This document shows positions 1 through 64,000 of a stretch of 64,000 nt of DNA, in pieces. Origin of the DNA: Nitrospirota bacterium (lineage in GTDB: Bacteria > Nitrospirota > UBA9217). Made by a program: the position numbers and the translations under genes. The notes beneath the pieces were generated by a model that saw only the letters and a list, made by a program, of their open reading frames with translations, had not been told where the DNA came from and ran no database searches. Every line of letters begins with the position of its first letter. The stretch's first letter is position 1. Location: contig CAWCKW010000013.1 in the NCBI GenBank assembly GCA_963796285.1, positions 384,001-448,000 on the forward strand, given 5' to 3'.

Positions 1-618
1 GGGATTCCTGGTCTGGAACGCCGCGATCGTGCTCCAGCCCTTTTCCTCGAACATCTTGCGGGTCTGTTTCGGGGTCATATAGATACCCTTGAAGGTCTCC
101 GGGAAATGGGCCTCGGAGAGGACCTTTACCGGGCCGGCAAGGTTCACATCAGGCTGTCCCATGACCTTCTGGACGCCCGGGTGACCGGCAACATCGTTGG
201 TGCGGAAGATCTGCTTGCACTCATGCTCCTTGTCGGTCTTGGACATGGCGTACTTCTCGGCCACCTTCATGGTAGCCATGATCGTGCCCGATTCCTCGTC
301 AACAAGGGTGATCTCTTCGTTCTTCTTGAGCGAATTGGCGAAGTCCGCGCTTGCGGAAAGTGTCACCGGGACCGGCCAAAACGTGCCGTCCGCCATCTTG
401 TACTTGTCGCAGACACCCTTCCAGTCCTTTTTGGTCATGAAGCCCGTAAGCGGGGTGAATGCTCCGATGCCCATCATCACGAGGTCTGCGGTCTCGCGCG
501 AAGAGATCTTCAGCTGCTTCAGGGTCTTGGCCTTCTTTAGTTCTTTCTGAAGGGCCGCCCCTTCCAGAAGAAGCGGCATGAGCTTCTTCTTTTTACCGTG
601 CGGCTTTACCAGTGCCAT
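1..618 (-). CDS. sat: Sulfate adenylyltransferase, N-terminal part; runs off the window edge and is absent from the ORF track
   Basis: Manual translation gives MALVKPHGKKKKLMPLLLEG...MGIGAFTPLTGFM...FWPVPVTL...GWSTIAAFQTRNP (QTRNP active-site motif). GGAGGA RBS upstream. Confidence 0.93.
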   Translation of the reverse strand, partial: MALVKPHGKKKKLMPLLLEGAALQKELKKAKTLKQLKISSRETADLVMMGIGAFTPLTGFMTKKDWKGVCDKYKMADGTFWPVPVTLSASADFANSLKKNEEITLVDEESGTIMATMKVAEKYAMSKTDKEHECKQIFRTNDVAGHPGVQKVMGQPDVNLAGPVKVLSEAHFPETFKGIYMTPKQTRKMFEEKGWSTIAAFQTRNP

Positions 619-693
619 AATACTTTCCTCCTTGCAAGAATTTTAAAAAATATATTCCACTGTGGCTTATGGCCACAACTCGTACGCTTCCGA

Positions 694-1347
694 TTAGCCG
701 AGGACGGCCGTCACCTTGTTGAAGATGTCATTGATGCTTCCCACGCCCATGACGGTCTTCATGATATTTTTCTTGGAATAGTAATCGATGAGCGGCGCGG
801 TCTGCTGGGAGTACACCTCAAGCCGCTTTTTGATGGTCGCTTCCTTGTCGTCATCGCGCTGGAAAAGAGCGCCGCCGCACTTGTCGCAAATGCCTTCTTT
901 TTTCGGGGCCGAGAAATAGATATTGTACATCTGCCCGCAGCTTTTGCAGGTCCTGCGGCCGGTGAGGCGCTTCAGCAGGTCGTTCATATCAACATCAATA
1001 TTGAGAGCAACGGTAAGGGGCATACCCATGCCGGCGAGGATCTTGTCGAGGGCCTCGGCCTGGGCCGTGTTGCGCGGGAACCCGTCGAGGATGAAGCCGG
1101 TCTTGCAGTCCGGTTGCTTGATGCGCTCTTCAACGAGACCGAGCACGATCTTGTCGGACACGAGCCCGCCCGAGTCCATGATCACCTTGGCCTCTTTGCC
1201 CAGCGGCGTACCGTCTGCCACGGCCTTGCGGAGGATATCACCCGTGGAGATCTGCGGGATCTTGTACTTTTCGATCAGCATCTTCGCCTGCGTACCTTTA
1301 CCAGCACCGGGAGCACCGAGCAGCACAACTCTCTTAGCCATTGACAT
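694..1347 (-). CDS. adk: Adenylate kinase with zinc-lid
   Basis: GAPGAGKGT P-loop, STGDILR, LDGFPR, CxxC...CxxC lid. Confidence 0.97.
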   Translation of the reverse strand: MSMAKRVVLLGAPGAGKGTQAKMLIEKYKIPQISTGDILRKAVADGTPLGKEAKVIMDSGGLVSDKIVLGLVEERIKQPDCKTGFILDGFPRNTAQAEALDKILAGMGMPLTVALNIDVDMNDLLKRLTGRRTCKSCGQMYNIYFSAPKKEGICDKCGGALFQRDDDKEATIKKRLEVYSQQTAPLIDYYSKKNIMKTVMGVGSINDIFNKVTAVLG

Positions 1348-1498
1348 GAATCCTCCGTGAATAGATAAAGATTAAAGATTTTGCTTCCTGAGAAAAGAAA
1401 GAAGGCAAAAAAAACCTCGCGACATTTTAACCGGCATATAATGGTTGAAAACGAGTTCTTTTTCAAGTTAATAATTATAATTTCAATATTAGTTTTGT

Positions 1499-2098
1499 TT
1501 ATAAAAGGGGTTGCGTATGCAGAAAATTGGCTAGTTTTTCAAGAGCTTTACCCCTGTGACTGAGCTTGTCCTTCTCTTCTCCGGACATTTCAGCAAACGT
1601 CTTTTCGTAGCTGTCGGTTATGAATACCGGATCATAGCCGAACCCCGTTTTTCCCTTAGGTTCCATGCCGATACGACCTTTTGCGTAACCTAAAAAAGTT
1701 TTAACCATACCATCCGGAAATGCCAACGCCATGCAGCAGACGAATTGCGCTCCTCTTTTTTCGTCGGGTACTTTTTTGAGTTCGGCCAGAAGCTTTTCGT
1801 AATTTCTAACGTCGTTCCCGCCGGTCCCGCCTGCATACCGGGCAGAGAACACCCCGGGTGCCCCACCGAGGGCATCGACTTCAAGGCCTGAGTCATCAGC
1901 CAAGGCAGGTTTGCCCGTGCAGCCACAGACCTCGACAGCTTTTTTTACCGCATTGCCCTCGAAGGTGTCCTTGTCCTCAACCGTTTCAGGGCAGTTCGGG
2001 AAATTCTCGAGCGAGAGAATAGTTATCGGCAGATCAATGGTGATCCGCCTGATCTCTTCGATTTTCTTTTTATTTCGAGTGGCGAGTACTATTTCCAT
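1499..2098 (-). CDS. rdgB: Non-canonical purine NTP pyrophosphatase (RdgB/Ham1)
   Basis: ATRNKKK, ADDSGL, GFGYDP, SHRGKAL motifs. Start may be 2098 or 2110. Confidence 0.93.
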
Positions 2099-2110
2099 AT
2101 GTTGCTTCAT

Positions 2111-2144
2111 CCTCTCCCCTCGCGGAGAGGGATGGGCGAGGGGG
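2111..2144. repeat. REP-like palindromic repeat (CCCTC family)
   Basis: cctctcccctcgcggagagggatgggcgagggg; related copies at 14883 and 36280. Confidence 0.6.
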
Positions 2145-2222
2145 ACTTCTCCTGGCTCCCGCATTCGGGAAGTCGTTACACTATCATAAACAGCAAGGCT
2201 TTGCAAGAAGGCGGATTACGGA

Positions 2223-2586
2223 TGTCAAGCCAAAATAGAAATGTCCTGTTTTTTAAGAAGCAGCGATAGGCTGTTCCCGTCTTCTTCTCTTGATAGAAAG
2301 ATCTTCTTCCAAGGATGATCGGCTGGAGGAATCCATTGCTTTTCCTCGTGCAGCAGGAGCGGTGCTAACGATGTGTCCCTGGCCGACTTCTTTGTGATTT
2401 CCTGGAAGCGCAGGTCCTGTCCGTCGCAGGTTATGTGCAAGGTCCCGTCGAGCCGTTCTTCGACAATGACTTTCTTCGCCCGTGTCGCCTGTTCGATCTG
2501 ATAGAGAGTATTGTTATGGGCGATGGTAAAGTCGTTCTTGACCGTGCGCTCCTCTTTGATGCAGAGAATGCGATCGAGCTCTCTGC
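2223..2586 (-). mobile_element. Remnant of IS1202/ISNCY-like element: right end plus transposase C-terminus
   Basis: End TGTCAAGCCAAAATAGAAATGTCC matches the IS end at 62089. Translation RELDRILCIKEERTVKNDFTI...VEERLDGTLHIT...DHPWKK matches the C-terminus of that transposase. Confidence 0.88.
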
Positions 2587-2699
2587 TGAAAAAGCCATCG
2601 TTGTTACTGAGGACGCTTTATTCTTTTCATAATCCGTAATTTGGAGGTAAAGTAACGCAGGAAACTACATCCCTCATCTACCCACTCCTTGACTCGATC

Positions 2700-3323
2700 T
2701 CACTTGATATCGCTCATCACGCCGGCCGATGCGGTCGGTTCGATGCTGCAGCTCAAATTCATGATATAAAGAGGAATCGCCAAGGCTACAAGCAGAACGC
2801 CCTGTCCCATGATGAGAGCGTTGACGCCTGCAAGGGTGATGAGATAAAAGGAGGTGATCAGGGTACCGATGATGCTTCCGAATGTGGAAAGGGCATAGAG
2901 CGTTCCAATCGTCTTGCCCGAAGTATGCATGCTGCATATCATGAGCTTTGCCGTATAGGGGCTCACGATGCCGAGAAAAACAGACGGGACAAAGAAAAGG
3001 ATAATCGAGGCAAGCAAAGGACTCACCCTTACTCCGAGATCCATCGCAAAGATCCAGTCGGATACTGGCGTACTGTACAAGGGAAAGGTTACGAAGAGTA
3101 TTCCGGCAGTTATTATCATGACGGAAAGCTTCCTCGATGAAGGGTTAATATCAGATATTCGTCCGCCCAGATAATACCCAGCCGATAGCCCCGAAAGAAA
3201 TACGCTTATCAGGCTTCCCCAGACAAATACAGAACTGCCGAAGTTCGGTGCAAGGACCCGGCTGCCCAGAATTTCAAATGACATGACTATCGCACCGCAA
3301 ATGAACACAGCGAATTTTATCAT
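2700..3323 (-). CDS. Membrane domain of the fused MFS/spermidine synthase family
   Basis: EILGSRVLAPNFGSSVFVW and GTLYALSTFGSIIGT motifs; about 6 TM segments. Confidence 0.8.
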   Translation of the reverse strand: MIKFAVFICGAIVMSFEILGSRVLAPNFGSSVFVWGSLISVFLSGLSAGYYLGGRISDINPSSRKLSVMIITAGILFVTFPLYSTPVSDWIFAMDLGVRVSPLLASIILFFVPSVFLGIVSPYTAKLMICSMHTSGKTIGTLYALSTFGSIIGTLITSFYLITLAGVNALIMGQGVLLVALAIPLYIMNLSCSIEPTASAGVMSDIK

Positions 3324-3335
3324 ACAGTTACCTCC

Positions 3336-4256
3336 TCATGGTGCCCCTGACTTCTGATACTGGTAGAGATTCACCGGAGCAAAATCATCAGTGAGGATCT
3401 TGGCACCTCCCCATTCATATTCTTTAGACGGCTCATACCGTGAAGCAAAATCTTCGAGGTCGATATCGAATTTTCTGGCAGACTGAATTTTGCGGGCGCT
3501 TGCCTTTACGCTGGCCTTGTCTTTGATTTTACTGCCTGTTGTTGCAACGAAAATAAAGTTGTTCGACTTCTTCCCCTTGAAAATGGCGAGATGGGGGAAG
3601 GCCTTCTTGTAGGTCATGACCATAGAATCGAAAAACTTGTTCCTGTATGGTGAGGTGATATTAGCGGCTACTACACCGTTTTCTTTCAGCCTGCTTTTCA
3701 CCTCGTTGAGAAACTCAAGCGTTGTGAGATGAAAGGGAATGGAGTCATTCTGATAGGCATCGAGTACGATCCAATCGTATCTCTTCTTTGTCCTTTTGAC
3801 GAAGAGCCTTCCGTCTTCGACATGCACTTTCATCCTCTCGTTCTCTTTGAAATAAAAATACTTTTGGGCGACGTCCACCATGTCGGGGTCGATCTCGGCG
3901 ATATCGATAACGGCATCCGGATAGCGCACGGTGAAATACTTGGGCATGGCTCCGGCACCAAGACCGACAAAGAGAACGTCATTCGGGTCTCTGTCCAGGA
4001 AGGCCAGAGAGACAAAAAGCAGCTGTGTAAACTCAAATCGGAGTTTGTCCGGCGCATCTAAGTAAATGCCTCCCTGAGTAAATACTCTTTTCTGGTTGCG
4101 GACATACCGCTCCTTTTTTACCGTATCCTCTATTACCTGGATATACTGATAGAGAGAATTCTTTTCAAAGATCAGTTTCTCTGACGGTTCCAGCGCGAAA
4201 CCCTTCACAGGGATCAGCATCAGGCAAAAAGCCGCTAAATATATTTTCTGCAGCAT
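3336..4256 (-). CDS. Spermidine-synthase-like SAM-dependent domain with N-terminal signal peptide
   Basis: VGLGAG, EIDP, EDGR, LDAY, PFHLTT, LTDDFAP motifs. Confidence 0.8.
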   Translation of the reverse strand: MLQKIYLAAFCLMLIPVKGFALEPSEKLIFEKNSLYQYIQVIEDTVKKERYVRNQKRVFTQGGIYLDAPDKLRFEFTQLLFVSLAFLDRDPNDVLFVGLGAGAMPKYFTVRYPDAVIDIAEIDPDMVDVAQKYFYFKENERMKVHVEDGRLFVKRTKKRYDWIVLDAYQNDSIPFHLTTLEFLNEVKSRLKENGVVAANITSPYRNKFFDSMVMTYKKAFPHLAIFKGKKSNNFIFVATTGSKIKDKASVKASARKIQSARKFDIDLEDFASRYEPSKEYEWGGAKILTDDFAPVNLYQYQKSGAP

Positions 4257-4322
4257 AGTCCTCCCGGATCAGAAAAGATTCACATTCAAAAACGGAAAGT
4301 AGCCGGTTCTTCGGTAGAGGCG

Positions 4323-4781
4323 CTAACAGGATGGCGGTGAAAGTCCGGAATATCGAGAGTAGAAGCCGGCATGAGTAGATCGAGAATGGTCCCGAATTTT
4401 TGCAATGACCGACTGCTGCGATGATTGCATGATAACTGCTTCGGGGATTGCAATATGTTTCAGCTGTGTCTTATTCTCACTGCCAGTTAGCCTTGAGGTG
4501 GAATTCGAATCTTCCGCCAGAAAATGCAGATGGTGATCATCAGGGGAACTACGGCTATCCGCATAATGTTCATCATGCCTGATAGCGGGGATGCAAAAAT
4601 AATCATGCTCTGAAGAATACGCGGATCCGTCAAAGCAGACCACCTTGGGTTCGCTTTCAGCGTGACTATGCGAATATGGGAAAATAGCGATGATAATAAA
4701 ATAGAGGATGAAAAATAGTCGGCATTGCTTCATGTCTTCTATGTTTATTCTATGTTTATTGTTTATTCTAACAGGACGCAT
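4323..4781 (-). CDS. Hypothetical exported, His-rich protein
   Basis: Hydrophobic N-terminal segment; same strand as neighbours; start uncertain. Confidence 0.4.
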   Translation of the reverse strand: MRPVRINNKHRINIEDMKQCRLFFILYFIIIAIFPYSHSHAESEPKVVCFDGSAYSSEHDYFCIPAIRHDEHYADSRSSPDDHHLHFLAEDSNSTSRLTGSENKTQLKHIAIPEAVIMQSSQQSVIAKIRDHSRSTHAGFYSRYSGLSPPSC

Positions 4782-4987
4782 AATTTACTGTACCAGTTTC
4801 TGCGAAAATCATCCATCAAATAAATCTTGGACTCGTCGCGGTCTTCCGGTATCATGAAATTAATGGACGTGCTGATGGAAACCAAGACGACCCAGGGCAA
4901 GAAAGGATTATCCTTGGAAGATATCGGGAATAGCGTTGGGAATTGTGCTTCCGGCGCTGTTTTTTTGCTACACGCTCGGCAGCCTTG

Positions 4988-6856
4988 CTACAGAACTCCT
5001 ATAGCCTGTTTCGCTGCCCTTCTGCCTTCCTCGACTGCTGCTACCCAGTGTTGGTGCCCGTTGAGCTCGGCATGGGCAAAGGCGATGCGCCCAAAGGGTT
5101 TGCGGATAACATCTCGGGGTGCGATCGCTCCTTTTTTGCCAAAGTAGAAGCCTGGCTGCGGGTTTACGTACGCATAGGTCCACCGATTCAGAATAATGCC
5201 GGCGACGTCTTTTTCCGCATCAAATCCTGCCTCTGAGAAGAGCTGTTTCATCTGCCCAACTATCTGAGACTCGAATTCAGCATAGCTCGTCCCCAAGAGC
5301 TTATTCCTGCCTTTTTCCCCTTGTTCCTCAATAGGCAGGCCCGGTTGATGAAAGGAGATGTAAAAGGTGAGCACCGTGGGTTTGTCAGGATGAAGCGGAG
5401 GCCGATAATTACCAACATACATGGGTTTACGGATATTACAGCCGAAGCCGATACCGCTGGACCACTTGCAGGCAGTAAAGCCCAATCGGTAAAGAAAACG
5501 CCAGTTGGTAAGTGCGACGTTTGCTACCAGTATGGGAGAGACATGGAACTCGCTATAGGCTTCGGCATGGCTGACAGGCAGGTCTGATACAACTTTCCGG
5601 GACAGGCGGCTGCCGCATGCCATTACTACACTGCGGGCTTTGAGGCGGTACAGCTTTCCATCACGCAGATAAATGACAGTTACGTTCTTCCCCTTCAGAG
5701 AGCCGTCTTCTTGCTCGACACGGACGACAGAAGAGCCAAGCCGTAAGCGCACCTTGTTCCCCTCGCGATCCAGAGCGGGGAAGCGCACGCCTCCGTTGTG
5801 TATATCTGCAAAGCTCTTGCCTCCTTCAATGGCATCTGGGATCAAGGCTTTAATGAAATAGCGGGAGAATCCGTCGTTGCCGCCCGGAAATGAATGCCAA
5901 TGAGTATTTATCAGTGTACGATGGCCCTCGAACTCAGGGAAGCCAGGCAGTGCAACCTGACTGGCTGCATAGGCGCTGATGACATCACAGCCAAGCCCTA
6001 CTACACTGGCAAGCACGGGATCGGCATAGCGCGTTATTTCCGGATCAAGCTTCAGGATCTTTTCCAGATAATCCTTGAAGGTCATGGAATCGAGCCAGCG
6101 GCCGTAGTCATGACCGTCATACTGGCGCTCTGTTATATTCCGCCAGCGAAGGAAATCTTTTCGAACCTTCTCTGAATACGGTGTTCCAGCGAGCCTGTTC
6201 TCCCAGAAACCTGCCACCCACTTGTTGGAAGTGTCCTGTCCCTGACCGGCATAATAATGACCAATGCTCTTTGAATCGAACCAGATCCGGTAACCGAAGT
6301 TTGTGGAATCAAAGTCCAGGGGCTTCAATTGGGATGGCAACTCACCATATTCGAACTCAGTTGGTATACCCAGCTCACTGTAAATATCATATCCTCGGAG
6401 GCCGGGGCGGTCTAAAATGCCAAAGGAATTTGAGGCCTGAGGCCCGATGAGACGCTGCCCTTGTACGGTAAACTCGTTTCTCTTCGCCGCTCCACCGAAG
6501 ATCGGATGATTTTCGAGGATAAGGCATTTCGTCTTCTTTGAAGTGGACTTATTAAACTCATACGCCGCCCCCAGGCCGCTCAGCCCCCCGCCGACGATGA
6601 CGAGATCGTATGATTCGCCGGTATCGATGATCTCCCGGCTTATAAATTTATAGTCACCGTTTTGTATAGCCTGGAATGCACTGATTACGTCATAAGTGTT
6701 CCCATTCGAGGAAGCATAATCGCCTATGCCACCGAAGCCGTAAGTCGGTTGAGATTGCGCAAACAGTTTCAGCGGAGCCGGCAACTCAAGCAGGAATGCC
6801 CCCGCACCAAGAAGCACGCCGTTTAGGAAGTCTCTTCGCGTAATATGCATAGTCAT
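4988..6856 (-). CDS. Tat-exported FAD oxidoreductase, spermidine dehydrogenase (SpdH)-like
   Basis: ITRRDFLNG twin-Arg, VGGGLSGL, ENHPIFGGAAKRNEF, FPGGNDGF, NRWxYAY. Confidence 0.8.
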   Translation of the reverse strand: MTMHITRRDFLNGVLLGAGAFLLELPAPLKLFAQSQPTYGFGGIGDYASSNGNTYDVISAFQAIQNGDYKFISREIIDTGESYDLVIVGGGLSGLGAAYEFNKSTSKKTKCLILENHPIFGGAAKRNEFTVQGQRLIGPQASNSFGILDRPGLRGYDIYSELGIPTEFEYGELPSQLKPLDFDSTNFGYRIWFDSKSIGHYYAGQGQDTSNKWVAGFWENRLAGTPYSEKVRKDFLRWRNITERQYDGHDYGRWLDSMTFKDYLEKILKLDPEITRYADPVLASVVGLGCDVISAYAASQVALPGFPEFEGHRTLINTHWHSFPGGNDGFSRYFIKALIPDAIEGGKSFADIHNGGVRFPALDREGNKVRLRLGSSVVRVEQEDGSLKGKNVTVIYLRDGKLYRLKARSVVMACGSRLSRKVVSDLPVSHAEAYSEFHVSPILVANVALTNWRFLYRLGFTACKWSSGIGFGCNIRKPMYVGNYRPPLHPDKPTVLTFYISFHQPGLPIEEQGEKGRNKLLGTSYAEFESQIVGQMKQLFSEAGFDAEKDVAGIILNRWTYAYVNPQPGFYFGKKGAIAPRDVIRKPFGRIAFAHAELNGHQHWVAAVEEGRRAAKQAIGVL

Positions 6857-7265
6857 GATATCTCTTATTTTTATTATACAGGATGTTGACCCATGAAAAG
6901 GAGAAAATAGAATTTTTCTATTAATAAGTTGTTCAGTAAGTCTAACCAAAAACGCAAAATGCGTGCATAGTGAGGCCGCTACTGTTCAGCGGACGGCATT
7001 GAAATATATTATCACGAATATATGCCTGACGCAGGGAGATGTCAACGATTTCGAATGGGTATGCGGATTACGGAACAGAATCGAGAACCGCTAAGAATGG
7101 AATTACCAAACGCAATGGGCGCAAGGGGCGTATGAGGCCAGAAGAAAGTAAGGATTGATCTACGTCCTTGATCGGCCGCAGTTTGTTTGATCCAATCATG
7201 CCGCTTCAAATCAACCCAAGACCATCGTCGTTCAGTGACTTTGAAGCCGGTTTGCATGGCTGTTT

Positions 7266-8474
7266 TCACTTCACCTCACTCTTCTTAAAGCTCCGATACA
7301 ACAGCAGGTCATAGGCGATCTTGAGCCCGCCTGCCACGAGGAAGGGGGCGCTGAGGAGTGACGGATAGGCGAGAAAGACCCCGCTCAGAGCCGGCGAGAT
7401 CGCAGCTCCTACCGAGCGTGCAATGGCCGTGATGCCTGAAGCAGCAGAACGCTCATCGGGCGCCACAACGGCCATGGTGTATGACTGACGCGTGGGCACG
7501 TCCATCTGGGAGATGCTGAACCGGAGCAGCAGAACCGTAATGGCGAGAGGAAGGTTCGGCATGAGCGGCACGAAGCAGAGCAGGATATTCGAGGGAATAT
7601 GAGTGAAGACCATCGTGTTGATCAGCCCGATGCGGGAAGCTATTTTCACTGCGAGCAAAGCTGATACACCAGCGAGGATGTTCGCGCCAAAGAAGATGCT
7701 TCCCAATATCCCGGCGTCTATGCCGAACCGGATATGGAACCAGTAGGCCACCATGCTCTGGATCACGAACCCGCCTGCAAAGGCATCCAGGGCGAAGAGG
7801 GCACTCAGCTTCATCACCACGCCCTTCGATTTATGGAGTCCAAGCACATGATCCCTGGCTGGAACCGTTGCTCCTGTTTCCACGCCGGAAGAGAGGAACA
7901 GGAAGAAGAGGAAAAGAACGATCCCGCATGCTGCATACCCAAGGATCACGGCCTTATATGACGCAAGTTCTGAGAACCCGGCGTGACTCAGGCCCTGGGA
8001 CAGGAACCCGCCTGTAAGAGCTCCGCATGCGGTCGCGAGCGAGCCCGCGAGGTTGTACCACGCAAAGGCCTTGGTGCGCTGTTCAGAGGGAAGAAGCTGC
8101 GAAAGGGCTGCCTGCTCCAGCGAGAGGAACGGCCCGATCTCGTTCCCGCTCGGGCTTATGACCCCGATGATTGCCGCGGTCATGAGCAGCACGGGATCTC
8201 CGGTCAAACTGAAGACCACGCCGGCAAGGATCATGAGCCCCGCGCCAAGAAGCAGCATCTTTTTTCTGCCGATCCGGTCGGCCGTGGTAGTGATCCAGAG
8301 CGAGATCCCCGCGTCGCCCGCGAGAGTGAGCGTAAAGAGCAGCCCGATCTGCGCCCCGGTCAGGCCTGCTTCGTGAAGATACAGGGCAAGAACCACCGAG
8401 AGCGCGCCATAGGCAAAAAGGCGCACGCTTCTGGCGCTGAACAGGAGTGCAACGTCAAGCCGCGTATGCGCCAT
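7266..8474 (-). CDS. MFS transporter
   Basis: About 12 TM segments, ADRIGRK motif A, SQMDVPTRQSY. Confidence 0.9.
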   Translation of the reverse strand: MAHTRLDVALLFSARSVRLFAYGALSVVLALYLHEAGLTGAQIGLLFTLTLAGDAGISLWITTTADRIGRKKMLLLGAGLMILAGVVFSLTGDPVLLMTAAIIGVISPSGNEIGPFLSLEQAALSQLLPSEQRTKAFAWYNLAGSLATACGALTGGFLSQGLSHAGFSELASYKAVILGYAACGIVLFLFFLFLSSGVETGATVPARDHVLGLHKSKGVVMKLSALFALDAFAGGFVIQSMVAYWFHIRFGIDAGILGSIFFGANILAGVSALLAVKIASRIGLINTMVFTHIPSNILLCFVPLMPNLPLAITVLLLRFSISQMDVPTRQSYTMAVVAPDERSAASGITAIARSVGAAISPALSGVFLAYPSLLSAPFLVAGGLKIAYDLLLYRSFKKSEVK

Positions 8475-8919
8475 GAGGCTTTCCTTGTGCGATCATCTCT
8501 GAGCAGTAGGCATAGAGCGCATCGTACACGATCCATTCCGCGGCATTGATCGCGTGGTCGTCTTTGAGTCCCAGATGCCGGAACCCTTCTGCGATCGCGT
8601 TCAGGCCCGGCCCCTCAGGCTGATGATGAAGGCTGTTGTCCGTGTCCGCGCCGTTCACGATCCTGGCGAGCAGCACAAGCGCGGGATCTTTTGCAAGGCC
8701 GTATTTTTTCACGATCGCGTCAAATGAACATTCCTTGCCGTGATGTCCGAGTTCCGCGCCCGGCACGTCATACGGAATGGCACCAAGCCGTGCCGCCTCG
8801 GATTGAACCTTCTCTGCAGGAACAAAGAAAAATTCCGCGTCCTTGTCAACGAACTTCTTTATAAGCCAGGGACAGGCTACACGATCTACTTTTACTTTTT
8901 CACGGGTTATCCATTTCAT
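8455..8919 (-). CDS. Chromate resistance ChrB domain protein
   Basis: MKWITR...DRVACPWLI..F.D..AEF.FV, CSFD, YDALY. Confidence 0.85.
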   Translation of the reverse strand: MKWITREKVKVDRVACPWLIKKFVDKDAEFFFVPAEKVQSEAARLGAIPYDVPGAELGHHGKECSFDAIVKKYGLAKDPALVLLARIVNGADTDNSLHHQPEGPGLNAIAEGFRHLGLKDDHAINAAEWIVYDALYAYCSEMIAQGKPHGAYAA

Positions 8920-9234
8920 GATTAATTCCTTATTTGACGGCAGTCGACAGCTACGTTAACCCGCCTCCACTGCTCATGATGGTACAGTAGAAAAATTTTG
9001 GCAGTGCATAACCACAGAGACACGGCGGCACGTTAACAGCAAGGGGGAAATATAAAGATCGAAAGACCAGCTGTGCTTCAATTCATCCGAAAAAACCAGC
9101 GATTATTTAAAGCTCGCCTCTTCATAAACCTTTTTAAAACCATTATTGGTGCCCTGTGCCTCCAAATCGTATAAAGCTATTTCTACTGAACCACAAAAGA
9201 ACGCAAATGAGCAAACCTTCACTGGCGCCCCTGT

Positions 9235-10995
9235 TCATTCGAATTCCCGCATGCGCAGTTCCTCGGAACGCGAAGAGGACCCGAGCGATCCGATCGTTCT
9301 GACCAGGGGCTGCACCTCTTCCAGCGTGCGCGCAAGGGTGCTTTCAGTCTCGTCCTCGACACCGAATGATTTCAGGTCTGAGATAATCTTGACCAGCGAT
9401 TTCTTTTCTGGAAAGACCTTCAAACGGATAGGCGCATTTTCCGGAAGATTGGCAGCAGTTCGTGCAAGCCGCAAAGCAGTTGGGAAGCCGCCCAGCTCGT
9501 CCACCAGCCCCAGTTTCTTCGCATCCTCTCCGGTCCAGATCCGTCCTTTTGCGATCTTTTCAACGTCTTCCTTCGAGAGCTTCCTGCTTGTGGAGACCTT
9601 TGCGGTAAAGTCGTCGTACACGCGGTCGAGCCACTGGCTGAACCGGGCCTGCTGTGCCGGCGTAAAATCGCTGGTCTGGGACCAGGCGTTGGCGTTCCTG
9701 CTTGTGTGCACCTCGTCCCAGGTCACGCCGAGCTTGTTCCAGAACCCCGTCGTGATCATCTTGCCGCCGAAGACGCCGATGGAGCCGGTGATCGTCCCCG
9801 GCTGGGCCACTATCTTGTCGGCTGCCATGGCGATGAAATAACCGCCCGACGCCGCCGTGCCGCCCATGGACGCGATGACCGGCTTGCCCGCTTTTTTTGC
9901 ATTGACGATCTCGCGCCAGATCGTGTCCGAGGCCACATAGGACCCGCCGGGGCTGTCAATGCGGAACAGGATGGCCTTCACGTCCTTGTCCTCCACTGCC
10001 TCCCGGATCGCGGATGCGATCGTATCCGACCCCATGATGATCTCGCCGGTTGCAGGTTCATAGCCGCTCTTCCCGCGCATGATCCCGCCCACACCGTAGA
10101 CCAGGGCAATGGTCGTCCCCTTTTTGTACGGACTTCCGGCCCGCTTCCGGTATTCCGCGAGCGAAAGGAGCTCGGCCTTTGCGCCCGCCTTTCCCTTGAT
10201 TGCGTCATAGGTCTCGTCGCGATATGCAAGCCCGTCAATGAGTCTCGCGTCCACCGCCTGCTGGCCGAGGAACGGCCCTTCGTTGATAAGCGACCGGACC
10301 TGGTCTTCCGTGAGTTTGCGCGCAGCAGCGATGCCGCCTACGATCTGGCTGAACTGGGACTCCATCACCCGTGTGATCGCTTCGCGGTGCGGCGGGAGGT
10401 ATTTTCGCTCGGTGAACATATACCGGTAGGTCTTGTATTCCTTCCGGCCATCAATGCGCGGGATGATGCCCAGCTTGTCCAGGGTCCCCCGGACAAAGGG
10501 TTGCTCATGGATGAGCCCGGTAAGCCCCACATCACCCGAGGGCTGCAGATAGATTGCGTCAAAGGCGGTCGCGAGATAGTAGGAGGAGTTCCCGGGGCCG
10601 GCCTCGCCAAAGGTCTCGGCATACGCGATCGCCGGCTTGCCTGCTGCACGGAAGGCGATGACCGCGTCCCGCACGTCTTGCACCTGAGCCAGCTTTACAC
10701 TTGACTGACCCACCCTGGCTACCAGCCCCTTCACCCGGTCGTCTTGTGCCGCCTTTTCGAGCGTCTCAACTACATCGCGCACGCGCAGCTTTCTGGCCAT
10801 CAGGACCCGCGCCAGGCCATCATCGGGAACGGACTCGATCATCCCCTGCCCGAAGTCCGCCTCAAGGATCACCTGTTTCGGTACGCGGCCGGTAAAGAGC
10901 CAATAATAGAGTCCGATCGCGGTCCCCGCAATAAGAAAAATGAAAAAGATAACAATACAACCGCTTCTGCTCTGCTTTCGGTCATCGCGATACAT
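9235..10995 (-). CDS. sppA: Signal peptide peptidase SppA (67K type)
   Basis: RIDSPGGS, ASGGYF, TGSIGV, GRIWTG; N-terminal TM. Confidence 0.93.
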   Translation of the reverse strand: MYRDDRKQSRSGCIVIFFIFLIAGTAIGLYYWLFTGRVPKQVILEADFGQGMIESVPDDGLARVLMARKLRVRDVVETLEKAAQDDRVKGLVARVGQSSVKLAQVQDVRDAVIAFRAAGKPAIAYAETFGEAGPGNSSYYLATAFDAIYLQPSGDVGLTGLIHEQPFVRGTLDKLGIIPRIDGRKEYKTYRYMFTERKYLPPHREAITRVMESQFSQIVGGIAAARKLTEDQVRSLINEGPFLGQQAVDARLIDGLAYRDETYDAIKGKAGAKAELLSLAEYRKRAGSPYKKGTTIALVYGVGGIMRGKSGYEPATGEIIMGSDTIASAIREAVEDKDVKAILFRIDSPGGSYVASDTIWREIVNAKKAGKPVIASMGGTAASGGYFIAMAADKIVAQPGTITGSIGVFGGKMITTGFWNKLGVTWDEVHTSRNANAWSQTSDFTPAQQARFSQWLDRVYDDFTAKVSTSRKLSKEDVEKIAKGRIWTGEDAKKLGLVDELGGFPTALRLARTAANLPENAPIRLKVFPEKKSLVKIISDLKSFGVEDETESTLARTLEEVQPLVRTIGSLGSSSRSEELRMREFE

Positions 10996-11291
10996 GGATA
11001 AGCTCCTTTCAGTAAGGCAAATGATCCTGCGTGTGAGTTGCCAAAAAATAAAATCCTTCTCAACACGGACAGAATATCTTACGCCTTTGACAGGATAGGA
11101 AAATGCTATTATCCGAGTGTATCCTGTGATCGTGTCAAGTGGGATGACGGTTATCGGGATATAGGAAAAGGATAGAGGATTTTTTCAGAAATGGCAAGGG
11201 CTGCTTGTACGATCGGGGAATATGCGGCAAGGTACACCTAAGAACGTCTAACAACGAATCGCCATCTAGGAACGCGATGAGGCCTGCAGTG

Positions 11292-11322
11292 AAAAAAAGG
11301 AGAGAGGGGCGCCCCTCTCTCC
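11292..11322 (-). terminator. Intrinsic terminator of the cytochrome c gene
   Basis: ggagagagggg/cccctctctcc hairpin followed by T7 on the minus strand. Confidence 0.8.
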
Positions 11323-11340
11323 CATGATGGATAAGACCGA

Positions 11341-11727
11341 TCAGCAGCCGACAGCGGCCTTCTTCTTTTTTGTGTTGTCAGCCATTGGCTTGAGGGACTT
11401 GAGATAGGACACCAGGTCCATCATCTGCTCGGACTTCACATCCAGAGCCTTGCCCTTGAGAGCCATGGTAACACACATGTTGACCGCCTCTTCGAGGGAC
11501 TTGGTCTCCCCGGCGGGCGTCTTCCAATCTTTTTTGCTGCCGACCCCTTCAAGGCCTTTGCCGTCAGGATGACAGGTGGCGCAGGACTTTCCCGATGTTC
11601 CTCCACCGAGCTTCGTGTCGTTGAACAGGGCCTTTCCACGGTCTTCAGGCGTATGACTCATCGCCAGCACTGCGGAAGCGAACAGCATCACGATCGCGAT
11701 AAGTGCAACAATCTTGAATGATTTCAT
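11341..11727 (-). CDS. Periplasmic monoheme c-type cytochrome
   Basis: Signal peptide, GKALF, CATCH, VNMC segment, C-terminal KKKKAAVGC. Confidence 0.85.
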   Translation of the reverse strand: MKSFKIVALIAIVMLFASAVLAMSHTPEDRGKALFNDTKLGGGTSGKSCATCHPDGKGLEGVGSKKDWKTPAGETKSLEEAVNMCVTMALKGKALDVKSEQMMDLVSYLKSLKPMADNTKKKKAAVGC

Positions 11728-12097
11728 TCTTTTTCACCTCCTTTCTTTGTAACGATATCGTATATGGGCTTGGACAAAAAGAATCCCTGAAATAGTTGCA
11801 TAAATAACATGCGTATCAGCCGGCGCTTGGGATATGTCGAAGTATAGCATATTTTTACCAGGGTTAGGGCGCGGGTCGTATAAAAATTTTTCTGGCAGAC
11901 CGATAAAACCACCTGTTGCGTTTTTGAGGAATGCTGGTATCTTTGCTCTATCATAGTGATTATATAAGTTGTAGTGTATGTGTTATTAAAGGGATGGAAC
12001 GAACAAGGGACTCGAGACGCTTTCGCCGATAAACGCAGGTGAGACCGTTTCCCAGGATCAGAGTTTCTCAATTCATAAACGAAAGAGGTGATGGAAG

Positions 12098-12160
12098 ATG
12101 GCGCAATCACAGAAGGGTCCAAAGAAGGAAGTTAAGAAGCCGAAAAGCAAGAAAAAGTAA
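12098..12160 (+). CDS. 20-aa Lys-rich small protein MAQSQKGPKKEVKKPKSKKK
   Basis: GAGGTG RBS 7 nt upstream; hairpin at 12174-12214 downstream. Confidence 0.55.
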   Translation: MAQSQKGPKKEVKKPKSKKK

Positions 12161-12173
12161 TCCCGGCTATGAG

Positions 12174-12214
12174 CGAAAGAACAGAGGGGGCACGACGCTC
12201 TCTTTGTCCTTTCG
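12174..12214 (+). terminator. Hairpin, probable terminator
   Basis: cgaaagaacagagggggc...gctctctttgtcctttcg. Confidence 0.5.
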
Positions 12215-12310
12215 CCGGACCGGAGCAGGAAGAGGTCGTTTCGATGGAATTGATGTGCTGAGCAATATAAGAGAGCTGATCAACAAATGCTCATTCACGG
12301 GGTTTAACGC

Positions 12311-12823
12311 ATGGAGCTTTTAAGCAAGACGCAAAAGAAGAAAGAGGCCCTGTCCTTGCAGGCTCTGGGAGAGCGGTTGGTGACCCTGTCGGCCGAACAA
12401 CTCAAGAGCATCGAGCTGCCATCAGTCCTGTTCAACGCCGTCACCCTGGCAAAGAGGCTCAAGAAACACGGCGCGCGGTTGAGGCAGATGCAGTATATCG
12501 GCACCTTGATGCGTAAATATGATCCCCAGCCTGTACAAGAGGCCCTTCAGCGCATGGAACAGGGGAACCGCGAGCAATCCGCGGAACACAGGAAGATCGA
12601 AACGTGGCGGGATGAGCTGATAGCCGGAAACGATCTGCTGATAGAACGGTTCGCGCTGCAATACCCTCTCGTGGACAGGCAGCAACTGACCACCCTTGTT
12701 AAAAACGCCCGGGACGAACGCGCCGCGAATGACCCCGCTCCCAAGGCATCCCGGTCCTTGTTTCGTTATTTGCATAAATCCACGCAACGGCCCAAGACCC
12801 CGGTTGACGCTCCGGCCTCCTGA
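12311..12823 (+). CDS. yjgA: Ribosome biogenesis factor YjgA/DarP (DUF615)
   Basis: SKTQKK.E...LQALGE.L, RQMQYIG.LMR, E.WRDELI, R.LFRYL. Confidence 0.9.
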   Translation: MELLSKTQKKKEALSLQALGERLVTLSAEQLKSIELPSVLFNAVTLAKRLKKHGARLRQMQYIGTLMRKYDPQPVQEALQRMEQGNREQSAEHRKIETWRDELIAGNDLLIERFALQYPLVDRQQLTTLVKNARDERAANDPAPKASRSLFRYLHKSTQRPKTPVDAPAS

Positions 12824-12827
12824 GAAG

Positions 12828-12980
12828 CTACCTGGCTTCTCCCTCTTCTGCAGCCGGGACGGGCTTCTCTGCGGAAGCAGCTGTGTTCTTCTCCAGCTTG
12901 CGCTGCATCTTTTCCTCGTTCTTTTTTTTCTTCGCTATTTCCTTCTGACGTTTTTGAAAATCGAAATTCGGTTTCGCCAA
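12828..12980 (-). CDS. 50-aa basic small protein MAKPNFDFQKRQKEIAKKKKNEEK...
   Basis: TTG start with AAGGAG RBS; open frame to TAG at 12828; not in the ORF track. Confidence 0.7.
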   Translation of the reverse strand: MAKPNFDFQKRQKEIAKKKKNEEKMQRKLEKNTAASAEKPVPAAEEGEAR

Positions 12981-13330
12981 TGGTTGCTCCTTTGAGAAGA
13001 TTATTTTTTACGTCCAGGATATGGTAACCGTGTCGAACCCAGTTGTGCCTCGATGACTACCCCATTATACAGGGATACGAACAGGATGTATACATACTTG
13101 TGATGGGAGAAGTGAAAAGACGCATCATCGCGATAAGCGTTCTTAGATCCTGAAGAAGCGGATTAACGTACGGTAAGATCGAATAAATAATGAATTATTA
13201 GCTGCTGAGCGGGCACCGGATGGGTGAAGCATCCTGAGAGAAAAAATCCACAGCTATCCGAATTATATCGGTGTACATCCGTGTCAAATGGCGTTCTTAA
13301 GGCCATGCTGAATGATAATCGATTACGGAC

Positions 13331-14611
13331 TTAGATTTCCCAGGGATACCCGATGAAGATCTCAGGTTCGAAGCCTTCCCTGCCGAATGCGAAATCGCCC
13401 CGGAACACAATGCCTGATGCAGTGACTACCCTCAGCCCGAAGCCGTAGGAATCCCGCATGATGTCACCGAGCTCGCTCCTCACGTCCGAGGTGCTGCCGG
13501 TCTCATAGAACACGGAGATCTGGACCGAGGTGCGGACGTCCTTCATGACAAAAATATCAAAGGGTGTCCGCTCGTCGGTCAGGTTCCACCGGACCTCGGT
13601 GCCGTAGAACAGGGTGTGCGCGCCTTTGTACCGGCCCTGGGAGTAGGACCGCAGACGGCTGAACCCGCCCAGGGCAGTGGCCGTGCCGTAGATATTGTTC
13701 GCTATCGTGTTGTCGATCACTTCATTGCAGAACTTCTGCTGTTCCGGGTCGGTGATGGTGCTGCAGTGCAAGCCCAGTCTATCTTCAATCTTTGCCCGGT
13801 CCGTTTCTCCTTGTTGCCTCACGACCGCGTCGGAGCGGAAGTAGTTGAAAGCCCAGGTACTGCGTCTCCCCAGAGGGATATAGCCGGTGGTATTGTAGTC
13901 CATCACGTAGTAGTCTGGACCAGAATCACTGGGCGGAGATAGTGAGCCGGTCACATCGAGGCGAATCCCCCTGCGCGGATCACCGTAATCGTCGGTCAGG
14001 TCAACACGGGTCCCGACCATCGTCGTGCGGCCGCGCGACCGGGGAGGGTTCTCGGCCTCAATGATTACGTTGCCGTCCTTGTCCCTGATGCTCTTGATTG
14101 TTCCACCGCCTTCATACATCGCCCCGTAAACCTCGAAGCGGCGCTCCAGGAACGTGGCCGTCAAGCGGCCGCCATAGTACTCCATGTCGCCCATCTCGAT
14201 CAGGCGAAAATCGTTCTTGTCCGTGTTCATGCCGCGCTGGCCATAGCTCTGGATCGTCGCTGCGCTTACCGCGCCGAACCCCGTATCGAGGATCAGTGTT
14301 TTCGGTATGAGATGGATGTCCGCAACGCCAAAGGACGCGCCCTTGACCTCGCCGGCGAAGATCACGCCGTACGCGTCTGTGTACGTGTCCGCGATATTCA
14401 TCATGCCGCCGACCAGGCTGATGCCCTGGCCGATGCCGGGAAGGCTGTAAGGGTAGGGAAAGAGCGCGTAGCCGGGGTCCTTTGTGAACTGCTCCTTGCG
14501 GCGATTGGTGATGATCGAATAATCCGCCGGGTCCTCTTCCGCTGCGGCACTGGGACCCAGCATGCAGACAAGACACACGGCATACAGGAATCTCACGATA
14601 AACCTTTGCAT
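13331..14611 (-). CDS. Outer-membrane protein, Omp85/BamA-TamA-like barrel
   Basis: Signal peptide, LRSYSQGRY loop resembling (V/L)RG(Y/F), amphipathic C-terminal strands. Confidence 0.6.
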   Translation of the reverse strand: MQRFIVRFLYAVCLVCMLGPSAAAEEDPADYSIITNRRKEQFTKDPGYALFPYPYSLPGIGQGISLVGGMMNIADTYTDAYGVIFAGEVKGASFGVADIHLIPKTLILDTGFGAVSAATIQSYGQRGMNTDKNDFRLIEMGDMEYYGGRLTATFLERRFEVYGAMYEGGGTIKSIRDKDGNVIIEAENPPRSRGRTTMVGTRVDLTDDYGDPRRGIRLDVTGSLSPPSDSGPDYYVMDYNTTGYIPLGRRSTWAFNYFRSDAVVRQQGETDRAKIEDRLGLHCSTITDPEQQKFCNEVIDNTIANNIYGTATALGGFSRLRSYSQGRYKGAHTLFYGTEVRWNLTDERTPFDIFVMKDVRTSVQISVFYETGSTSDVRSELGDIMRDSYGFGLRVVTASGIVFRGDFAFGREGFEPEIFIGYPWEI

Positions 14612-14882
14612 CGGATACCTCCTGTATAGTGAAAGCGATACCCTATCTGGGGCCGAGCGAACACAACTATTATATTATTCTGCAAGAGTGGGGTAAAGTC
14701 AAGGGCTTCTGGCGAGCTTCTGTTTTCTTTATCGGCAGTTACTAGTTGAGCTCAGCAGCGCGGGAATGACGGCTAAAACGATGGATGCAACCGAACCTGC
14801 GTAAAAAGAACGGGCGGCTTCCTTGCGGAAAAGACGCGCTCGCTTCGACAGATATGCGTTGCCGCCGTTGCTAATGGAATGT

Positions 14883-14917
14883 CCCCTCACCCAGCCCTCA
14901 CCCGCAAGGGGCGAGGG
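14883..14917. repeat. REP-like repeat (CCCTC family) downstream of hgcB
   Basis: cccctcacccagccctcacccgcaaggggcgaggg. Confidence 0.65.
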
Positions 14918-14948
14918 TGTTTTACTTCACCTAAGGGGATAGCGAACG

Positions 14949-15242
14949 TTACCCGCAGCACCCTGCGGAGGTATTGCTGCAGTCGCAGGATGGCGGACCG
15001 CCGGTTACCATGCTGTTGATGATGGCGGCAGCACAGCCAACACCGGCGTTCACGGTGATGGCGCCGAACTCGCAGTTCAGGGCGCAGGCCCCGCATTCCA
15101 TGCACCGGTCCCTGTCCGTGATCGCGGCACGCTTGTCGCGCATCTCGAAAACCCGCTGCGGGCAGACCTCAACGCACCTCCCGCAACCGGTGCACTTATC
15201 CTGCGAGTATTGAAGTGTGGTCACGTTCGCAAGGTATTTCAT
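14949..15242 (-). CDS. hgcB: Mercury methylation ferredoxin HgcB
   Basis: Two CxxCxxCxxxC motifs including CMECGAC, GVGCA, C-terminal CC; ATGA overlap with hgcA. Confidence 0.95.
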   Translation of the reverse strand: MKYLANVTTLQYSQDKCTGCGRCVEVCPQRVFEMRDKRAAITDRDRCMECGACALNCEFGAITVNAGVGCAAAIINSMVTGGPPSCDCSNTSAGCCG

Positions 15243-16324
15243 ACGATCCTCCATTCTTTGAGCTTAAAGACAACCATCAGGATCAAGGATATGCTGACTG
15301 CTCCAATGTAGAGCGGGATGCCGATCTTCAGTTCTCGTTTAACGCCCGACATGCCCGTAAAGGTTGTCGAGCCCGTGAACTGGAGCGCAATATAGGAACT
15401 CAGTGCGGGAAACAGGAGATAGGCGACGCTTAAGAGTATCGGGTCCTGCGTGATGACAGGTGCGAAAAGATGCAAGGCAAGAAACACCGACAGCACACCC
15501 ACGATCCAGCCTTTTAGCGCAAAGGACCGGAACGGGACAAAAGGCAACAACACCGGGGTCACGAGCGCGCCGGCAAAGACCGCGAGCAGGGCCAAGATAA
15601 GGAATGGCAAACCGCCGAACCATGCTTGTTTGAACAGAAGACCCTGCGGCTGGAGTCCGAAGGTCAAAAGAATGCCTCCTGCCACCCAGGGAAACTTTTT
15701 CATGGCAGGGTTGATTTCCATGGGCGTCAAAACAAGCCGGTCGAGCATCGAGAATCTGATGGTGCCCATCTCCTTTGTTTTTTTGTAGCCCGCCTGAACA
15801 TATGCAGATATATCCCGTGCCTGCACCGGGCCAAAGGCGACCCTGAAGCCTGTGTTCTTCTGCACCGTGCTCGCGTTCACGCCCACAGCGCCGAGCTGGG
15901 GCAGGATGATCCTGCGATGGTCCACCACCGTCTCGAGCTTTGCCTCCGCAATGCGCTTGATTAACTCGTCGGTGCCGAATGTTCCTTTGCCCGCCGCGCA
16001 CCAGACATTGATGCTCTTGGTGTCGAGCACGAGGATCCAGCCGTTCACGCCCTTGAGTTCACGACGCAGAATGTCGAAGGTCAGTTTGTAGTTGGCGGTA
16101 ACGAAGACGTCTGAATCCTTTGTCGGATCGCCGACCGCGTACAGCCCCGGTGTCACCGCATAGTTCATACGGAAGGCGCCGGTCCTGCTTTTTATCATGC
16201 CCCGATAATCGGCGCTCGTCCACTCGGAGGAAACACGGTAAATCGCCCCCGCAGGCGTTGCAACCGTGCCTGTGATCCAAGAGGGTGTTTCCTTTTTCAC
16301 AAACTTCAATGCCTGCATCTGCAT
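15239..16324 (-). CDS. hgcA: Mercury methylation corrinoid protein HgcA
   Basis: Cap helix INVWCAAGKGTFG, TANYKLTFD, ILPQLGA, C-terminal TMs, FTGSTTFT.MSGV. Confidence 0.97.
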   Translation of the reverse strand: MQMQALKFVKKETPSWITGTVATPAGAIYRVSSEWTSADYRGMIKSRTGAFRMNYAVTPGLYAVGDPTKDSDVFVTANYKLTFDILRRELKGVNGWILVLDTKSINVWCAAGKGTFGTDELIKRIAEAKLETVVDHRRIILPQLGAVGVNASTVQKNTGFRVAFGPVQARDISAYVQAGYKKTKEMGTIRFSMLDRLVLTPMEINPAMKKFPWVAGGILLTFGLQPQGLLFKQAWFGGLPFLILALLAVFAGALVTPVLLPFVPFRSFALKGWIVGVLSVFLALHLFAPVITQDPILLSVAYLLFPALSSYIALQFTGSTTFTGMSGVKRELKIGIPLYIGAVSISLILMVVFKLKEWRIV

Positions 16325-16366
16325 GAAAAACCTCCTCAGCCGCTCAAACCAAATACATGTTCATGG

Positions 16367-16449
16367 AACCGCGAAGTCGCGAAGGACGCGAAGAAATTCG
16401 TATTTAAATAAGAAGCATGCCGTCCTGGCGTTCTTTGCGCCTTGGCGGT
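16367..16449. repeat. Imperfect inverted repeat built from GCGAAG/CTT.GCG units
   Basis: aaccgcgaagtcgcgaaggacgcgaag ... cctggcgttctttgcgccttggcggt. Confidence 0.65.
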
Positions 16450-16464
16450 AAAAAGTTTCTGCTA

Positions 16465-16746
16465 CTATAGAACATCCTTCATCACCGGTCCAAGCAGACC
16501 TTTTACCATGGTCTCCAGGTTGCCCGCCTTGATCAGGGCGATGCAGCAGATCTCGCCGTCCTTGACCCAGCTCGTGATGGCCAGCTTGTCACCCGCCTTG
16601 ATGCCCGCCTTCGCCCGCAGCTCCTTGGGCAGCACCATCTGGCCCCGCTCGTCTACCGTGACGATCGCCTCGACGGCGCAGCAGCTCGCGCCTTTGCCGA
16701 ACGGACCGGCAACGGGCACCTTTTCATTCTTTTTCATGATCCGCAA
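16465..16746 (-). CDS. hgcC: HgcAB-associated AbrB/SpoVT-like protein
   Basis: CC.VEAIVTVDERGQMVLPKELR..AGI..GDKL...CCI; lies directly upstream of hgcA. Confidence 0.8.
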   Translation of the reverse strand: MRIMKKNEKVPVAGPFGKGASCCAVEAIVTVDERGQMVLPKELRAKAGIKAGDKLAITSWVKDGEICCIALIKAGNLETMVKGLLGPVMKDVL

Positions 16747-16761
16747 TCCTCCGGTTTTTCC

Positions 16762-16816
16762 GTATAATCAGATAATACTGATAATGAAGATTATCCGGAA
16801 TTTGGGACGTTGTCAA
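16762..16816 (-). promoter_or_regulatory. Sigma70-type promoter of hgcC overlapped by GATAAT repeats
   Basis: TTGACA (16816-16811), 17-nt spacer, TAATCT; four GATAAT-like repeats. Confidence 0.65.
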
Positions 16817-17140
16817 CAAGAATAATTACCGTCTCTCTCCCCCCAATCACCGGTATCACGTCGGAGAGAATGATCGGCATCGCTATCACACCCGGCAAGC
16901 GATCCGTTTTCCGGCAATCCAGATCCTGAGCATCACTGATAGGTTAAGCGCTGCAGGAATGCCGAACAGAGCGAGAGCAGATCCGAATCTCTCTGACGGA
17001 GTATTCTTAACCAGGATATTCAATGCGGAGGGACTCCTTAATCTGCTTCGTGAAACCGATGGATAAGAGAGGTATACTAGTGGATAGGATCACAAAACCA
17101 GCGGGCAGTTTTTCCCGAGTGGAAGAGGAGGGACAAGCGC

Positions 17141-17680
17141 ATGAAGCGGTTGAAGAACACCATCAGATTCGCAGCTCTGTTGCTGATGACCGTCACGCTG
17201 CAGTCCTGCATGATGGGCACACAACTGAACACAACATCAGTCGATAAAACGCTCATCTCCGGGACCTACACCCTATTGCTCTACGGTTGCCACTATCCTG
17301 ACCAGGTCGACAATGTCGCAATTCTCGTTGACGAGAACAGCAGATATCCCGTCGAGATCTATGATATTGACACCTCGTACAAAGTGAAGAAGGGCGTACC
17401 TGCGCTGCAGGCGCTCAAGGAGGCGGATGCGTTCGTACGGTGCAGCGTCCACAGAATTTGGCAAACACAGGTTACCAGAATACCGGATGACATCGGCGGG
17501 ACCGTAGGGTATGAGGTCAGGCCCCTCTATGAAACATTAGAGTTCGGCACTCCCGATGTCCTGATGATCAGTTACTCGCTGAAGAATGGAAAAATCAGGG
17601 CATATATCAGGAAGTCACCCCAGGCGGAAGATCGGGATGGAGATGGGCGGGACGCCCGCGGATCCGACGGGCACCGTTAG
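17141..17680 (+). CDS. Hypothetical lipoprotein
   Basis: Signal peptide with lipobox-like LQSC; GAGGAGG RBS. Confidence 0.7.
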   Translation: MKRLKNTIRFAALLLMTVTLQSCMMGTQLNTTSVDKTLISGTYTLLLYGCHYPDQVDNVAILVDENSRYPVEIYDIDTSYKVKKGVPALQALKEADAFVRCSVHRIWQTQVTRIPDDIGGTVGYEVRPLYETLEFGTPDVLMISYSLKNGKIRAYIRKSPQAEDRDGDGRDARGSDGHR

Positions 17681-17773
17681 TTGCGAATGATATTCCGCAG
17701 TCCCACATTAGAGAACCGGCCCCAGGGGGTTTATGCTGGAACAAGTTGCCTGAGGCGTTATACGGAGGACAAT

Positions 17774-18223
17774 ATGATCAGGAGCGTGATGGTTTTATTG
17801 GCTTTAGGCACCGTTCTCATGACCCACCCGGCCTACGGGGCCGACAAACAGGAGGAGCAGAATAAGAAGACCGTGGTGGAGTTTTACGAGAAGGCGATCA
17901 ATCAGAAGGATTTTGAGGCCGCCTCGAAATATATGGGTCCGCGTTATACACAGCACAACCCGATGGCAGCAAACGGCCCCGGGGGGTTGCAGGGTTACCT
18001 TCAGTTCCTTCGCGCAAAGTATCCGGAGTCGCATAGTGAGATCAAGCGGGTATTCGCTGATGGAGACTATGTAATTCTGCATGTGCACGCGGTACGGGAA
18101 CCAGGCACGCGCGGCAGCGCCATTGTCGACATTTTCAAACTTGAGAACGGTAAGATCGTGGAGCACTGGGACGTTATCCAGGAGATACCCGAGAAGGCTG
18201 CCAACACGAATGGGATGTTTTAA
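17774..18223 (+). CDS. SnoaL/NTF2-like secreted protein
   Basis: YTQHNP, ADGDYVILH, DIFKLENGKIVEHWDV. Confidence 0.88.
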   Translation: MIRSVMVLLALGTVLMTHPAYGADKQEEQNKKTVVEFYEKAINQKDFEAASKYMGPRYTQHNPMAANGPGGLQGYLQFLRAKYPESHSEIKRVFADGDYVILHVHAVREPGTRGSAIVDIFKLENGKIVEHWDVIQEIPEKAANTNGMF

Positions 18224-18649
18224 CTTGTATAAATAAGGGATTATAAAGTTCAAACACGTTGCTCTTTAGCGTCACTTCTTGTCGCCCTGCGATCTGCACA
18301 ATAATTCACCATGTGAAGAACAAATTTCTTCTCTTCATGTAACTATAGTTGCAATTAACCGGTGCTTCTCCCGATCTAATCGTTAACCCGCATCGCATCT
18401 TCAACGAAGCGAATGCCTATTTCAGCAATTTGCACTGGCGGGTGAAGAACGCCTTTGCTTCAAGCAAAGGAGGCAAATCGTGTCTGTGCTATAATTGTAT
18501 CAACAAACGGTGATCATGAGCAATATCATCCCGGGCATAGGCGTAGCAGTGTTCATCGTGTAGATGAGGGCTTTCGCAGTTCGTCTATGCTAAGCGGAAA
18601 AATCGGTCGAGTGAACGGGTAAGGGATATTTTTCAGAACACCGAGGAGA

Positions 18650-18885
18650 ACCAGAATGCCGCGCTTGCCAAGTTCAGGAAAACGCTCGAAAACGTGAAGA
18701 AGATCACCGGCAAGGTGAATGCTGTGTCGGAGGACGTCGGACAGATCAGTAGCACGGTTACAAGATTGGAGAAGAGCATATGTGAGAAAGGGCCTCGGGC
18801 CTGCCGCTGGGGTGCATATAGCCGGACTGAAGTCCGGCAATACGACCGGGGGGATGGTAACCCTGGTAAAAAGTCTCAAAGTAGA
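18650..18885 (+). pseudogene. Degraded DUF948/YoxC-like gene upstream of ytxH
   Basis: Coiled-coil fragment KTLENVKKITGKVNAVSEDV and IAGLKSG lie in different frames; no intact start. Confidence 0.45.
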
Positions 18886-18896
18886 AAGGAGTGATG

Positions 18897-19184
18897 ATGA
18901 TGAAGGAAGAGCTTGGGGTTAAAAAGGTACGAACCATGGTGGTCCCCTTTCTGGCGGGTGGCTTGGTAGGAGCCGGAATTGCGCTCCTGCTGGCGCCGAA
19001 ATCGGGCAGGGAGCTGAGGAAGGACATCAGGGACATCGCCACGAGCACCGGCGATACAATCACCACAACCGTTGAGAAGGGCAAGCAGCTGTATATGGAG
19101 AGCACCGCAGCGGTCAAGAACGCCATCGAGGCAGGAAAGACGGCATACACCGAAACGAGGGAAAAACTTCGGAAGGTTGCATGA
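18897..19184 (+). CDS. YtxH domain protein
   Basis: FLAGGLVGAGIALLLAPKSGRELR. Confidence 0.88.
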   Translation: MMKEELGVKKVRTMVVPFLAGGLVGAGIALLLAPKSGRELRKDIRDIATSTGDTITTTVEKGKQLYMESTAAVKNAIEAGKTAYTETREKLRKVA

Positions 19185-19658
19185 TAATGAACCCTTGAAG
19201 CGCGACCAACGGCAGGGGGCGCGCTTCCCATTTTCGCCCGACATTAACCTATCGCTTTATACCATTCCTCCCCGGGTGACCATCTTCTCAAAGGAACAAT
19301 ATCTCGGGGACTTGTTATTGAAATTGCGTCGAGGATTTGGCGTTCTGATCCGCTGAACCATCTCAATAACGTCTTATTGCACGTGTTGTACTCATCCTCT
19401 ACGTACCGAATCAAACAAAGTATTCACTCCTTATGTGTTTCGGCCGAATAAATTCATCTCGCAACGTCTGGACCAACGTTCCCAAGGTCCACTTGAATCC
19501 GTCCTTTACCCCGAGCTATACCTGGTCATACGGCCCCTGCGTCCTCGAAACATCCTTTAATCAAGTGCTTTCTCATCCTTGGATGTTCTGTTATAATGAT
19601 CATGAAAACATGGTCATCGCTTTTTTCAATTCGCGCAGCAAAACAACCGGAGAACCTC

Positions 19659-22322
19659 ATGCCAGACGAACAGACCCGTATGCCGCACAAGACCATCTAT
19701 CTCAAAGACTATGCCCCGCCGGATTATCGCATCGAGACAGTGCTGCTCGAATTCGACCTTGACGAAACGCGGACACGCGTCAAGTCGCTCCTTACCATTG
19801 CCTCTCATCACGACCGAAGCGCGGCGGTCCGGCCGCTCGTGCTGAACCACGGAAACCTCCTGCTCAAAACGATATGGCTCGATGGGCGGGCTCTGTCCGA
19901 GCAGGAATACGCGCTCGACGACGCATCGCTCACCGTGCCCGGTGTACCGGAACGATGTTCACTCGAGATAGAGACCGAGATCAATCCCAAGGACAACACC
20001 GCACTCTCCGGCCTGTACATGTCGGGCAGCGGGTTCTTCACCCAGTGCGAGGCGGAAGGGTTCCGGAAAATTACGTTTTACCTCGACCGACCCGACGTGA
20101 TGGCGCGGTTCTTCACCACCATCATTGCGGACAAAACGAAATATCCCGTGCTCCTCTCGAACGGGAACCTGATCAAGAGCGGCGACATGCAGGACGGCAG
20201 ACACTTTGCCAAATGGCACGACCCCTTCCCGAAGCCCGCCTACCTCTTTGCACTCGTGGCCGGCAACCTTGCCCGCATCGATGATAAATTCACGACCATG
20301 TCAGGCCGCGACGTTGCGCTGCACATCTACGTCCAGCATCACAACAAGGACAAGTGCGGTCATGCCATGGATTCGCTAAAAAAGGCGATGAAGTGGGACG
20401 AGGAGACGTACGGCAGAGAGTACGACCTCGATATTTTCATGATCGTGGCAACGGACGATTTTAACATGGGTGCCATGGAGAATAAGGGCCTCAACATCTT
20501 CAACTCCAAGTACGTGCTCGCAAAGCCCGAGACCGCGACGGACTCCGACTTCCAGGGCATCATGGGCGTCGTGGCCCACGAGTACTTCCACAACTGGTCC
20601 GGCGACCGCGTGACCTGCCGGGACTGGTTCCAGCTCTCGCTCAAAGAGGGTTTCACCGTGTTCCGTGACCAGCAGTTCATGGAAGATATGACCTCCCTCG
20701 GCGTGCAGCGTATCGGCGATGTCAACATCCTGCGCAGCCACCAGTTTCGCGAAGACAGCGGGCCCATGGCCCACCCGGTCAGGCCCGAGTCGTATGTCGA
20801 GATCAATAATTTCTACACCCTCACCGTGTATAACAAGGGCGCAGAAGTGATACGCATGATGAGGGCCATCCTCGGTCCAACGGGATACCGAAAGGGCACG
20901 GACCTCTATTTCTCGCGCCACGACGGTCAAGCGGTCACGACCGATGATTTCGTCAAGGCCATGGAGGACGCGAACGATACCGACCTCTCCCAGTTCAAGC
21001 GCTGGTACTCACAGGCCGGGACTCCGGAACTCCAGGTCAGTCGTTCCTATGACGCACGGCTTAATCGATACACCCTGACATTCAGGCAGACCTGCCCTCC
21101 TACGCCGGGCCAAACGGAGAAGAAGCCGTTTCACATTCCCGTTGCCATTGGTTTGCTCGGAAGTGACGGGAAGGACCTGAAGGTGAACATCGAGGGGGCG
21201 ACGCGGGGACAGGGAGATACGGGGACGGTGATTCTGGAAATTAAAAAATCCGAAGAGACCTTCGTCTTTACCGACGTTCCCCTGGAGCCGGTCCCATCCG
21301 TCCTGCGCGGCTTCTCAGCGCCGGTAAAAGTAACGCTTGAGCTCACCGACGACGAGCGGCTTTTCCTTATGGCGAACGACAAGGATGAATTCAATCGCTG
21401 GGATGCGGGCCAGCAGCTAGGCGTCAAGATGATCCTGCGCCTCGTAAAGGATTACCAGGAGGGCACGGCGCTCTCGCTCGTTCGCTCCTTCATCGACGCC
21501 TTTAAAAAGACGCTTGAGAGCGGGCTGCGCGACAAGGCCTTTCAGGCCTTCGCGCTCGCGCTGCCGGGAGAGACCTATCTCGCGGACTTCATGACTGTGA
21601 TCGACCCCGCGGCCATTCACGAGGCGCGACGGTTCGTGCAGAAGACCCTGGCAGCGGAACTGAGGGAACAATTCCGTGCCGTGTATCACACGAACCAGGA
21701 CATTGGGCCGTATCGCCATGACCAGGAGGCCATCGGCAGAAGAAGCCTCAAGAACATCTGCCTGGCCTATCTGGCGGAACTCGAAGACGAGGACGGCCGC
21801 GGCCTTTGCATGGAGCAATTCAAAACAGCCGGGAACATGACCGACGTTGTAACGGCCCTGGCGAACCTGGCAAACATCGACTGCCCGGAGCGGAACGAGG
21901 CGCTCGCAACGTTCTACGAGAAATGGAAACACGATCCGCTGGTCATGGACAAGTGGTTTTCGGTCCAGGCCATGTCGCGCCTGCGGGGCGCGCTCGATAC
22001 GGTCAAGGAACTGACGCGTCATTCAGCGTTCAATATAAAAAATCCGAACAAGGTCCGCGCCCTCATCGGAGCGTTCTGCCAGGGAAACCCTGTGCGGTTC
22101 CACGATCCAAGCGGAGCGGGGTATGTCTTCCTGGCCGATCACGTCCTTGCCATCGATCCCATGAACCCCCAGATCGCGGCCCGTCTCACCACCGCCTTCA
22201 CGGCCTGGAAACGCTATGACGAGATACGCAAGGCCCTGATGCGTACACAGCTTGAACGGATCTTGAACGCGCCGAAGCTTTCCAAAGATACGCATGAAGT
22301 CGCGGCGAAGAGCCTTGTCTGA
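19659..22322 (+). CDS. pepN: Aminopeptidase N
   Basis: TQCEAEGFR, GAMEN, HEYFH, LKEG, YNKGAEV. Confidence 0.97.
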   Translation: MPDEQTRMPHKTIYLKDYAPPDYRIETVLLEFDLDETRTRVKSLLTIASHHDRSAAVRPLVLNHGNLLLKTIWLDGRALSEQEYALDDASLTVPGVPERCSLEIETEINPKDNTALSGLYMSGSGFFTQCEAEGFRKITFYLDRPDVMARFFTTIIADKTKYPVLLSNGNLIKSGDMQDGRHFAKWHDPFPKPAYLFALVAGNLARIDDKFTTMSGRDVALHIYVQHHNKDKCGHAMDSLKKAMKWDEETYGREYDLDIFMIVATDDFNMGAMENKGLNIFNSKYVLAKPETATDSDFQGIMGVVAHEYFHNWSGDRVTCRDWFQLSLKEGFTVFRDQQFMEDMTSLGVQRIGDVNILRSHQFREDSGPMAHPVRPESYVEINNFYTLTVYNKGAEVIRMMRAILGPTGYRKGTDLYFSRHDGQAVTTDDFVKAMEDANDTDLSQFKRWYSQAGTPELQVSRSYDARLNRYTLTFRQTCPPTPGQTEKKPFHIPVAIGLLGSDGKDLKVNIEGATRGQGDTGTVILEIKKSEETFVFTDVPLEPVPSVLRGFSAPVKVTLELTDDERLFLMANDKDEFNRWDAGQQLGVKMILRLVKDYQEGTALSLVRSFIDAFKKTLESGLRDKAFQAFALALPGETYLADFMTVIDPAAIHEARRFVQKTLAAELREQFRAVYHTNQDIGPYRHDQEAIGRRSLKNICLAYLAELEDEDGRGLCMEQFKTAGNMTDVVTALANLANIDCPERNEALATFYEKWKHDPLVMDKWFSVQAMSRLRGALDTVKELTRHSAFNIKNPNKVRALIGAFCQGNPVRFHDPSGAGYVFLADHVLAIDPMNPQIAARLTTAFTAWKRYDEIRKALMRTQLERILNAPKLSKDTHEVAAKSLV

Positions 22323-22508
22323 TCGATCAGAAAAGAGCATTTAGCCACAGAGGATGCGCGTGAAGGTTAGCATAGGCGGGATCACAGAGAAAATACCTTG
22401 ATCTTAAAATTGCCTCACCAATCAGGTGAAGCCATTCAAGCTCAATTGCATTTTATTTTCTCTGCGGATTTGCAGTGCTGCGCGGGCAACTGCCGTTTTC
22501 AGGTTGAT

Positions 22509-22712
22509 TCAGTATTGTATAAAAAACGGCAGCGCCATCAGCGCGACGCCGATCACAATACTGAGCCATACATTTGAGACAAAATAGGGAAAGACCATCA
22601 AGCCAACCCCGGAAAGAATCGCTATGACCCGTTGTTGTTTTTTTCCATACACAAAGTAGCCCATGCCGATCGAACCGTACAAAAGACCCCATAGCAAGGT
22701 TGAGCTGTCCAT
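22509..22712 (-). CDS. Small membrane protein
   Basis: GSIGMGYFVYGKKQ...LMVFPYFV; 2-3 TM segments. Confidence 0.7.
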   Translation of the reverse strand: MDSSTLLWGLLYGSIGMGYFVYGKKQQRVIAILSGVGLMVFPYFVSNVWLSIVIGVALMALPFFIQY

Positions 22713-22724
22713 GAAGTTAGCCTT

Positions 22725-23489
22725 TCACTTTTTCCCGTACCCGTGGTCCGGCGGCAAGTTGTCGCGCTGCGTCTGTTCCACGGCCAGGAAGTCGCACCGT
22801 TCGTTCTCCTGGTTGCCGTCGTGGCCCCTCACCCATGAAAAGCTCACCGCATGTTTTTCGCAGAGATCGAGAAGCCGCGACCAGAGATCGCTGTTCTCCG
22901 CGATCTCATCCTTGTTTCGCTTCCAGTCATTCTTTTTCCACCGGCGGGCCCACCCTTTTTCCATGCCATTGACGACATATTGCGAGTCGCTGTAAACGAT
23001 CACCGAAGACGTTCGTTCGAGCGCCTCAAGGCCTTTTATGCAGGCCGTCAATTCCATGCGGTTATTGGTCGTCCTCTCGAAGCCTCCGGAAAATTCGCTT
23101 CGAATGCCGCCTTTAAACACAACCACGCCGTATCCGCCAGCACCCGGGTTCCTGCTGCACCCTCCGTCGGCGTAGATGACCACGTCCGCTTCGGGCTTGT
23201 CCGTCCGATGATGCGCAAGGCCATCCATGACCGATTTCGGTCGGCGGGACGCTTTTTTTTGCGTGACCGTTTTCTCGGAGAGAGAAATAGGCAGTATTTG
23301 TTGTTTGCCCGCTGTCTTCGCGGACCATTTGTCGAGCCAGGCCTCCGCTTCTCCGCGGGACGCGAACCCTTTGTACTCAGCGCCGGGGAACCCCTTTATC
23401 TGCGCTTCCGCGCCAAGAGCGCCGAACCACTCGTCGTATATTCCCGGCCTGTGGCCTTTGCGGACTGCGTATGATTTATTCTTAGCCAT
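22725..23489 (-). CDS. rnhA: Ribonuclease HI with N-terminal hybrid-binding (Cauli_VI) domain
   Basis: YAVRKG..PGIY..W, DGGCSRNPG, TNNRMEL, SDSQY, WVRGH, NERCD. Confidence 0.95.
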   Translation of the reverse strand: MAKNKSYAVRKGHRPGIYDEWFGALGAEAQIKGFPGAEYKGFASRGEAEAWLDKWSAKTAGKQQILPISLSEKTVTQKKASRRPKSVMDGLAHHRTDKPEADVVIYADGGCSRNPGAGGYGVVVFKGGIRSEFSGGFERTTNNRMELTACIKGLEALERTSSVIVYSDSQYVVNGMEKGWARRWKKNDWKRNKDEIAENSDLWSRLLDLCEKHAVSFSWVRGHDGNQENERCDFLAVEQTQRDNLPPDHGYGKK

Positions 23490-23571
23490 ATGAACAAAGA
23501 GCGTAACTGCTCAGGTCCGTCCCACCCGACCCCTCCGGTTGTCCAATCTATACCGGTTGCCGTGTGAAGCG

Positions 23572-24219
23572 TTAAAAATGATACGCAGTGGTAAGCATGA
23601 AACTGAATCCGCTCCCGTTTAACCGGTCATCTATGGTTCCGCTATGATCAACGCCGCTTGCGTCGGTGTAATCTACATATCGGTACATGGTACCCAGGGT
23701 CACGGACACATGCGGAGTGAGGTATGCATCGATGCCCGCTCCAAAATTGGCCCCGGGCCCTGAGAGAGTTGCATCGCCTACTTCTCCAGTCGAGATATTT
23801 CTCGATCCATGATTGATAAGAAGCGAGTTACCGCTGATGCCGAACAAGAGGTATGGCTGCACCGTTCCGGATGATAAAAAGCTGTATTTACCATTGACGC
23901 TGAAACTGGTGTAACTGACATCACCCCGCTGCCCTGACCACCTACCCCTGTGCCATGAACTCATTAAGTTAAGTTCGATGGCACCCTGATCAGTTATTCC
24001 ATACCCGCCAAGGACGTCGATGCCAAAATCATTTTTAATGTCAGGCAAGAAAATTACTTCAGAGCCGTTCTGCAAAATACCCGCAGAGCCGTTAAAATCA
24101 CTCTCGAACGTGTTGTACGTGGCTCCAAGACCGACATAGAATCCCTGTTTTGCCTCGGCATCCGGGACTGCCGTAAGAACCATGATCGCCGCGATGAGTA
24201 TGACAATTTTCCCGTACAT
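23572..24219 (-). CDS. Outer membrane beta-barrel protein (OmpA/OmpW-like)
   Basis: Signal peptide, QPY motif, terminal YHF. Confidence 0.8.
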   Translation of the reverse strand: MYGKIVILIAAIMVLTAVPDAEAKQGFYVGLGATYNTFESDFNGSAGILQNGSEVIFLPDIKNDFGIDVLGGYGITDQGAIELNLMSSWHRGRWSGQRGDVSYTSFSVNGKYSFLSSGTVQPYLLFGISGNSLLINHGSRNISTGEVGDATLSGPGANFGAGIDAYLTPHVSVTLGTMYRYVDYTDASGVDHSGTIDDRLNGSGFSFMLTTAYHF

Positions 24220-24679
24220 ACAGGCCTCCTTGATATAATTATTTTACGATGTTGCCTATCGATACTTCGCAATGTCTAAACGAAAAATCACCACATCTGC
24301 CCTCATTCCTCAAATCCCCTTGCCTTCGTGCCTGATGGCGGGAAGTACTGAAACATGGCGACGCATGTTGCGAGCTGGAGGCACATGGCATAAGAAGCTA
24401 TCGTGGATGGAATTAATTATAGAGCTAATCAATCTATTGTCAAGGATGTTGATTGGTTATTCTGGGTGGTGCAGACGTGGAGAGAGTCGGGTTAGCGCTG
24501 AGCGCGGGGTATTTCAAATGCGGGTTTCGGTTTGTGGAAAAGTTGCGTGCCGTCGGCGTTTTATGACTTTCTCATTTCCTGCCGAACATTTGCGCCATCA
24601 GGTTCACTAATACGGACAGCAACGTGTCTCGTGCATCCATAAGATGAACGCAGTCCCCTGCTCTCCTATCGGCTTTTAT

Positions 24680-27600
24680 TCAAGCAAGTAATGCATTCAA
24701 CGTGTTCTGCAGCTCTTCTATATTATACGGCTTCTTGAGGAAGGCACGGAACCCCTGCTTGCGATAATTCGACAAGGCAGCGTCATCCGAGTAGCCGCTC
24801 GATACGACCGCTACTACATCTCGATCGAGCTCCACCAGCTTGCGCAGGGTCTCTATTCCGCCCATCCCTCCCCGGATGGTCAGGTCCAGGATGACAAGAT
24901 CGAAAGGAATGCCCGCGTCTCGCGCGGCCTGATAGACCTCCAGCGCGGTTTCACCGGATTCCACACAGACAACATCATGCCCGATAGAGGTCAGCAGTTC
25001 TCTCGAGACCTCTCTGATCATCTCCTCGTCATCCATGACCAGGACCCTTGCTTGCCGAGTCGCTGCGACGATGGTCGGGGCTTGCTGTTTTTCCACTGCT
25101 GCATTGGACGCGGGAAGATAAATAAAGAAGGTGGTCCCTTTGCCGATCTCGGACTGTACCCGTATCAGACCTCCGTGGTTCTTGATGATGGAATAAACTG
25201 TGGCGAGCCCCAGTCCGCTCCCTTTTTCTTTGGTCGTGAAGTATGGATCGAATATCCTCGTCAGATGTTCTGCAGGAATTCCGTTGCCCTGATCACGGAT
25301 CGCGATCTCCACAAGATCGCCCTGCAGGTCGGCTGGCGGGACAATCGACGCAGCGGCCATGTTCCGCACCGATACCCGGATCATGCCGCCCAGAGGCATG
25401 GCCTGGTCGGCGTTCAGCACGATGTTCTGGATCACCTGGCCGATCTGGCCCTCATCTGCTACGGCTGTGCGGAGGTCCTTGTCAACGGTTATCTCGTAGG
25501 TGATACGGGAGCCGCTCAGGGCGAACGCTACCGCGTTCTCGATGACCGACCGGAGATCAAGGGCCTTTTTCACCGGCTTGCCGCCCTTCGAGAAGGTAAG
25601 GAGTTGTGTGGTGAGGTTCACGGACTGGTGCAGGGCCTTTTCTGCCTGTGCGAGCATGGCGAGCGACTTGTCCTTCTGGTCGAAGGTGAGTTTGGCCATG
25701 GAGATGAACCCGAAGACACCCTGCAGGAGATTGTTGAAGTCATGGGCGATGCCGCCGGCGAGCGTGCCGACGGACTCGAGCTTCTGCGTCTTGAGCCGCT
25801 CTTCTTCGAGGAGGTGTTTTTCCGAAATATCCACGAGGAACGCCGCGATACAGGGACGTCCGTCATATTCCAATTTGACGGTGTTGATGCTCATCTGGAT
25901 GGAAGAGCCGTCTTTTCGCCTGATCGTCCGCTCCGTGTAATCCAGTTTTTCCTCGGCATGGGACTGAAAACCCGCGGCTGACCGTGACGCCTCCTCCGGA
26001 ATTGCCAGGTCCGTCGCTTTCAATGCATGGAATTCCTGTTCGCTGTAGCCCAGCAGGCGGCAGATCTCCGGATTGGCATACAGGATCTGCCGGGTCTCCA
26101 GATCTGCGACAAGGATGCCCGTGGACGCATGTTCGATAATGGACCGGAACCGGGCCTCCGAGGCACGAAGCGCTTTGTCCTGCTGGATGTGCTCGGTGAC
26201 ATTGCGCGTCAGGCCCAGCATCGCAACGATCTCGTCCTTTTCGTTGCGCAGCGGAACGGCATTCGTCTCCAGCCACACGTGGCGCCCTTTCATGCCGATC
26301 GCCTCGAACAGCAGGGTCCCGCTCTTGCCCTGGAAGACCTGCCTGGTCAGGTCCATAAACGACTGCGAATACTCGGACGTGATCATGGGGCAGATGCATT
26401 GACCTCTCACCTGGTCCAGTGAATCCGCCTGTATCATATCCAGCCCCGCGCGGTTCATCATGATCAGGTTCGCATTCTCGTCAAGCAGTTTAACGCATTC
26501 CGGTTCAGCGTCGATGATCGTCTGGAGCATCCGCTCGCTCCTCCGCCGTTCGTCCTCTGCCCGTTTTCGTTCCGTGATGTCCCTGATGATGTCCCGCGAG
26601 CCAACGATCCTGCCGTTATTAACAATGGCTGATGAACTGACCTCGATATCAACGAAGGTGCCGTCCTTTTTCCGAACTTTACCGATAAATCGCTGATAGG
26701 CCCCCTGTCTCGCCAATTCACTGAACGCATCTTCCGTGCGGGGAAGCTGCTCCGGTGGGATCATATCGCGGATGCTCATCGACAGAAGTTCCTCCCGGGA
26801 ATAGCCGAAAAGCTCCAAGGCGCGTTTGTTGACATCCACATAGTTCTGCTTGTCATCCACAATGACGATAGGGTCAATGGCGTTCTCGAACAGGTCCCGG
26901 TATCGTTCCTCGGACCTTCGCAGGTCCTCCTCCAACCGCTTTCTTTCGGTTACATCCTCGATCACCGCCTGGGAACGGACAACATTGCCTGCAGCATCCC
27001 GTTCTGCGGTCGCTGAAAGAAGCACATCAATCACGTCACCGTTCTTTTTTACGAACTGGTACGAAATATCCTTAAGTACGCCGTCCCGGAAGAATGCAGG
27101 CTGAATGACCTCCTGGGCATATTTACGCGATGCGTCTGTATAGAAATCCGTAATTTTTCTGCCGATCACTTCGCTTCGCTCATAGCCCATGGTTTTAAGC
27201 CAGTAGTCATTCACGTCGACGATAACCCTGTTCCGGTCTATGGAATGGAGCATGACCGGCGTTTCATTATAAAAGCGCCGGTATTTCTCTTCGCTCTGCT
27301 TCAGGGCAAGTTCGGACCGCTTGCGCATGCTGATGTCGGTAATCACGCCGATCAGGCCGAGTTCGTTGCCGTGGACGTCGTGGAGCCGCCTGCATGCAAG
27401 GTGGCCCAAAAACTGGGTGCCGTCCTTCCGCGAGTAGAGGCGTTCAATGTCCACGCAGGGAACCTCGCTTGCCAGCAAAGCCAGCATATTCTTCTGTGCG
27501 GTCTCCCTCTCCGACGGGTGCACATGGTCGACGTATTCGCTCCCGACAAGCTCTTCGAGCGTCCGCCCGAACATCTCTGCCATGCCCCGGTTGGCGTGGG

Positions 27601-28159
27601 TGATGCGGCCGGTCTTGTCTACCAGGCCGATCGCCACATTCGCGGTGTCCATTATCTGCCGCAGCATGGCGCCGCGCTCGGCGATCTCCTCTTCGGCCCG
27701 TTTTCGCTCAGTGATGTCCCGCAGGATCACGAGGGTGTAGTCTTCACCATTCTCCTGATACGAGGAAACATTGACCTCCATGTCGAACGCTGACCCATTG
27801 ATGCGCAGGCCGCGCGTCTCGTAGGCCGTCGGTACTGCCTCGCCCCGTTCTCGACGAAGGATATACTCTTTGATGTGGTCTCGGTTTTCGGGCGCAATGA
27901 GGTCCAGGACCGGTTTGCCGGCAAGATCGGTCCCCGGGGGAAACCCGAACAGTTCAAGATACGCGGGATTCACGAACACATGGATTCCGGCTTTTGAAAC
28001 GCCGATGGCGTCCCGTGAACTCTCGAAGACAGCCCGAAATCGAGCCTCGATCTGTGCGGACCTTTCGGTTGGAACGTCCGTGCTGCGTCGGCACGCGCCG
28101 CTTCGCGCACCCTTGGAGCCGGCGCTATTCTTATGAGAGGATTTCTCCTTGTCGGTCAT
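24680..28159 (-). CDS. Multi-PAS hybrid sensor histidine kinase with receiver domain
   Basis: About 6 PAS/PAC repeats, AHDFNNLL H-box, FDPYFTTK, GLGL, C-terminal REC domain. Confidence 0.95.
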   Translation of the reverse strand: MTDKEKSSHKNSAGSKGARSGACRRSTDVPTERSAQIEARFRAVFESSRDAIGVSKAGIHVFVNPAYLELFGFPPGTDLAGKPVLDLIAPENRDHIKEYILRRERGEAVPTAYETRGLRINGSAFDMEVNVSSYQENGEDYTLVILRDITERKRAEEEIAERGAMLRQIMDTANVAIGLVDKTGRITHANRGMAEMFGRTLEELVGSEYVDHVHPSERETAQKNMLALLASEVPCVDIERLYSRKDGTQFLGHLACRRLHDVHGNELGLIGVITDISMRKRSELALKQSEEKYRRFYNETPVMLHSIDRNRVIVDVNDYWLKTMGYERSEVIGRKITDFYTDASRKYAQEVIQPAFFRDGVLKDISYQFVKKNGDVIDVLLSATAERDAAGNVVRSQAVIEDVTERKRLEEDLRRSEERYRDLFENAIDPIVIVDDKQNYVDVNKRALELFGYSREELLSMSIRDMIPPEQLPRTEDAFSELARQGAYQRFIGKVRKKDGTFVDIEVSSSAIVNNGRIVGSRDIIRDITERKRAEDERRRSERMLQTIIDAEPECVKLLDENANLIMMNRAGLDMIQADSLDQVRGQCICPMITSEYSQSFMDLTRQVFQGKSGTLLFEAIGMKGRHVWLETNAVPLRNEKDEIVAMLGLTRNVTEHIQQDKALRASEARFRSIIEHASTGILVADLETRQILYANPEICRLLGYSEQEFHALKATDLAIPEEASRSAAGFQSHAEEKLDYTERTIRRKDGSSIQMSINTVKLEYDGRPCIAAFLVDISEKHLLEEERLKTQKLESVGTLAGGIAHDFNNLLQGVFGFISMAKLTFDQKDKSLAMLAQAEKALHQSVNLTTQLLTFSKGGKPVKKALDLRSVIENAVAFALSGSRITYEITVDKDLRTAVADEGQIGQVIQNIVLNADQAMPLGGMIRVSVRNMAAASIVPPADLQGDLVEIAIRDQGNGIPAEHLTRIFDPYFTTKEKGSGLGLATVYSIIKNHGGLIRVQSEIGKGTTFFIYLPASNAAVEKQQAPTIVAATRQARVLVMDDEEMIREVSRELLTSIGHDVVCVESGETALEVYQAARDAGIPFDLVILDLTIRGGMGGIETLRKLVELDRDVVAVVSSGYSDDAALSNYRKQGFRAFLKKPYNIEELQNTLNALLA

Positions 28160-28323
28160 GCATCCTCCTGCTGCGGAACATTCGGCAACTACTGGGCGGA
28201 GATCATCATACTGTCAAATTATAGCGGAAAAAACAGTGTTGCGCAGATATAGCATCCAGGTTAAGGCTGTGAGTGCGATCGTTCGACAAAAGAAGAAAGC
28301 GCCGGCAATGATACATCATACGT

Positions 28324-30244
28324 TTATGATGTGGTCATTACCCCGCCGAACATTTCCACAATCTTGTTGACTAACGCAGGCAGCGACGGGTCCCGTGCCC
28401 CCATGAGAAGAACGCAATCTCCCGGTCTCACTTCGGCCTGCAGTTTGGCCAACAATTCATCGCGACCGCTGACCGCTTGCGCATTGAATGCCACGGCACC
28501 GATGCCATTGATGATGTCCTCCGAGGAAATGTCCTTTTGTGCCGTACCCCCTGCATAATAGATCGGCAGGAGATAGAGCGAGTCATTTGGCCGGAAGGCG
28601 GTCCGAAAGGTTGCGATGTATTCATCCTTTAAGAACCGTGTCGGACCGAACCCGTGCGGCTGGTAGATGGCGATAATGCGGCCGGAAATGCCCCGCGCCG
28701 CGCGGACAACAGCCGCTATCTTTGCCGGATTATGCGCAAAGTCGTCGACCACATGCACGTTCTGCGTTGTCCTGGTCACGGAAAAACGCCGGGCCACACC
28801 TTCGTAATTTTTTACCGCTTCGGCAAGCGCCGTAGGCTCGCATCCGAAATGCTCGCACACGCAAAGCGCTGCGCGCAGGTTTTCAAGATTGTGATCGCCC
28901 GGAAGCGGCAGATGATATTCCGTGTCGCTCTTAAAAAGCTTGACCGAAGTCGGTAGGAGCTCGTAATGGTCCGGCCGCCAAGAGCCGGCACCATTCCGTC
29001 CGAAGCGTACGGTAGCGGGAAGGGACGCAAGGAGCGGATCGTCGGCATTTGATGCTGTCCAGGAAGAGTTTGAAATCAGCGTTTCGAAAAGCTGCTTTAA
29101 TCTCATCGGTGCTTTTGTGGTCTTTGGAAATATTCAGGATGACCGCTGCCTCGGGACGATATTTGACAAGCGTTCCGTCGCTTTCGTCCGCCTCTACCAC
29201 CAAAAGATCCGATCCGCCATGATAGGCATTGCCGATGAGCCCCTGTTTTTCAAGCCGGCGCAAACCGGCGCCGCTGATGAGCGAGGGCGATTTCTCGCAC
29301 GCAGTCAGGAATTCGAATATCATCGCGGTCACCGTGGATTTGCCGCTCGTGCCGGCGACGGCGATGGTCTTTTTCGTCGCGATGAGCGCGCTGAGCAGAT
29401 CGGAGCGATGGACGATGGGAAGTCCGCGGCTATGAGCCGCGGCGAGGTCGGGATTTGATTCTTCTATTGCGGTCGAGACGCAGACAACATCGGTGTCCGC
29501 GCCCACGCCTGAACCGTCCTGCTGAACAATGTCACACCCGAGCCCTTCAAGCGATCGGCGGATGGAGGCGGTATCCTCGCTTGCGTGGAACCGGTCGGAA
29601 CCCGAGACCGTGATCCCCTGGAAGCGCAGGTATTGCGCGAGCGCGCTCATGCCGCTGCCGAAGATACCGGTGAAATGGACGCTGCGGCAGGATCGCTCAT
29701 TGATAACGATGGGAGAAGGTTCGATGTACACGAGCGTGCCTTCTTTTACCATATCAAAAAGGCGAATGACGTCGTGATTGCGGAGGCACACGCACCCGTG
29801 CGAAAGGGGCCTGCCGATCAGGTCCTCGCGGCCGGTGCCGTGGATATAGATGTAGCGCTCATAGGAATCCACGCCCGTGCCCTTATTGATTCCCTGCTCA
29901 AGTCCTTCTAGCCGCAGGATACGGGTCAGGATCAGGTTGTCTCCGGTCTGGCTGTGGTCCCAATCCTCGCCCGCATCCTCGCGGTCCCGGAAAATGCGGC
30001 CGGGAGGCGCACCAGCCCCGAACTTCTCCTTGATCCGATGAACACCGAGCGGCGTTTTGAGCGAGTTCTCCCGATTGCCATTGCCGAAACGGGAGGTTGA
30101 GCAGTCATATCGCTCGACAATGGTGTCATTCATGCAGACGAGAAGCGTTTGCGTCTCGATCGACACCACGATAAAAAGGTCCGCTGGATCGGCCAACAAC
30201 CGTTGCAAATTTTTGTAAATACCGGGTAATCGAGCTGTTTCCAT
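28324..30244 (-). CDS. YkuD (L,D-transpeptidase-like) domain fused to MurC/Mpl-type ligase; +1 frameshift near 29097
   Basis: IYIHGT...SHGC, then GIFGSGMSALA, AGTSGKST, EADESD, DH; C-terminal part (GDHN, DDFAHNP, YQPH) is in the 28324-29106 frame. Confidence 0.85.
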
Positions 30245-30522
30245 AAGAGGGTCGCTGCGTTCATTCCTTTGCAGGAGTGGTATTTTAACCCGTTCAGTTG
30301 CAGACGTCTATAGAAGAAAACCATGAGATGGGTTCCCACTCGCTGTCGAAGCCAGGCACACCGCACCTACCACTGCGAATGTTTTTTGAGGTCTGCCGTA
30401 ACTTTGCTTTTCATCCAATAGCTCCTGAAGCGTATTTGGAGTGGTTGCGGAGCCGCATTGCCGGCAAGTCCCGGCAAGCTCAATCTCGAAGAGAGGTCGG
30501 TCACCGTCGATCCGCGACAACG

Positions 30523-30819
30523 CTACTGCAGCCTTGCCCTGCACTTCTTGCAGATCTTCCTGTTGATATCGGTGCCCAGGTGTTTTCCGCAGGAGGGACA
30601 GGTCCAGTTATAGAGCGTATACACTATGTACGATGCTATGACAACGGCCTGGGCCCCGAAGAGTGCACCTTTTGAATATGCTCCGAAAAGATCGGGGCGC
30701 TTATAGATCACGGCGCACAAGAGAACGCCAAAGAGTGTAGCCGCTATCGCGATGAACTGACGGCTCTGGCGAGCCCGGAACTCCTGCATGATCTGTTGAG
30801 GGTCTTTTTTTTGTGCCAT
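30523..30819 (-). CDS. Hypothetical membrane protein with C-terminal zinc ribbon
   Basis: 2 TM segments, WTCPSC...CKKC. Confidence 0.7.
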   Translation of the reverse strand: MAQKKDPQQIMQEFRARQSRQFIAIAATLFGVLLCAVIYKRPDLFGAYSKGALFGAQAVVIASYIVYTLYNWTCPSCGKHLGTDINRKICKKCRARLQ

Positions 30820-31003
30820 CGAACGTCCCCTAGTACCTCAAGTTCTTTGTCCCGACCAGGCTGGACCGGAAGGGTTTTTTAACAGGATTACGGGAAATCA
30901 AGAACTGTCGTTGCCGGGCGAAACTGATAAAAGGATGTCGCATCCCGTCGATCCTGTTGTCCGTTCAAAGATCGTTTCCCGATGCGTCCACGAACACCAC
31001 CTG

Positions 31004-31498
31004 CTAGCTAGCTTGTTGGCCGCAGCACTTCTTGAATTTCCTGCTGCTGCCGCACGGGCAGGGGTCGTTGCGGCCGGTCTTGGGGGCTGCGCGGACAACC
31101 GGCTTCGGCATGGTCTTCCCCGCGGTAAAGTACCAGATGCCCTTTTCCTTCTTGAACGTGGACAGCTCGTGGTGCTCCTGTTTGTTCCCTTTCTCGATAT
31201 AGGACGCCACAAATTCGACCTGCCCCTCGCTGTCCTCCGGTCCCCCGGCAACGGTGTTCACTATTTTGATCCCCTGCCACTCCGCGCCCTCGGCCCAGGC
31301 ACGGGTGGCTTGTTCATCATAATCCGACCGGTGCTCGGGATGCAGTGAGGTGAGGATGTATTCGATCTCTTTCTTTACAAACGCGCTGTAGCGGGAACGC
31401 ATCAGCTGTTCCGCTGTCATTGCGCTTTGCTCGTTCTTTATCAGCGGCCGGCAGCATTCCGCGTATTCACTGTTTGAACCACAGGGACAGAAGTCCAT
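31004..31498 (-). CDS. ychJ: YchJ family SEC-C motif protein
   Basis: [33 protein letters not shown]. Confidence 0.92.
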
Positions 31499-31706
31499 AC
31501 ATTTCTCCTTGGATGCTCTTGCAAATGGTCTTTATCGTTCAGGGTGGATGCGTTCCAACAACCCGCCCTCCGGCGGGCGGTGAAAAATATCATACGAAAA
31601 ACAGCGATGAAGCGCAACTGGAAAAGGACGGTGACGGGAAATAAAGGACCAGCAGCGGTCAGAGGGTCCCGAATACCGTCAACGCCGCACAATTGCTAAT
31701 TTTGCA

Positions 31707-31736
31707 TTGATTATGGGCGGGTCATTGTGCTATATT
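31707..31736 (+). promoter_or_regulatory. Putative promoter of the thrC-CGS operon
   Basis: TTGATT, 18-nt spacer, extended -10 TGnTATATT. Confidence 0.55.
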
Positions 31737-31847
31737 TCCCGGTGCCTGCGAAATTGCGCCAAGAGCGCTTTTTTGCGCATCGCATCGCCTCATGGGCAGG
31801 CGTTCGAAGATTTTCGCAGTAATTCATCATACCCGAGGATAAAGCCT

Positions 31848-33194
31848 ATGTCATATCGAGCCTGGTTCCAATGCATCAACGAAAAGTGCAGCGAGCAGTA
31901 TCCGCTCAACACGGTCATCTACCGCTGCAAGGCCTGCGATTCGCTTCTGGAGGTCAGGCACGACATGCAGGCCCTTGCCCACCGCAGCGCCAAGGCGTGG
32001 ATGAAGCTCTTCGAGGACCGCTACAAGTCCACCCAGTGGCCCTATGGCTCTGGCATCTGGGGCAAGAAAGAATGGGTCCTGCCGCAGATTGCCGACGAGA
32101 ACATCGTCTCGCTCTACGAAGGAGGCTCCAACCTGTTCTGGGCAGAGCGGTTCGGCAAGATCGTCGGCGTGGACAACCTCTGGCTCAAGCTCTGCGGCAA
32201 TTCCCACAGCGGATCGTTCAAGGACCTAGGCATGACCGTGCTCGTATCTCAGGTCAAGCAGATGATCAGCGACGGCGCGCCGATCAAGGCCGTGGCCTGC
32301 GCATCGACGGGGGACACCTCGGCCGCCCTGGCAACCTATTGCGCCGCCGCGGGCATCCAGTCCATCGTGCTGTTGCCCAAGGGCAAGATCTCGATCGCCC
32401 AGCTCGTGCAGCCGATCGCCAACGGCGCGCTGGTCCTGTCGCTCGACACGGACTTCGACGGCTGCATGCAAGTGGTGCGGGAGATCACCAAGGACGAGAC
32501 CATCTACCTGGCCAATTCCATGAACTCGCTCAGGATCGAGGGGCAGAAGACCGTGGGCATCGAGATCGTCCAGCAATTCGACTGGGAGGTCCCTGACGTG
32601 ATCATCATCCCCGGCGGCAACCTGGGGAACGTCTCGGCGCTCGGCAGCGGCCTTTTGATGATGCGCGACCTCGGCCTGATCACGAAGCTGCCAAGAATAG
32701 TAGTGGCCCAGGCGGAGCGCGCCAACCCGCTTTACCGCTCGTACCTCAAAAACTTCGAGTCCTTCGAACCCATGGTGGCGCAGAAGACACTGGCCAGCGC
32801 CATCCAGATCGGCAACCCCGTCAGCATCACCAAGGCGATCCGCACGCTCAAACAGTTCGACGGCATCGTGATGGACGCCACGGAGCAAGAGCTGTCCGAC
32901 GCGGCCGCGCTGGGTGACACGACCGGCATGTTCAACTGTCCCCACACCGGCGTGGCCCTGGCGGCATTGATCAAGCTTATCAAGTCGGGCAAGATCGACA
33001 AGTCCGAGCACGTTGTGGTCATCTCCACGGCGCATGGACTCAAGTTCACTGACTTCAAGGTCAACTATCACGAGGAAAAGCTGGGGTTCCCCTGCAACTA
33101 CGCGAACAAACCGATCGAGCTGCCGGCCCGCATCGACGCGGTCAAGGATGCCCTGGAGAAGGCTTTACAGAAGAGGAGAACAATAAATGGCTAA
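31848..33194 (+). CDS. thrC: Threonine synthase, plant-like type
   Basis: [18 protein letters not shown]-Lys motif, [37 protein letters not shown]. Confidence 0.93.
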
Positions 33195-34395
33195 GAAACC
33201 GACCAATCCCAAGAACTGGAACCCGGCCACACTCGGCATCCACGGCCTGGACCGCGTGCACCATGCCCACTATGCGGTCTCCACGCCGATCGTGCATACC
33301 TCCAACTACTACTTCGAGAACACGCAGGAAGTGTACGATTTCATGAAGGGCAAGAGCGAAGGCAAGCTGCTGCGCGAACACGAATACGGCCGCTACGGCA
33401 ATCCGACCCAGACCGAGTGCGAACGCAAGCTTGCGGCCATCGAGGGCGCCGAGCGAGCGGTGCTGTTCTCCAGCGGAATGTCCGCCGTGATCCTGACGCT
33501 CATGACCTTCATGCGCCGCGACGGCCACATCATCTTCACGAGCGACTGCTACCGCCAGACGCGCGACTTCGCCTCGAACCTGCTGGCGGAGTTCGGCATC
33601 CAGGTCTCGCTCGTGGACCCGACGGCCGAGGCCATCGAGAAGGCCATCAAGCCCAATACGAACATCATCTTCACGGAATCGCCCACGAACCCCTATCTGC
33701 GGTGTCTGGACCTCCCGGCGGTCGTGAAGGTCGCCAAACAGCACAAGGTCCTGACCGTCATCGATGCCACGCTGGCCACGCCCTACAATATCAAACCGCT
33801 GGACGTCGGGGTCGATGTCGTCATCCACTCGTCCACCAAGTATCACGGAGGCCATAACGACCTCCTGGCCGGCGTCGCCCTCGGCTCGGACAAGCTCATG
33901 AACGACATCTACCGCATGCAGCGCATGATCGGCGCCGTACCGGGCCCGCTCACCTGCTTCCTGCTGGAGCGCGGCCTCAAGACCTTCGGCCTGCGAATGA
34001 AACACCACAACGAGGCCGGCCTGACCGTCGCGCGCATGCTCGAGGCGCACCCGAAGGTCGAGAAGGTTTGGTACCCCGGCCTGGATTCGCACCCGGACCG
34101 CGCGATCGCGAAGGCGCAGATGAAGGGCTTCGGCAGCGTGGTCACGTTCCTGCTCCGGGGCGACGACGCGAAGACCAGGAAGTTCATCGACTCGCTCGAG
34201 CTCTTTCTGATCACGCCGAGCCTTGGCGGCAGCGAAAGCCTCGTTACCCAGATGTGGATGATGTCGTTCTTCGACTACCCCGAGGAGTACCGGAAAAAGA
34301 TCGGCATGTCGGACAACCTCGTCCGCCTCGCGCTGGGCCTGGAGGACGTGGATGATCTGCTCGCGGACCTGAAGCAGGCATTTGAAAAGGTCTAA
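33187..34395 (+). CDS. metB: Cystathionine gamma-synthase, plant-like (Cys/Met PLP family)
   Basis: [47 protein letters not shown]; 8-bp overlap with thrC. Confidence 0.8.
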
Positions 34396-34462
34396 GGCCG
34401 GTTTTCCGTAAAAGCATCCTGATTGAACCATTCGAGGACAAGTTTCCGTCGAGAAGAACGAT

Positions 34463-34495
34463 AGGCCCCGCTTCACAGCGGGGCCTTCCCATTTT
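34463..34495 (+). terminator. Terminator after thrC-metB
   Basis: aggccccgct-tcac-agcggggcct hairpin followed by a pyrimidine run. Confidence 0.7.
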
Positions 34496-34629
34496 CACCT
34501 CCTGACAAGTTCGATTATCTGAACGGGCATGGTATCCAAAACAGACAAGATCTCGGCACACGCATTCCGATACAAACTTGATTAAATTTCCCTGCGGGGG
34601 TATATTGTCCGCCACACACGCTGATTTCT

Positions 34630-36211
34630 ATGAACAATCATCTCAAGCATAAACCCTTCGACATCAAACCGACAAACCCCGGCGTCATCCCCCCCTGCCC
34701 GGTTGCCCCGAACGCGCTCATCGGCATTCCACGTCAGCAGACCAACCCCTCGTGCTGGGAGGGCGAAGGATGGCAGTCCTTTGTCTCCGACCTCGCGGCC
34801 AGGGGGATCGTCATCGACGAGCTGAGGTCCGCGCGCACACTGTACGTTACTGACGCGGGAGGTATGGCCTATGGCCTTCCGCGCGGAGTGCTGATCGCGC
34901 GCACGACCGGGATGGTGGCCGAGGTCATGGCTGCTGCGCAGAGGCATCGTGTCCCGGTGACCGTGCGCGGGGGCGGGCTCACGACCGAGGGAGAGACTGT
35001 CTCGTTCGGCGGACTGCAGCTGGACATGCGCGGCATGAGCCGGGTAATGGCGATCGACAAAGACCAGATGACGGTGCGCTGCGAAGCAGGGATCTACTGG
35101 CACTCTTTGGCGGAAGCCCTCAGGCGGCACGGACTGGATTACCTCTCGGCCCCCCTGAACATGACCGCCTCGGTCGGCGGCACGCTCGGCGTGGGCGGCA
35201 TCGACATCAACTCCCCGCGCCTTGGCTGCAGCGCGGACCAGGCCTTGGCGATCAAGATCGTCACGCCCACCGGCGAGGTCCTGGAATGTTCCGAGAAGGA
35301 GAACACCTGGTGGTTCAATCGCGTGCTGCTTGGCTACGGCCAGTTCGGAATTATTACCGAGGCCACGCTCCGCATCAGGCCCTTTACCCCGCTCTCGATG
35401 CGCTATTTCTATTACGGCGACCTGCTCACGGCCATGGAAGACCTGGTCATGCTGTGCGACGAGGATGCCGCGGACTACACCGGCATCCTGACCATGCTCG
35501 ACCGGGCAGTGAATCTGCTCGTGGCCTTTGATTCCGAAGAGCGGGAAAAGGCATTCTTCAAAAAATGGCGTTCGCGCCTCAGGGGATTCGGCGAACTGGG
35601 CTTCGCCGTCCGCACGGGCATGCATTACGCGCTCAGGCCCTGGAAGTTCCGGGAAGCGCTCTACCTTCTGGACCGGAAGCGCACCCTGCTGCCGGAGCTC
35701 CAGCCGTCCCATCATATGCAGAGCGGAAAGATCGTGGACCGGACGGTGGTATTCTCTCAGGCGGTCTGGAAATTCTGGGGCGGAAGACAGATGGTGATAC
35801 CGGACCTGGCAACGAGCCGTGAAAAATTCTTCGAAGCCATCCTGCGCGGCAACGAGGTGTGTAAAAAGTACTTTCCGCACTATACGCTCTACTGCGTCGG
35901 CATCAAGCTCATCGGGCCGCGCGAGCGCTACGAGCTCTCGTGCATCCCGCCTGACGCCGAGGGCATTGCCTACGGGTGCGAGTTCGAGCCCATGCTGGAA
36001 GGCAAGACCTACAGCCGCGATCATCTCCAGTCTTTCAAGAACGAGATCTACGACATCGGCGTGGACATGGGCACCAGCTATTACCGCTTCGGCGGCATGA
36101 TGAAAGGCTATATCCGCCGCGTCTTCGGTGACGGGCTCGTTGACAAACATCTGGCAATGAAGCGGGACAGTCGATCCTGCCATGATACTGAATCGGGACG
36201 TGATCTTTTGA
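34630..36211 (+). CDS. FAD-binding oxidoreductase, VAO/PCMH family; corrected end after a +1 indel near 36165
   Basis: VTVRGGG, SVGGTLGVGG, GYGQFGIITEA. Removing one G gives the canonical end KRTVDPAMILNRDVIF*. Confidence 0.85.
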
Positions 36212-36279
36212 TGAACCAAGAAAGACTTAAACCACAGAGGCCGCAGAGAAAAGCGGTAATGAATGACAATGAATATTGA

Positions 36280-36335
36280 CCCCTCACCCCAGCCCTCTCC
36301 CCGCAGCGGGTTTTACGAGAGATTAAGGTGAGGGG
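36280..36335. repeat. REP-like repeat (CCCTC family)
   Basis: cccctcaccccagccctctccccgc ... ggtgagggg. Confidence 0.65.
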
Positions 36336-36397
36336 TGGTTGCGTGTCAACTCACGAATATGACTCAAATCTAAGATGATAAGCTGTATCGGTTATTC

Positions 36398-37382
36398 ATG
36401 AAAAAGAAGACTCCTTACCACCAGCCGCAACCAGGCGCCACCGACCCTTCGCAGTGCAATGGCTGCGGCGTGTGCATGCTCTCCTGCCCGGTCTGGAACC
36501 AGCACCATACGAAGATGCTGACCTATTGCGGCCGGAACCGCGCCTTGATCGGCGGGGCAACGGAGGCAGACCTCGCTGCATCGGCCCGGGCATGCATCCT
36601 CTGCGGGTCCTGCGAGCCCCTCTGTCCCATGGGCATCCGCACGCAGCAGACCACGATCGCCTTGCGCCGGAGCCTTGCGGCACGCGGGCTCCTTCCGAAA
36701 CCAGATACTCGATCCGGCAAACAACGGTCCGAAACACCCGGAACGCCCCGGATCCTGCTGCCGGGAAAAAACTCAGGGAGGATGCGAAACTTGCCTCGTC
36801 CGTGCTCAAGCTTCTCGGACAACGTGTCGGCCTACTCTCCGACGATGGATACGACATTGCACTTGCGATCGAAGCAGGCCAGGCGATCGACGATGCCCGC
36901 ATCGAGGCATTCATATTACCCCTGATGAAAGCGACCGAGATCATCGTTGCTGACGGGCTTCTGTTCAACCTCCTGCGTTCCCTTCTTCCGCCATCGATCA
37001 CGGTCCTTCCCCTGGGACAGGCGTTGCTCGCGAATCCGAAGGTGCGGGCTGGCCTGAACGCTTCCGACTTTTACATGATCGAAACGCGGGCCTATAATGC
37101 CAATCGCCGGAACCTATATTGCATTCTATGACGAAGTGCGGCGCGAGACCGGCTGCTTCATGAACCTTGACCTTCAGCGTGTGGCAACACCCACGGGCGC
37201 GGCGAGCTATCAGCATCGGGAAGGACTGGAAAGCATAATCTCTATCGAAGCGCAGGTGAAGATGGCTGCTGGAAGGCCGGAATGCAGAACGCATCGTGGT
37301 AGAGCATCTTGATGACAGGGACGCCTTTGCCCAGTACACAAAGATCCCGGTCGTTCATCTGGCCGAGGTTGTGAAAACATGA
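36398..37382 (+). CDS. 2x[4Fe-4S] GlcF/GlpC-like protein; three single-base indels near 36770, 37111 and 37260
   Basis: CNGCGVCMLSCP and CILCGSCEPLCP. Repaired frame ends IPVVHLAEVVKT* with an ATGA overlap into the next gene. Confidence 0.75.
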
Positions 37383-38596
37383 CGAAACCGCGTACCACAG
37401 ACGTCATCATCGTCGGCGCAAGCCTCTCTGCCGCGGCTGCCGCAAAACGGCTTGTTGACGCGGGATACGAGACCATCGCCCTCGAGCGTTTCAGCCTGCC
37501 GCGCACGAAACCCTGCAGCGGCATCATCTCGCCGCGCGGCCACCGATTTCTGATCGAGAACTTCGGCCCCCTGCCGAAGGAAGTGCTGCATGAGCCCACG
37601 GCCTGCCGCGGAGTGACCTTTTACTTTCCCGGCGGCGTTGAACTGCCCATGGAGTTCGACGGCGGCACGACCCCGCACCTGAACCGCACCTATTCCGATT
37701 ATTGGGCGATCCAACGGAGCGGCGCCACGGTCCATGACAATATGCGCTTTCTGTCAGCTACAGATGAGGGGACGCATATCGATGTCGTCGCAAGCAACGG
37801 ACAGGAGGAATCGCACTACCGCGCGCGCTATGTGATCGGGGCCGACGGACCGAACTCCAGGGTGGTCACCACCCTGTATCCGGAATATCGCGAAAAGATC
37901 AAATGGTTCACGGTCAAGCAGCATCTGCACGAGATCATCGACTGCCCGCTGGACCCGGAATTCTTCCACTACTGGTTCCATCCCGAGCTCGGCTACTATA
38001 CCTGGAGCCATCTGCGGAACGGAAGACAGATCGTCGGTGTCGGCTACGAGGCGGATGATGATTTCGCGGTGCGCCACGACAAGGCCCTGCGTTATCTGGA
38101 GGAGCGGCACGGGGTGCGGCTGGGGCCGTGCGTCTCGCGTGAAGCGAGCGTGAACAACTTCGGGCTCTCGCTCATCAACCGCTACGTCTTCGGCCGCGGG
38201 AACATCATCGTGACCGGCCAGGCAGCAGGGTTCCTGAACATGATCGCCGAGGGCATGTCCGCAGCGCTCCATTCCGGGGCGATCGCGGGGGAGGCAACGG
38301 TGGATGCCTTCAGGCTGAACAAGCCCATCCAGGACATCTACCGGACGATGATCCAGAGCGAAGTGCGGCGCTGCTCGGACCAGTGGAACATCCTGAAGAT
38401 CCTCTTTGGCCGGCCGCACGAGGCCGACTTCATGGGCACGCTTGCCAAACGCGGTATGCGCGACAAGCTCATCGTGCTGAAGGACACGGCGAAGTTCCTC
38501 GCGCCCTGGGGAAAGTATAATTGGGGACGTCAGATGCTCTGGCAGGCGATCACGCGGCAGATAACGGGCGGATACAATCCCCGCCGATGGCTGTGA
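37379..38596 (+). CDS. Geranylgeranyl-reductase-like FAD-dependent oxidoreductase
   Basis: DVIIVGA, PRTKPCSG, VIGADG, GQAAG....AEGM. Confidence 0.85.
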   Translation: MTKPRTTDVIIVGASLSAAAAAKRLVDAGYETIALERFSLPRTKPCSGIISPRGHRFLIENFGPLPKEVLHEPTACRGVTFYFPGGVELPMEFDGGTTPHLNRTYSDYWAIQRSGATVHDNMRFLSATDEGTHIDVVASNGQEESHYRARYVIGADGPNSRVVTTLYPEYREKIKWFTVKQHLHEIIDCPLDPEFFHYWFHPELGYYTWSHLRNGRQIVGVGYEADDDFAVRHDKALRYLEERHGVRLGPCVSREASVNNFGLSLINRYVFGRGNIIVTGQAAGFLNMIAEGMSAALHSGAIAGEATVDAFRLNKPIQDIYRTMIQSEVRRCSDQWNILKILFGRPHEADFMGTLAKRGMRDKLIVLKDTAKFLAPWGKYNWGRQMLWQAITRQITGGYNPRRWL

Positions 38597-38688
38597 GAAC
38601 GATGAGCTAAGGTGCGCGGGGCGACCAGGACGGGACTGAAAAAAGATAAACGGCTAATCCCGCGTCCCTCTTGAGCGATCAGTTATGT
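38594..38688 (-). mobile_element. Integron attC site, no integrase in the window
   Basis: R'' ACATAAC contains the thioesterase stop codon; L boxes GCTCAAG/CTTAGC with an extrahelical base; R' GTTCTCA; 5-nt spacers. Confidence 0.8.
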
Positions 38689-39111
38689 GCCCTTCTTCGT
38701 AATTTTCTCTTTCATCTTTGAATTGAACTTATCTTTATTGATTATAAACCGCTCATGTCTTCCTTTTGAGATTAGATCTATGCCGTCATGTGCTTCGACT
38801 TCAAATAATAACCGTCGGCCATCAACCTCGATGAGTTTTAATTTTGCCGTCACTTCAAAGCCTGCCGGGGTTGCCGCAGTATGACTTACGTCAATATGAG
38901 TGCCGACAGTTTGTTCGCTCGGCCAATCTAGATGCGGATTTATTGCCTTTATACAAGCCCACTCAAGAAAACCTACCAAGAACCCCGTTGCAAATACTTC
39001 CGGCATCTCCTGAAATTCTGCCGACTCCGGATAGAGTGCCGGGACCATCTTTGATTCTGGAATGTAAAATTTAAACTCCGATTCAATTCCGGGTTTCAAG
39101 GTGTCTTTCAT
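38683..39111 (-). CDS. FlK-like hotdog thioesterase
   Basis: VFATGFLVGFLEWAC, TVGTHIDVSH.AATP, GRHERFII. Confidence 0.9.
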   Translation of the reverse strand: MKDTLKPGIESEFKFYIPESKMVPALYPESAEFQEMPEVFATGFLVGFLEWACIKAINPHLDWPSEQTVGTHIDVSHTAATPAGFEVTAKLKLIEVDGRRLLFEVEAHDGIDLISKGRHERFIINKDKFNSKMKEKITKKGT

Positions 39112-39452
39112 ATTATCTCCTTTTTCACCGTGTATCTAGTTGGCTCCGCGAAAAAAGTAATATCAGCGTAACCACTGTATGCTTTCCCGGAATGTCTTGT
39201 GCCCTCAGGGATATAATATCTGTCACCTTTAGTGTACGCGTGATTCTTCTCTCCAATAACTAAATCAATTTTCCCTTCGAGGACGAAACCAACTTGAGCG
39301 GCATGCGAACGTTCTGGTAAGTCTACGTCCTCTGAAAATTGCATGAATAGCATTTGGTGACTATCTGATTTGGAAAGATACGCTTTGATTCCTCTCATAG
39401 GGATATTGGCCACTGGAAGGCTTCTGATAGGTTCGGGAAATATCGCGTTAAT
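39108..39452 (-). CDS. Cupin domain protein; start codon non-canonical or mutated
   Basis: H..Q.G.VLEG...GD.Y.IP....H. Frame continues upstream of the called start through IFPEPIRSLP to an ATT at 39452. Confidence 0.7.
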   Translation of the reverse strand: MNAIFPEPIRSLPVANIPMRGIKAYLSKSDSHQMLFMQFSEDVDLPERSHAAQVGFVLEGKIDLVIGEKNHAYTKGDRYYIPEGTRHSGKAYSGYADITFFAEPTRYTVKKEII

Positions 39453-39723
39453 GATGGCCTTCTTACCCTCCTATATAATGGGGCGGTAAGTCGCTGCCTC
39501 GTAGGGGTGTCAATCTTCACTGCCTGGTTGTCTCTGCGTTTTTTGCGGAGAAGGCAGTTCAGCGACTTACCGCCGCATTCTCTCCGCAATTTCGAAGCGC
39601 GGAGAGAACCCGTTATTATCTAAACGGACGCCCACTGACTTATTAAGACAATTTAATAAAAATAGAATTATGCCAACATAGTAATTGGCGGACGAATTCT
39701 GGTAAGCCTCTTCGCGGAATTAA

Positions 39724-40182
39724 CTACACCGCAACCTTGACCACTATCTTCATGACTGACACTGACGTATTGCTGGCCAGTTTGGGTGCATGCCCGTCTT
39801 CCGGCCAGAGCACTGCCAATTGACCTGCCTGCAAATGCACGGGCGTCCAGATTCCTTTTGCCACGGTGCCAAAACAGATGTCCTTTTTCGCGTCATAGGC
39901 TTCGGTGACCGTCATTCGCGCAGCCGACGCCCAGCCGATGACCTCCTCGCCGGACACGATGAACTGTACGTCAATATACTTCCGGTGGAATTCGAACTTC
40001 GGTGCGTCGGTCATCATGGTCTCATACCGCTGGACCAGGGCAAACACCCGGTCCCCGTCGATCTCGACCCTGCCGTCAGGCAGTTGGTGAATGCCGGGTG
40101 AACGCAAAAAAGCAAAGGCCTTCTGCAGGCCGGGAGAGCATGCGATCTGCTTATCAGAGTGTTCGAGGTCCGTGACTACCAT
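39724..40182 (-). CDS. YhcH/YjgK/YiaL (DUF386) family protein
   Basis: EFHRKYIDVQ, GEE.I, YD..KDI, P.DGHAP, KIVVKV. Confidence 0.9.
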   Translation of the reverse strand: MVVTDLEHSDKQIACSPGLQKAFAFLRSPGIHQLPDGRVEIDGDRVFALVQRYETMMTDAPKFEFHRKYIDVQFIVSGEEVIGWASAARMTVTEAYDAKKDICFGTVAKGIWTPVHLQAGQLAVLWPEDGHAPKLASNTSVSVMKIVVKVAV

Positions 40183-40398
40183 GCTGAACTCCTAACAAGA
40201 GAGAACTTAAAAAAGACAAGTCAAAGAAGCTGACTTTTCCCGTCCACGTTGAAATAAATTCTACACGTTCGTAAGTGCGACGGAAGGGTTTTACATATGG
40301 CGGGACGCAAGGGCATTCAAAGCAATGAGCGGATCGCAGGCTACCAGCGCACACTGAACGGGATTGCTGGCGAGGTTGGCTCCAACCCCTGCGGTTGC

Positions 40399-40953
40399 TC
40401 ATTTCTTCTTAACAGGCGCTTTATCTTCCCTGCGCAAAATTAGGCCGATGTATTTGTTGATCGGGTTAGAACGGTCGAGGAACGGCACGACGGCTTTTTT
40501 CCTCATGCCTAGTGCGCGTAATTCATTCAGAATATCGCGGTGGCCACTGTTATATTTCAGTCCTTTTTTAAAGGCGTCCAGCGCGTCATCTTTTTTCCCC
40601 GCCGCAACGTAAGCCCTGCCGAGATTGAGATAAAATCCCGGGTAGAGCATCTCCTCACCGAACGACGACTCCCGTTGTATCAGGACCAGGGCCTTCTTGC
40701 ATTTTTCAACACCGGCTCGGTACTTTCTGTCCACCAAGGCCTGAAGACAACCGTAATAGGAGAGGATAAAAGGGTCGTCGGGATACTGCAGAGCGGCCTG
40801 CTGCAGTAGACCGAAAGCCTCCTTCTGATTCCCCTGCCGGAGACTGACCTTTACTGCCCGCAGATAATCACCTGGCTTTACGATTTCAGGAGATGCGTTC
40901 ATCACGGGGTCGCTTGCGTTCACTGATTTTTTTGTATCGTCCTGTTCACTCAT
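40399..40953 (-). CDS. TPR protein
   Basis: YLNLGRAY..AG....A...F..GL. Confidence 0.8.
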   Translation of the reverse strand: MSEQDDTKKSVNASDPVMNASPEIVKPGDYLRAVKVSLRQGNQKEAFGLLQQAALQYPDDPFILSYYGCLQALVDRKYRAGVEKCKKALVLIQRESSFGEEMLYPGFYLNLGRAYVAAGKKDDALDAFKKGLKYNSGHRDILNELRALGMRKKAVVPFLDRSNPINKYIGLILRREDKAPVKKK

Positions 40954-41212
40954 GCATATATTTTATCATACTTTCGTACGAAGACAAGAAGAGAAAGCGG
41001 GAATTTCAACGAGGACGAATAGTTCTGGTTCGATACAGTATTTGTTTGGATGCAGGAACAATAGGACATGTTTAGCGGTATCCGGCTGAACAATCCGATC
41101 GTGGAGGTCGTTGCTGTGTGCGATGTCTATGATGCCCCTGTCCTGTCCAGGCGTTTCATAAAAAAGGTCTAGAGCTTGTCTATACGTCTCCACATATTCC
41201 TTGAAGAAGATC

Positions 41213-41965
41213 TCAAATCTTTCCAACAGGCGCCAGGTAGAGGGTGAACTCATTTTCACCATCAATGCCCAGAAGGTCGTCCATCAACTGCTGGTGATAG
41301 GCGGCGACAGCGCAGGTCCCCGCATTGATGGCAGCGCAGGCCAGGTAGAGGTTCTGACACACGTGTCCCGCGTCAAGCGCGATGACCTTGTGGGCCGCGA
41401 TACCGTAGCGCCATTCCATGCGATAGGGTATCGTTGTCCAGATGAAGGTCATCGGGGCCTTGCTCACAAAGGACTGGTTCAGGGCTGCCGCCGTGAGCTT
41501 CTTCGCCAGACCCGGCGCCCTCGACACGACGAGCAGCTGGTGTTCCACCGGCAGATAGCGGTAGATCCCCGGTTCCAGTCCCGCGACATGCAGCACGCAG
41601 AGATAAGTCTCGAGCGAATGACGGCAGCCGGCGGAAGGGACGGTCCGCTGAGCGGTTGCCTCGTTCGCTTGCTTGCGGATCCCCTGCGTGGCCCAGAGCA
41701 GGAACGATACTTCGTCCAGAGACAGCGGATCACCGGTGAACTGACGATGACTGCTGCGGTTCCGTATGGCGGAAATCAGGTCGATGGTCGAAATGCCCCG
41801 CCACTTCCCGATCGGGACCAGATCGATGCGTTCGCCATCCGCTGCATAGGGCTTTTCGATTGGAGGCGGGGCCACACCCCTGCTTTGATCTGTCTGGCTG
41901 AAATCGATGGTCAGCCGTACCGTGTCCTTTAAAAAATACCGGTATTGGTCCAGCAAGGTCGGCAT
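41213..41965 (-). CDS. SagB/ThcOx nitroreductase-family dehydrogenase
   Basis: R.S.R.F, LLWATQG, RTVPSAG.RH, DAGHVCQNLYL. Confidence 0.9.
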   Translation of the reverse strand: MPTLLDQYRYFLKDTVRLTIDFSQTDQSRGVAPPPIEKPYAADGERIDLVPIGKWRGISTIDLISAIRNRSSHRQFTGDPLSLDEVSFLLWATQGIRKQANEATAQRTVPSAGCRHSLETYLCVLHVAGLEPGIYRYLPVEHQLLVVSRAPGLAKKLTAAALNQSFVSKAPMTFIWTTIPYRMEWRYGIAAHKVIALDAGHVCQNLYLACAAINAGTCAVAAYHQQLMDDLLGIDGENEFTLYLAPVGKI

Positions 41966-42204
41966 AGGAGTTTCCCTTTCTGCAATGTGGGAATAGAGAG
42001 CACAGAGAAGCGAACGAAGTTGTTGCGCCGCTGTTTCCTTGACTCAGAAATTTTCATTATGCATCATGCATCGCTCGTCGTATCGTTGATAACAGGCAGT
42101 GTGCCGGTTTACAATAGGGATGTTTCTACGTAAAACACTATTGACCTTCCCCGGAGATATTCCCGATCAAGTCTTCGAAAATGACATGCTTTCAGAAATT
42201 ACGA

Positions 42205-42588
42205 TTATTTATGCCAATATGCCTTTTCAAGGGCATCCTGCACCGCATTCATAATGACCCTGCTGCTGTTGGTTGCGCCGGTGACCGCATCGACGTTAGC
42301 TGACTGTTTTTCGATGATCCTGAGAGGAATGATCGGCTCGGCTTTTTTGCCGACCCATGACGCCCAGTGGCGGATGAGAACAACATCGGCAATCGTACCT
42401 TCTTTGACCGTTACCTTTACCCGGGCGCTGTTCGGCCAGCTGCTGTAACTGCCTTCGTAGACACCATCCTCAAGCCGTTCCGCCGTAATAGGCCCTCCGA
42501 TGAGGGGAGCTTTCGTACAGTCAGTGAACACTACGCTCATGATGATGAGACTCAGTATAGTCGCCGGCAATTTCCCGGGAGTGTTCAT
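42205..42588 (-). CDS. FMN-binding domain lipoprotein
   Basis: DGVYEG, VDAVTGATNSS flavinylation motif. Confidence 0.88.
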   Translation of the reverse strand: MNTPGKLPATILSLIIMSVVFTDCTKAPLIGGPITAERLEDGVYEGSYSSWPNSARVKVTVKEGTIADVVLIRHWASWVGKKAEPIIPLRIIEKQSANVDAVTGATNSSRVIMNAVQDALEKAYWHK

Positions 42589-42876
42589 ACGCGGGTCCTT
42601 TATCAGCGCTCAGGCAACCGGCGCCATCTACTAGGCATAAATGATGTTCCCTTCAAGTATACACCAGGACAAGCGTGACGTGAGACCCACATGTGCCTGT
42701 TTCGAAGCAGGTACGAGGCAAACTCATGATCATCCGGCAGAACGGGCTGATTTTATTGTGTTACACAAGCAGACAGAAGGTTGGTTGGAACAATGATACG
42801 ATAGAGGCAATGTGCAGGATTGCGCTACGATGTCTTCGGTTGCATCCACGAGAATGGTCGGCGGAAGATCCGGTTC

Positions 42877-43908
42877 TTACAGCGTTGCGATCGGGCGGGA
42901 GCAGCCGATCGCGCAGGTGTGCTTCTGCTTCTTCGTCGCCATGAGCGCCCGGTCCGCGGACAGGACCAGGTCCGGGGTGTTTTTCCCGTCATGGGGGTAC
43001 GCGGCAATCCCGATCGAGACCGACAGCATATGTCCCGTGCCGGAGATCGCGGTAAAGCCCTCTTCGATCTCCTGCTTGATCCGGTTGGCGAACATATTGT
43101 ATGCCTTATCAAGTTTGGTCTCGGGCAGGATGATCGCGATCTCGTCGCCGCCATATCGTGCAGCAATATCGATGCTGCGGATGGCCTTTCTGATCGCTTC
43201 GCCGAGCGCGGACAGGGCATGGTCGCCGGCCTGGTGGCCGTAGGTGTCGTTGTACTTCTTGAAGTCGTTCACATCCACGAGGGCGAGCGAGAACTCCCTC
43301 TCATGCCGCTCCGCCCGCTGAAGCTCCCGGCTCATGAGGTCTTCAAAGCAGCGGCGGTTGAACAGACCGGTGATGCTGTCGGTGATGGCCTGCAGTCTGA
43401 TCGTTGAATGGGCCTGCGCATTGTGGATAGCGATCGACGCGAACGAGGCGAGGATCTCGAGGTTCTGGAGGTCTTCGGACGCGAAATTCCTTGGCGCAAA
43501 GTCATTGACATAGAGAATACCGACGACCTCGCCGGAATAGTTGAGCGGCATGCAAATAAGGGACTTGATGCCTTCCTGGATCGCGACGGGGCTGGTGAAG
43601 AAGTCCTTGTTCGCGGTGCCATTGATGACGGTTGCTGCCCGTGATTTGATGATCCGGTCCGTGAACCCACCCTGCCTCACCTGCCATTCGCGGCTGGCAA
43701 TGAATCTCCGGGTGAACCCCCGGTGCGCATGGATGCGCATGGTCTCGGTATCCGATGAGTAGAGAGCGATGCTGCCGGCACGGGTCTTGGTGATCTCCAT
43801 AGCCTTTTCAAGTATGATGGAAAGCACATTGTCGATGTCCAGGTGAGACACCACGGCTTTGGCAGTCTCCATGATATCGAGCATTCCTATGTTATTCTTC
43901 AAAGGCAC
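42877..43908 (-). CDS. GAF-GGDEF diguanylate cyclase
   Basis: D.ITGLFNRR, FK.YNDTYGH..GD, RSID I-site, RYGGDEI. Confidence 0.93.
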   Translation of the reverse strand: MPLKNNIGMLDIMETAKAVVSHLDIDNVLSIILEKAMEITKTRAGSIALYSSDTETMRIHAHRGFTRRFIASREWQVRQGGFTDRIIKSRAATVINGTANKDFFTSPVAIQEGIKSLICMPLNYSGEVVGILYVNDFAPRNFASEDLQNLEILASFASIAIHNAQAHSTIRLQAITDSITGLFNRRCFEDLMSRELQRAERHEREFSLALVDVNDFKKYNDTYGHQAGDHALSALGEAIRKAIRSIDIAARYGGDEIAIILPETKLDKAYNMFANRIKQEIEEGFTAISGTGHMLSVSIGIAAYPHDGKNTPDLVLSADRALMATKKQKHTCAIGCSRPIATL

Positions 43909-44277
43909 AGTGATCGTTCCTCCGCATATCGCCGCTTATACTGGACATTGGCCAGGGAACAGGATTGCCGCCGTTCCATTGTTCTTGTTATAGCATATTC
44001 TTTTTTATATTTAGGTCAATCACCCAGGGCGGGTATTTTAAGGGTATGTGTCAATAATACAGCGGCAACATATGAAGGACAAACTATGTAGTAACAACAA
44101 TGAAAATACAGATTTTTTCCTCGTCATGCAATGGATTCTCTTGACGTGAAGTTGCTGCTTTCATGAAAATATAACAACTATTTCATTGATCTTAGAGCAA
44201 GAGAGAATCTAGGCGCGGCGGGGTCACACTTCCGTGCCAGGAGGAATCGTAAAATGCGAACTAGATATGATGATGCG

Positions 44278-45262
44278 CTAGGATGCGCCCTCAAAGAAAA
44301 TTCCAGCCCTCTCCCGCGCTTCATCCACGCTCGCACTGGACTGGACCCTGGTTGCCAGGAGGTGTCCGAACTGATAGTTTTTAGCGAAATAATGGGTGAA
44401 TTCCTTGAGCCTGCCCAGACGTCGTTCAGGCCGGAAATGCTCGGTGATAAGTTCGAGAAAGGTGCCGTACACCTTTTGCAAGGACACGGCCGGCTCCGCG
44501 ACAGTGCAGCCGTACACGTCCCGTGCAATTTCAGCGAACAGCCAGGGTCGCGTCACTGCCCCTCGGCCGAGCATCAGACCGTCAGCCCTGGAGACGCGCA
44601 GACAATCTTCCGCGTCCTGCACAGAGAAGATCCCTCCATTGGCGACAACGGGGATCGTGAGCCAGTCCTTTACCCTGGCGACCCACTCCCATCGCGGCCT
44701 TCTGTCAAAGGACTCTTTCTTGAGCCGGGCATGGACCGAGAGCATATCGATGCCTTCGTCTTCGAGCATGGTGCAGAAGTCCCTTAATTTCCGCTCGTCC
44801 AGTTCAAGGCCGAGCCGGATCTTTGCGGAAAGGGGCAGCATAGTGCGCTTCCGCGCCTCTGCCACGAGTGCGCGGACATCCTCCGGCCGTTCCATCAGCG
44901 AGATGCCCGCGCCGGACCTGCCGACAGCCGGAGCGGGGCAGCCCAGGTTCAGATCAATGGCATCGGCTTTGAGTGTGTGCAGCACCTCGATGGCCGGTGC
45001 CATCTCTCTGGCCGAGGGAGATCAGGAGCTGATAGGAAAGCGGTTTTTCCAAGGCAGTCCTGATCAGGTACGGGGAGATCCTGGGATTTTCAGAGGGCAG
45101 CCTTTTTGCCGCGAGCATTTCCGTTGATAAAAGACCGACCCCGCCAAAGCCGAGCACGATCTGCCGGAGGGCGCTGTGGGTAAGGCCCGCCATCGGCGCA
45201 AGAATGAGCGGCGGACTGATCTGTAGATCGCGGATCCGAATGTGTTGGCAAGGTGTGTGCAT
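44278..45262 (-). CDS. dus: tRNA-dihydrouridine synthase family; +1 indel near 45017
   Basis: LAPMAG, DLNLGCP, VHAR, ANGGI, MLGRG split over two frames. Confidence 0.88.
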
Positions 45263-45640
45263 TCTGTTTTCAGCGCGTATTCATGCTGCGGGGATGGCCA
45301 ACGGCCTGACAACCGTGGAGGGACTATAACACCTGTGAGGCCGGATGGCAAGTACGCAGATCTGATCAGGACAGCGTTGAGAGGAATAACTCGCCTGTGC
45401 TATGAATTGACTTATTCGTAAAAAGTCCAGGTCTACCGCTGAGACACAGGAGGCGCCGAGAGCATTCTTTAATATAAATCAATTTGTATTTCTCCGTGTC
45501 TCCGTTCTATGGCCGCAAGTTTTACGCGAGAGCAGGCTACGCCTCTGCGGTAAATTAATGACTTAATTATGAGAAATCATCACTATTTTGACCCGTACCG
45601 TAGGAGCTATTGTTCTTTAGTGGAACAAAGGAGAGCCGCC

Positions 45641-46954
45641 ATGATGAGTACCTCATTGCACCCGGACCTGCCGTTGATCCAGGATGCCGATCTGGAGGGG
45701 AAGGTCGTCCTGGTCCGGTTCGACCATAACGTCGTGAAGGACGGAGCGATCCGGGACCCCTTCCGCATCGACCGCACCATCGGCACGCTCTTCCATATCG
45801 TCGAGCGGGGGGGCAGGCCCATCATGATGACCCATGTGGGCAGGCCCCGGGACAAGAAGTCCGATACCATTACCTGCAGGCCCGAAGAGTCCGTCGAGCC
45901 GATCGTGCGCTATCTCGAGCAGAAGCTTCATTCAAAACTGTATCTCCCCCGCTTCCCGGTTGATCCGAAGCAGGGGATAACCGGGATCGATACGTCCATC
46001 AACCTTGCGGTCAGGGACCTGCGGGAGCGGAAGATCGGAGGGATCTACCTTCCGAACACCCGGTGGTTCCAGGGAGAGGAGGCCGAGGGAGAGCTCCGGG
46101 AGCGCTTCGCGCTCCAGCTTGCCGGCCTGGCCGACATCTACGTGAACGACGCCTTCGGCTCGTGGCAGCCCCATGCCTCGACGGAGAACATCACCCGGCT
46201 CGTCCCCTCGTACGCGGGCTTCCTGCTCCAGCAGGAGATCATGCACCTCGAAGGCGTCATGAACCCGGACCGGCCCTTCCTCGCCGTGGTCGCAGGCGCA
46301 AAGTACGACACCAAGATAAAGCCCTTGAACGCCATCTACGACAAGGTGGACCGGCTGGTGCTCGGCGGGGTCATCTACAATACCTACCTCTGCGCAAAAT
46401 ACCAGGTCAGCATCAGCGGGGTGAGTAACGAGGACCGCGCGCTTGCGCAGGAACTGGTCCACAAGGACCGCGAGCGGAAGAAGATCGTCGAACTGCCCTT
46501 TATCGTGGAATCGGATGTCAGGGAGGGAAGGATCGAAGGCAGGTACCGGACCATCTCCGTCAAGGACTTCAAGCCCGGCAATTCCTACGGATACGTCATG
46601 GACATCGACCCGCGGTCCTTCGAGGAAAAGACCGTCGCCGAGGCCATTCAGACCGCAAAGACCATCTTCGTCAATGCCGTCATGGGATACACTCCCCACT
46701 TTTCCGCCGGGTCCCAGGCCCTCGACAACACCATCGACCTGAACCGGGACGCCATGAAGATGTACGGCGGCGGAGATACCCTCCAGGAGTTCAAGAACCT
46801 TCTGCCGGGCCTGTATCTGTCCGTCATGGACGACGCGAGCTACTACTTCTTCACCGGCGGCGGCACCGTGCTCACGGCGATCGAGCACGGAAGCCCCTAC
46901 AGCCTCAAGCCGGTGCAGGCGTTGATGGAGGCGAAAAGGAGACAAGGGGAATGA
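45641..46954 (+). CDS. pgk: Divergent phosphoglycerate kinase
   Basis: RFDHNV, THVGRP, VNDAFG, GGGDT, TGGG. Confidence 0.8.
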   Translation: MMSTSLHPDLPLIQDADLEGKVVLVRFDHNVVKDGAIRDPFRIDRTIGTLFHIVERGGRPIMMTHVGRPRDKKSDTITCRPEESVEPIVRYLEQKLHSKLYLPRFPVDPKQGITGIDTSINLAVRDLRERKIGGIYLPNTRWFQGEEAEGELRERFALQLAGLADIYVNDAFGSWQPHASTENITRLVPSYAGFLLQQEIMHLEGVMNPDRPFLAVVAGAKYDTKIKPLNAIYDKVDRLVLGGVIYNTYLCAKYQVSISGVSNEDRALAQELVHKDRERKKIVELPFIVESDVREGRIEGRYRTISVKDFKPGNSYGYVMDIDPRSFEEKTVAEAIQTAKTIFVNAVMGYTPHFSAGSQALDNTIDLNRDAMKMYGGGDTLQEFKNLLPGLYLSVMDDASYYFFTGGGTVLTAIEHGSPYSLKPVQALMEAKRRQGE

Positions 46955-47005
46955 AACGACAAGAGATCGCGTACGCTGCTCTTGCGATAACACGGGCACA
47001 GGCAG

Positions 47006-47240
47006 AGGCGCAAAGCTCGCAAAGAAAGGCTAAATTATTTCTAAAAGATACGACCGTACCAAATGCCAAACCTTTTCGCGCAAAGCCGTAGCCTGCTGTT
47101 GCCAAAACGCGGCCATAAACAAAGTCGCAAAGAACGTCAACTACATGGGAAACTTGATACGTTCGTAAGAAAACAATCAAGCCTGATTCAGAATGTACAC
47201 GAGACCTGCTTTCCTTTGCGACTTTGCGTCTTTGCGAGAG
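47006..47240. repeat. Inverted repeat element made of CGCAAAG/CTTTGCG units
   Basis: gcgcaaagctcgcaaag ... ctttgcgactttgcgtctttgcgag. Confidence 0.65.
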
Positions 47241-47303
47241 AACAATTTTCGGTTTTGATTTTTTTAGTTCCGGTTTGTCCGGGTTAGGGTTTGAGGTGAG
47301 ACA

Positions 47304-48350
47304 ATGCGATATCGAAATCTTGGAAGAACGGGCCTGTATGTATCCGAGCTGTGTTTGGGCACCATGACCTTCGGAGGAAAAGGAGTCTGGGAAGCCATTG
47401 GACGGCTGACGGCTGACGACGCGGAGGCGCTCATCGGCACGGCCCTTGATGCCGGTGTGAACTTCATCGATACGGCTGATGTCTACTCGGAGGGTGTTTC
47501 GGAAACGTTCGTGGGCGCGGCGCTCGCCAGGCTCGGCAGGCCGCGCGAGCAAACGATCATCGCCACGAAGGTCCGCGGCCGCACAGGCCCCGGTCCGAAC
47601 CAAGCGGGCCTTTCGCGCAGCCACATCCTCGCCTCGATCGACGCGAGTCTGCGCCGCCTGAACCTGGACTTCATCGACCTTTACCAGATCCACGGCGCTG
47701 ACCTCCAGACACCGATCGAAGAGACTATGCAGGCTCTCGACGACGTGGTGCGGGCCGGCAAGGTCCGCTACGTAGGGTTCTGCAATCTTCCCGCGTGGAT
47801 GGCGATGAAGGCGCTTGCCTGCTCCGATGCCCATGGCTGGGCGCGCTTTGTCAGCGCGCAGATGCACTACTCGATCGCAAGCCGCGACATCGAGCGCGAG
47901 GTCGTGCCGCTTGCCCGGGACCAGGGTCTCGCGGTGCTCCCCTGGAGCCCCCTTGCAGGCGGCCTGCTTTCAGGCAAATTCGACATGGAGAATCCCGGGC
48001 CGGCGGGCGCGCGTCGTACGTCCTATGACTTCCCGCCGGTCGATCGCGAGCGCACGAAGACCGTGCTCAAGACGATGCGGGCTGTTTCAGCGGATACCGG
48101 CCTGTCTGTTGCCCGGGTCGCCCTTGCGTGGCTCTTGACGCGGCCCTTTGTCACCAGCGTCATCATTGGAGCAAAAACGCGGGACCAGCTCGCAGACAAC
48201 CTCGCCGCAAGCGATGTGCGACTTGCCCCCGGCCAGATTGCACAGCTCGATGCCGTAAGCGAGTTGCCGTCCGAGTATCCGGGCTGGATGGTCGCGAGAC
48301 AGAACAAAGACGGCCGGCCTCCGGCTGAGGGAAAGAGCGTGGCCGCGTAA
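47304..48350 (+). CDS. Aldo/keto reductase
   Basis: LGTMTFG, DTADVY, IDLYQIH, WSPLAGG. Confidence 0.95.
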   Translation: MRYRNLGRTGLYVSELCLGTMTFGGKGVWEAIGRLTADDAEALIGTALDAGVNFIDTADVYSEGVSETFVGAALARLGRPREQTIIATKVRGRTGPGPNQAGLSRSHILASIDASLRRLNLDFIDLYQIHGADLQTPIEETMQALDDVVRAGKVRYVGFCNLPAWMAMKALACSDAHGWARFVSAQMHYSIASRDIEREVVPLARDQGLAVLPWSPLAGGLLSGKFDMENPGPAGARRTSYDFPPVDRERTKTVLKTMRAVSADTGLSVARVALAWLLTRPFVTSVIIGAKTRDQLADNLAASDVRLAPGQIAQLDAVSELPSEYPGWMVARQNKDGRPPAEGKSVAA

Positions 48351-48404
48351 AGAGCGCAGGGCCTTCACGTTTTCTTTTTGTTGTCCGGCCCGCTTCACTC
48401 ACAC

Positions 48405-49061
48405 CTACTGCTTCTTGAAAACTACATCGGCAAAATAGCTCTCGGCAGAGGTACCGGTATGCTGTGAATTTATCTGGAGCCTGATCCCGTTCACTGCCGG
48501 CGGTTCGGAACCATAGAGCTTTTTGTAATCATCATACACGTTCCGGGTCTCTTCGATCCATTTCCCCAGTTCAGCCGGACCCGAACGCAGCACCACGATC
48601 TTGACCGTCATGAAGGGGACCGGGGACGTGTCTTCCATGAGCCCTGCGGGCGCCGTCGTGTCCCAGATGTAGACGATCGCCTTTGTCTTAGAGAACGCCA
48701 CGAAGAGCTGGGCCGCCTGGTCATCGGTCTTCGACTTCCTGAAGTCGCCGCCCGCCGGAAGTTTGGTCACCTTCCATTTCCAGGTGAGCCAAGGATATTG
48801 CTTGAGGTCCACCTTCACTTCCTTCTGGAGCGAGAAAGACGTGTTGGCGCTCCGGAACCTGCCCGCGGCGACATCTCCGTCCTTGACCACGGCAAAGTCC
48901 GCCTTGCCGGATTTTTCCTTGAGCTCCCAACCCGCAGGGGCCCCTGCCGCGCCGATGTGGGAAGGAAAGTCCGTGATCGCCATCCGGTCCTCAGCCTGGA
49001 CCAGTGGAGCAACAATGAGCACGAAAAACAGAATACTATTGAACACCATTGGGACAGACAT
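48405..49061 (-). CDS. DUF3047 secreted protein
   Basis: Signal peptide, L.W.WKV, DD.AA, YIW, W..E.RNV..DY; AAGGAGG RBS. Confidence 0.8.
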   Translation of the reverse strand: MSVPMVFNSILFFVLIVAPLVQAEDRMAITDFPSHIGAAGAPAGWELKEKSGKADFAVVKDGDVAAGRFRSANTSFSLQKEVKVDLKQYPWLTWKWKVTKLPAGGDFRKSKTDDQAAQLFVAFSKTKAIVYIWDTTAPAGLMEDTSPVPFMTVKIVVLRSGPAELGKWIEETRNVYDDYKKLYGSEPPAVNGIRLQINSQHTGTSAESYFADVVFKKQ

Positions 49062-49199
49062 CGCACACCTCCTTGGATAAAATACCGCCAGCATCCTCCT
49101 TGCCGTGTACTCAACGATTATGCACTTCAACGCCTCGGGTAACGTCGGGGACCCCGCCCTACGATGTTCCCTCTCTGGTAATTGCACAGATCGTCAGGC

Positions 49200-50267
49200 T
49201 CAGATCTTGGCACGCAGATACTGCGACGGCCACGGTACGTCGACGCCCAGGACCCGCGCCGCCTCGAGCGGCCAATACGGTTTGCGCAGCATCTCGCGCG
49301 CGAGCAGCACCGCGTCGGCAAGACCCGTGGCAATGATCTGCTCGGCCTGGATGGGATCGGTGATGAAGCCGACCGTGCCGGTGGCGATATTTACTTGCTG
49401 CCGGATCGCGGTGGCAAACGGGGTCTGGAAACCGGGGCCCGTCGGGATGACGGCATGCGGCACGGTCCCGCCGCCGGAGCAGTCAATGAGATCGATGCCC
49501 GTATCCTTCAAGCGCCGGCAGAGTTCAATGGACTGCGCCAGGTCCCATCCGCCGTCCACCCAGTCGGTGGCGGAGATGCGCGCGAAGACCGGCAGCTCTT
49601 CGGGCCAGACCTCCCTCACCGCGCGGGCAATGCTCAGGGGAAAGCGCATGCGGTTCTCCAGGCTCCCGCCGTATTCGTCCGTTCTGTGGTTCGTGAGCGG
49701 TGACAGGAACTCGTGCAGCAAATAGCCGTGCGCCATATGGATCTCCAGGACCTGAAAACCGGCGGCTTGAGCACGCCGGGCCCCGTCGACGAACTGCCGG
49801 CGAATGGTCTCCAGGTCTTCCGCCGTAATTTCTCGGGGAACGGGATGGCCCGGAGCAAAGGGGATCGGGCTCGGCGCGATTGGCTGCCAGCCGCGATGCT
49901 CCGGTCCCAGCGGCCCTCCTCCCAGCCACGGGAGATCCGTGGAAGCCTTGCGTCCCGCATGGGCGAGTTGGATCCCGGCAACAGCGCCTTGTTCGCGGAT
50001 GAACCTTGCAATAGGAGCAAACGCCGCGGCATGGGCATCGCTCCAGATACCGCTGTCGTCGGGGCTGATCCTGCCTTGCGGGCTCACCGCAGTCGCCTCA
50101 ACATTGACCAGCCCGGCGCCTCCCACTGCGCGGCTTCCCAGATGGACAAGATGCCAGTCGGTAGGCAGGCCGTCGCGGCTCGAATACTGGCACATGGGAG
50201 AAACGAAGATCCTGTTCCGAAAGGTCAGGTCCCGTAATTTCAGGGGAGAGAACAGGCGATTTATCAC
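49200..50267 (-). CDS. NADH:flavin oxidoreductase (YqjM/NamA-like old yellow enzyme)
   Basis: [32 protein letters not shown]. Confidence 0.95.
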
Positions 50268-50385
50268 AACCTTCTCCTTGGCTGGATCGAACAGCCTCTT
50301 TTAGTATTTGAATTCGGATCAAGAGCAGCGACGAACAGTATCAGGCGATAGTTCTTTCTTTGTGAGAAAAGTATATCAGATACAT

Positions 50386-50415
50386 AAAAAAGGGGCTGCA
50401 TAAAGCACCCCTTTT
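50386..50415. terminator. Probable bidirectional terminator
   Basis: aaaaaaggggctgc...gcacccctttt. Confidence 0.6.
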
Positions 50416-50485
50416 GGTCCCTTCCCGACACGACCCCGTTGGGAACGACCGTGCCTTGTTTCAGTTTTCCGCCGGCCTGTCCGGA

Positions 50486-50674
50486 TCAGGCGGCCATTTT
50501 CAGTTTTTCAAGAACGTTCTCCAGCGCGGCCTCGTCCTCTTTTTTCAGATCATCCCGGTCCGTCTTCCGCATTCGTATTTTTGATACGATTATTCCCCTC
50601 ACTTCCGGGATGATGCTTTTCTCCAGTTCGGTCACGAGCAGATCGCGTTCCTTCTTGTTCAGGTCGATGATCAT
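50486..50674 (-). CDS. Hypothetical small protein
   Basis: GAGG RBS; helical, charged 62-aa ORF. Confidence 0.6.
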   Translation of the reverse strand: MIIDLNKKERDLLVTELEKSIIPEVRGIIVSKIRMRKTDRDDLKKEDEAALENVLEKLKMAA

Positions 50675-50784
50675 ATCCGTTTACCTCTTATCCCTTGACG
50701 TTCTTCCCTGCCATCTATTTCAAAACAGGCAGCTTTGGGTCTTACGTCTTGCTGTTATCTATAGTCCGGCATAAGGTCATTGCA

Positions 50785-51685
50785 TCATCTCACGATCAGG
50801 ACGGAACACACTGCATGGTTCAGAATATTTCTTGATACGCTGCCCAGCGTTCCCGTCAATCCCCGGGATCCCCGACAGCCAACAGCGATAAGGTCTGCCT
50901 CCATGGCCTCCCCTGCTTTCAATATTTCCGTTGACGGGTCGCCGACCCGGGAGAGCACCTGTATCTGTTTGAACTTTCTGCCGAGATACGCCCGCGCCTT
51001 TTCGAAGATCTTCTCAGCTTCCGTAAATTCCCGGGTCCTGATACTGCTCACGGCGGCCTTGACCCGCTCATCAATTTCCAGAACGAACTGTTCAGGCACG
51101 TCGAGGAAGTTCGACGGGATCACATGCACGATCGTGATCTCGGTAGTCATCGGGAAAAGGAAGGGAAGTCAGGAACTCGGCGGTTGCGCGGGAATGGTCG
51201 GATCCGTCAGCGGCGAAAAGGACCCGCATCCTCTCCGCTGGCACGGGTGGCTGCTGTTTTACGATGAGGACCGGTTTCGGGGCATTGTTCGCGACCGCTC
51301 TCGATACGCTTCCGATAAAGACCGATGCAAGCCCTTTTGTTCCGCTCGCCCCCATCACAATGAGGTCCATGCCCGACGCTTCGGCCGCCTTGATGATGCA
51401 CTGCTCCGGCGTACACGGGTGCAGGGTACCTTCTTCGATCTCCACGCTGATGGCTGCCCGGACAGGCTTGAGGATCGCAACCGCTGAATCGAGGATCTTG
51501 GGTGCGCATTCCTTTTTTATCGACTGCAGGGTCGTCCAGTAGAATTTTTCGTCGTAATGAAAGGGGACCGCGTAAACAGAATGGAAGACCGTGATCGCAT
51601 CATCAGGTGACCATGCCATTCGGGTCAGGAACGATGCCGCACCCTCCGAGGAGAGAGAACCGTCTGTTGCCAGTAAAACTTTCAT
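50785..51685 (-). CDS. Tandem universal stress protein; indel near 51145
   Basis: LLATDGS, DLIVMGA.G......IGSVS; second domain ends LGSVSR.IL.HA.CSVLIVR. Confidence 0.88.
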
Positions 51686-51958
51686 GGGTGCTCACCTTTT
51701 TTGGAACACCGAAGCGGAGTGCATATCCAGAAGTGTTGTCTCATAGCGCGGTTCAACCTCTCCCGTTAGCCGTCCGTTGACCCGGACAGTTAAATTATAG
51801 CATATCCGATGAACAGTATTTTTTGGGTAGAAGATACCCGTAAGCCTAAAGGCTCTCCCTGGACTCTCACAAAATCCATATGTCCCGCAGTTCGCCACCT
51901 GCAATGTCAGGAGAAAAACGTCTATAATTAGGAAATGAGCCGCCCATCAGGTCCTGAC

Positions 51959-52201
51959 ATGGTGCGCATCGACGGTTCCTTCGGCAAAGGCGGAGGCCAG
52001 CTCTTGCGTACGTCTCTCGCCCTGTCCTGCGTGCTCGGAAAACCAATGAAGATCACGAACATCCGCAGAGCCAGGAAGAACGCCGGACTCCAGACGCAGC
52101 ATCTCACAGCGGTCATGGCTGCCGCGTCCATTGCCGGCGCCGAGGTCCAGGGCGCGGAAGGCCGGGTCGTGATACGCCCCCTGTTCGTTCAGACCACGTG
52201 A
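51959..52201 (+). pseudogene. rtcA: Internally deleted RNA 3'-terminal phosphate cyclase
   Basis: [20 protein letters not shown]...NIR..R...GL..QH; only about 80 aa. Confidence 0.8.
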
Positions 52202-52219
52202 CCAGAAGGGAGGGAGGCC

Positions 52220-52561
52220 ATGAAGATCGATTCCTATTCCTTCGGAAGGATCGTCATCAACAAGAAGACCTATACCTCGGACGTTATCATTTATCCCGGC
52301 AGGGTCGACGCGTCGTGGTGGCGAAAGGAGGGGCATCTGCTCCAGTTTGCTGATGTGGCGGAAGCGCTGCAGGCAAAGCCGGACGTGCTCGTCATCGGCA
52401 CGGGCTATGCCGGGGTCATGCGCGTTCCAAAGGAAACCGTTGACCGGATCGCTGCGCTGGGGATCGAGGTGAAGGTGGAACGGACATCATCAGCGGTGGC
52501 ACTGTTCAACGATCTGCAGGGCGCAAAGACCGTAATCGCGGCGCTTCACATTACGTGCTGA
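52220..52561 (+). CDS. Mth938-like (DUF498) protein
   Basis: IDSYSFG.I, IGTG, AALHITC. Confidence 0.9.
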   Translation: MKIDSYSFGRIVINKKTYTSDVIIYPGRVDASWWRKEGHLLQFADVAEALQAKPDVLVIGTGYAGVMRVPKETVDRIAALGIEVKVERTSSAVALFNDLQGAKTVIAALHITC

Positions 52562-52799
52562 GCACCGTAAAAGGTTAAGCCCTGACAATCATATGAAGGC
52601 ATCCCAGGGCTGTTGAAAAATCTTTCTACTCAGGCTGAAGCCAGCGGCCTGAACAACGGGCAATCATTTTTCAATAAGGCAGCCGCACCCTTGAATTGGG
52701 ATCTGGTGCATCTCTTGACTCAATTATTGAATTCTGCTACGGTAGGCTGGTAGCCGATCCCGGTCTTGCCATGAGATGCCGTACGCGAGGTTGAAGAAT

Positions 52800-53318
52800 A
52801 TGAGTGTATTAATCGGGAAAGAGATCGAGAAAGCCTTGAAAAAGGGATTGATAAAGATCGAGCCGCTCGAACAATCACAGATCGGACCAGGCTCGATCGA
52901 TCTTTCTCTCGGGAACGAATTCAGGATCTTCACAAAACGATCAAAAATCTACCACATAAAAAAAGATTCTCATTTTTATGATATTACCACGGCAGTTCAC
53001 GTTAAAGACGGCGGATATCTCGTCATAAAGCCGGGCGAGATGATCCTGGGAATCACGAAGGAAAAAATCACCCTTGCCGATACCATCTCCGGCCGGCTGG
53101 AAGGGAGAAGCCGATTTGCCCGTTTCGGGCTGGCAGTTCACGTGACTGCCGGGTTCATGCATCCGGGCATCTCCAACCATCAGGTCCTGGAAATCGTTAA
53201 TTTAGGAAATGCGCCGCTGGCCTTATACCCCGGCATCAGGATCTGCCAGTTCATATTTGAAAAATGCGAAGGACATGCCAGATATCAGGGGAGATTTGTC
53301 AAGCAGGTCAAACCATAA
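52800..53318 (+). CDS. dcd: dCTP deaminase
   Basis: PGSIDLSL, EGRSRFARFGL.VH.TAG, LEI.N, RICQ. Confidence 0.9.
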   Translation: MSVLIGKEIEKALKKGLIKIEPLEQSQIGPGSIDLSLGNEFRIFTKRSKIYHIKKDSHFYDITTAVHVKDGGYLVIKPGEMILGITKEKITLADTISGRLEGRSRFARFGLAVHVTAGFMHPGISNHQVLEIVNLGNAPLALYPGIRICQFIFEKCEGHARYQGRFVKQVKP

Positions 53319-53467
53319 CGCCGCTCGTGGAAAGACATCGGGAAGAACTAACCCTGAGTTGTTTTACTCCGAACTCCGAACTTTGATTCCCTCATCCTCA
53401 GCTCCGCCAAAAACCTAATTTTTCACATAAACAACATTAGAGAACGGGAAGCAGGAAGAGCCCGTTC

Positions 53468-55024
53468 TTACCCGACTTTCCGGGGAGACCCCGCTGGCGT
53501 GCCGGAGCTTCCTGTACGGCCGGATTTCAGCGGATGCTCAGGAAGGAAGAGCACGAGCGCAAAGGCCAGGGCCGTGATAACGGCGCCGACGAGAAACGTG
53601 GTGCTGATCGCATGGCGGTAGGCCCCGAGCACGATCTCCCGCTGGGCAGCTGGCAGCGCGGCGATATCCTGGATCCCCTGTTCCATGAGAGAACGGCCGT
53701 TCTTTATCAGAGCGGTCCATTTTTCCATGTGCAAGCCCTGGAGCTGGGACGTCATAATGGCGCCGGACATGGCCACGCCGAAGGTGCCGCCGAGCTGTCT
53801 GAAGAACGCCGCTGTCGCCGTTGCCGCTCCCAGCTCACTGGTTCCCACCGCATTTTGCAGAGCGACGACGAGATTAGGCATGACGAGGCCGAAACCGCCG
53901 CCGAGGACAATGAGCGAGGCTTCGATCACGCCGATTCCCCCGTTTGACGCGGCCGCCCACATCACGACGATAAAGGAAAGCGAGGCGCAGCCCAGACCGA
54001 CGACAGGGAATATCTTGTACCTGCCGGTCCGCGAAACGATGCGGCCGCCGATAAATGACGACGCGATCAGGCCTCCGGTCATGGGCGCAAGCATGAGCCC
54101 GGCCTTCGCCGGTTCCATACCCATGACGAGCTGGAAGAAGAGGGGCAAGAATACGAAGGCGCCGAAAATCCCCATAAAGGCGAGCCCCATCACCGCGGAC
54201 GCGATCACCACGGTCTTGTTGTGGAAGATGTGCGGCGAGAGCACCGGCTCCGCAGAGCGCCGCTCCGTACGGATGAGGAGCACGGTGAGCACCACGGATG
54301 CCATGGCCAGCCCGATAATGAGCGGGGACGACCACGCGTATTGCACGCCGCCCCAGCTCAGGACAAGGAGCAGAGCCACAGTGGCCGAGCTCAGGAGCGC
54401 AACCGCGGCGTAATCGATGCGGTGCTGGACCTTGTGATGGGGCCTGCGGAACCCGAAAGCGATCATGGCCAGGGCCGGAATGCCCACGGGCACGTTCACG
54501 TAGAAGATCCACCGCCATGAAAACGCGCTCGTGATGAATCCTCCCAAAAGTGGTCCGGCCACGCTCGAGAACGCGAAGACCGCGCCGAAGAGCCCCTGAT
54601 AGCGGCCACGCTCGCGAGGGGCCACCAGGTCTGCGATCGTGGTCTGGGCAAGCACCATAAGGCCGCCCGCACCCATACCCTGGATGCCCCGGAAGACCAC
54701 GAGCTCGGTCATGGAGCGGGACAGGCCGCAGAGGCAGGAGCCGATAAGGAAGATGATGATCGCGATGATAAAGAGCGGCTTCCTGCCGTACATGTCGGAG
54801 AGTTTTCCGTAGAGGGGTGTCGTGGCCGTCGAGGTCACGAGAAAGGACGTGACGACCCACGAAAGATGATGAAGGTCGCCCAGCTCGCTCACGATCCGCG
54901 GCAATGCCACGCCCACGATGTTCTGGTCGAGCGCAGCCAGGGCAAGCGCCAGCATCAGTCCGGCGAACACGATCCGGACCTCACGGGTCGTCGGCGGAGT
55001 TGTTTCATGAAGTTCAGAAGACAT
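53468..55024 (-). CDS. DHA2 (EmrB/QacA) MFS efflux transporter
   Basis: About 14 TM segments, GKLSDMYGRK, GPLLGG, WRWIFYVNVP. Confidence 0.93.
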   Translation of the reverse strand: MSSELHETTPPTTREVRIVFAGLMLALALAALDQNIVGVALPRIVSELGDLHHLSWVVTSFLVTSTATTPLYGKLSDMYGRKPLFIIAIIIFLIGSCLCGLSRSMTELVVFRGIQGMGAGGLMVLAQTTIADLVAPRERGRYQGLFGAVFAFSSVAGPLLGGFITSAFSWRWIFYVNVPVGIPALAMIAFGFRRPHHKVQHRIDYAAVALLSSATVALLLVLSWGGVQYAWSSPLIIGLAMASVVLTVLLIRTERRSAEPVLSPHIFHNKTVVIASAVMGLAFMGIFGAFVFLPLFFQLVMGMEPAKAGLMLAPMTGGLIASSFIGGRIVSRTGRYKIFPVVGLGCASLSFIVVMWAAASNGGIGVIEASLIVLGGGFGLVMPNLVVALQNAVGTSELGAATATAAFFRQLGGTFGVAMSGAIMTSQLQGLHMEKWTALIKNGRSLMEQGIQDIAALPAAQREIVLGAYRHAISTTFLVGAVITALAFALVLFLPEHPLKSGRTGSSGTPAGSPRKVG

Positions 55025-55369
55025 GATCGTGGAATTATAAGGGGTCACGTTCGTTTGTCAAGGGGAGAGTTTTGAATTGTGGAACGGACCGGAAGTTCGA
55101 ACCGCGGAACGGACCGAGAGGGGAATACGGTGTGGACGAAGAACGCATTGATATCAGCTGAGCGTCTTAAGGATGTTTGATCTTTGAAAAAAAATCCGCC
55201 CTGCGGCCGGAGCTGTCTCACTCTATTTCGAAAAGCACCGCCGCATTGTCGCGGTATACTTCCCGGAAGGGCGCGCTGCGGAGTTCAGGATAACGACCCA
55301 CACGACTTGCCCGCAGGATGAGCCAGTGGGCTCGCAGCATGTCCGCCAGCACGCGGCCGTCCAGAAGCG

Positions 55370-56714
55370 TCAAATGGCGCCGGAAGTTCTCAAGCATGAC
55401 CGCTTTTTTCCGGTCATAACGGATCGTGTAGGTGGGATCGAGGCCCCAGATATACAGCTGACGCGGCGCAGCATAAAACAGATCAGGGAAATCGTCCCAG
55501 AACGATTGATAACGGTTTCACCCGGCGCCAGATGCTGCTCCATCCAGTGCGAAGCTCCCTGAAAAAAGGGCGGCGGGGCGGCCTTGGTCTGATAATACAG
55601 GTAGAATTTCATGGAGTATACATGAAAGGCCAGGATATGCCGATCGCCGCGGCGGCAAGAAACCAGCGCAGACGCTTACCGAGCGCGGGCAGACGAGAAA
55701 CAACGTCCTGCGCAGAGAGCGTGTCCCTTGCCACGAAAGCTGCCGCAATGGCCAGGAGCAGCACCGAATACTCGACAAAACGCGCCGAGGCCATCGTCAT
55801 CCCGAACCAGCAGAGCGCCGACAGGACAACGCCAAGCGTCTCCGGTGCCAGGCGCTTTCTGCGCACAAGCACGAACACCACGAGCAGCGGGATCAGGATC
55901 AGGATCAAGGGATAGATATCGAGAAACACGGGCAGGGGATACGGATAGATCTCATTGCCGAGTTCGAAACCGGATTTGCCTACCCCCTCCATCCCCATGC
56001 GGAATATTGCACATAGGTGAGGAAAGTCTCAAGGGTCATCGGCGAATACGGATGCACCGCGAGGCCCAGGACCGAGCCGAACCCCGCGGCCGCAACGGAC
56101 CGGTGATCGAACCCGCCCCTGCCAAGCCACTGCCCCACCGCAAATGATCCGACCGTGATAAGCAGGACAAAAGGGACCGTGTAGCTCCAGGCGAACACAA
56201 ATCCCAGAACGAACAAGGCCCGCCATCGTCGCTGCAGCATGAAGTGAACGCCGAACATGAGCAGCAGCATGCTCAGCACATGGGACCGGATCATGCCGAG
56301 CCGCGCGATGAACAACCCGCCCATGGCAAACGGCAGCGTTGTGAAGAACAGGGGCCAGCGGACCTTGTGCGCGCGAAGCACCAGGTAAAGCGCTCCGATG
56401 ACAGCTACCGAGAGGAGCGTGGCGAAGATCCGCGCGCCGAGGATCGGCTCGCTGCCAAGCTGGGCGAACGGCATCATCGCGACGTGATACAGAAACTCCT
56501 TGTCGCAATAGCGGTCCTTCCAGGTACTGAGCTGCGTCCAGGGAAAGCTTTGAGAGATCCCCCGCTCCGGCATCAGCTGGGAGAGACGAGCATGGTAGTA
56601 GCCGTCCCGCTCGAACAGCCCGTTTTGAAACAAGGCGGTTGCCGCAAATAAGCAAAATACGTAAACGAAAAACAGCCGCGTTACCAGGGAATCTATTGCC
56701 CAGCCTTTCTTCAT
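55370..56714 (-). pseudogene. Multi-TM GT-C-like membrane protein split over several frames
   Basis: DGYYH motif and TM-rich pieces in three or more frames; WDDFP fragment near 55490. Confidence 0.5.
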
Positions 56715-56904
56715 AAGCTTTTCAGATCACCTTCCGGAGAACCTTGAGGATATCCCGCTAACGGGTATTGTGAGGGAGCACATGAGGGTGAGATCTTTTC
56801 TCCCGGCATCCCCTTCTGTAATTAAGATGAACAGTAAACATGCCGGCGATCGAGACCGAAAACGAAAAGCACTTTGTGGTTGTCCCTGCTGTCAGCATGG
56901 CGTA

Positions 56905-57249
56905 CTATCGCCCGAACAACGAAATGAACGAAACGCAGAGTGCGATCAATGACACAACGATCGCTCCAATACAAAGCGCAGCTGTCCGTTTGAACCTGGA
57001 TTCGGCGAGCGACGCTCCTTGCTCGAGAGCGGCTGTCATTTTTTGCAATTGCTCGGCCAGCTCTTTGATGTGCACTGCGTTTTGCGAGGCGGCAAATTGA
57101 AGCTCGGCGATCTGTTGCTGCAGGAGTTGCGCTTCAGCAGCAGTCGTCTCGGCGTTTTTTCGCATGGTAAAAACCGGCATCGCCGCTGCAACGATCGAGC
57201 TTAGGTAAGGCAGAATTACTTTTACCGCGGGAAGTAGCCACGCTGCCAT
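56905..57249 (-). CDS. Hypothetical coiled-coil membrane-anchored protein
   Basis: GGAGG RBS; coiled coil and C-terminal TM. Confidence 0.7.
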   Translation of the reverse strand: MAAWLLPAVKVILPYLSSIVAAAMPVFTMRKNAETTAAEAQLLQQQIAELQFAASQNAVHIKELAEQLQKMTAALEQGASLAESRFKRTAALCIGAIVVSLIALCVSFISLFGR

Positions 57250-57499
57250 AGATCCTCCGTGTCAGTGCGTTAAGGGGCCGGCTGGATTCCGCCTTGAAAG
57301 AACCTCATTGGATCACGTCCCATTTGTTGCCATGCCACTATTTCCTTCTCCGAAGCGCGAAACAGGTAGACGTCGGAGAATGCACCCTGAATTTGCGGGT
57401 CACGCTCATTGCCTAATGCGGGAATCTTCGGGACCACCACAGGTTCATTCTGCTGCTTGACACATCTCGATGCGTAAGCGACTCAGAGCTTATATTCCC

Positions 57500-57859
57500 T
57501 CAACGTCTTCGTCTTCTTTGCCCTTCTTTTCCCTTCTTCTCCGGCAACGACAGCGAAAAACGCTTCCCCACTTCGATCCATTTCAACAGGCCGGCAGCAC
57601 TCTTCCACCCCGCTTCCTGCACCATGACCCAGCCGAACATCGGCCTGCCGGTGATATCGAACGGCTTTACATTCCGGTCTTTGAGGCTTTGCTCCCCCTG
57701 CTCTTTGTCCATGCGAACGATCAGGCTATCCTTATAGATGCCGAAGGCCATATTGCCCTTGAGCAGGTAGCAGACACCGCCGAACATCTTCTTCTTTTCC
57801 ACGTTCTGCCATCGCTGAGCAGCAGCGTCGATCTTTTCTTCGAGCTTTGTGTTATACAT
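57500..57859 (-). CDS. TfoX/Sxy N-terminal domain protein
   Basis: KKMFGGVCY, GNM..G, GRPM.GWV. Confidence 0.88.
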   Translation of the reverse strand: MYNTKLEEKIDAAAQRWQNVEKKKMFGGVCYLLKGNMAFGIYKDSLIVRMDKEQGEQSLKDRNVKPFDITGRPMFGWVMVQEAGWKSAAGLLKWIEVGKRFSLSLPEKKGKEGQRRRRR

Positions 57860-57872
57860 CCTGGATTCCCCG

Positions 57873-58016
57873 TTATTTGCTGTTTATCAACCAATCCAGC
57901 AGGAACCATGCTCCCACCAGCACCGCGATGAAGATGACCATTTTCAGGATGTTCTGATAGCCATGGCTCTCTTCAGAGTCCTGAGGATCGGATCGATTTT
58001 GGTTGTTCTTATCCAT
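57873..58016 (-). CDS. Small single-TM protein
   Basis: 47 aa with C-terminal TM; GGAG upstream. Confidence 0.5.
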   Translation of the reverse strand: MDKNNQNRSDPQDSEESHGYQNILKMVIFIAVLVGAWFLLDWLINSK

Positions 58017-58041
58017 GTACGCTCCCGGCTGCGCCTCCCCC

Positions 58042-58725
58042 CTAACGGTCGTCCGATGTTCTGAACAGGAACTCAAGCGTGAGGGTGAACATTTTCTCCC
58101 TCACATCGTAATCCCTCTCGAAATAGGAGGTCGAGGCGCTGTTGGTCTCGTGGGAAAAGAAACCTTTGCCTTCTCCCACATAATCAAATACCTGGAATCC
58201 CAGTTTCACGACGGTCGTAAGCTTTTCCTTATCATTGAAATTAACGCCGAGCACCAGGCCCTTGCCGACACCGAACAGGTTTATTTTATAATTGGAGTAA
58301 TACTGAGGAGACCCCTGGACCCAGGTCACTTTGATCTCAGGGCCGAACCAGATACGTACCTTGGGAGTAACGAGGGTACCGAAGCCAAAGCTGTTGCTGA
58401 TGATCATCCCGTCCAGGTCGGCATTGCCCCAGGCGGCGTTGTTCATGTTCCTGAAGATGCCATAGCCGACGGTCAGATTGTAATTGTACAACTTGTCGCG
58501 GGCCGGGGCGGTATCCATCGCCAGGCCGAAATCCAGGTGGCCGGTGGTCTTCTTGAAGTTCGCTGTATTCTCCGGCGACCAGTCCGCCCTGCCCCCGGCT
58601 GCGGAGCCGTAGACACCCAGACCGGCCGCGTCCGCGTCATTCACGATGGCGGCGCACAGCAGGGCCAGCGAGAGGCAGACGACGACCATTCTCATATTCA
58701 ACCCTCCTGTATTATTTCTTTTCAA
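58042..58725 (-). CDS. Probable outer-membrane beta-barrel protein
   Basis: Signal peptide; Gly/aromatic strands; ends LEFLFR. Confidence 0.6.
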   Translation of the reverse strand: MKRNNTGGLNMRMVVVCLSLALLCAAIVNDADAAGLGVYGSAAGGRADWSPENTANFKKTTGHLDFGLAMDTAPARDKLYNYNLTVGYGIFRNMNNAAWGNADLDGMIISNSFGFGTLVTPKVRIWFGPEIKVTWVQGSPQYYSNYKINLFGVGKGLVLGVNFNDKEKLTTVVKLGFQVFDYVGEGKGFFSHETNSASTSYFERDYDVREKMFTLTLEFLFRTSDDR

Positions 58726-58910
58726 CCGTTGATTTTTTTAGCGCCCCGACACCGGGGGCAGACGCTTTTTCCCGTACCATGACAACTTGAACACGATCGT
58801 TGCGCTGCATTCGTACTGGACCGTCTTCCCTGCCCATGACAGACAGGACACGTCATCGAACCTTTGCCGCTGCATTCCGGACAGGGAATCGTTGTTGTTT
58901 TATCTGCCAT
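58722..58910 (-). CDS. Stand-alone DnaJ-type zinc finger
   Basis: Four CxxCxG repeats in 62 aa. Confidence 0.75.
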   Translation of the reverse strand: MADKTTTIPCPECSGKGSMTCPVCHGQGRRSSTNAAQRSCSSCHGTGKSVCPRCRGAKKING

Positions 58911-59037
58911 TTGTTACCCCCCCTTGATATCAATTAAGAAATATCGCAGCATATGATGAAAGCGCGTGACCGATGACCCTCGATACCGTGCTGCCCATCA
59001 TGAGCCGCGTGGGTCCTGTGCGGCCGATGCGTGGCGG

Positions 59038-59388
59038 CTATTTCTTTGCGATATCCAAATGTAACTTATGCAAAAATCGATGATACACCGGCGCGAAGAG
59101 CACGCCGGCGAACGTGATGAACGATATGCCGCTGAACAATGCATAAAAAGCGGCAAACAGTTTCCCCGCGCTCGGCTCCAGGTGGTCTACCGGCCCCATG
59201 CCGGCCAGGATCATACACGCGTTCAGGAATGCATCGATCCACGGAAGATTGCCGAAGCCATGATAGCCCACGGTGCCGATCCCGACGGAGAACAGCAGGA
59301 TGATCAGGGCGAACTCGGCATAGCGGACTTGCCGCCGGATGAATTCTTTGCGGGACAGAAGCGGCTTTTTATGATGTTCGAAAGGCAT
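59038..59388 (-). CDS. Small 2-TM ion-channel-like protein
   Basis: TM - WIDAFLNACMILAGMGP pore-helix-like segment - TM. Confidence 0.65.
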   Translation of the reverse strand: MPFEHHKKPLLSRKEFIRRQVRYAEFALIILLFSVGIGTVGYHGFGNLPWIDAFLNACMILAGMGPVDHLEPSAGKLFAAFYALFSGISFITFAGVLFAPVYHRFLHKLHLDIAKK

Positions 59389-59556
59389 TCGTTATCCCTT
59401 AACAAGGCCTCGGGTCACGGGTACAGGGTTTAGGGCAACCTGGCGGGACATTGTTGCACCCATTGTGTGACGCTTTCCCTCAGTCGTAGACGAGCCATAG
59501 TCGCGATCAGATGACAGGTTAACCTTTCCTCTCCCGACACTCCCAACGGGTCGAGG

Positions 59557-60129
59557 TTACTTCCTTGTTTCCTTGAACTTCACGCCATCCTTCCACGCAT
59601 TCCCCACCTGCTCGCCCAGGGCCCAGAACCGGTTGTCAGGCATGGTGAGCAGGAAGGGACGCATCTTCTTCGGGTCTGGCTTCCCGTCAACCAGGTACTG
59701 TTCTTCCGAGTAGATGTTCCGGATCTCGGCAATGAAGAAGGTATTCGTCGGAAGATCCACTGTCTGGACCAGCTTGCATTCTATGGAAAGCGGACACGCC
59801 GAGATCATGGGCGCTTTTTTAAGCTCCCCGTAGAACACCTCGAACAGGCCCGACTTGTCCGTGTTCTTCCCGGAAACGACTCCGCAGTAATCCGTGATCG
59901 CCACCATGTCCGATGAGGGGACATTGACGCTGAACTCGCTGTTCGAGCGGATCGCCTCGTTCGTCGCATGCCCTTTGTTGACGCAGATGCCGAGCATGGC
60001 AGGCTGGTAATTCACCCTGGTCAACCAGTCCAGCGCCATGAAATTGACCTTGCCGTTCACATGGCTGCCCAGGAGGGTCTGGGTCCAGGGCAGGCAGAAC
60101 ATGTTTTTATCCACGATGATCTTTGCCAT
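59557..60129 (-). CDS. Flavin reductase/flavoredoxin family protein
   Basis: FSVNVP, DYCGVVSG, AP.I..CP...EC. Confidence 0.9.
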   Translation of the reverse strand: MAKIIVDKNMFCLPWTQTLLGSHVNGKVNFMALDWLTRVNYQPAMLGICVNKGHATNEAIRSNSEFSVNVPSSDMVAITDYCGVVSGKNTDKSGLFEVFYGELKKAPMISACPLSIECKLVQTVDLPTNTFFIAEIRNIYSEEQYLVDGKPDPKKMRPFLLTMPDNRFWALGEQVGNAWKDGVKFKETRK

Positions 60130-60185
60130 TGAATGAGTCCTCCTTAGCAAGAGAATAGCATGATGGCGCATTTTTTGGTACTGGT

Positions 60186-61160
60186 TTACAGCGAACAAAT
60201 TTTCTTTAATTCTATCATACGAAGCCGAAGTCCGCGCCCCGCCTCTGGGTCAAGCATGTTCATTTGCTGTCCATTCGCAAACTCAATGACCATGAAATTA
60301 TCTGCAAATTGCATCTCCCGCTGTTTTTCCCTGAGCTGGTCAATAAAGTCCTGCCATGTTTCATCGATGCTCATGCCGTATGTCGCCCGGAACGACTTGT
60401 CAAAATCCCCGCCATCCGCGATCTTGAGCATGAGCAGACCAAATTTGAATTCAGACGTCCTCTTAAGGTACCTGACAAACAGCTCTGCCTGCCGGTAGAA
60501 CATATGCGGCTCCAGGCCGTATGAGCTGCCTGACTTATGCCGGAAAAAGCTGCCGTGCGCCTCCGGGGTAAAGTGCTTGCCTTCCACAATGGCCTTCACA
60601 GCGGCCGCCTCACTGACCTTTTCCGCCCCTCCGCCGTTCGAGACCATGACAGCAAGACCTTCCTGAAACCATGCGGGGATATTGGCGTTGTAGTGATAGA
60701 CCCCGAGCTGCTGCTGAAGATGCAGGTGCGATAACTCATGGGTCAGAATGGCCTTGAGCGTTTCATTGAACTCCGGGTCCTTCAGACGCCCTGAGAGAAA
60801 CACCTTGGTGGTAAGCGCGCCTCGAACATGCTTCGACAAACCCGTATGGCCTGCAAAGCTGTCCTCTGAAGCACACACATACACGGTCACCGGTTTTGTG
60901 AAATCCCGGTACTGCTCTTTTTCAATAGTGCGGATCGCTTCCGGCAGGTATCCTGCAACCTGCCTGGCCAGGTCCTCTGCCCCTGATTCTGCGAGGACCC
61001 GGCTGTCGGTCTCAAGGGGATGGAAATCCGACGTGGATTTCAGGGACGCCATTCCGGTCCTCAGCAGACCGCAACCCGTGAGATTGACCGTGAGGAAGAG
61101 CAGGATCCCCAGTACACGGATATGGGCGGAATCAATCGTATTTTTCGTTGCATTAACCAT
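60186..61160 (-). CDS. Zincin (peptidase MA-like) lipoprotein
   Basis: LTGC lipobox, HELSH, PAWFQEGLA. Confidence 0.8.
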   Translation of the reverse strand: MVNATKNTIDSAHIRVLGILLFLTVNLTGCGLLRTGMASLKSTSDFHPLETDSRVLAESGAEDLARQVAGYLPEAIRTIEKEQYRDFTKPVTVYVCASEDSFAGHTGLSKHVRGALTTKVFLSGRLKDPEFNETLKAILTHELSHLHLQQQLGVYHYNANIPAWFQEGLAVMVSNGGGAEKVSEAAAVKAIVEGKHFTPEAHGSFFRHKSGSSYGLEPHMFYRQAELFVRYLKRTSEFKFGLLMLKIADGGDFDKSFRATYGMSIDETWQDFIDQLREKQREMQFADNFMVIEFANGQQMNMLDPEAGRGLRLRMIELKKICSL

Positions 61161-61170
61161 CGCGCCAGCC

Positions 61171-61914
61171 TCAGCATAACATCTGACAGGGCATCCCGGC
61201 CTTTTCGAACGCGGCCCTCAACTCCTCGCCCTTTTGCAGGAAGAAGCCGTCGTCCATGGCCCATTGCATCCCGTGCTTTTTATACACCCAGTCCGCATAG
61301 TGATAATTCATCCGGTCAATGAGTACGGTGTCCGCCTTGCCTTTCAGCAGGTCAACCAGCCCCTCGGCGCCAGGAAGCATCGGTGCTACCATGACAAAGG
61401 TTTTGATCCCTTCTGCGTGAAGACTGGCCAGGGCCTCGACCCGTTTTGGCGTGGGCGGGGCATGCGGCTCAAAGATGCGCCTCACCTTCTCATCGGCAGT
61501 GGTCATCGTGAACCCGACCTCGCAATCGGCCGCCCGCTTCAACAGATCGATGTCGCGTACGACCAACGGCGATCTGGTCTGGATCGTTACGGGCCATCCC
61601 CGTTCCACGAGGATCTCAAGGCACTTTCTCGTGAGCTGGTATTTATTTTCCAGCGGCTGATACGCATCGCACACGCCGCTAATCCAGACCCGTCCCATTT
61701 TCTTTTTCAATACTTCCCTGGCCAGCAGCTCCGGGGCATTGATCTTCACATCGACAAAGTCCCCCCACGGTTCACGGTGTCCGGTGAATCTCTTCATGAA
61801 CTTGGCGTAGCAATAGACGCAGCCATGCTGGCATCCGACATACGCATTCAATGCGTAATCGTACACTTGGGACTTGGACAGGATGCCTTTTGCTGTTATT
61901 TCTTTTATTACCAT
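61171..61914 (-). CDS. Radical SAM protein (SplB-like)
   Basis: GCQHGCVYCYA, VKINAP, D.YQP.E. Confidence 0.9.
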   Translation of the reverse strand: MVIKEITAKGILSKSQVYDYALNAYVGCQHGCVYCYAKFMKRFTGHREPWGDFVDVKINAPELLAREVLKKKMGRVWISGVCDAYQPLENKYQLTRKCLEILVERGWPVTIQTRSPLVVRDIDLLKRAADCEVGFTMTTADEKVRRIFEPHAPPTPKRVEALASLHAEGIKTFVMVAPMLPGAEGLVDLLKGKADTVLIDRMNYHYADWVYKKHGMQWAMDDGFFLQKGEELRAAFEKAGMPCQMLC

Positions 61915-62088
61915 GATGGTGATCTTGTGACAAGTGATTAAGGGCAATGTACCGTTAGAATAGGATTGCCATGACTCTGTGGCCAGGCGACATAATGGTG
62001 GAGCGCACGATTTTGCCCCAAATGCAATTTCTCACCTGTGCACACCGTACTATAAACGGGACGATTTGGCAAGGCATCAGGATTACAG

Positions 62089-63485
62089 TGTCAAGGCAAA
62101 GTAGAAATGTCCGGTTTTAGGATGCAAAGGACAATCGCTCCTTGCTCTTCGAATTGTTTTATAAGATCTTCTCCAGGGGTGATCTGGCAGTTGAGTCCGT
62201 ACTTTATTTCCCTGAATTAGTTTGGGTGTTTTTAGGTTTTCTTTAGCGGTCGTGTCGTGATTTCACTGTATTTTAAATCGAGGCCCTTGTTGGTTATGTG
62301 AAGAGATCCATCGGTTCGTTCTTCCACGACAACCTTCTGAGATTTTACAAAGTCCTTGATCTGATAGAGTTTACCGTTGTAAGAGATCGTAAAATCGTTT
62401 CGTATGTGTGCGGCCATCTCGGATGCAGAGAATCTTGTGGAGTTCTCTCATGGACAGCGCAGGTCGGTGTAAATCAACTTCAGAAACAGGCTTTACCTTG
62501 AATTTCATGTTGTGTATTGGAAGATATTTTATCAGAAATTCGTTTGCCTGATCGACGCTTTTAACCCCGGCAAGTCTCATCTCTTTAACCAGACGATCCT
62601 GGAGCGTTCGAAAACTTCTTTCTACCCTGCCTTTTGCTTGGGGTGAATTCGCATGGATGACTGTTACCACGAGTTCGGCAAGACTCCTTTCGAACTGGCT
62701 CATGGGTTTTTCATCTTCCAACTCATCCTCGATGCTCTGCTTGGCCGTGGATTTATACGTTGAGTGCTTGTCCAAATAGACGCTCTGTGGAATGCCGTAG
62801 CGCTTGATATACCGCTTGAAGCTGTCCATGGCTGGCATGGTCCCCTCATAGTCGTAAAAACGCCCGTACACTGTTCCTGTGGCATCGTCGATATATCCCA
62901 TTAATACACATTTAGGACCTCGGCCTTCGAACCAGTCATGATGGGAACCGTCCATCTGCACCATCTCACCAAAATGATGCTTTCTCTCGCGCCATTGCCG
63001 ATGCTTTCTAGCCTTGCGCTTCTCATAAGGGATGCTTTCCTCGTTCAGCCATAGACGTAGAGTCTCTTTGCTTATTTTGATCGCATGAACATCAAGAAGC
63101 TTCTCGCTGGCAAAGGTAGGGCCGAAATCATTGTACTTCTCACGATACAGCTTAAGTGCTTTCTCTTTGATCTTATTGGGGACACGACGATTCGAGGTCT
63201 TGCCGCGGGATCGGTGGCTAATGCCTTCGTCTCCTTCCTCCCGTACCCGTTTGAGCATCCGCCGAAGCTGCCTGCTGCTCAAACCTACAAGCTCCGCAGC
63301 CTTCTCCTGGGTGATCCTCTTATCCAATGCCTGGTGGATAATGTGCAGCCTTTTTGTCTCTCTCCTGCTCATAGTGATGATGTCCATTTCTGTCACAATA
63401 CCCTCCAATTACATCAGGAGTATTGTAACTTAAAATAGGACATTTCTACTTTGCCAGAATAGGACATTATCATTTTGCCATTACA
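62089..63485 (-). mobile_element. IS1202-family-like (ISNCY) insertion sequence, about 1.4 kb, with ~16-bp target duplication
   Basis: TGT...ACA imperfect IRs. DR ggcatcaggattacag (62073-62088) and ggcatcaggatacag (63486-63500). HTH+DDE transposase (QMDGS.H.W, IDDAT, QAKGRVER) with indels near its 3' end. Confidence 0.92.
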
Positions 63486-63772
63486 GGCATCAGGATACAG
63501 GCTTCATTCATCAGTTCGGGATTCAAAGCAGGAGCAGGCCGGCCCGAACATCTCTCTTTCAATAAAAAATAGTGCGCAACAATCTTGCCCTGGTCCGTAC
63601 GAGCAAAGTATTAGGTTTGCGCGATGAACACCTTGCACTATAATTTTTTTCAGCTATATTATTCATATAGACACATCTGCATCTCACTATTTCGCTCGTC
63701 GCCAAATGGTTTCTCATTAATTTCTGAGTTTGGTTTTGATCACATGCTTCATTACTTTGAGGGAGGTGTTCC

Positions 63773-64000
63773 ATGATACGTCTTGATATCAATGGCAAGG
63801 GCTATACCGTGGACGTCGCACCGGATGTTCCCCTGCTCTGGGTGATCCGCGAGCGGCTTCAGCTTACGGGAACGAAATTCGGCTGCGGCATCGGCGAGTG
63901 CGGCTCCTGCACCGTGCATATCGACGGTCAGGCGCAGCGTTCCTGCCAGACAACGGTCGGCAGCGTGCAGGGCAAAAAGATCACGACCATCGAGGGACTT
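63773..64000 (+). CDS. (2Fe-2S)-binding small subunit of a xanthine-oxidase-family enzyme; partial
   Basis: Manual translation: PLLWVIRE...[17 protein letters not shown]...SC...ITTIEGL; GGAGG RBS. Confidence 0.92.

Follow-up and report, generated by a model that had tools for sequence, protein, structure and literature searches.

In a Nitrospirota bacterium we find a gene whose predicted product joins a YkuD domain resembling the carboxypeptidase ElsL to a Mur ligase that, judged by its sequence, represents a third, unnamed lineage, MurC-like with a pocket of its own, and is neither Mpl nor the MurC of this genome. The fusion is genuine and not due to chance, and our best reading of it, which we regard as probable though far from assured, is a trim-and-religate enzyme doing the job of Mpl. 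The two reactions predicted are already known; what is new is their union in a single chain and the lineage of the ligase, and a search of the literature outside subscription papers found neither of them described.

A YkuD domain fused to a Mur ligase

The gene lies on the minus strand of the window, by which we mean the whole analysed stretch of 64,000 nucleotides, and comprises the following features:

28324..30244, minus strand: fusion gene, ElsL-like YkuD plus MurC-like ligase, ~639 aa if intact; one extra base splits it in the assembly
29723..30175, minus strand: YkuD / ElsL-like domain, residues 24-174 (PF03734, 82 bits; NF040925 ElsL, 132 bits, cut-off 270)
29792..29842, minus strand: catalytic motif HGT...SHGC, His135 to Cys151, conserved in homologues and aligning with B. 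subtilis YkuD
29372..29680, minus strand: Mur ligase N-terminal (UDP-MurNAc-binding) domain, residues 189-291 (PF01225)
29336..29353, minus strand: P-loop GTSGKS, seen in the translation and present in 119/120 homologues
29096..29098, minus strand: homopolymer at the +1 frameshift, a probable assembly error by comparison with related loci
28393..28791, minus strand: Mur ligase C-terminal (amino acid / peptide-binding) domain (PF02875)
28720..28746, minus strand: DDFAHNPAK motif (HHP in MurC and Mpl), with Asn505 and Lys508 as lineage markers in the alignment
28642..28662, minus strand: QPHGFGP loop, with Gly and Pro in place of HiMurC Arg377 and Arg380 in the alignment
28390..28404, minus strand: MGARD motif with the lineage-specific Arg617 (GAG in MurC, SNG in Mpl) in the alignment

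By Pfam, the minus-strand ORF 30244-28931 (437 aa) carries YkuD at residues 24-174, Mur_ligase at 189-291 and the start of Mur_ligase_M at 296-376, and Mur_ligase_C sits in a second minus-strand frame, 29106-28324 (260 aa). The first-pass annotation had read this as a YkuD domain running in frame into a Mur ligase, and correctly so: no stop separates YkuD from the ligase domains within the 437-aa ORF, and every motif it quoted is present in the translation. Homologues with the fusion exist, as YkuD is joined to the ligase in all 120 best homologues (their source names include Nitrospirota), 117 of which are intact proteins with all four Pfam domains, mostly 635-640 aa long, in agreement with the single chain that had been proposed. 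Among 24 genomes of the same family, the fusion forms one stop-free frame of 643-712 aa in 19, is split across two contigs in one, is reduced to the opening 35 residues, where a contig ends, in another, and has no match in three. It was absent from 16/16 genomes sampled from other families, and when more genomes were drawn, 53/60 of this family (f1) had the ElsL-like domain versus 0/190 others. An assembly artefact joining two separate genes is ruled out by the 120 fused homologues together with the 19 stop-free frames. A plasmid search gave no match at 1e-60, and the ESM Atlas returned generic Mur ligase clusters only.

The YkuD domain exceeds the PF03734 gathering score of 23.4 with 82 bits and contains the His...Cys motif, which aligns with the same motif in B. 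subtilis YkuD; His135 and Cys151 are invariant across 24 aligned fusions, and S[HQ]GC is found in 120/120 homologues. Among named models ElsL (NF040925) fits best by a wide margin, with 132-134 bits across positions 8-159 of the 164-position profile, L,D-transpeptidase models reaching at most 25 bits. This upholds the ElsL-like identity suggested earlier, at a score below the cut-off of 270 bits, a value reached by none of 21 ElsL-like matches in the 50-genome set described below and none of 54 in the Nitrospirota draw; by these scores the domain is ElsL-like and not a filed ElsL. The domain is joined to an ATP-dependent Mur ligase, neither a signal peptide nor a transmembrane helix nor a PG-binding domain emerged from hydropathy of 120 homologues and Pfam, and the earlier claim of a missing signal peptide holds by hydropathy only, the N-termini of the 120 homologues not being hydrophobic. 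A cytoplasmic location of the protein and an L,D-carboxypeptidase activity of the YkuD domain are accordingly no more than what we predict from these features. The two other YkuD proteins of this genome have hydrophobic N-terminal stretches, and their Pfam-matched parts gave no NCBIfam match at 1e-10. The nearest stand-alone YkuD relatives are 170-190 aa long, several of them named from Chitinivibrionales, and such relatives occur adjoining the ligase.

ElsL of Acinetobacter baumannii is described, in the sections of PMC8649774 cited here, as a cytoplasmic Cys-dependent carboxypeptidase that turns M4 into M3 in vitro. With ElsL as characterized in parts of that paper and of PMC8630537, the present domain shares a YkuD fold family without export signal, the catalytic Cys motif and an occurrence where LdcA is missing; it differs in scoring half the curated cut-off (270) and in being fused to a ligase. 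It also falls outside the filter for stand-alone proteins of 105-200 aa given in the same sections of PMC8649774, and since proteins longer than 200 aa were discarded by design, such fusions are missing from the ElsL orthologue search reported there.

A ligase lineage apart from MurC and Mpl

The ligase half belongs to the Mur ligase superfamily, having three domains, a P-loop and a MurC-type fold (Pfam, structural model), with conserved ATP and metal motifs. A canonical murC (566 bits) lies in the dcw cluster of this genome, between murG and murB, which rules out the fusion as its housekeeping MurC, just as the first-pass annotation had argued; in the search for a separate murC and ldcA, the former was found and the latter was not, this 96%-complete genome yielding neither mpl nor an S66 ldcA. 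The earlier label of a MurC/Mpl ligase stands as to a Mur ligase of MurC-like character and fails as to Mpl, since profile score, motifs, fold rank and trees are all against the latter. The intact homologue P0004 scores 287.5 bits with the MurC model TIGR01082 (cut-off 335.1), which a few lineage members pass narrowly (337-346 bits), and 100.8 bits with the Mpl model TIGR01081 (cut-off 388.7). The (S/T)AFFDKRSK insert, EPRSNT and SNG, given as diagnostic of Mpl in the cited portion of PMC3060825, are missing in an alignment with E. coli Mpl.

The amino-acid pocket of HiMurC, following the same portion of PMC3060825, consists of His376, Arg377, Arg380, Tyr346 and His348. Of these, His376 and His348 are kept in the fusion, with Arg377 replaced by Gly, Arg380 by Pro and Tyr346 by Phe. 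Among 150 representatives (the 150 best at 50% identity), both arginines are missing in all 147 that cover the columns: Gly occupies the Arg377 column in 146 and Pro the Arg380 column in 145, Arg in none. The lineage markers are present in 145 (Asn505), 144 (Lys508) and 147 (Arg617) of the representatives, and the lineage signature reads AHNPxK, QPHG[FY]GP and GARD, with both L-Ala-binding arginines gone.

An AlphaFold model built from 146 rows reached a pLDDT of 94.4 and a pTM of 0.91, superseding a first fold from 24 near-identical rows (pLDDT 58.7). Its top matches by Foldseek and VIA were MurC proteins, H. influenzae MurC being the best (Z 38) and Mpl following at Z 29-31, although these matches are taken up by the ligase part and the rankings concern the ligase only. 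In two trees, built from 91 and 31 of 137 rows after near-redundant rows were dropped, with only 2 Mpl rows and a long MurD outgroup, Mpl groups with MurC (support 95 and 96) and the ligase lineage falls outside, its own monophyly being weakly supported because the outgroup is long.

The ligase resembles each of its two relatives in part. With Mpl (TIGR01081; PDB 3hn7, 3eag) it shares the three-domain architecture, coexistence with a housekeeping MurC, the loss of the MurC arginine pair, DDFAH, and gene linkage to L,D-carboxypeptidases, but it scores 101 bits against a cut-off of 389, has none of AFFDKRSK, EPRSNT, SNG and GIxGTFM, and lies outside the MurC plus Mpl branch in both trees (support 95-96). 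MurC (TIGR01082; H. influenzae 1p31/1p3d) is the closest profile (287 bits) and the closest fold (Z 38, rmsd 2.2 A over 434 residues), and P-loop, EADESD, DH and His376 are conserved; in contrast, the score is below the cut-off (335), Arg377 has become Gly, Arg380 Pro, HHP HNP and GAG GAR, the gene lies outside the dcw cluster, and the lineage coexists with canonical MurC in 41/50 genomes. One lineage member, P0259, bears a C-terminal class II tRNA-synthetase-like domain (PF00152), a single case and a possible read-through.

Linkage of the ligase to L,D-carboxypeptidases

Loci of the ligase lineage were taken as the best 80 of at least 599 in GTDB, ranked by likeness to a near relative and biased by that choice; of these, 15 have YkuD fused to the ligase (one of them frameshifted), 11 have it next to the ligase on the upstream side, one has it at a distance of 5 kb, and 53 lack it in the flank. 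On the ligase tree, three changes are required to account for the fused state. We searched the genomes behind 50 of these 80 loci for MurC, ElsL-like, S66 and Mpl genes; canonical MurC was found in 41, an ElsL-like gene in 21 (always fused, adjacent or within 6 kb), S66 (LdcA) in 17 and Mpl in one, all co-occurrence counts given here being drawn from kindred genomes and hence not independent trials. One genome has both S66 and ElsL-like genes and 13 have neither, the two carboxypeptidases being nearly mutually exclusive in ligase-bearing genomes.

A second sample of 301 genomes came from another class, which holds a Micavibrio record and which we take to be Alphaproteobacteria in GTDB. The ligase is present in 36 of them, and S66 (PF02016) occurs in 34 of these 36 versus 38 of the 265 others; it adjoins the ligase in 28/36 (24 of the 30 loci examined, plus four of six by coordinates), and YkuD was near the ligase in none of the 30 loci examined. 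A Kiritimatiellia locus (L074:2-8483) reads oppA-oppB-oppC-oppD/F, ligase, S66 ldcA, and this operon is a complete candidate unit for peptide recycling. True mpl occurs in 3/251 Nitrospirota genomes, all of family f19, in which the ligase lineage is absent, and lies directly upstream of S66 ldcA in all three (L194-L196). The strong point is that the ligase is linked, in different clades, to two non-homologous carboxypeptidase families. The recycling role put forward in the first-pass annotation gains independent comparative support from this linkage to ElsL-like and S66/LdcA genes, and is countered by lineage members that appear able to stand in for MurC in Elusimicrobiaceae, so that the L-Ala ligation it named as a refuting outcome may yet apply; of the overall interpretation, the ElsL-like domain, the single chain, the separate murC and the missing ldcA and mpl remain, and the assignment of the ligase as Mpl does not.

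Proposed function and alternatives

In the mechanism that we favour, a tetrapeptide would enter the cytoplasm, where Cys151 and His135 of the YkuD domain would remove its D-Ala; the ligase would then activate UDP-MurNAc with ATP and attach the tripeptide, Arg617 and Lys508 perhaps replacing the lost arginines of the pocket, and MurF would finish the pentapeptide. Peptide ligation by this ligase is predicted from gene context. Loss of ElsL or LdcA is toxic since Mpl ligates tetrapeptides, as the cited parts of PMC8649774 and PMC8630537 report for Acinetobacter and E. coli, and this supplies a rationale for tying the trimming step to peptide ligation: the coupling would limit tetrapeptide ligation, presumably in order to keep the toxic tetrapeptide out of lipid II. 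An AmpD-type amidase and AnmK were not found in this genome, and the free peptide may for that reason come from periplasmic amidases by way of an Opp-type importer; an AmpG-like match is below cut-off, and two peptide-binding proteins and Amidase_3 genes are present. Compared with the E. coli LdcA plus Mpl and Acinetobacter ElsL plus Mpl pairs, the same two reactions are predicted, but a single polypeptide would carry them both, its ligase comes from a different lineage, and AmpD and AnmK were not found in the genome. Several points speak against this reading: sequence and fold are nearer to MurC than to Mpl (287 vs 101 bits; Z 38 vs 29-31), the ElsL score of YkuD falls short of the cut-off, the Mpl motif AFFDKRSK is missing, AmpD-type amidase and AnmK were not found, the lineage provides the sole MurC-type ligase seen in 59/61 Elusimicrobiaceae genomes, and neither carboxypeptidase was found in 13 of the 50 ligase-bearing genomes or in 36 ligase-bearing Nitrospirota genomes outside f1; the absence of Mpl is itself weak evidence in its favour, because Mpl is rare in these phyla anyway (3/251 Nitrospirota).

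The strongest competitor, which we nevertheless consider rather unlikely, is that the ligase is an alternative MurC adding just one amino acid (L-Ala, or Gly/Ser), that YkuD trims for breakdown or edits precursors, and that the two are linked by shared precursor metabolism only. Its main footing is in Elusimicrobiaceae (we took the family of G071, which contains an Elusimicrobium record, as such), where 59/61 genomes have a MurC-type match of 284-338 bits and none higher. In three of these genomes, in one case on a 2.2-Mb contig, the order in the dcw cluster is murF-mraY-ftsW-murG and murC does not follow; the ligase stands behind dapA-asd-dapB in the loci examined (L103-L108, L109-L112); all six copies examined carry HNP and GARD, MurA is found in 5/5 genomes, and MurD/E/F-like genes are present as well. 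The copies in Elusimicrobiaceae probably do the job of MurC, and because theirs is the sole MurC-type ligase found in 59/61 genomes that keep MurA and MurD/E/F-like genes, some members of the lineage most likely add a single amino acid. That MurC is the nearest profile and fold, that EADESD is MurC-like and His376 kept, and that a stand-alone ligase occurs in 36 Nitrospirota genomes outside f1, in families with neither an ElsL-like nor an S66 match and hence no known carboxypeptidase, point the same way. On the other hand, canonical MurC is kept in 41/50 ligase-bearing genomes, and a plain MurC leaves the linkage to two unrelated carboxypeptidase families and to the Opp transporter unexplained. 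The Elusimicrobiaceae loop, moreover, is mostly altered (QPHAF[TA]S), which fits re-specialisation, and Mpl too accepts L-Ala slowly and, if overexpressed, rescues murC(ts), according to the cited portion of PMC3060825. This last behaviour offers a route by which a broad ligase could take over from MurC, and the fusion ligase probably has a specificity wide enough to include L-Ala.

It is improbable, in our estimation, that YkuD does not hydrolyse free or anhMurNAc-linked tetrapeptide and acts instead on UDP-MurNAc-peptides, proof-reading them or exchanging D-amino acids once a permissive ligase has put tetrapeptide in place. Such an editor would suit a genome in which the classic muropeptide route is incomplete (AmpD-type amidase and AnmK not found), a YkuD score below the ElsL cut-off and the confident whole-chain model (pTM 0.91), which fits a fixed domain arrangement. 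However, the alternation of ElsL-like genes with S66 LdcA across genomes indicates the same reaction for both, ElsL turns M4 into M3 in vitro (cited sections of PMC8649774), and the proposal differs from the trim-and-religate reading mainly in the order of steps. Taking the trim-and-religate reading further, we give an even chance to the joint proposition that this is a third widespread murein ligase lineage, neither MurC nor Mpl, serving stem-peptide recycling in many phyla believed to be without it, that it recruited two unrelated L,D-carboxypeptidases, that the ElsL-type fusion arose at least three times, and that its versatility let it displace MurC entirely in Elusimicrobiaceae.

In bacteria without mpl, recycled stem peptides are generally assumed to be degraded to amino acids, as stated for Caulobacter and Agrobacterium in the cited parts of PMC13046382 and PMC9790009. 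If our reading is true, a non-orthologous recycling ligase, which currently carries the annotation ‘MurC’ or ‘L,D-transpeptidase’, would alter this picture in members of Nitrospirota, Fibrobacterota, Bacteroidota, Alphaproteobacteria, Planctomycetota and further groups. With both steps placed by the fusion on one expressible protein, the idea is testable in E. coli, and the rewritten pocket, with its further change where MurC seems replaced, provides a natural series for studying Mur ligase specificity.

Integrity of the reading frame

Placing one X at the TTT run (29096-98) to join the two frames gives 639 residues, matching most homologues. All 14 related loci have a net one-base gap relative to the window at 29090-29102, and the TTT run is a natural site for an extra base; the single break noted by the first-pass annotation, one extra base downstream of the fusion point, is thereby corroborated. 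One public contig spans the break; it comes from a related strain and has one base fewer there. Among sequencing runs, none contained half of the words looked for. In the same assembly murD, murE and ftsI each change frame (L016, G000:C6, near 9877, 14370, 15410), and so does an Amidase_3 gene (G000:C12:1176756-1177405), whereas a census found frame changes in 4/51 ORFs, at least one being a shadow-frame artefact; assembly errors are present in this genome yet not dense. Because murD, murE and ftsI are broken too, we are highly confident that the extra base near 29097 is an assembly error, and caution is advised with other frameshifts in this genome. A real frameshift in this strain, making the gene a recent pseudogene or leaving a YkuD protein with truncated ligase as its only product, could draw on the spanning contig being from a related strain, on the rarity of frame changes in the census and on two database homologues truncated at another site (P0010, P0011), but it is very unlikely given the frame changes in essential murD, murE and ftsI and in the Amidase_3 gene, the position of the break on a homopolymer, the downstream frame intact up to its stop with every motif kept, and the base missing from the spanning contig.

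Genomic neighbourhood

Around the fusion in family f1, no conserved neighbour with a cell-wall link was found, the commonest neighbour cluster occurring in 7/43 loci. A peptide-binding-protein gene 2 kb upstream in one genome (G008) follows gap-pgk-tpi and was not counted as a link, and a promoter scan stayed at chance level (2 found, 1.5 expected). On the same strand and downstream of the fusion, window positions 24680-28159 (minus) encode a hybrid sensor kinase of 1159 aa, made up of six PAS domains, HisKA, HATPase and a receiver, which adjoins the fusion in only 4/43 loci. Directly after the stop of this PAS kinase, positions 24560-24673 hold a degenerate copy of the last codons and stop of the fusion (73% over 115 bp); similar remnants occur at L173 and L184, and genome G013 has a second partial ligase beside a kinase remnant (L018:6597-8349). 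Such degenerate copies suggest local duplication or recombination. Also in G013, two genes upstream of the fusion (L019:9220-11236), not found at other loci, resemble S11 D,D-carboxypeptidases by their motif. Further along the window, 22725-23489 (minus) encodes an ordinary RNase HI that bears a Cauli_VI hybrid-binding domain at its N-terminus.

Follow-up and report, generated by a model that had tools for sequence, protein, structure and literature searches.

An overlapping gene pair for a plant-type threonine synthase and a plant cystathionine γ-synthase-like enzyme in a Nitrospirota bacterium suggests an O-phosphohomoserine branch point

Textbooks and pathway tools describe bacterial methionine synthesis as proceeding through acyl-homoserines, through the DUF39 route or, lately, through MetM/MetO, and they treat a cystathionine γ-synthase (CGS) that depends on O-phosphohomoserine (OPH) as a plant feature. 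We analyzed a 64,000-nucleotide stretch of DNA (the window) from a sediment-type Nitrospirota bacterium whose genome (G000; 3.58 Mb, 96% complete, 5% contamination) encodes two adjoining proteins that resemble plant threonine synthase (TS) and plant CGS. The initial annotation read this pair as a prokaryotic version of the plant switch between threonine and methionine. Does the gene pair form such a branch point, and what does the second enzyme make? No report of a bacterial plant-type TS/CGS operon appeared among the listed full-text literature matches, as judged by their titles and the starts of their abstracts. A 2026 review discusses OPH for Arabidopsis only, and the accessible part of the GapMind 2026 preprint gives only MetM/MetO for OPH in bacteria.

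The pair and its flanking signals lie at the following positions of the window.

31707..31736, + strand: promoter-like site, TTGATT-18 nt-TATATT with a TG ahead of the -10 hexamer (consensus scan)
31848..33194, + strand: gene 1, plant-type threonine synthase of 448 aa (TIGR00260, PALP, match to Arabidopsis TS)
33187..34395, + strand: gene 2, plant-CGS-like Cys/Met-metabolism PLP enzyme of 402 aa (PF01053, match to tobacco CGS)
34463..34486, strand not assigned: GC-rich hairpin after gene 2, a possible terminator (10-bp stem with 8 GC pairs)

Gene 2 starts with an ATG (33187-33189) inside the final codons of gene 1, which ends with TAA at 33192-33194, and the coordinates agree with the 8 bp overlap that had been described. 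The motifs quoted for the two proteins, including MSFFD in gene 2, are all present in the translations. The promoter-like site lies about 110 nt 5' of thrC (gene 1) and matches the sole conserved block among nine aligned upstream regions; outside this block, the thrC leader showed no conservation among the nine relatives. A riboswitch or leader RNA 5' of thrC was considered and rejected: Rfam gave no match at gathering score anywhere in the window, nor any at E ≤ 1 within positions 31400-31900. The single terminator proposed for the pair stood only in part. The hairpin is followed on the + strand by a TTCCCATTTT tail, but the consensus terminator scan scored it on the minus strand only, so a terminator after gene 2 is plausible but weak. 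Clustering all ORFs of 80 loci revealed no third conserved gene accompanying the pair in the thrC-linked groups, and its neighbors in the window are unrelated to methionine.

We gauged the plant likeness of gene 1 by bit scores against PDB chains. Arabidopsis TS (1e5x) scored 556.8 bits across residues 15-440 of 448, compared with 199.4 bits for the best bacterial TS structure and 62.9 bits for the E. coli enzyme (1vb3). The protein also reaches the threonine synthase model TIGR00260 (213 bits, cut-off 167.1) and matches PALP with 189 bits. Its alignment with 1e5x starts from residue 15 of the query and residue 53 of the chain and takes in an N-terminal domain with homology to the plant TS domain; with bacterial TS structures, the aligned region begins only near residue 77. 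The PLP-lysine motif SFKD is aligned with that of the Arabidopsis enzyme, and the N-terminus carries a Cys4 motif (C9, C14, C27 and C30). Gene 1 is the single ThrC homolog of the genome at E ≤ 1e-30, which implies that its product would serve as the threonine synthase of the cell.

Gene 2 is the sole strong PF01053 match in the genome (425 bits). Its score to tobacco CGS (1qgn/1i41) was 361.3 bits, against 289.7 bits for the next match and 217.0 bits for E. coli MetB (1cs1), and it shares 43-44% identity with plant CGS (43% with flowering-plant CGS1 by BLASTP). In a 90-row tree (LG+G4, quick search) with E. coli MetB as an outgroup to the plant-type clade, gene 2 falls in a 35-row clade that holds the plant CGS rows (SH-aLRT 98). 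Near the active site, this clade has YGRYGNPT and CYR[KRQ]TR in place of YSRRGNPT and CYGGSY in E. coli. The Tyr-Gly-Gly of MetB, which is also found in the out-of-clade proteins P0141 and P0151, is thereby replaced with Tyr-Arg-x-Thr-Arg. At the variable position, all 16 scored loci of the gene 2 ortholog subclade carry Gln (YRQTR), where the residue is Lys in plants and Arg or Lys in other bacterial relatives. The initial annotation stated that both proteins match the Arabidopsis enzymes better than those of E. coli, and the scores bear this out (556.8 versus 62.9 bits for gene 1 and 361.3 versus 217.0 bits for gene 2). The phylogeny likewise places gene 2 with plant CGS, and grouping with ordinary bacterial MetB, MetZ or ThrC was not seen.

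We examined which activated form of homoserine the genome could supply. The reported lack of metA and metX in the window extends to the whole 3.58-Mb, 96%-complete genome, which also has no HcyBio/DUF39 route and no true thrB (best match 53 bits, cut-off 168). HomK, an alternative homoserine phosphotransferase, is present instead (576 bits, cut-off 446). In the accessible part of the GapMind 2026 preprint, a HomK is reported to complement an E. coli mutant lacking thrB. OPH is thus the only activated homoserine that the predicted gene content allows.

Gene order and fusion tie gene 2 to threonine synthase well beyond this genome. In all 21 loci with a CGS identity of at least 66%, the gene immediately 5' of the CGS-like gene, in the same orientation, is thrC; this arrangement also occurs in 8 of the 59 more divergent loci (Leptospirales, Methylomirabilota, Binatia and a deltaproteobacterium). 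A convergent thrC adjoins the gene 2 homolog in 9 more loci, all of Anaerolineae type. Among these loci, thrB is a recurrent neighbor (10 loci), as is aspartate kinase (9 loci). Fusions of PALP and PF01053 domains make up 63 protein clusters of 711-857 aa (about 848 aa) with 72-79% identity to gene 2, and the one fusion checked carries ThrC at its N-terminus (85% identity). P0122 (795 aa), also considered as such a fusion, was rejected: it shows no similarity to ThrC and instead contains two PF01053-like stretches. Such co-inheritance and fusion are as expected for two enzymes that use the same OPH. Across other phyla, metA and metX were both unmatched (E ≤ 1e-20) in 14 of 22 genomes with the gene 2 enzyme family versus 2 of 14 controls. 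The MetH homocysteine domain is found in all 22 of these genomes, including the 7 in which the gene 2-type enzyme is the only PF01053 member.

Within the host's own family (f1), 14 of 15 sampled genomes carry a gene 2 ortholog. The exception, G050, has metX with a weak MetY-like PF01053 match beside it, MetH and MetE. Plant-type ThrC is the only ThrC in 10 of the 15 genomes and in the host (11/16 of the family), and most genomes of other Nitrospirota families have two ThrC homologs. In the one such pair examined, a standard ThrC (513 bits to Aquifex TS) is accompanied by a divergent protein that scores 210 bits to bacterial TS and is encoded beside ThiS. In this family, the ordinary ThrC and the MetM-like ThrC paralog of most other Nitrospirota seem to have given way to the gene pair. 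The replacement is not strict, because G069 and G081 have the ortholog together with metX, and G015, G057, G069 and G095 have it together with a second ThrC homolog that is MetM-like where examined.

A candidate source of sulfur is encoded away from the pair, in a hom-TusA-ThiF-JAB-ThiS-like-NIL-HomK-ask cluster whose genes all lie on one strand. The ThiF protein of this cluster scored 284 bits. The ThiS-like carrier ends in AIAGG followed by 10 residues, as expected for a carrier that is trimmed by a JAB protease. Thus, the feature set of thiocarboxylate-dependent homocysteine synthesis is present: a carrier with Gly-Gly and a tail, a JAB protein, an E1-like protein and homoserine-activating neighbors. 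The small NIL protein was rejected as a marker for the pathway, since 95 of 101 Nitrospirota genomes encode it, with or without the operon. A ThiS-like gene adjoins the NIL gene in 30 of 30 of these loci examined. We also discarded ORF 'unk397', which has no Pfam match and is antisense to the ThiF and TusA genes. The carrier may serve another enzyme, because the NIL gene is widespread regardless of the operon, with a ThiS-like gene beside it in the loci examined, and a CysK/M-type cysteine synthase is present.

These observations are consistent with a model in which HomK, encoded in the ask-HomK-...-hom cluster, would make OPH, and gene 1, as the only ThrC, would turn OPH into threonine. Gene 2 would carry out a γ-replacement on the same OPH with a sulfur nucleophile, yielding homocysteine for methionine. 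Free cysteine, with a separate β-lyase acting afterwards, is probably not this nucleophile; more likely candidates are sulfide and the thiocarboxylate formed on the ThiS-like carrier, whose gene lies between hom and HomK. An OPH branch point of some form is well supported by comparative genomics (homology and clade placement, gene structure, genomic gene content, synteny and fusion), from which we infer the substrates and the sulfur donor. We consider that the operon probably is an OPH branch point as laid out, with gene 1 leading to threonine and gene 2 to homocysteine.

The initial annotation had taken gene 2 for a CGS that uses cysteine, and this part of the proposal is not supported. No cystathionine β-lyase was found in the genome; it lacks a second PF01053 member, and its best PatB/MalY-type match scored 151 bits with a cut-off of 340. 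A lone PF01053 enzyme, the missing lyase and the 7 of 22 sole-member genomes that have MetH are better explained by direct formation of homocysteine or by a bifunctional enzyme. What stands of the prokaryotic plant switch is the plant-type proteins, the lack of an acyltransferase, the presence of HomK and the co-inheritance and fusion of the two genes; what lacks support is transsulfuration via cysteine as it occurs in plants. We therefore regard as unlikely a faithful plant pathway, in which OPH and cysteine would give cystathionine, an unrecognized β-lyase or a bifunctional gene 2 would follow, and SAM would activate the threonine synthase. The gene 2 phylogeny, its 43% identity to plant CGS1, tobacco CGS as its best match in both sequence and fold, the CysK/M-type cysteine synthase and the plant-like N-terminal domain kept in gene 1 all speak for that pathway. 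However, gene 2 starts about 13 residues ahead of the conserved core, and flowering-plant CGS1 has about 150 additional residues in the alignment, a long extension that we take to be the regulatory MTO1 region. A proposed precedent for one enzyme performing both steps is the single bifunctional MetB/MetC predicted for Xanthomonadales in the accessible part of the GapMind 2026 preprint.

We found no known methionine synthase in the genome. The MetH homocysteine domain and the MetE/Mes core are missing both here and in 12 of the 15 sampled genomes of the family, so the bacterium may be a methionine auxotroph. An MtaA/CmuA-like methyltransferase with a corrinoid cluster was rejected as the missing synthase, because just 7 of the 15 family genomes have it and its distribution does not follow that of the gap. 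These absences favor a reading in which gene 2 is a catabolic or salvage enzyme (a methionine or cystathionine γ-lyase, or an enzyme using methanethiol), methionine is imported, and the link to thrC arises from something other than a shared substrate. Nitrospirota families without the operon also lack MetH and MetE, however, which means that the gap extends beyond operon carriers. Among the listed NCBIfam matches (25 of 44), gene 2 stayed below every cut-off; the top model was methionine γ-lyase (MGL; TIGR01328, 359 bits, cut-off 549.7), and MetY/MetZ-type and related equivalogs were not reached either (TIGR01325, 297 of 510 bits; TIGR01326, 291 of 495; NF006003, 307 of 522). The AlphaFold model of gene 2 (pLDDT 85.5) has 1qgn as its best Foldseek match (TM 0.91). 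MGL structures fit with about the same TM-score, which is why fold similarity was set aside as a guide to function. Linkage to thrC, thrB and aspartate kinase across phyla, ThrC fusion in 63 clusters, co-occurrence with MetH in 22 of 22 genomes of other phyla (mostly without metA or metX) and the substitution of Tyr-Arg-x-Thr-Arg for the Tyr-Gly-Gly stretch all make a catabolic role quite improbable.

We give hardly any credence to swapped or shared roles, in which the plant-type ThrC would (also) make homocysteine in a MetM-like reaction that depends on a thiocarboxylate, and gene 2 would catalyze some other γ-replacement. For this reading, MetM is a ThrC homolog often annotated as threonine synthase (GapMind 2026 preprint, accessible part) and the carrier system adjoins HomK. 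Against it, gene 1 would have to make threonine, because plant-type ThrC stands alone in 11 of 16 family genomes, and it scores 557 bits to a characterized plant threonine synthase. Moreover, the MetM-like paralog examined in other Nitrospirota is distinct from gene 1 and divergent, at 210 bits to bacterial TS.

A bolder form of the OPH branch-point model is one that we hold only tentatively and that may well be wrong. It proposes an undescribed route in which a plant-CGS-type enzyme combines OPH with sulfide or a ThiS-like thiocarboxylate, bypassing acyl-homoserine and cystathionine, and in which co-translation or fusion with the competing threonine synthase would create a single bifunctional unit that sets the threonine/methionine split. 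The pair, widespread in Nitrospirota, Verrucomicrobiota, Methylomirabilota, Leptospirales and Chloroflexota, would then be the kind of module from which plant plastid TS and CGS came jointly, rather than from the cyanobacterial ancestor. If gene 2 uses OPH, a recurrent methionine "gap" closes for many uncultured lineages that are otherwise called auxotrophs. The model would also provide a bacterial, often fused, counterpart in which to study the plant Thr/Met switch, as well as a concrete hypothesis on the origin of both plant genes.

We compared the pair to characterized systems. Arabidopsis TS1 is a SAM-activated plant enzyme. Gene 1 resembles TS1 (1E5X, 2C2B, 2C2G) in having the N-terminal domain absent from ordinary bacterial ThrC and in conserving SFKD and one further 11-residue stretch. 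It differs in lacking a transit peptide and in its Cys4 motif, whose aligned residues in TS1 are not cysteines, and many of its relatives are fused to a CGS-like enzyme. In the literature consulted, the SAM site of the plant enzyme is placed at the dimer interface, with no residues named. E. coli ThrC has the same fold and reaction class as gene 1 but only 27% identity (BLASTP). Gene 2 shares its clade, YGRYGNPT and CYRxTR with plant CGS (tobacco 1QGN/1I41; flowering-plant CGS1). It differs in lacking the long plant N-terminal extension, in having Gln for the Lys of the plant CYRKTR, and in having no β-lyase partner in the genome, so its sulfur donor and product probably differ from those of plant CGS. 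E. coli MetB, which depends on O-succinylhomoserine from MetA and on MetC, matches gene 2 in fold and reaction class but shares only 33% identity.

Two carrier-dependent pathways were also compared. Streptomyces MetM/MetO convert OPH to homocysteine by a thiocarboxylate route (Hasebe et al. 2024, as cited in the accessible part of the GapMind 2026 preprint). Our genome likewise encodes ThiS-like, JAB and ThiF/MoeZ E1-like proteins beside HomK, and a MetM-like ThrC paralog adjoins ThiS in most other Nitrospirota loci examined. The host itself lacks this paralog, however, and its candidate is a fold type I PF01053 enzyme rather than a ThrC homolog. The HcyS/HcyD/HcyF and MetY system of Wolinella succinogenes uses O-acetylhomoserine from MetX, which our genome lacks. 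There, MetY is reported to use the carrier thiocarboxylate (Krishnamoorthy and Begley 2011, as cited). The two systems are alike in the carrier tail after Gly-Gly and the nearby JAB protease gene, and Wolinella MetY illustrates how a PF01053-family enzyme takes sulfur from a carrier thiocarboxylate, as gene 2 may do.

The gene pair lies on one strand, with a promoter-like site upstream and a hairpin downstream:

31848-33194, plus strand: thrC (gene 1), plant-type threonine synthase (TS)
33187-34395, plus strand: gene 2, resembling plant cystathionine gamma-synthase (CGS)
31707-31736: promoter-like site, from a consensus scan and an upstream alignment
34463-34486: GC-rich hairpin, 3' of gene 2

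The two genes overlap as the initial annotation described, the ATG of gene 2 sitting 8 bp inside the 3' end of thrC, and every motif it quoted occurs in their translations. The promoter-like site is the sole conserved block among nine aligned upstream regions. No Rfam family matched the window or the thrC leader. The neighbours (a YchJ-like protein upstream, FAD-binding and Fe-S proteins downstream) are not methionine-related. The GC3 of thrC (0.87) and gene 2 (0.89) compares with 0.70 +/- 0.10 for the 219 long ORFs of the contig, among which both rank in the top 1-1.4%, and window GC is 0.61 across 32-36 kb versus 0.54-0.58 close by. This unusually high GC3 could reflect foreign origin or high expression. 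A 444-aa minus-strand ORF (33142-34476) runs antisense to the entire CGS-like gene; we rejected it as a gene, since the sense strand's high GC3 accounts for it. Elsewhere in the window, a minus-strand frame at 28931-30244 joins a domain of the YkuD L,D-transpeptidase type to the N-terminal and middle domains of a Mur ligase, and a separate minus-strand frame at 28324-29106, overlapping it by 176 bp, holds the Mur-ligase C-terminal domain. Probably a frameshift, or an error in sequencing, has split one gene into these two frames.

We compared both proteins with characterized relatives. Gene 1 scored 213 bits against the threonine synthase model (cut-off 167). Among solved structures it matched Arabidopsis TS at 556.8 bits over residues 15-440, the best bacterial TS at 199 bits and E. 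coli ThrC at 63 bits (27% identity by BLASTP), which upholds the proposed affinity to the plant enzyme. The Arabidopsis match extends over the N-terminal domain, a part missing from short bacterial enzymes. Gene 1 also has four cysteines (C9, C14, C27 and C30), which it shares with a fused relative. Gene 2 belongs to PF01053, and none of the 25 NCBIfam matches listed (of 44) was above cut-off. Of the solved structures, tobacco CGS scored best (361 bits; next best 290, E. coli MetB 217). Its own cluster is isolated among 50%-identity representatives, and among its nearest full-length relatives (44-47% identical) are a cluster of Micromonas 'plant CGS' and a flowering-plant CGS1. We built a 90-row tree by IQ-TREE quick search under LG+G4, using E. 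coli MetB as outgroup; gene 2 fell with plant CGS in a 35-row clade with SH-aLRT 98, as the initial annotation anticipated. Within this clade, a 7-row group with support 100 takes in all three rows labelled as CGS of plants or green algae, and the remaining 28 rows, the window protein among them, are bacterial. The clade carries the motifs YGRYGNPT and CYR[K/R/Q]TR, the corresponding stretches of E. coli MetB being YSRRGNPT and CYGGSY; YRQTR marked the orthologue subclade in 16/16 scored loci (of 21), versus YRKTR in plants. The AlphaFold model of gene 2 (pLDDT 85.5) matched tobacco CGS best (TM 0.91), and methionine gamma-lyases matched it almost as well.

The gene content of the window's genome (3.58 Mb in 13 contigs, 96% complete, 5% contamination) bears on the substrate. 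The initial annotation had seen no metA or metX in the window, and the same held genome-wide: MetA, MetX and the DUF39 HcyBio family had zero matches in the assembly. Formation of O-phosphohomoserine is predicted to go through HomK, an alternative homoserine phosphotransferase (576 bits to TIGR02535, cut-off 446), and not through ThrB, whose best match reached only 53 bits. In the GapMind 2026 preprint, HomK is reported to make O-phosphohomoserine and to complement an E. coli thrB mutant. With MetA, MetX and DUF39 absent, ThrB so weak and HomK present, O-phosphohomoserine would thus be the sole activated homoserine that the gene content permits. This genome has no ThrC homologue besides gene 1 and no strong PF01053 member besides gene 2, and the two appear to be its only recognizable users of O-phosphohomoserine. 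No PatB/MalY-type C-S lyase was found at cut-off. Plant-style transsulfuration by way of gene 2 is therefore not supported, as no beta-lyase to complete the route was recovered from this genome.

We examined the CGS-like family in other phyla by scanning one genome per species, which gave 80 loci. Plant-type thrC lay directly upstream in all 21 loci with at least 66% identity, titled Nitrospirota, Thermodesulfovibrionales and Verrucomicrobiota apart from a few bins labelled otherwise. Among 59 loci at 46-52% identity, eight (Leptospirales, Methylomirabilota/Rokubacteria, Binatia and a deltaproteobacterium) had a 62-68% identical thrC directly upstream, nine of Anaerolineae type had a convergent thrC (41-44% identical) just downstream, and 42 had none within the flank. 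In the Anaerolineae-type loci, homoserine kinase was a repeated neighbour (10 loci), as was aspartate kinase (nine). A search for longer proteins recovered 63 clusters of PALP-PF01053 fusions (711-857 aa) with 72-79% identity to gene 2, plus a further cluster at 45%; in the one fused protein checked, residues 1-443 are plant-type ThrC (85% identity). At E <= 1e-20, neither MetX nor MetA was found in 14 of 22 other-phyla genomes holding the family; of the others, three had a strong MetX, three a match that was weakly MetX-like and two a MetA. MetX or MetA matched in 12 of 14 named control genomes. All 22 contain the MetH homocysteine-binding domain. In seven (four Verrucomicrobiota, a Leptospirales bin, one Methylomirabilia and one Anaerolineae) the CGS-like enzyme is the only PF01053 member; by gene content, these would require homocysteine while showing no visible acyl-homoserine route. 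They provide the strongest argument for the prediction that the family forms homocysteine from O-phosphohomoserine, directly or bifunctionally, because each offers a single candidate and no paralogue to act as beta-lyase.

A possible sulfur source is encoded beside HomK in the window's genome:

contig C12, 1,369,500-1,375,800 (7566-13759 of extracted locus L107), single strand: ask-HomK-NIL-ThiS-like-JAB-ThiF-TusA-hom

The products are aspartate kinase, HomK, a small NIL-domain protein, a ThiS/MoaD-like carrier, a JAB protease, a ThiF/MoeB-like E1, a TusA-like sulfurtransferase and homoserine dehydrogenase, the last split over two overlapping frames, apparently by a frameshift or an error of assembly. 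An ORF of 397 aa that belongs to no family was rejected as antisense of ThiF and TusA. The carrier ends in AIAGG plus ten residues, and 27 of 29 extracted homologous carriers end in AIAGG plus 0-10 residues. As predicted from these proteins, the gene set is that of protein-thiocarboxylate sulfur transfer.

Within Nitrospirota, we sampled 101 genomes, the window's included. Of the 15 genomes sampled from the window's family, 14 have an orthologue of gene 2 (at least 69% identity), as do three genomes from two other families; MetX occurs in 5/101 and MetA in 0/101. The lone family member lacking the orthologue (G050) has MetX, MetH and MetE, with a weak MetY-like PF01053 match adjoining MetX. 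Most genomes of other Nitrospirota families have two ThrC homologues. In L128, the one such locus examined in full, a standard ThrC (513 bits to Aquifex TS) adjoins HomK and a divergent paralogue (210 bits) lies upstream of ThiS, the position expected of a MetM-like enzyme, which suggests a MetM/MetO-type route. The order ThiS-like, NIL, standard ThrC, HomK recurs in 12 of 16 loci from these families (L124-L139), and the small NIL protein is found in 95/101 genomes. Plant-type ThrC is the sole ThrC in 10 of 15 window-family genomes plus that of the window. In ten examined HomK regions from plant-ThrC-only genomes, the window's included, the ThiS-like gene has ThiF beside it in all ten, JAB in nine and a ThrC paralogue in none. 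This is most simply read as a module swap, with plant-type TS and the CGS-like enzyme in place of the ThrC and MetM-like enzyme of other Nitrospirota. The swap is not strict: the orthologue and MetX occur together in G069 and G081, and G015, G057, G069 and G095 hold a second ThrC homologue.

We also looked at the step after homocysteine. In the window's genome neither a MetH homocysteine domain nor a MetE/Mes core was found, nor a MetF resembling that of E. coli, and searches for the MetH homocysteine domain and MetE/Mes core found no known methionine synthase in 12 of 15 family genomes (94-100% complete). Several other Nitrospirota families that lack the operon share this gap, which therefore does not depend on it. 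Either an unrecognized homocysteine methyltransferase exists or methionine is obtained another way; in principle, O-phosphohomoserine might conceivably react directly with methanethiol. An MtaA-like corrinoid methyltransferase cluster was rejected as the gap filler, as it does not track the gap. Separately, contig C6 (~88,000-101,000, locus L106) encodes, in two frames of 326 and 108 aa, a split cysteate synthase (368 bits to TIGR03844, cut-off 325). It adjoins two MtaA/CmuA-family methylcobamide methyltransferases, a corrinoid protein and a RACo-type reductive activator, and the locus also holds Fe-S proteins and a TPP-enzyme fragment. By its predicted products, this cluster seems to carry out chemistry of the coenzyme-M type, here in a member of the Nitrospirota.

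We found no bacterial plant-type TS/CGS pair in full-text literature outside subscription journals, as judged by titles and abstract openings. A 2026 review treats O-phosphohomoserine as a plant substrate, and MetM/MetO is the only bacterial O-phosphohomoserine route given in the accessible part of the GapMind 2026 preprint. The enzymes and chemistry of the pair are familiar; the literature searched has no record of its setting in bacteria, of the fusion, of the lack of a beta-lyase or of the sulfur-carrier link. Protein-thiocarboxylate sulfur transfer is known for Wolinella MetY, and the HomK region carries such a gene set. Streptomyces MetM/MetO follows a protein-thiocarboxylate route that starts at O-phosphohomoserine, and its gene set is paralleled in the HomK region.
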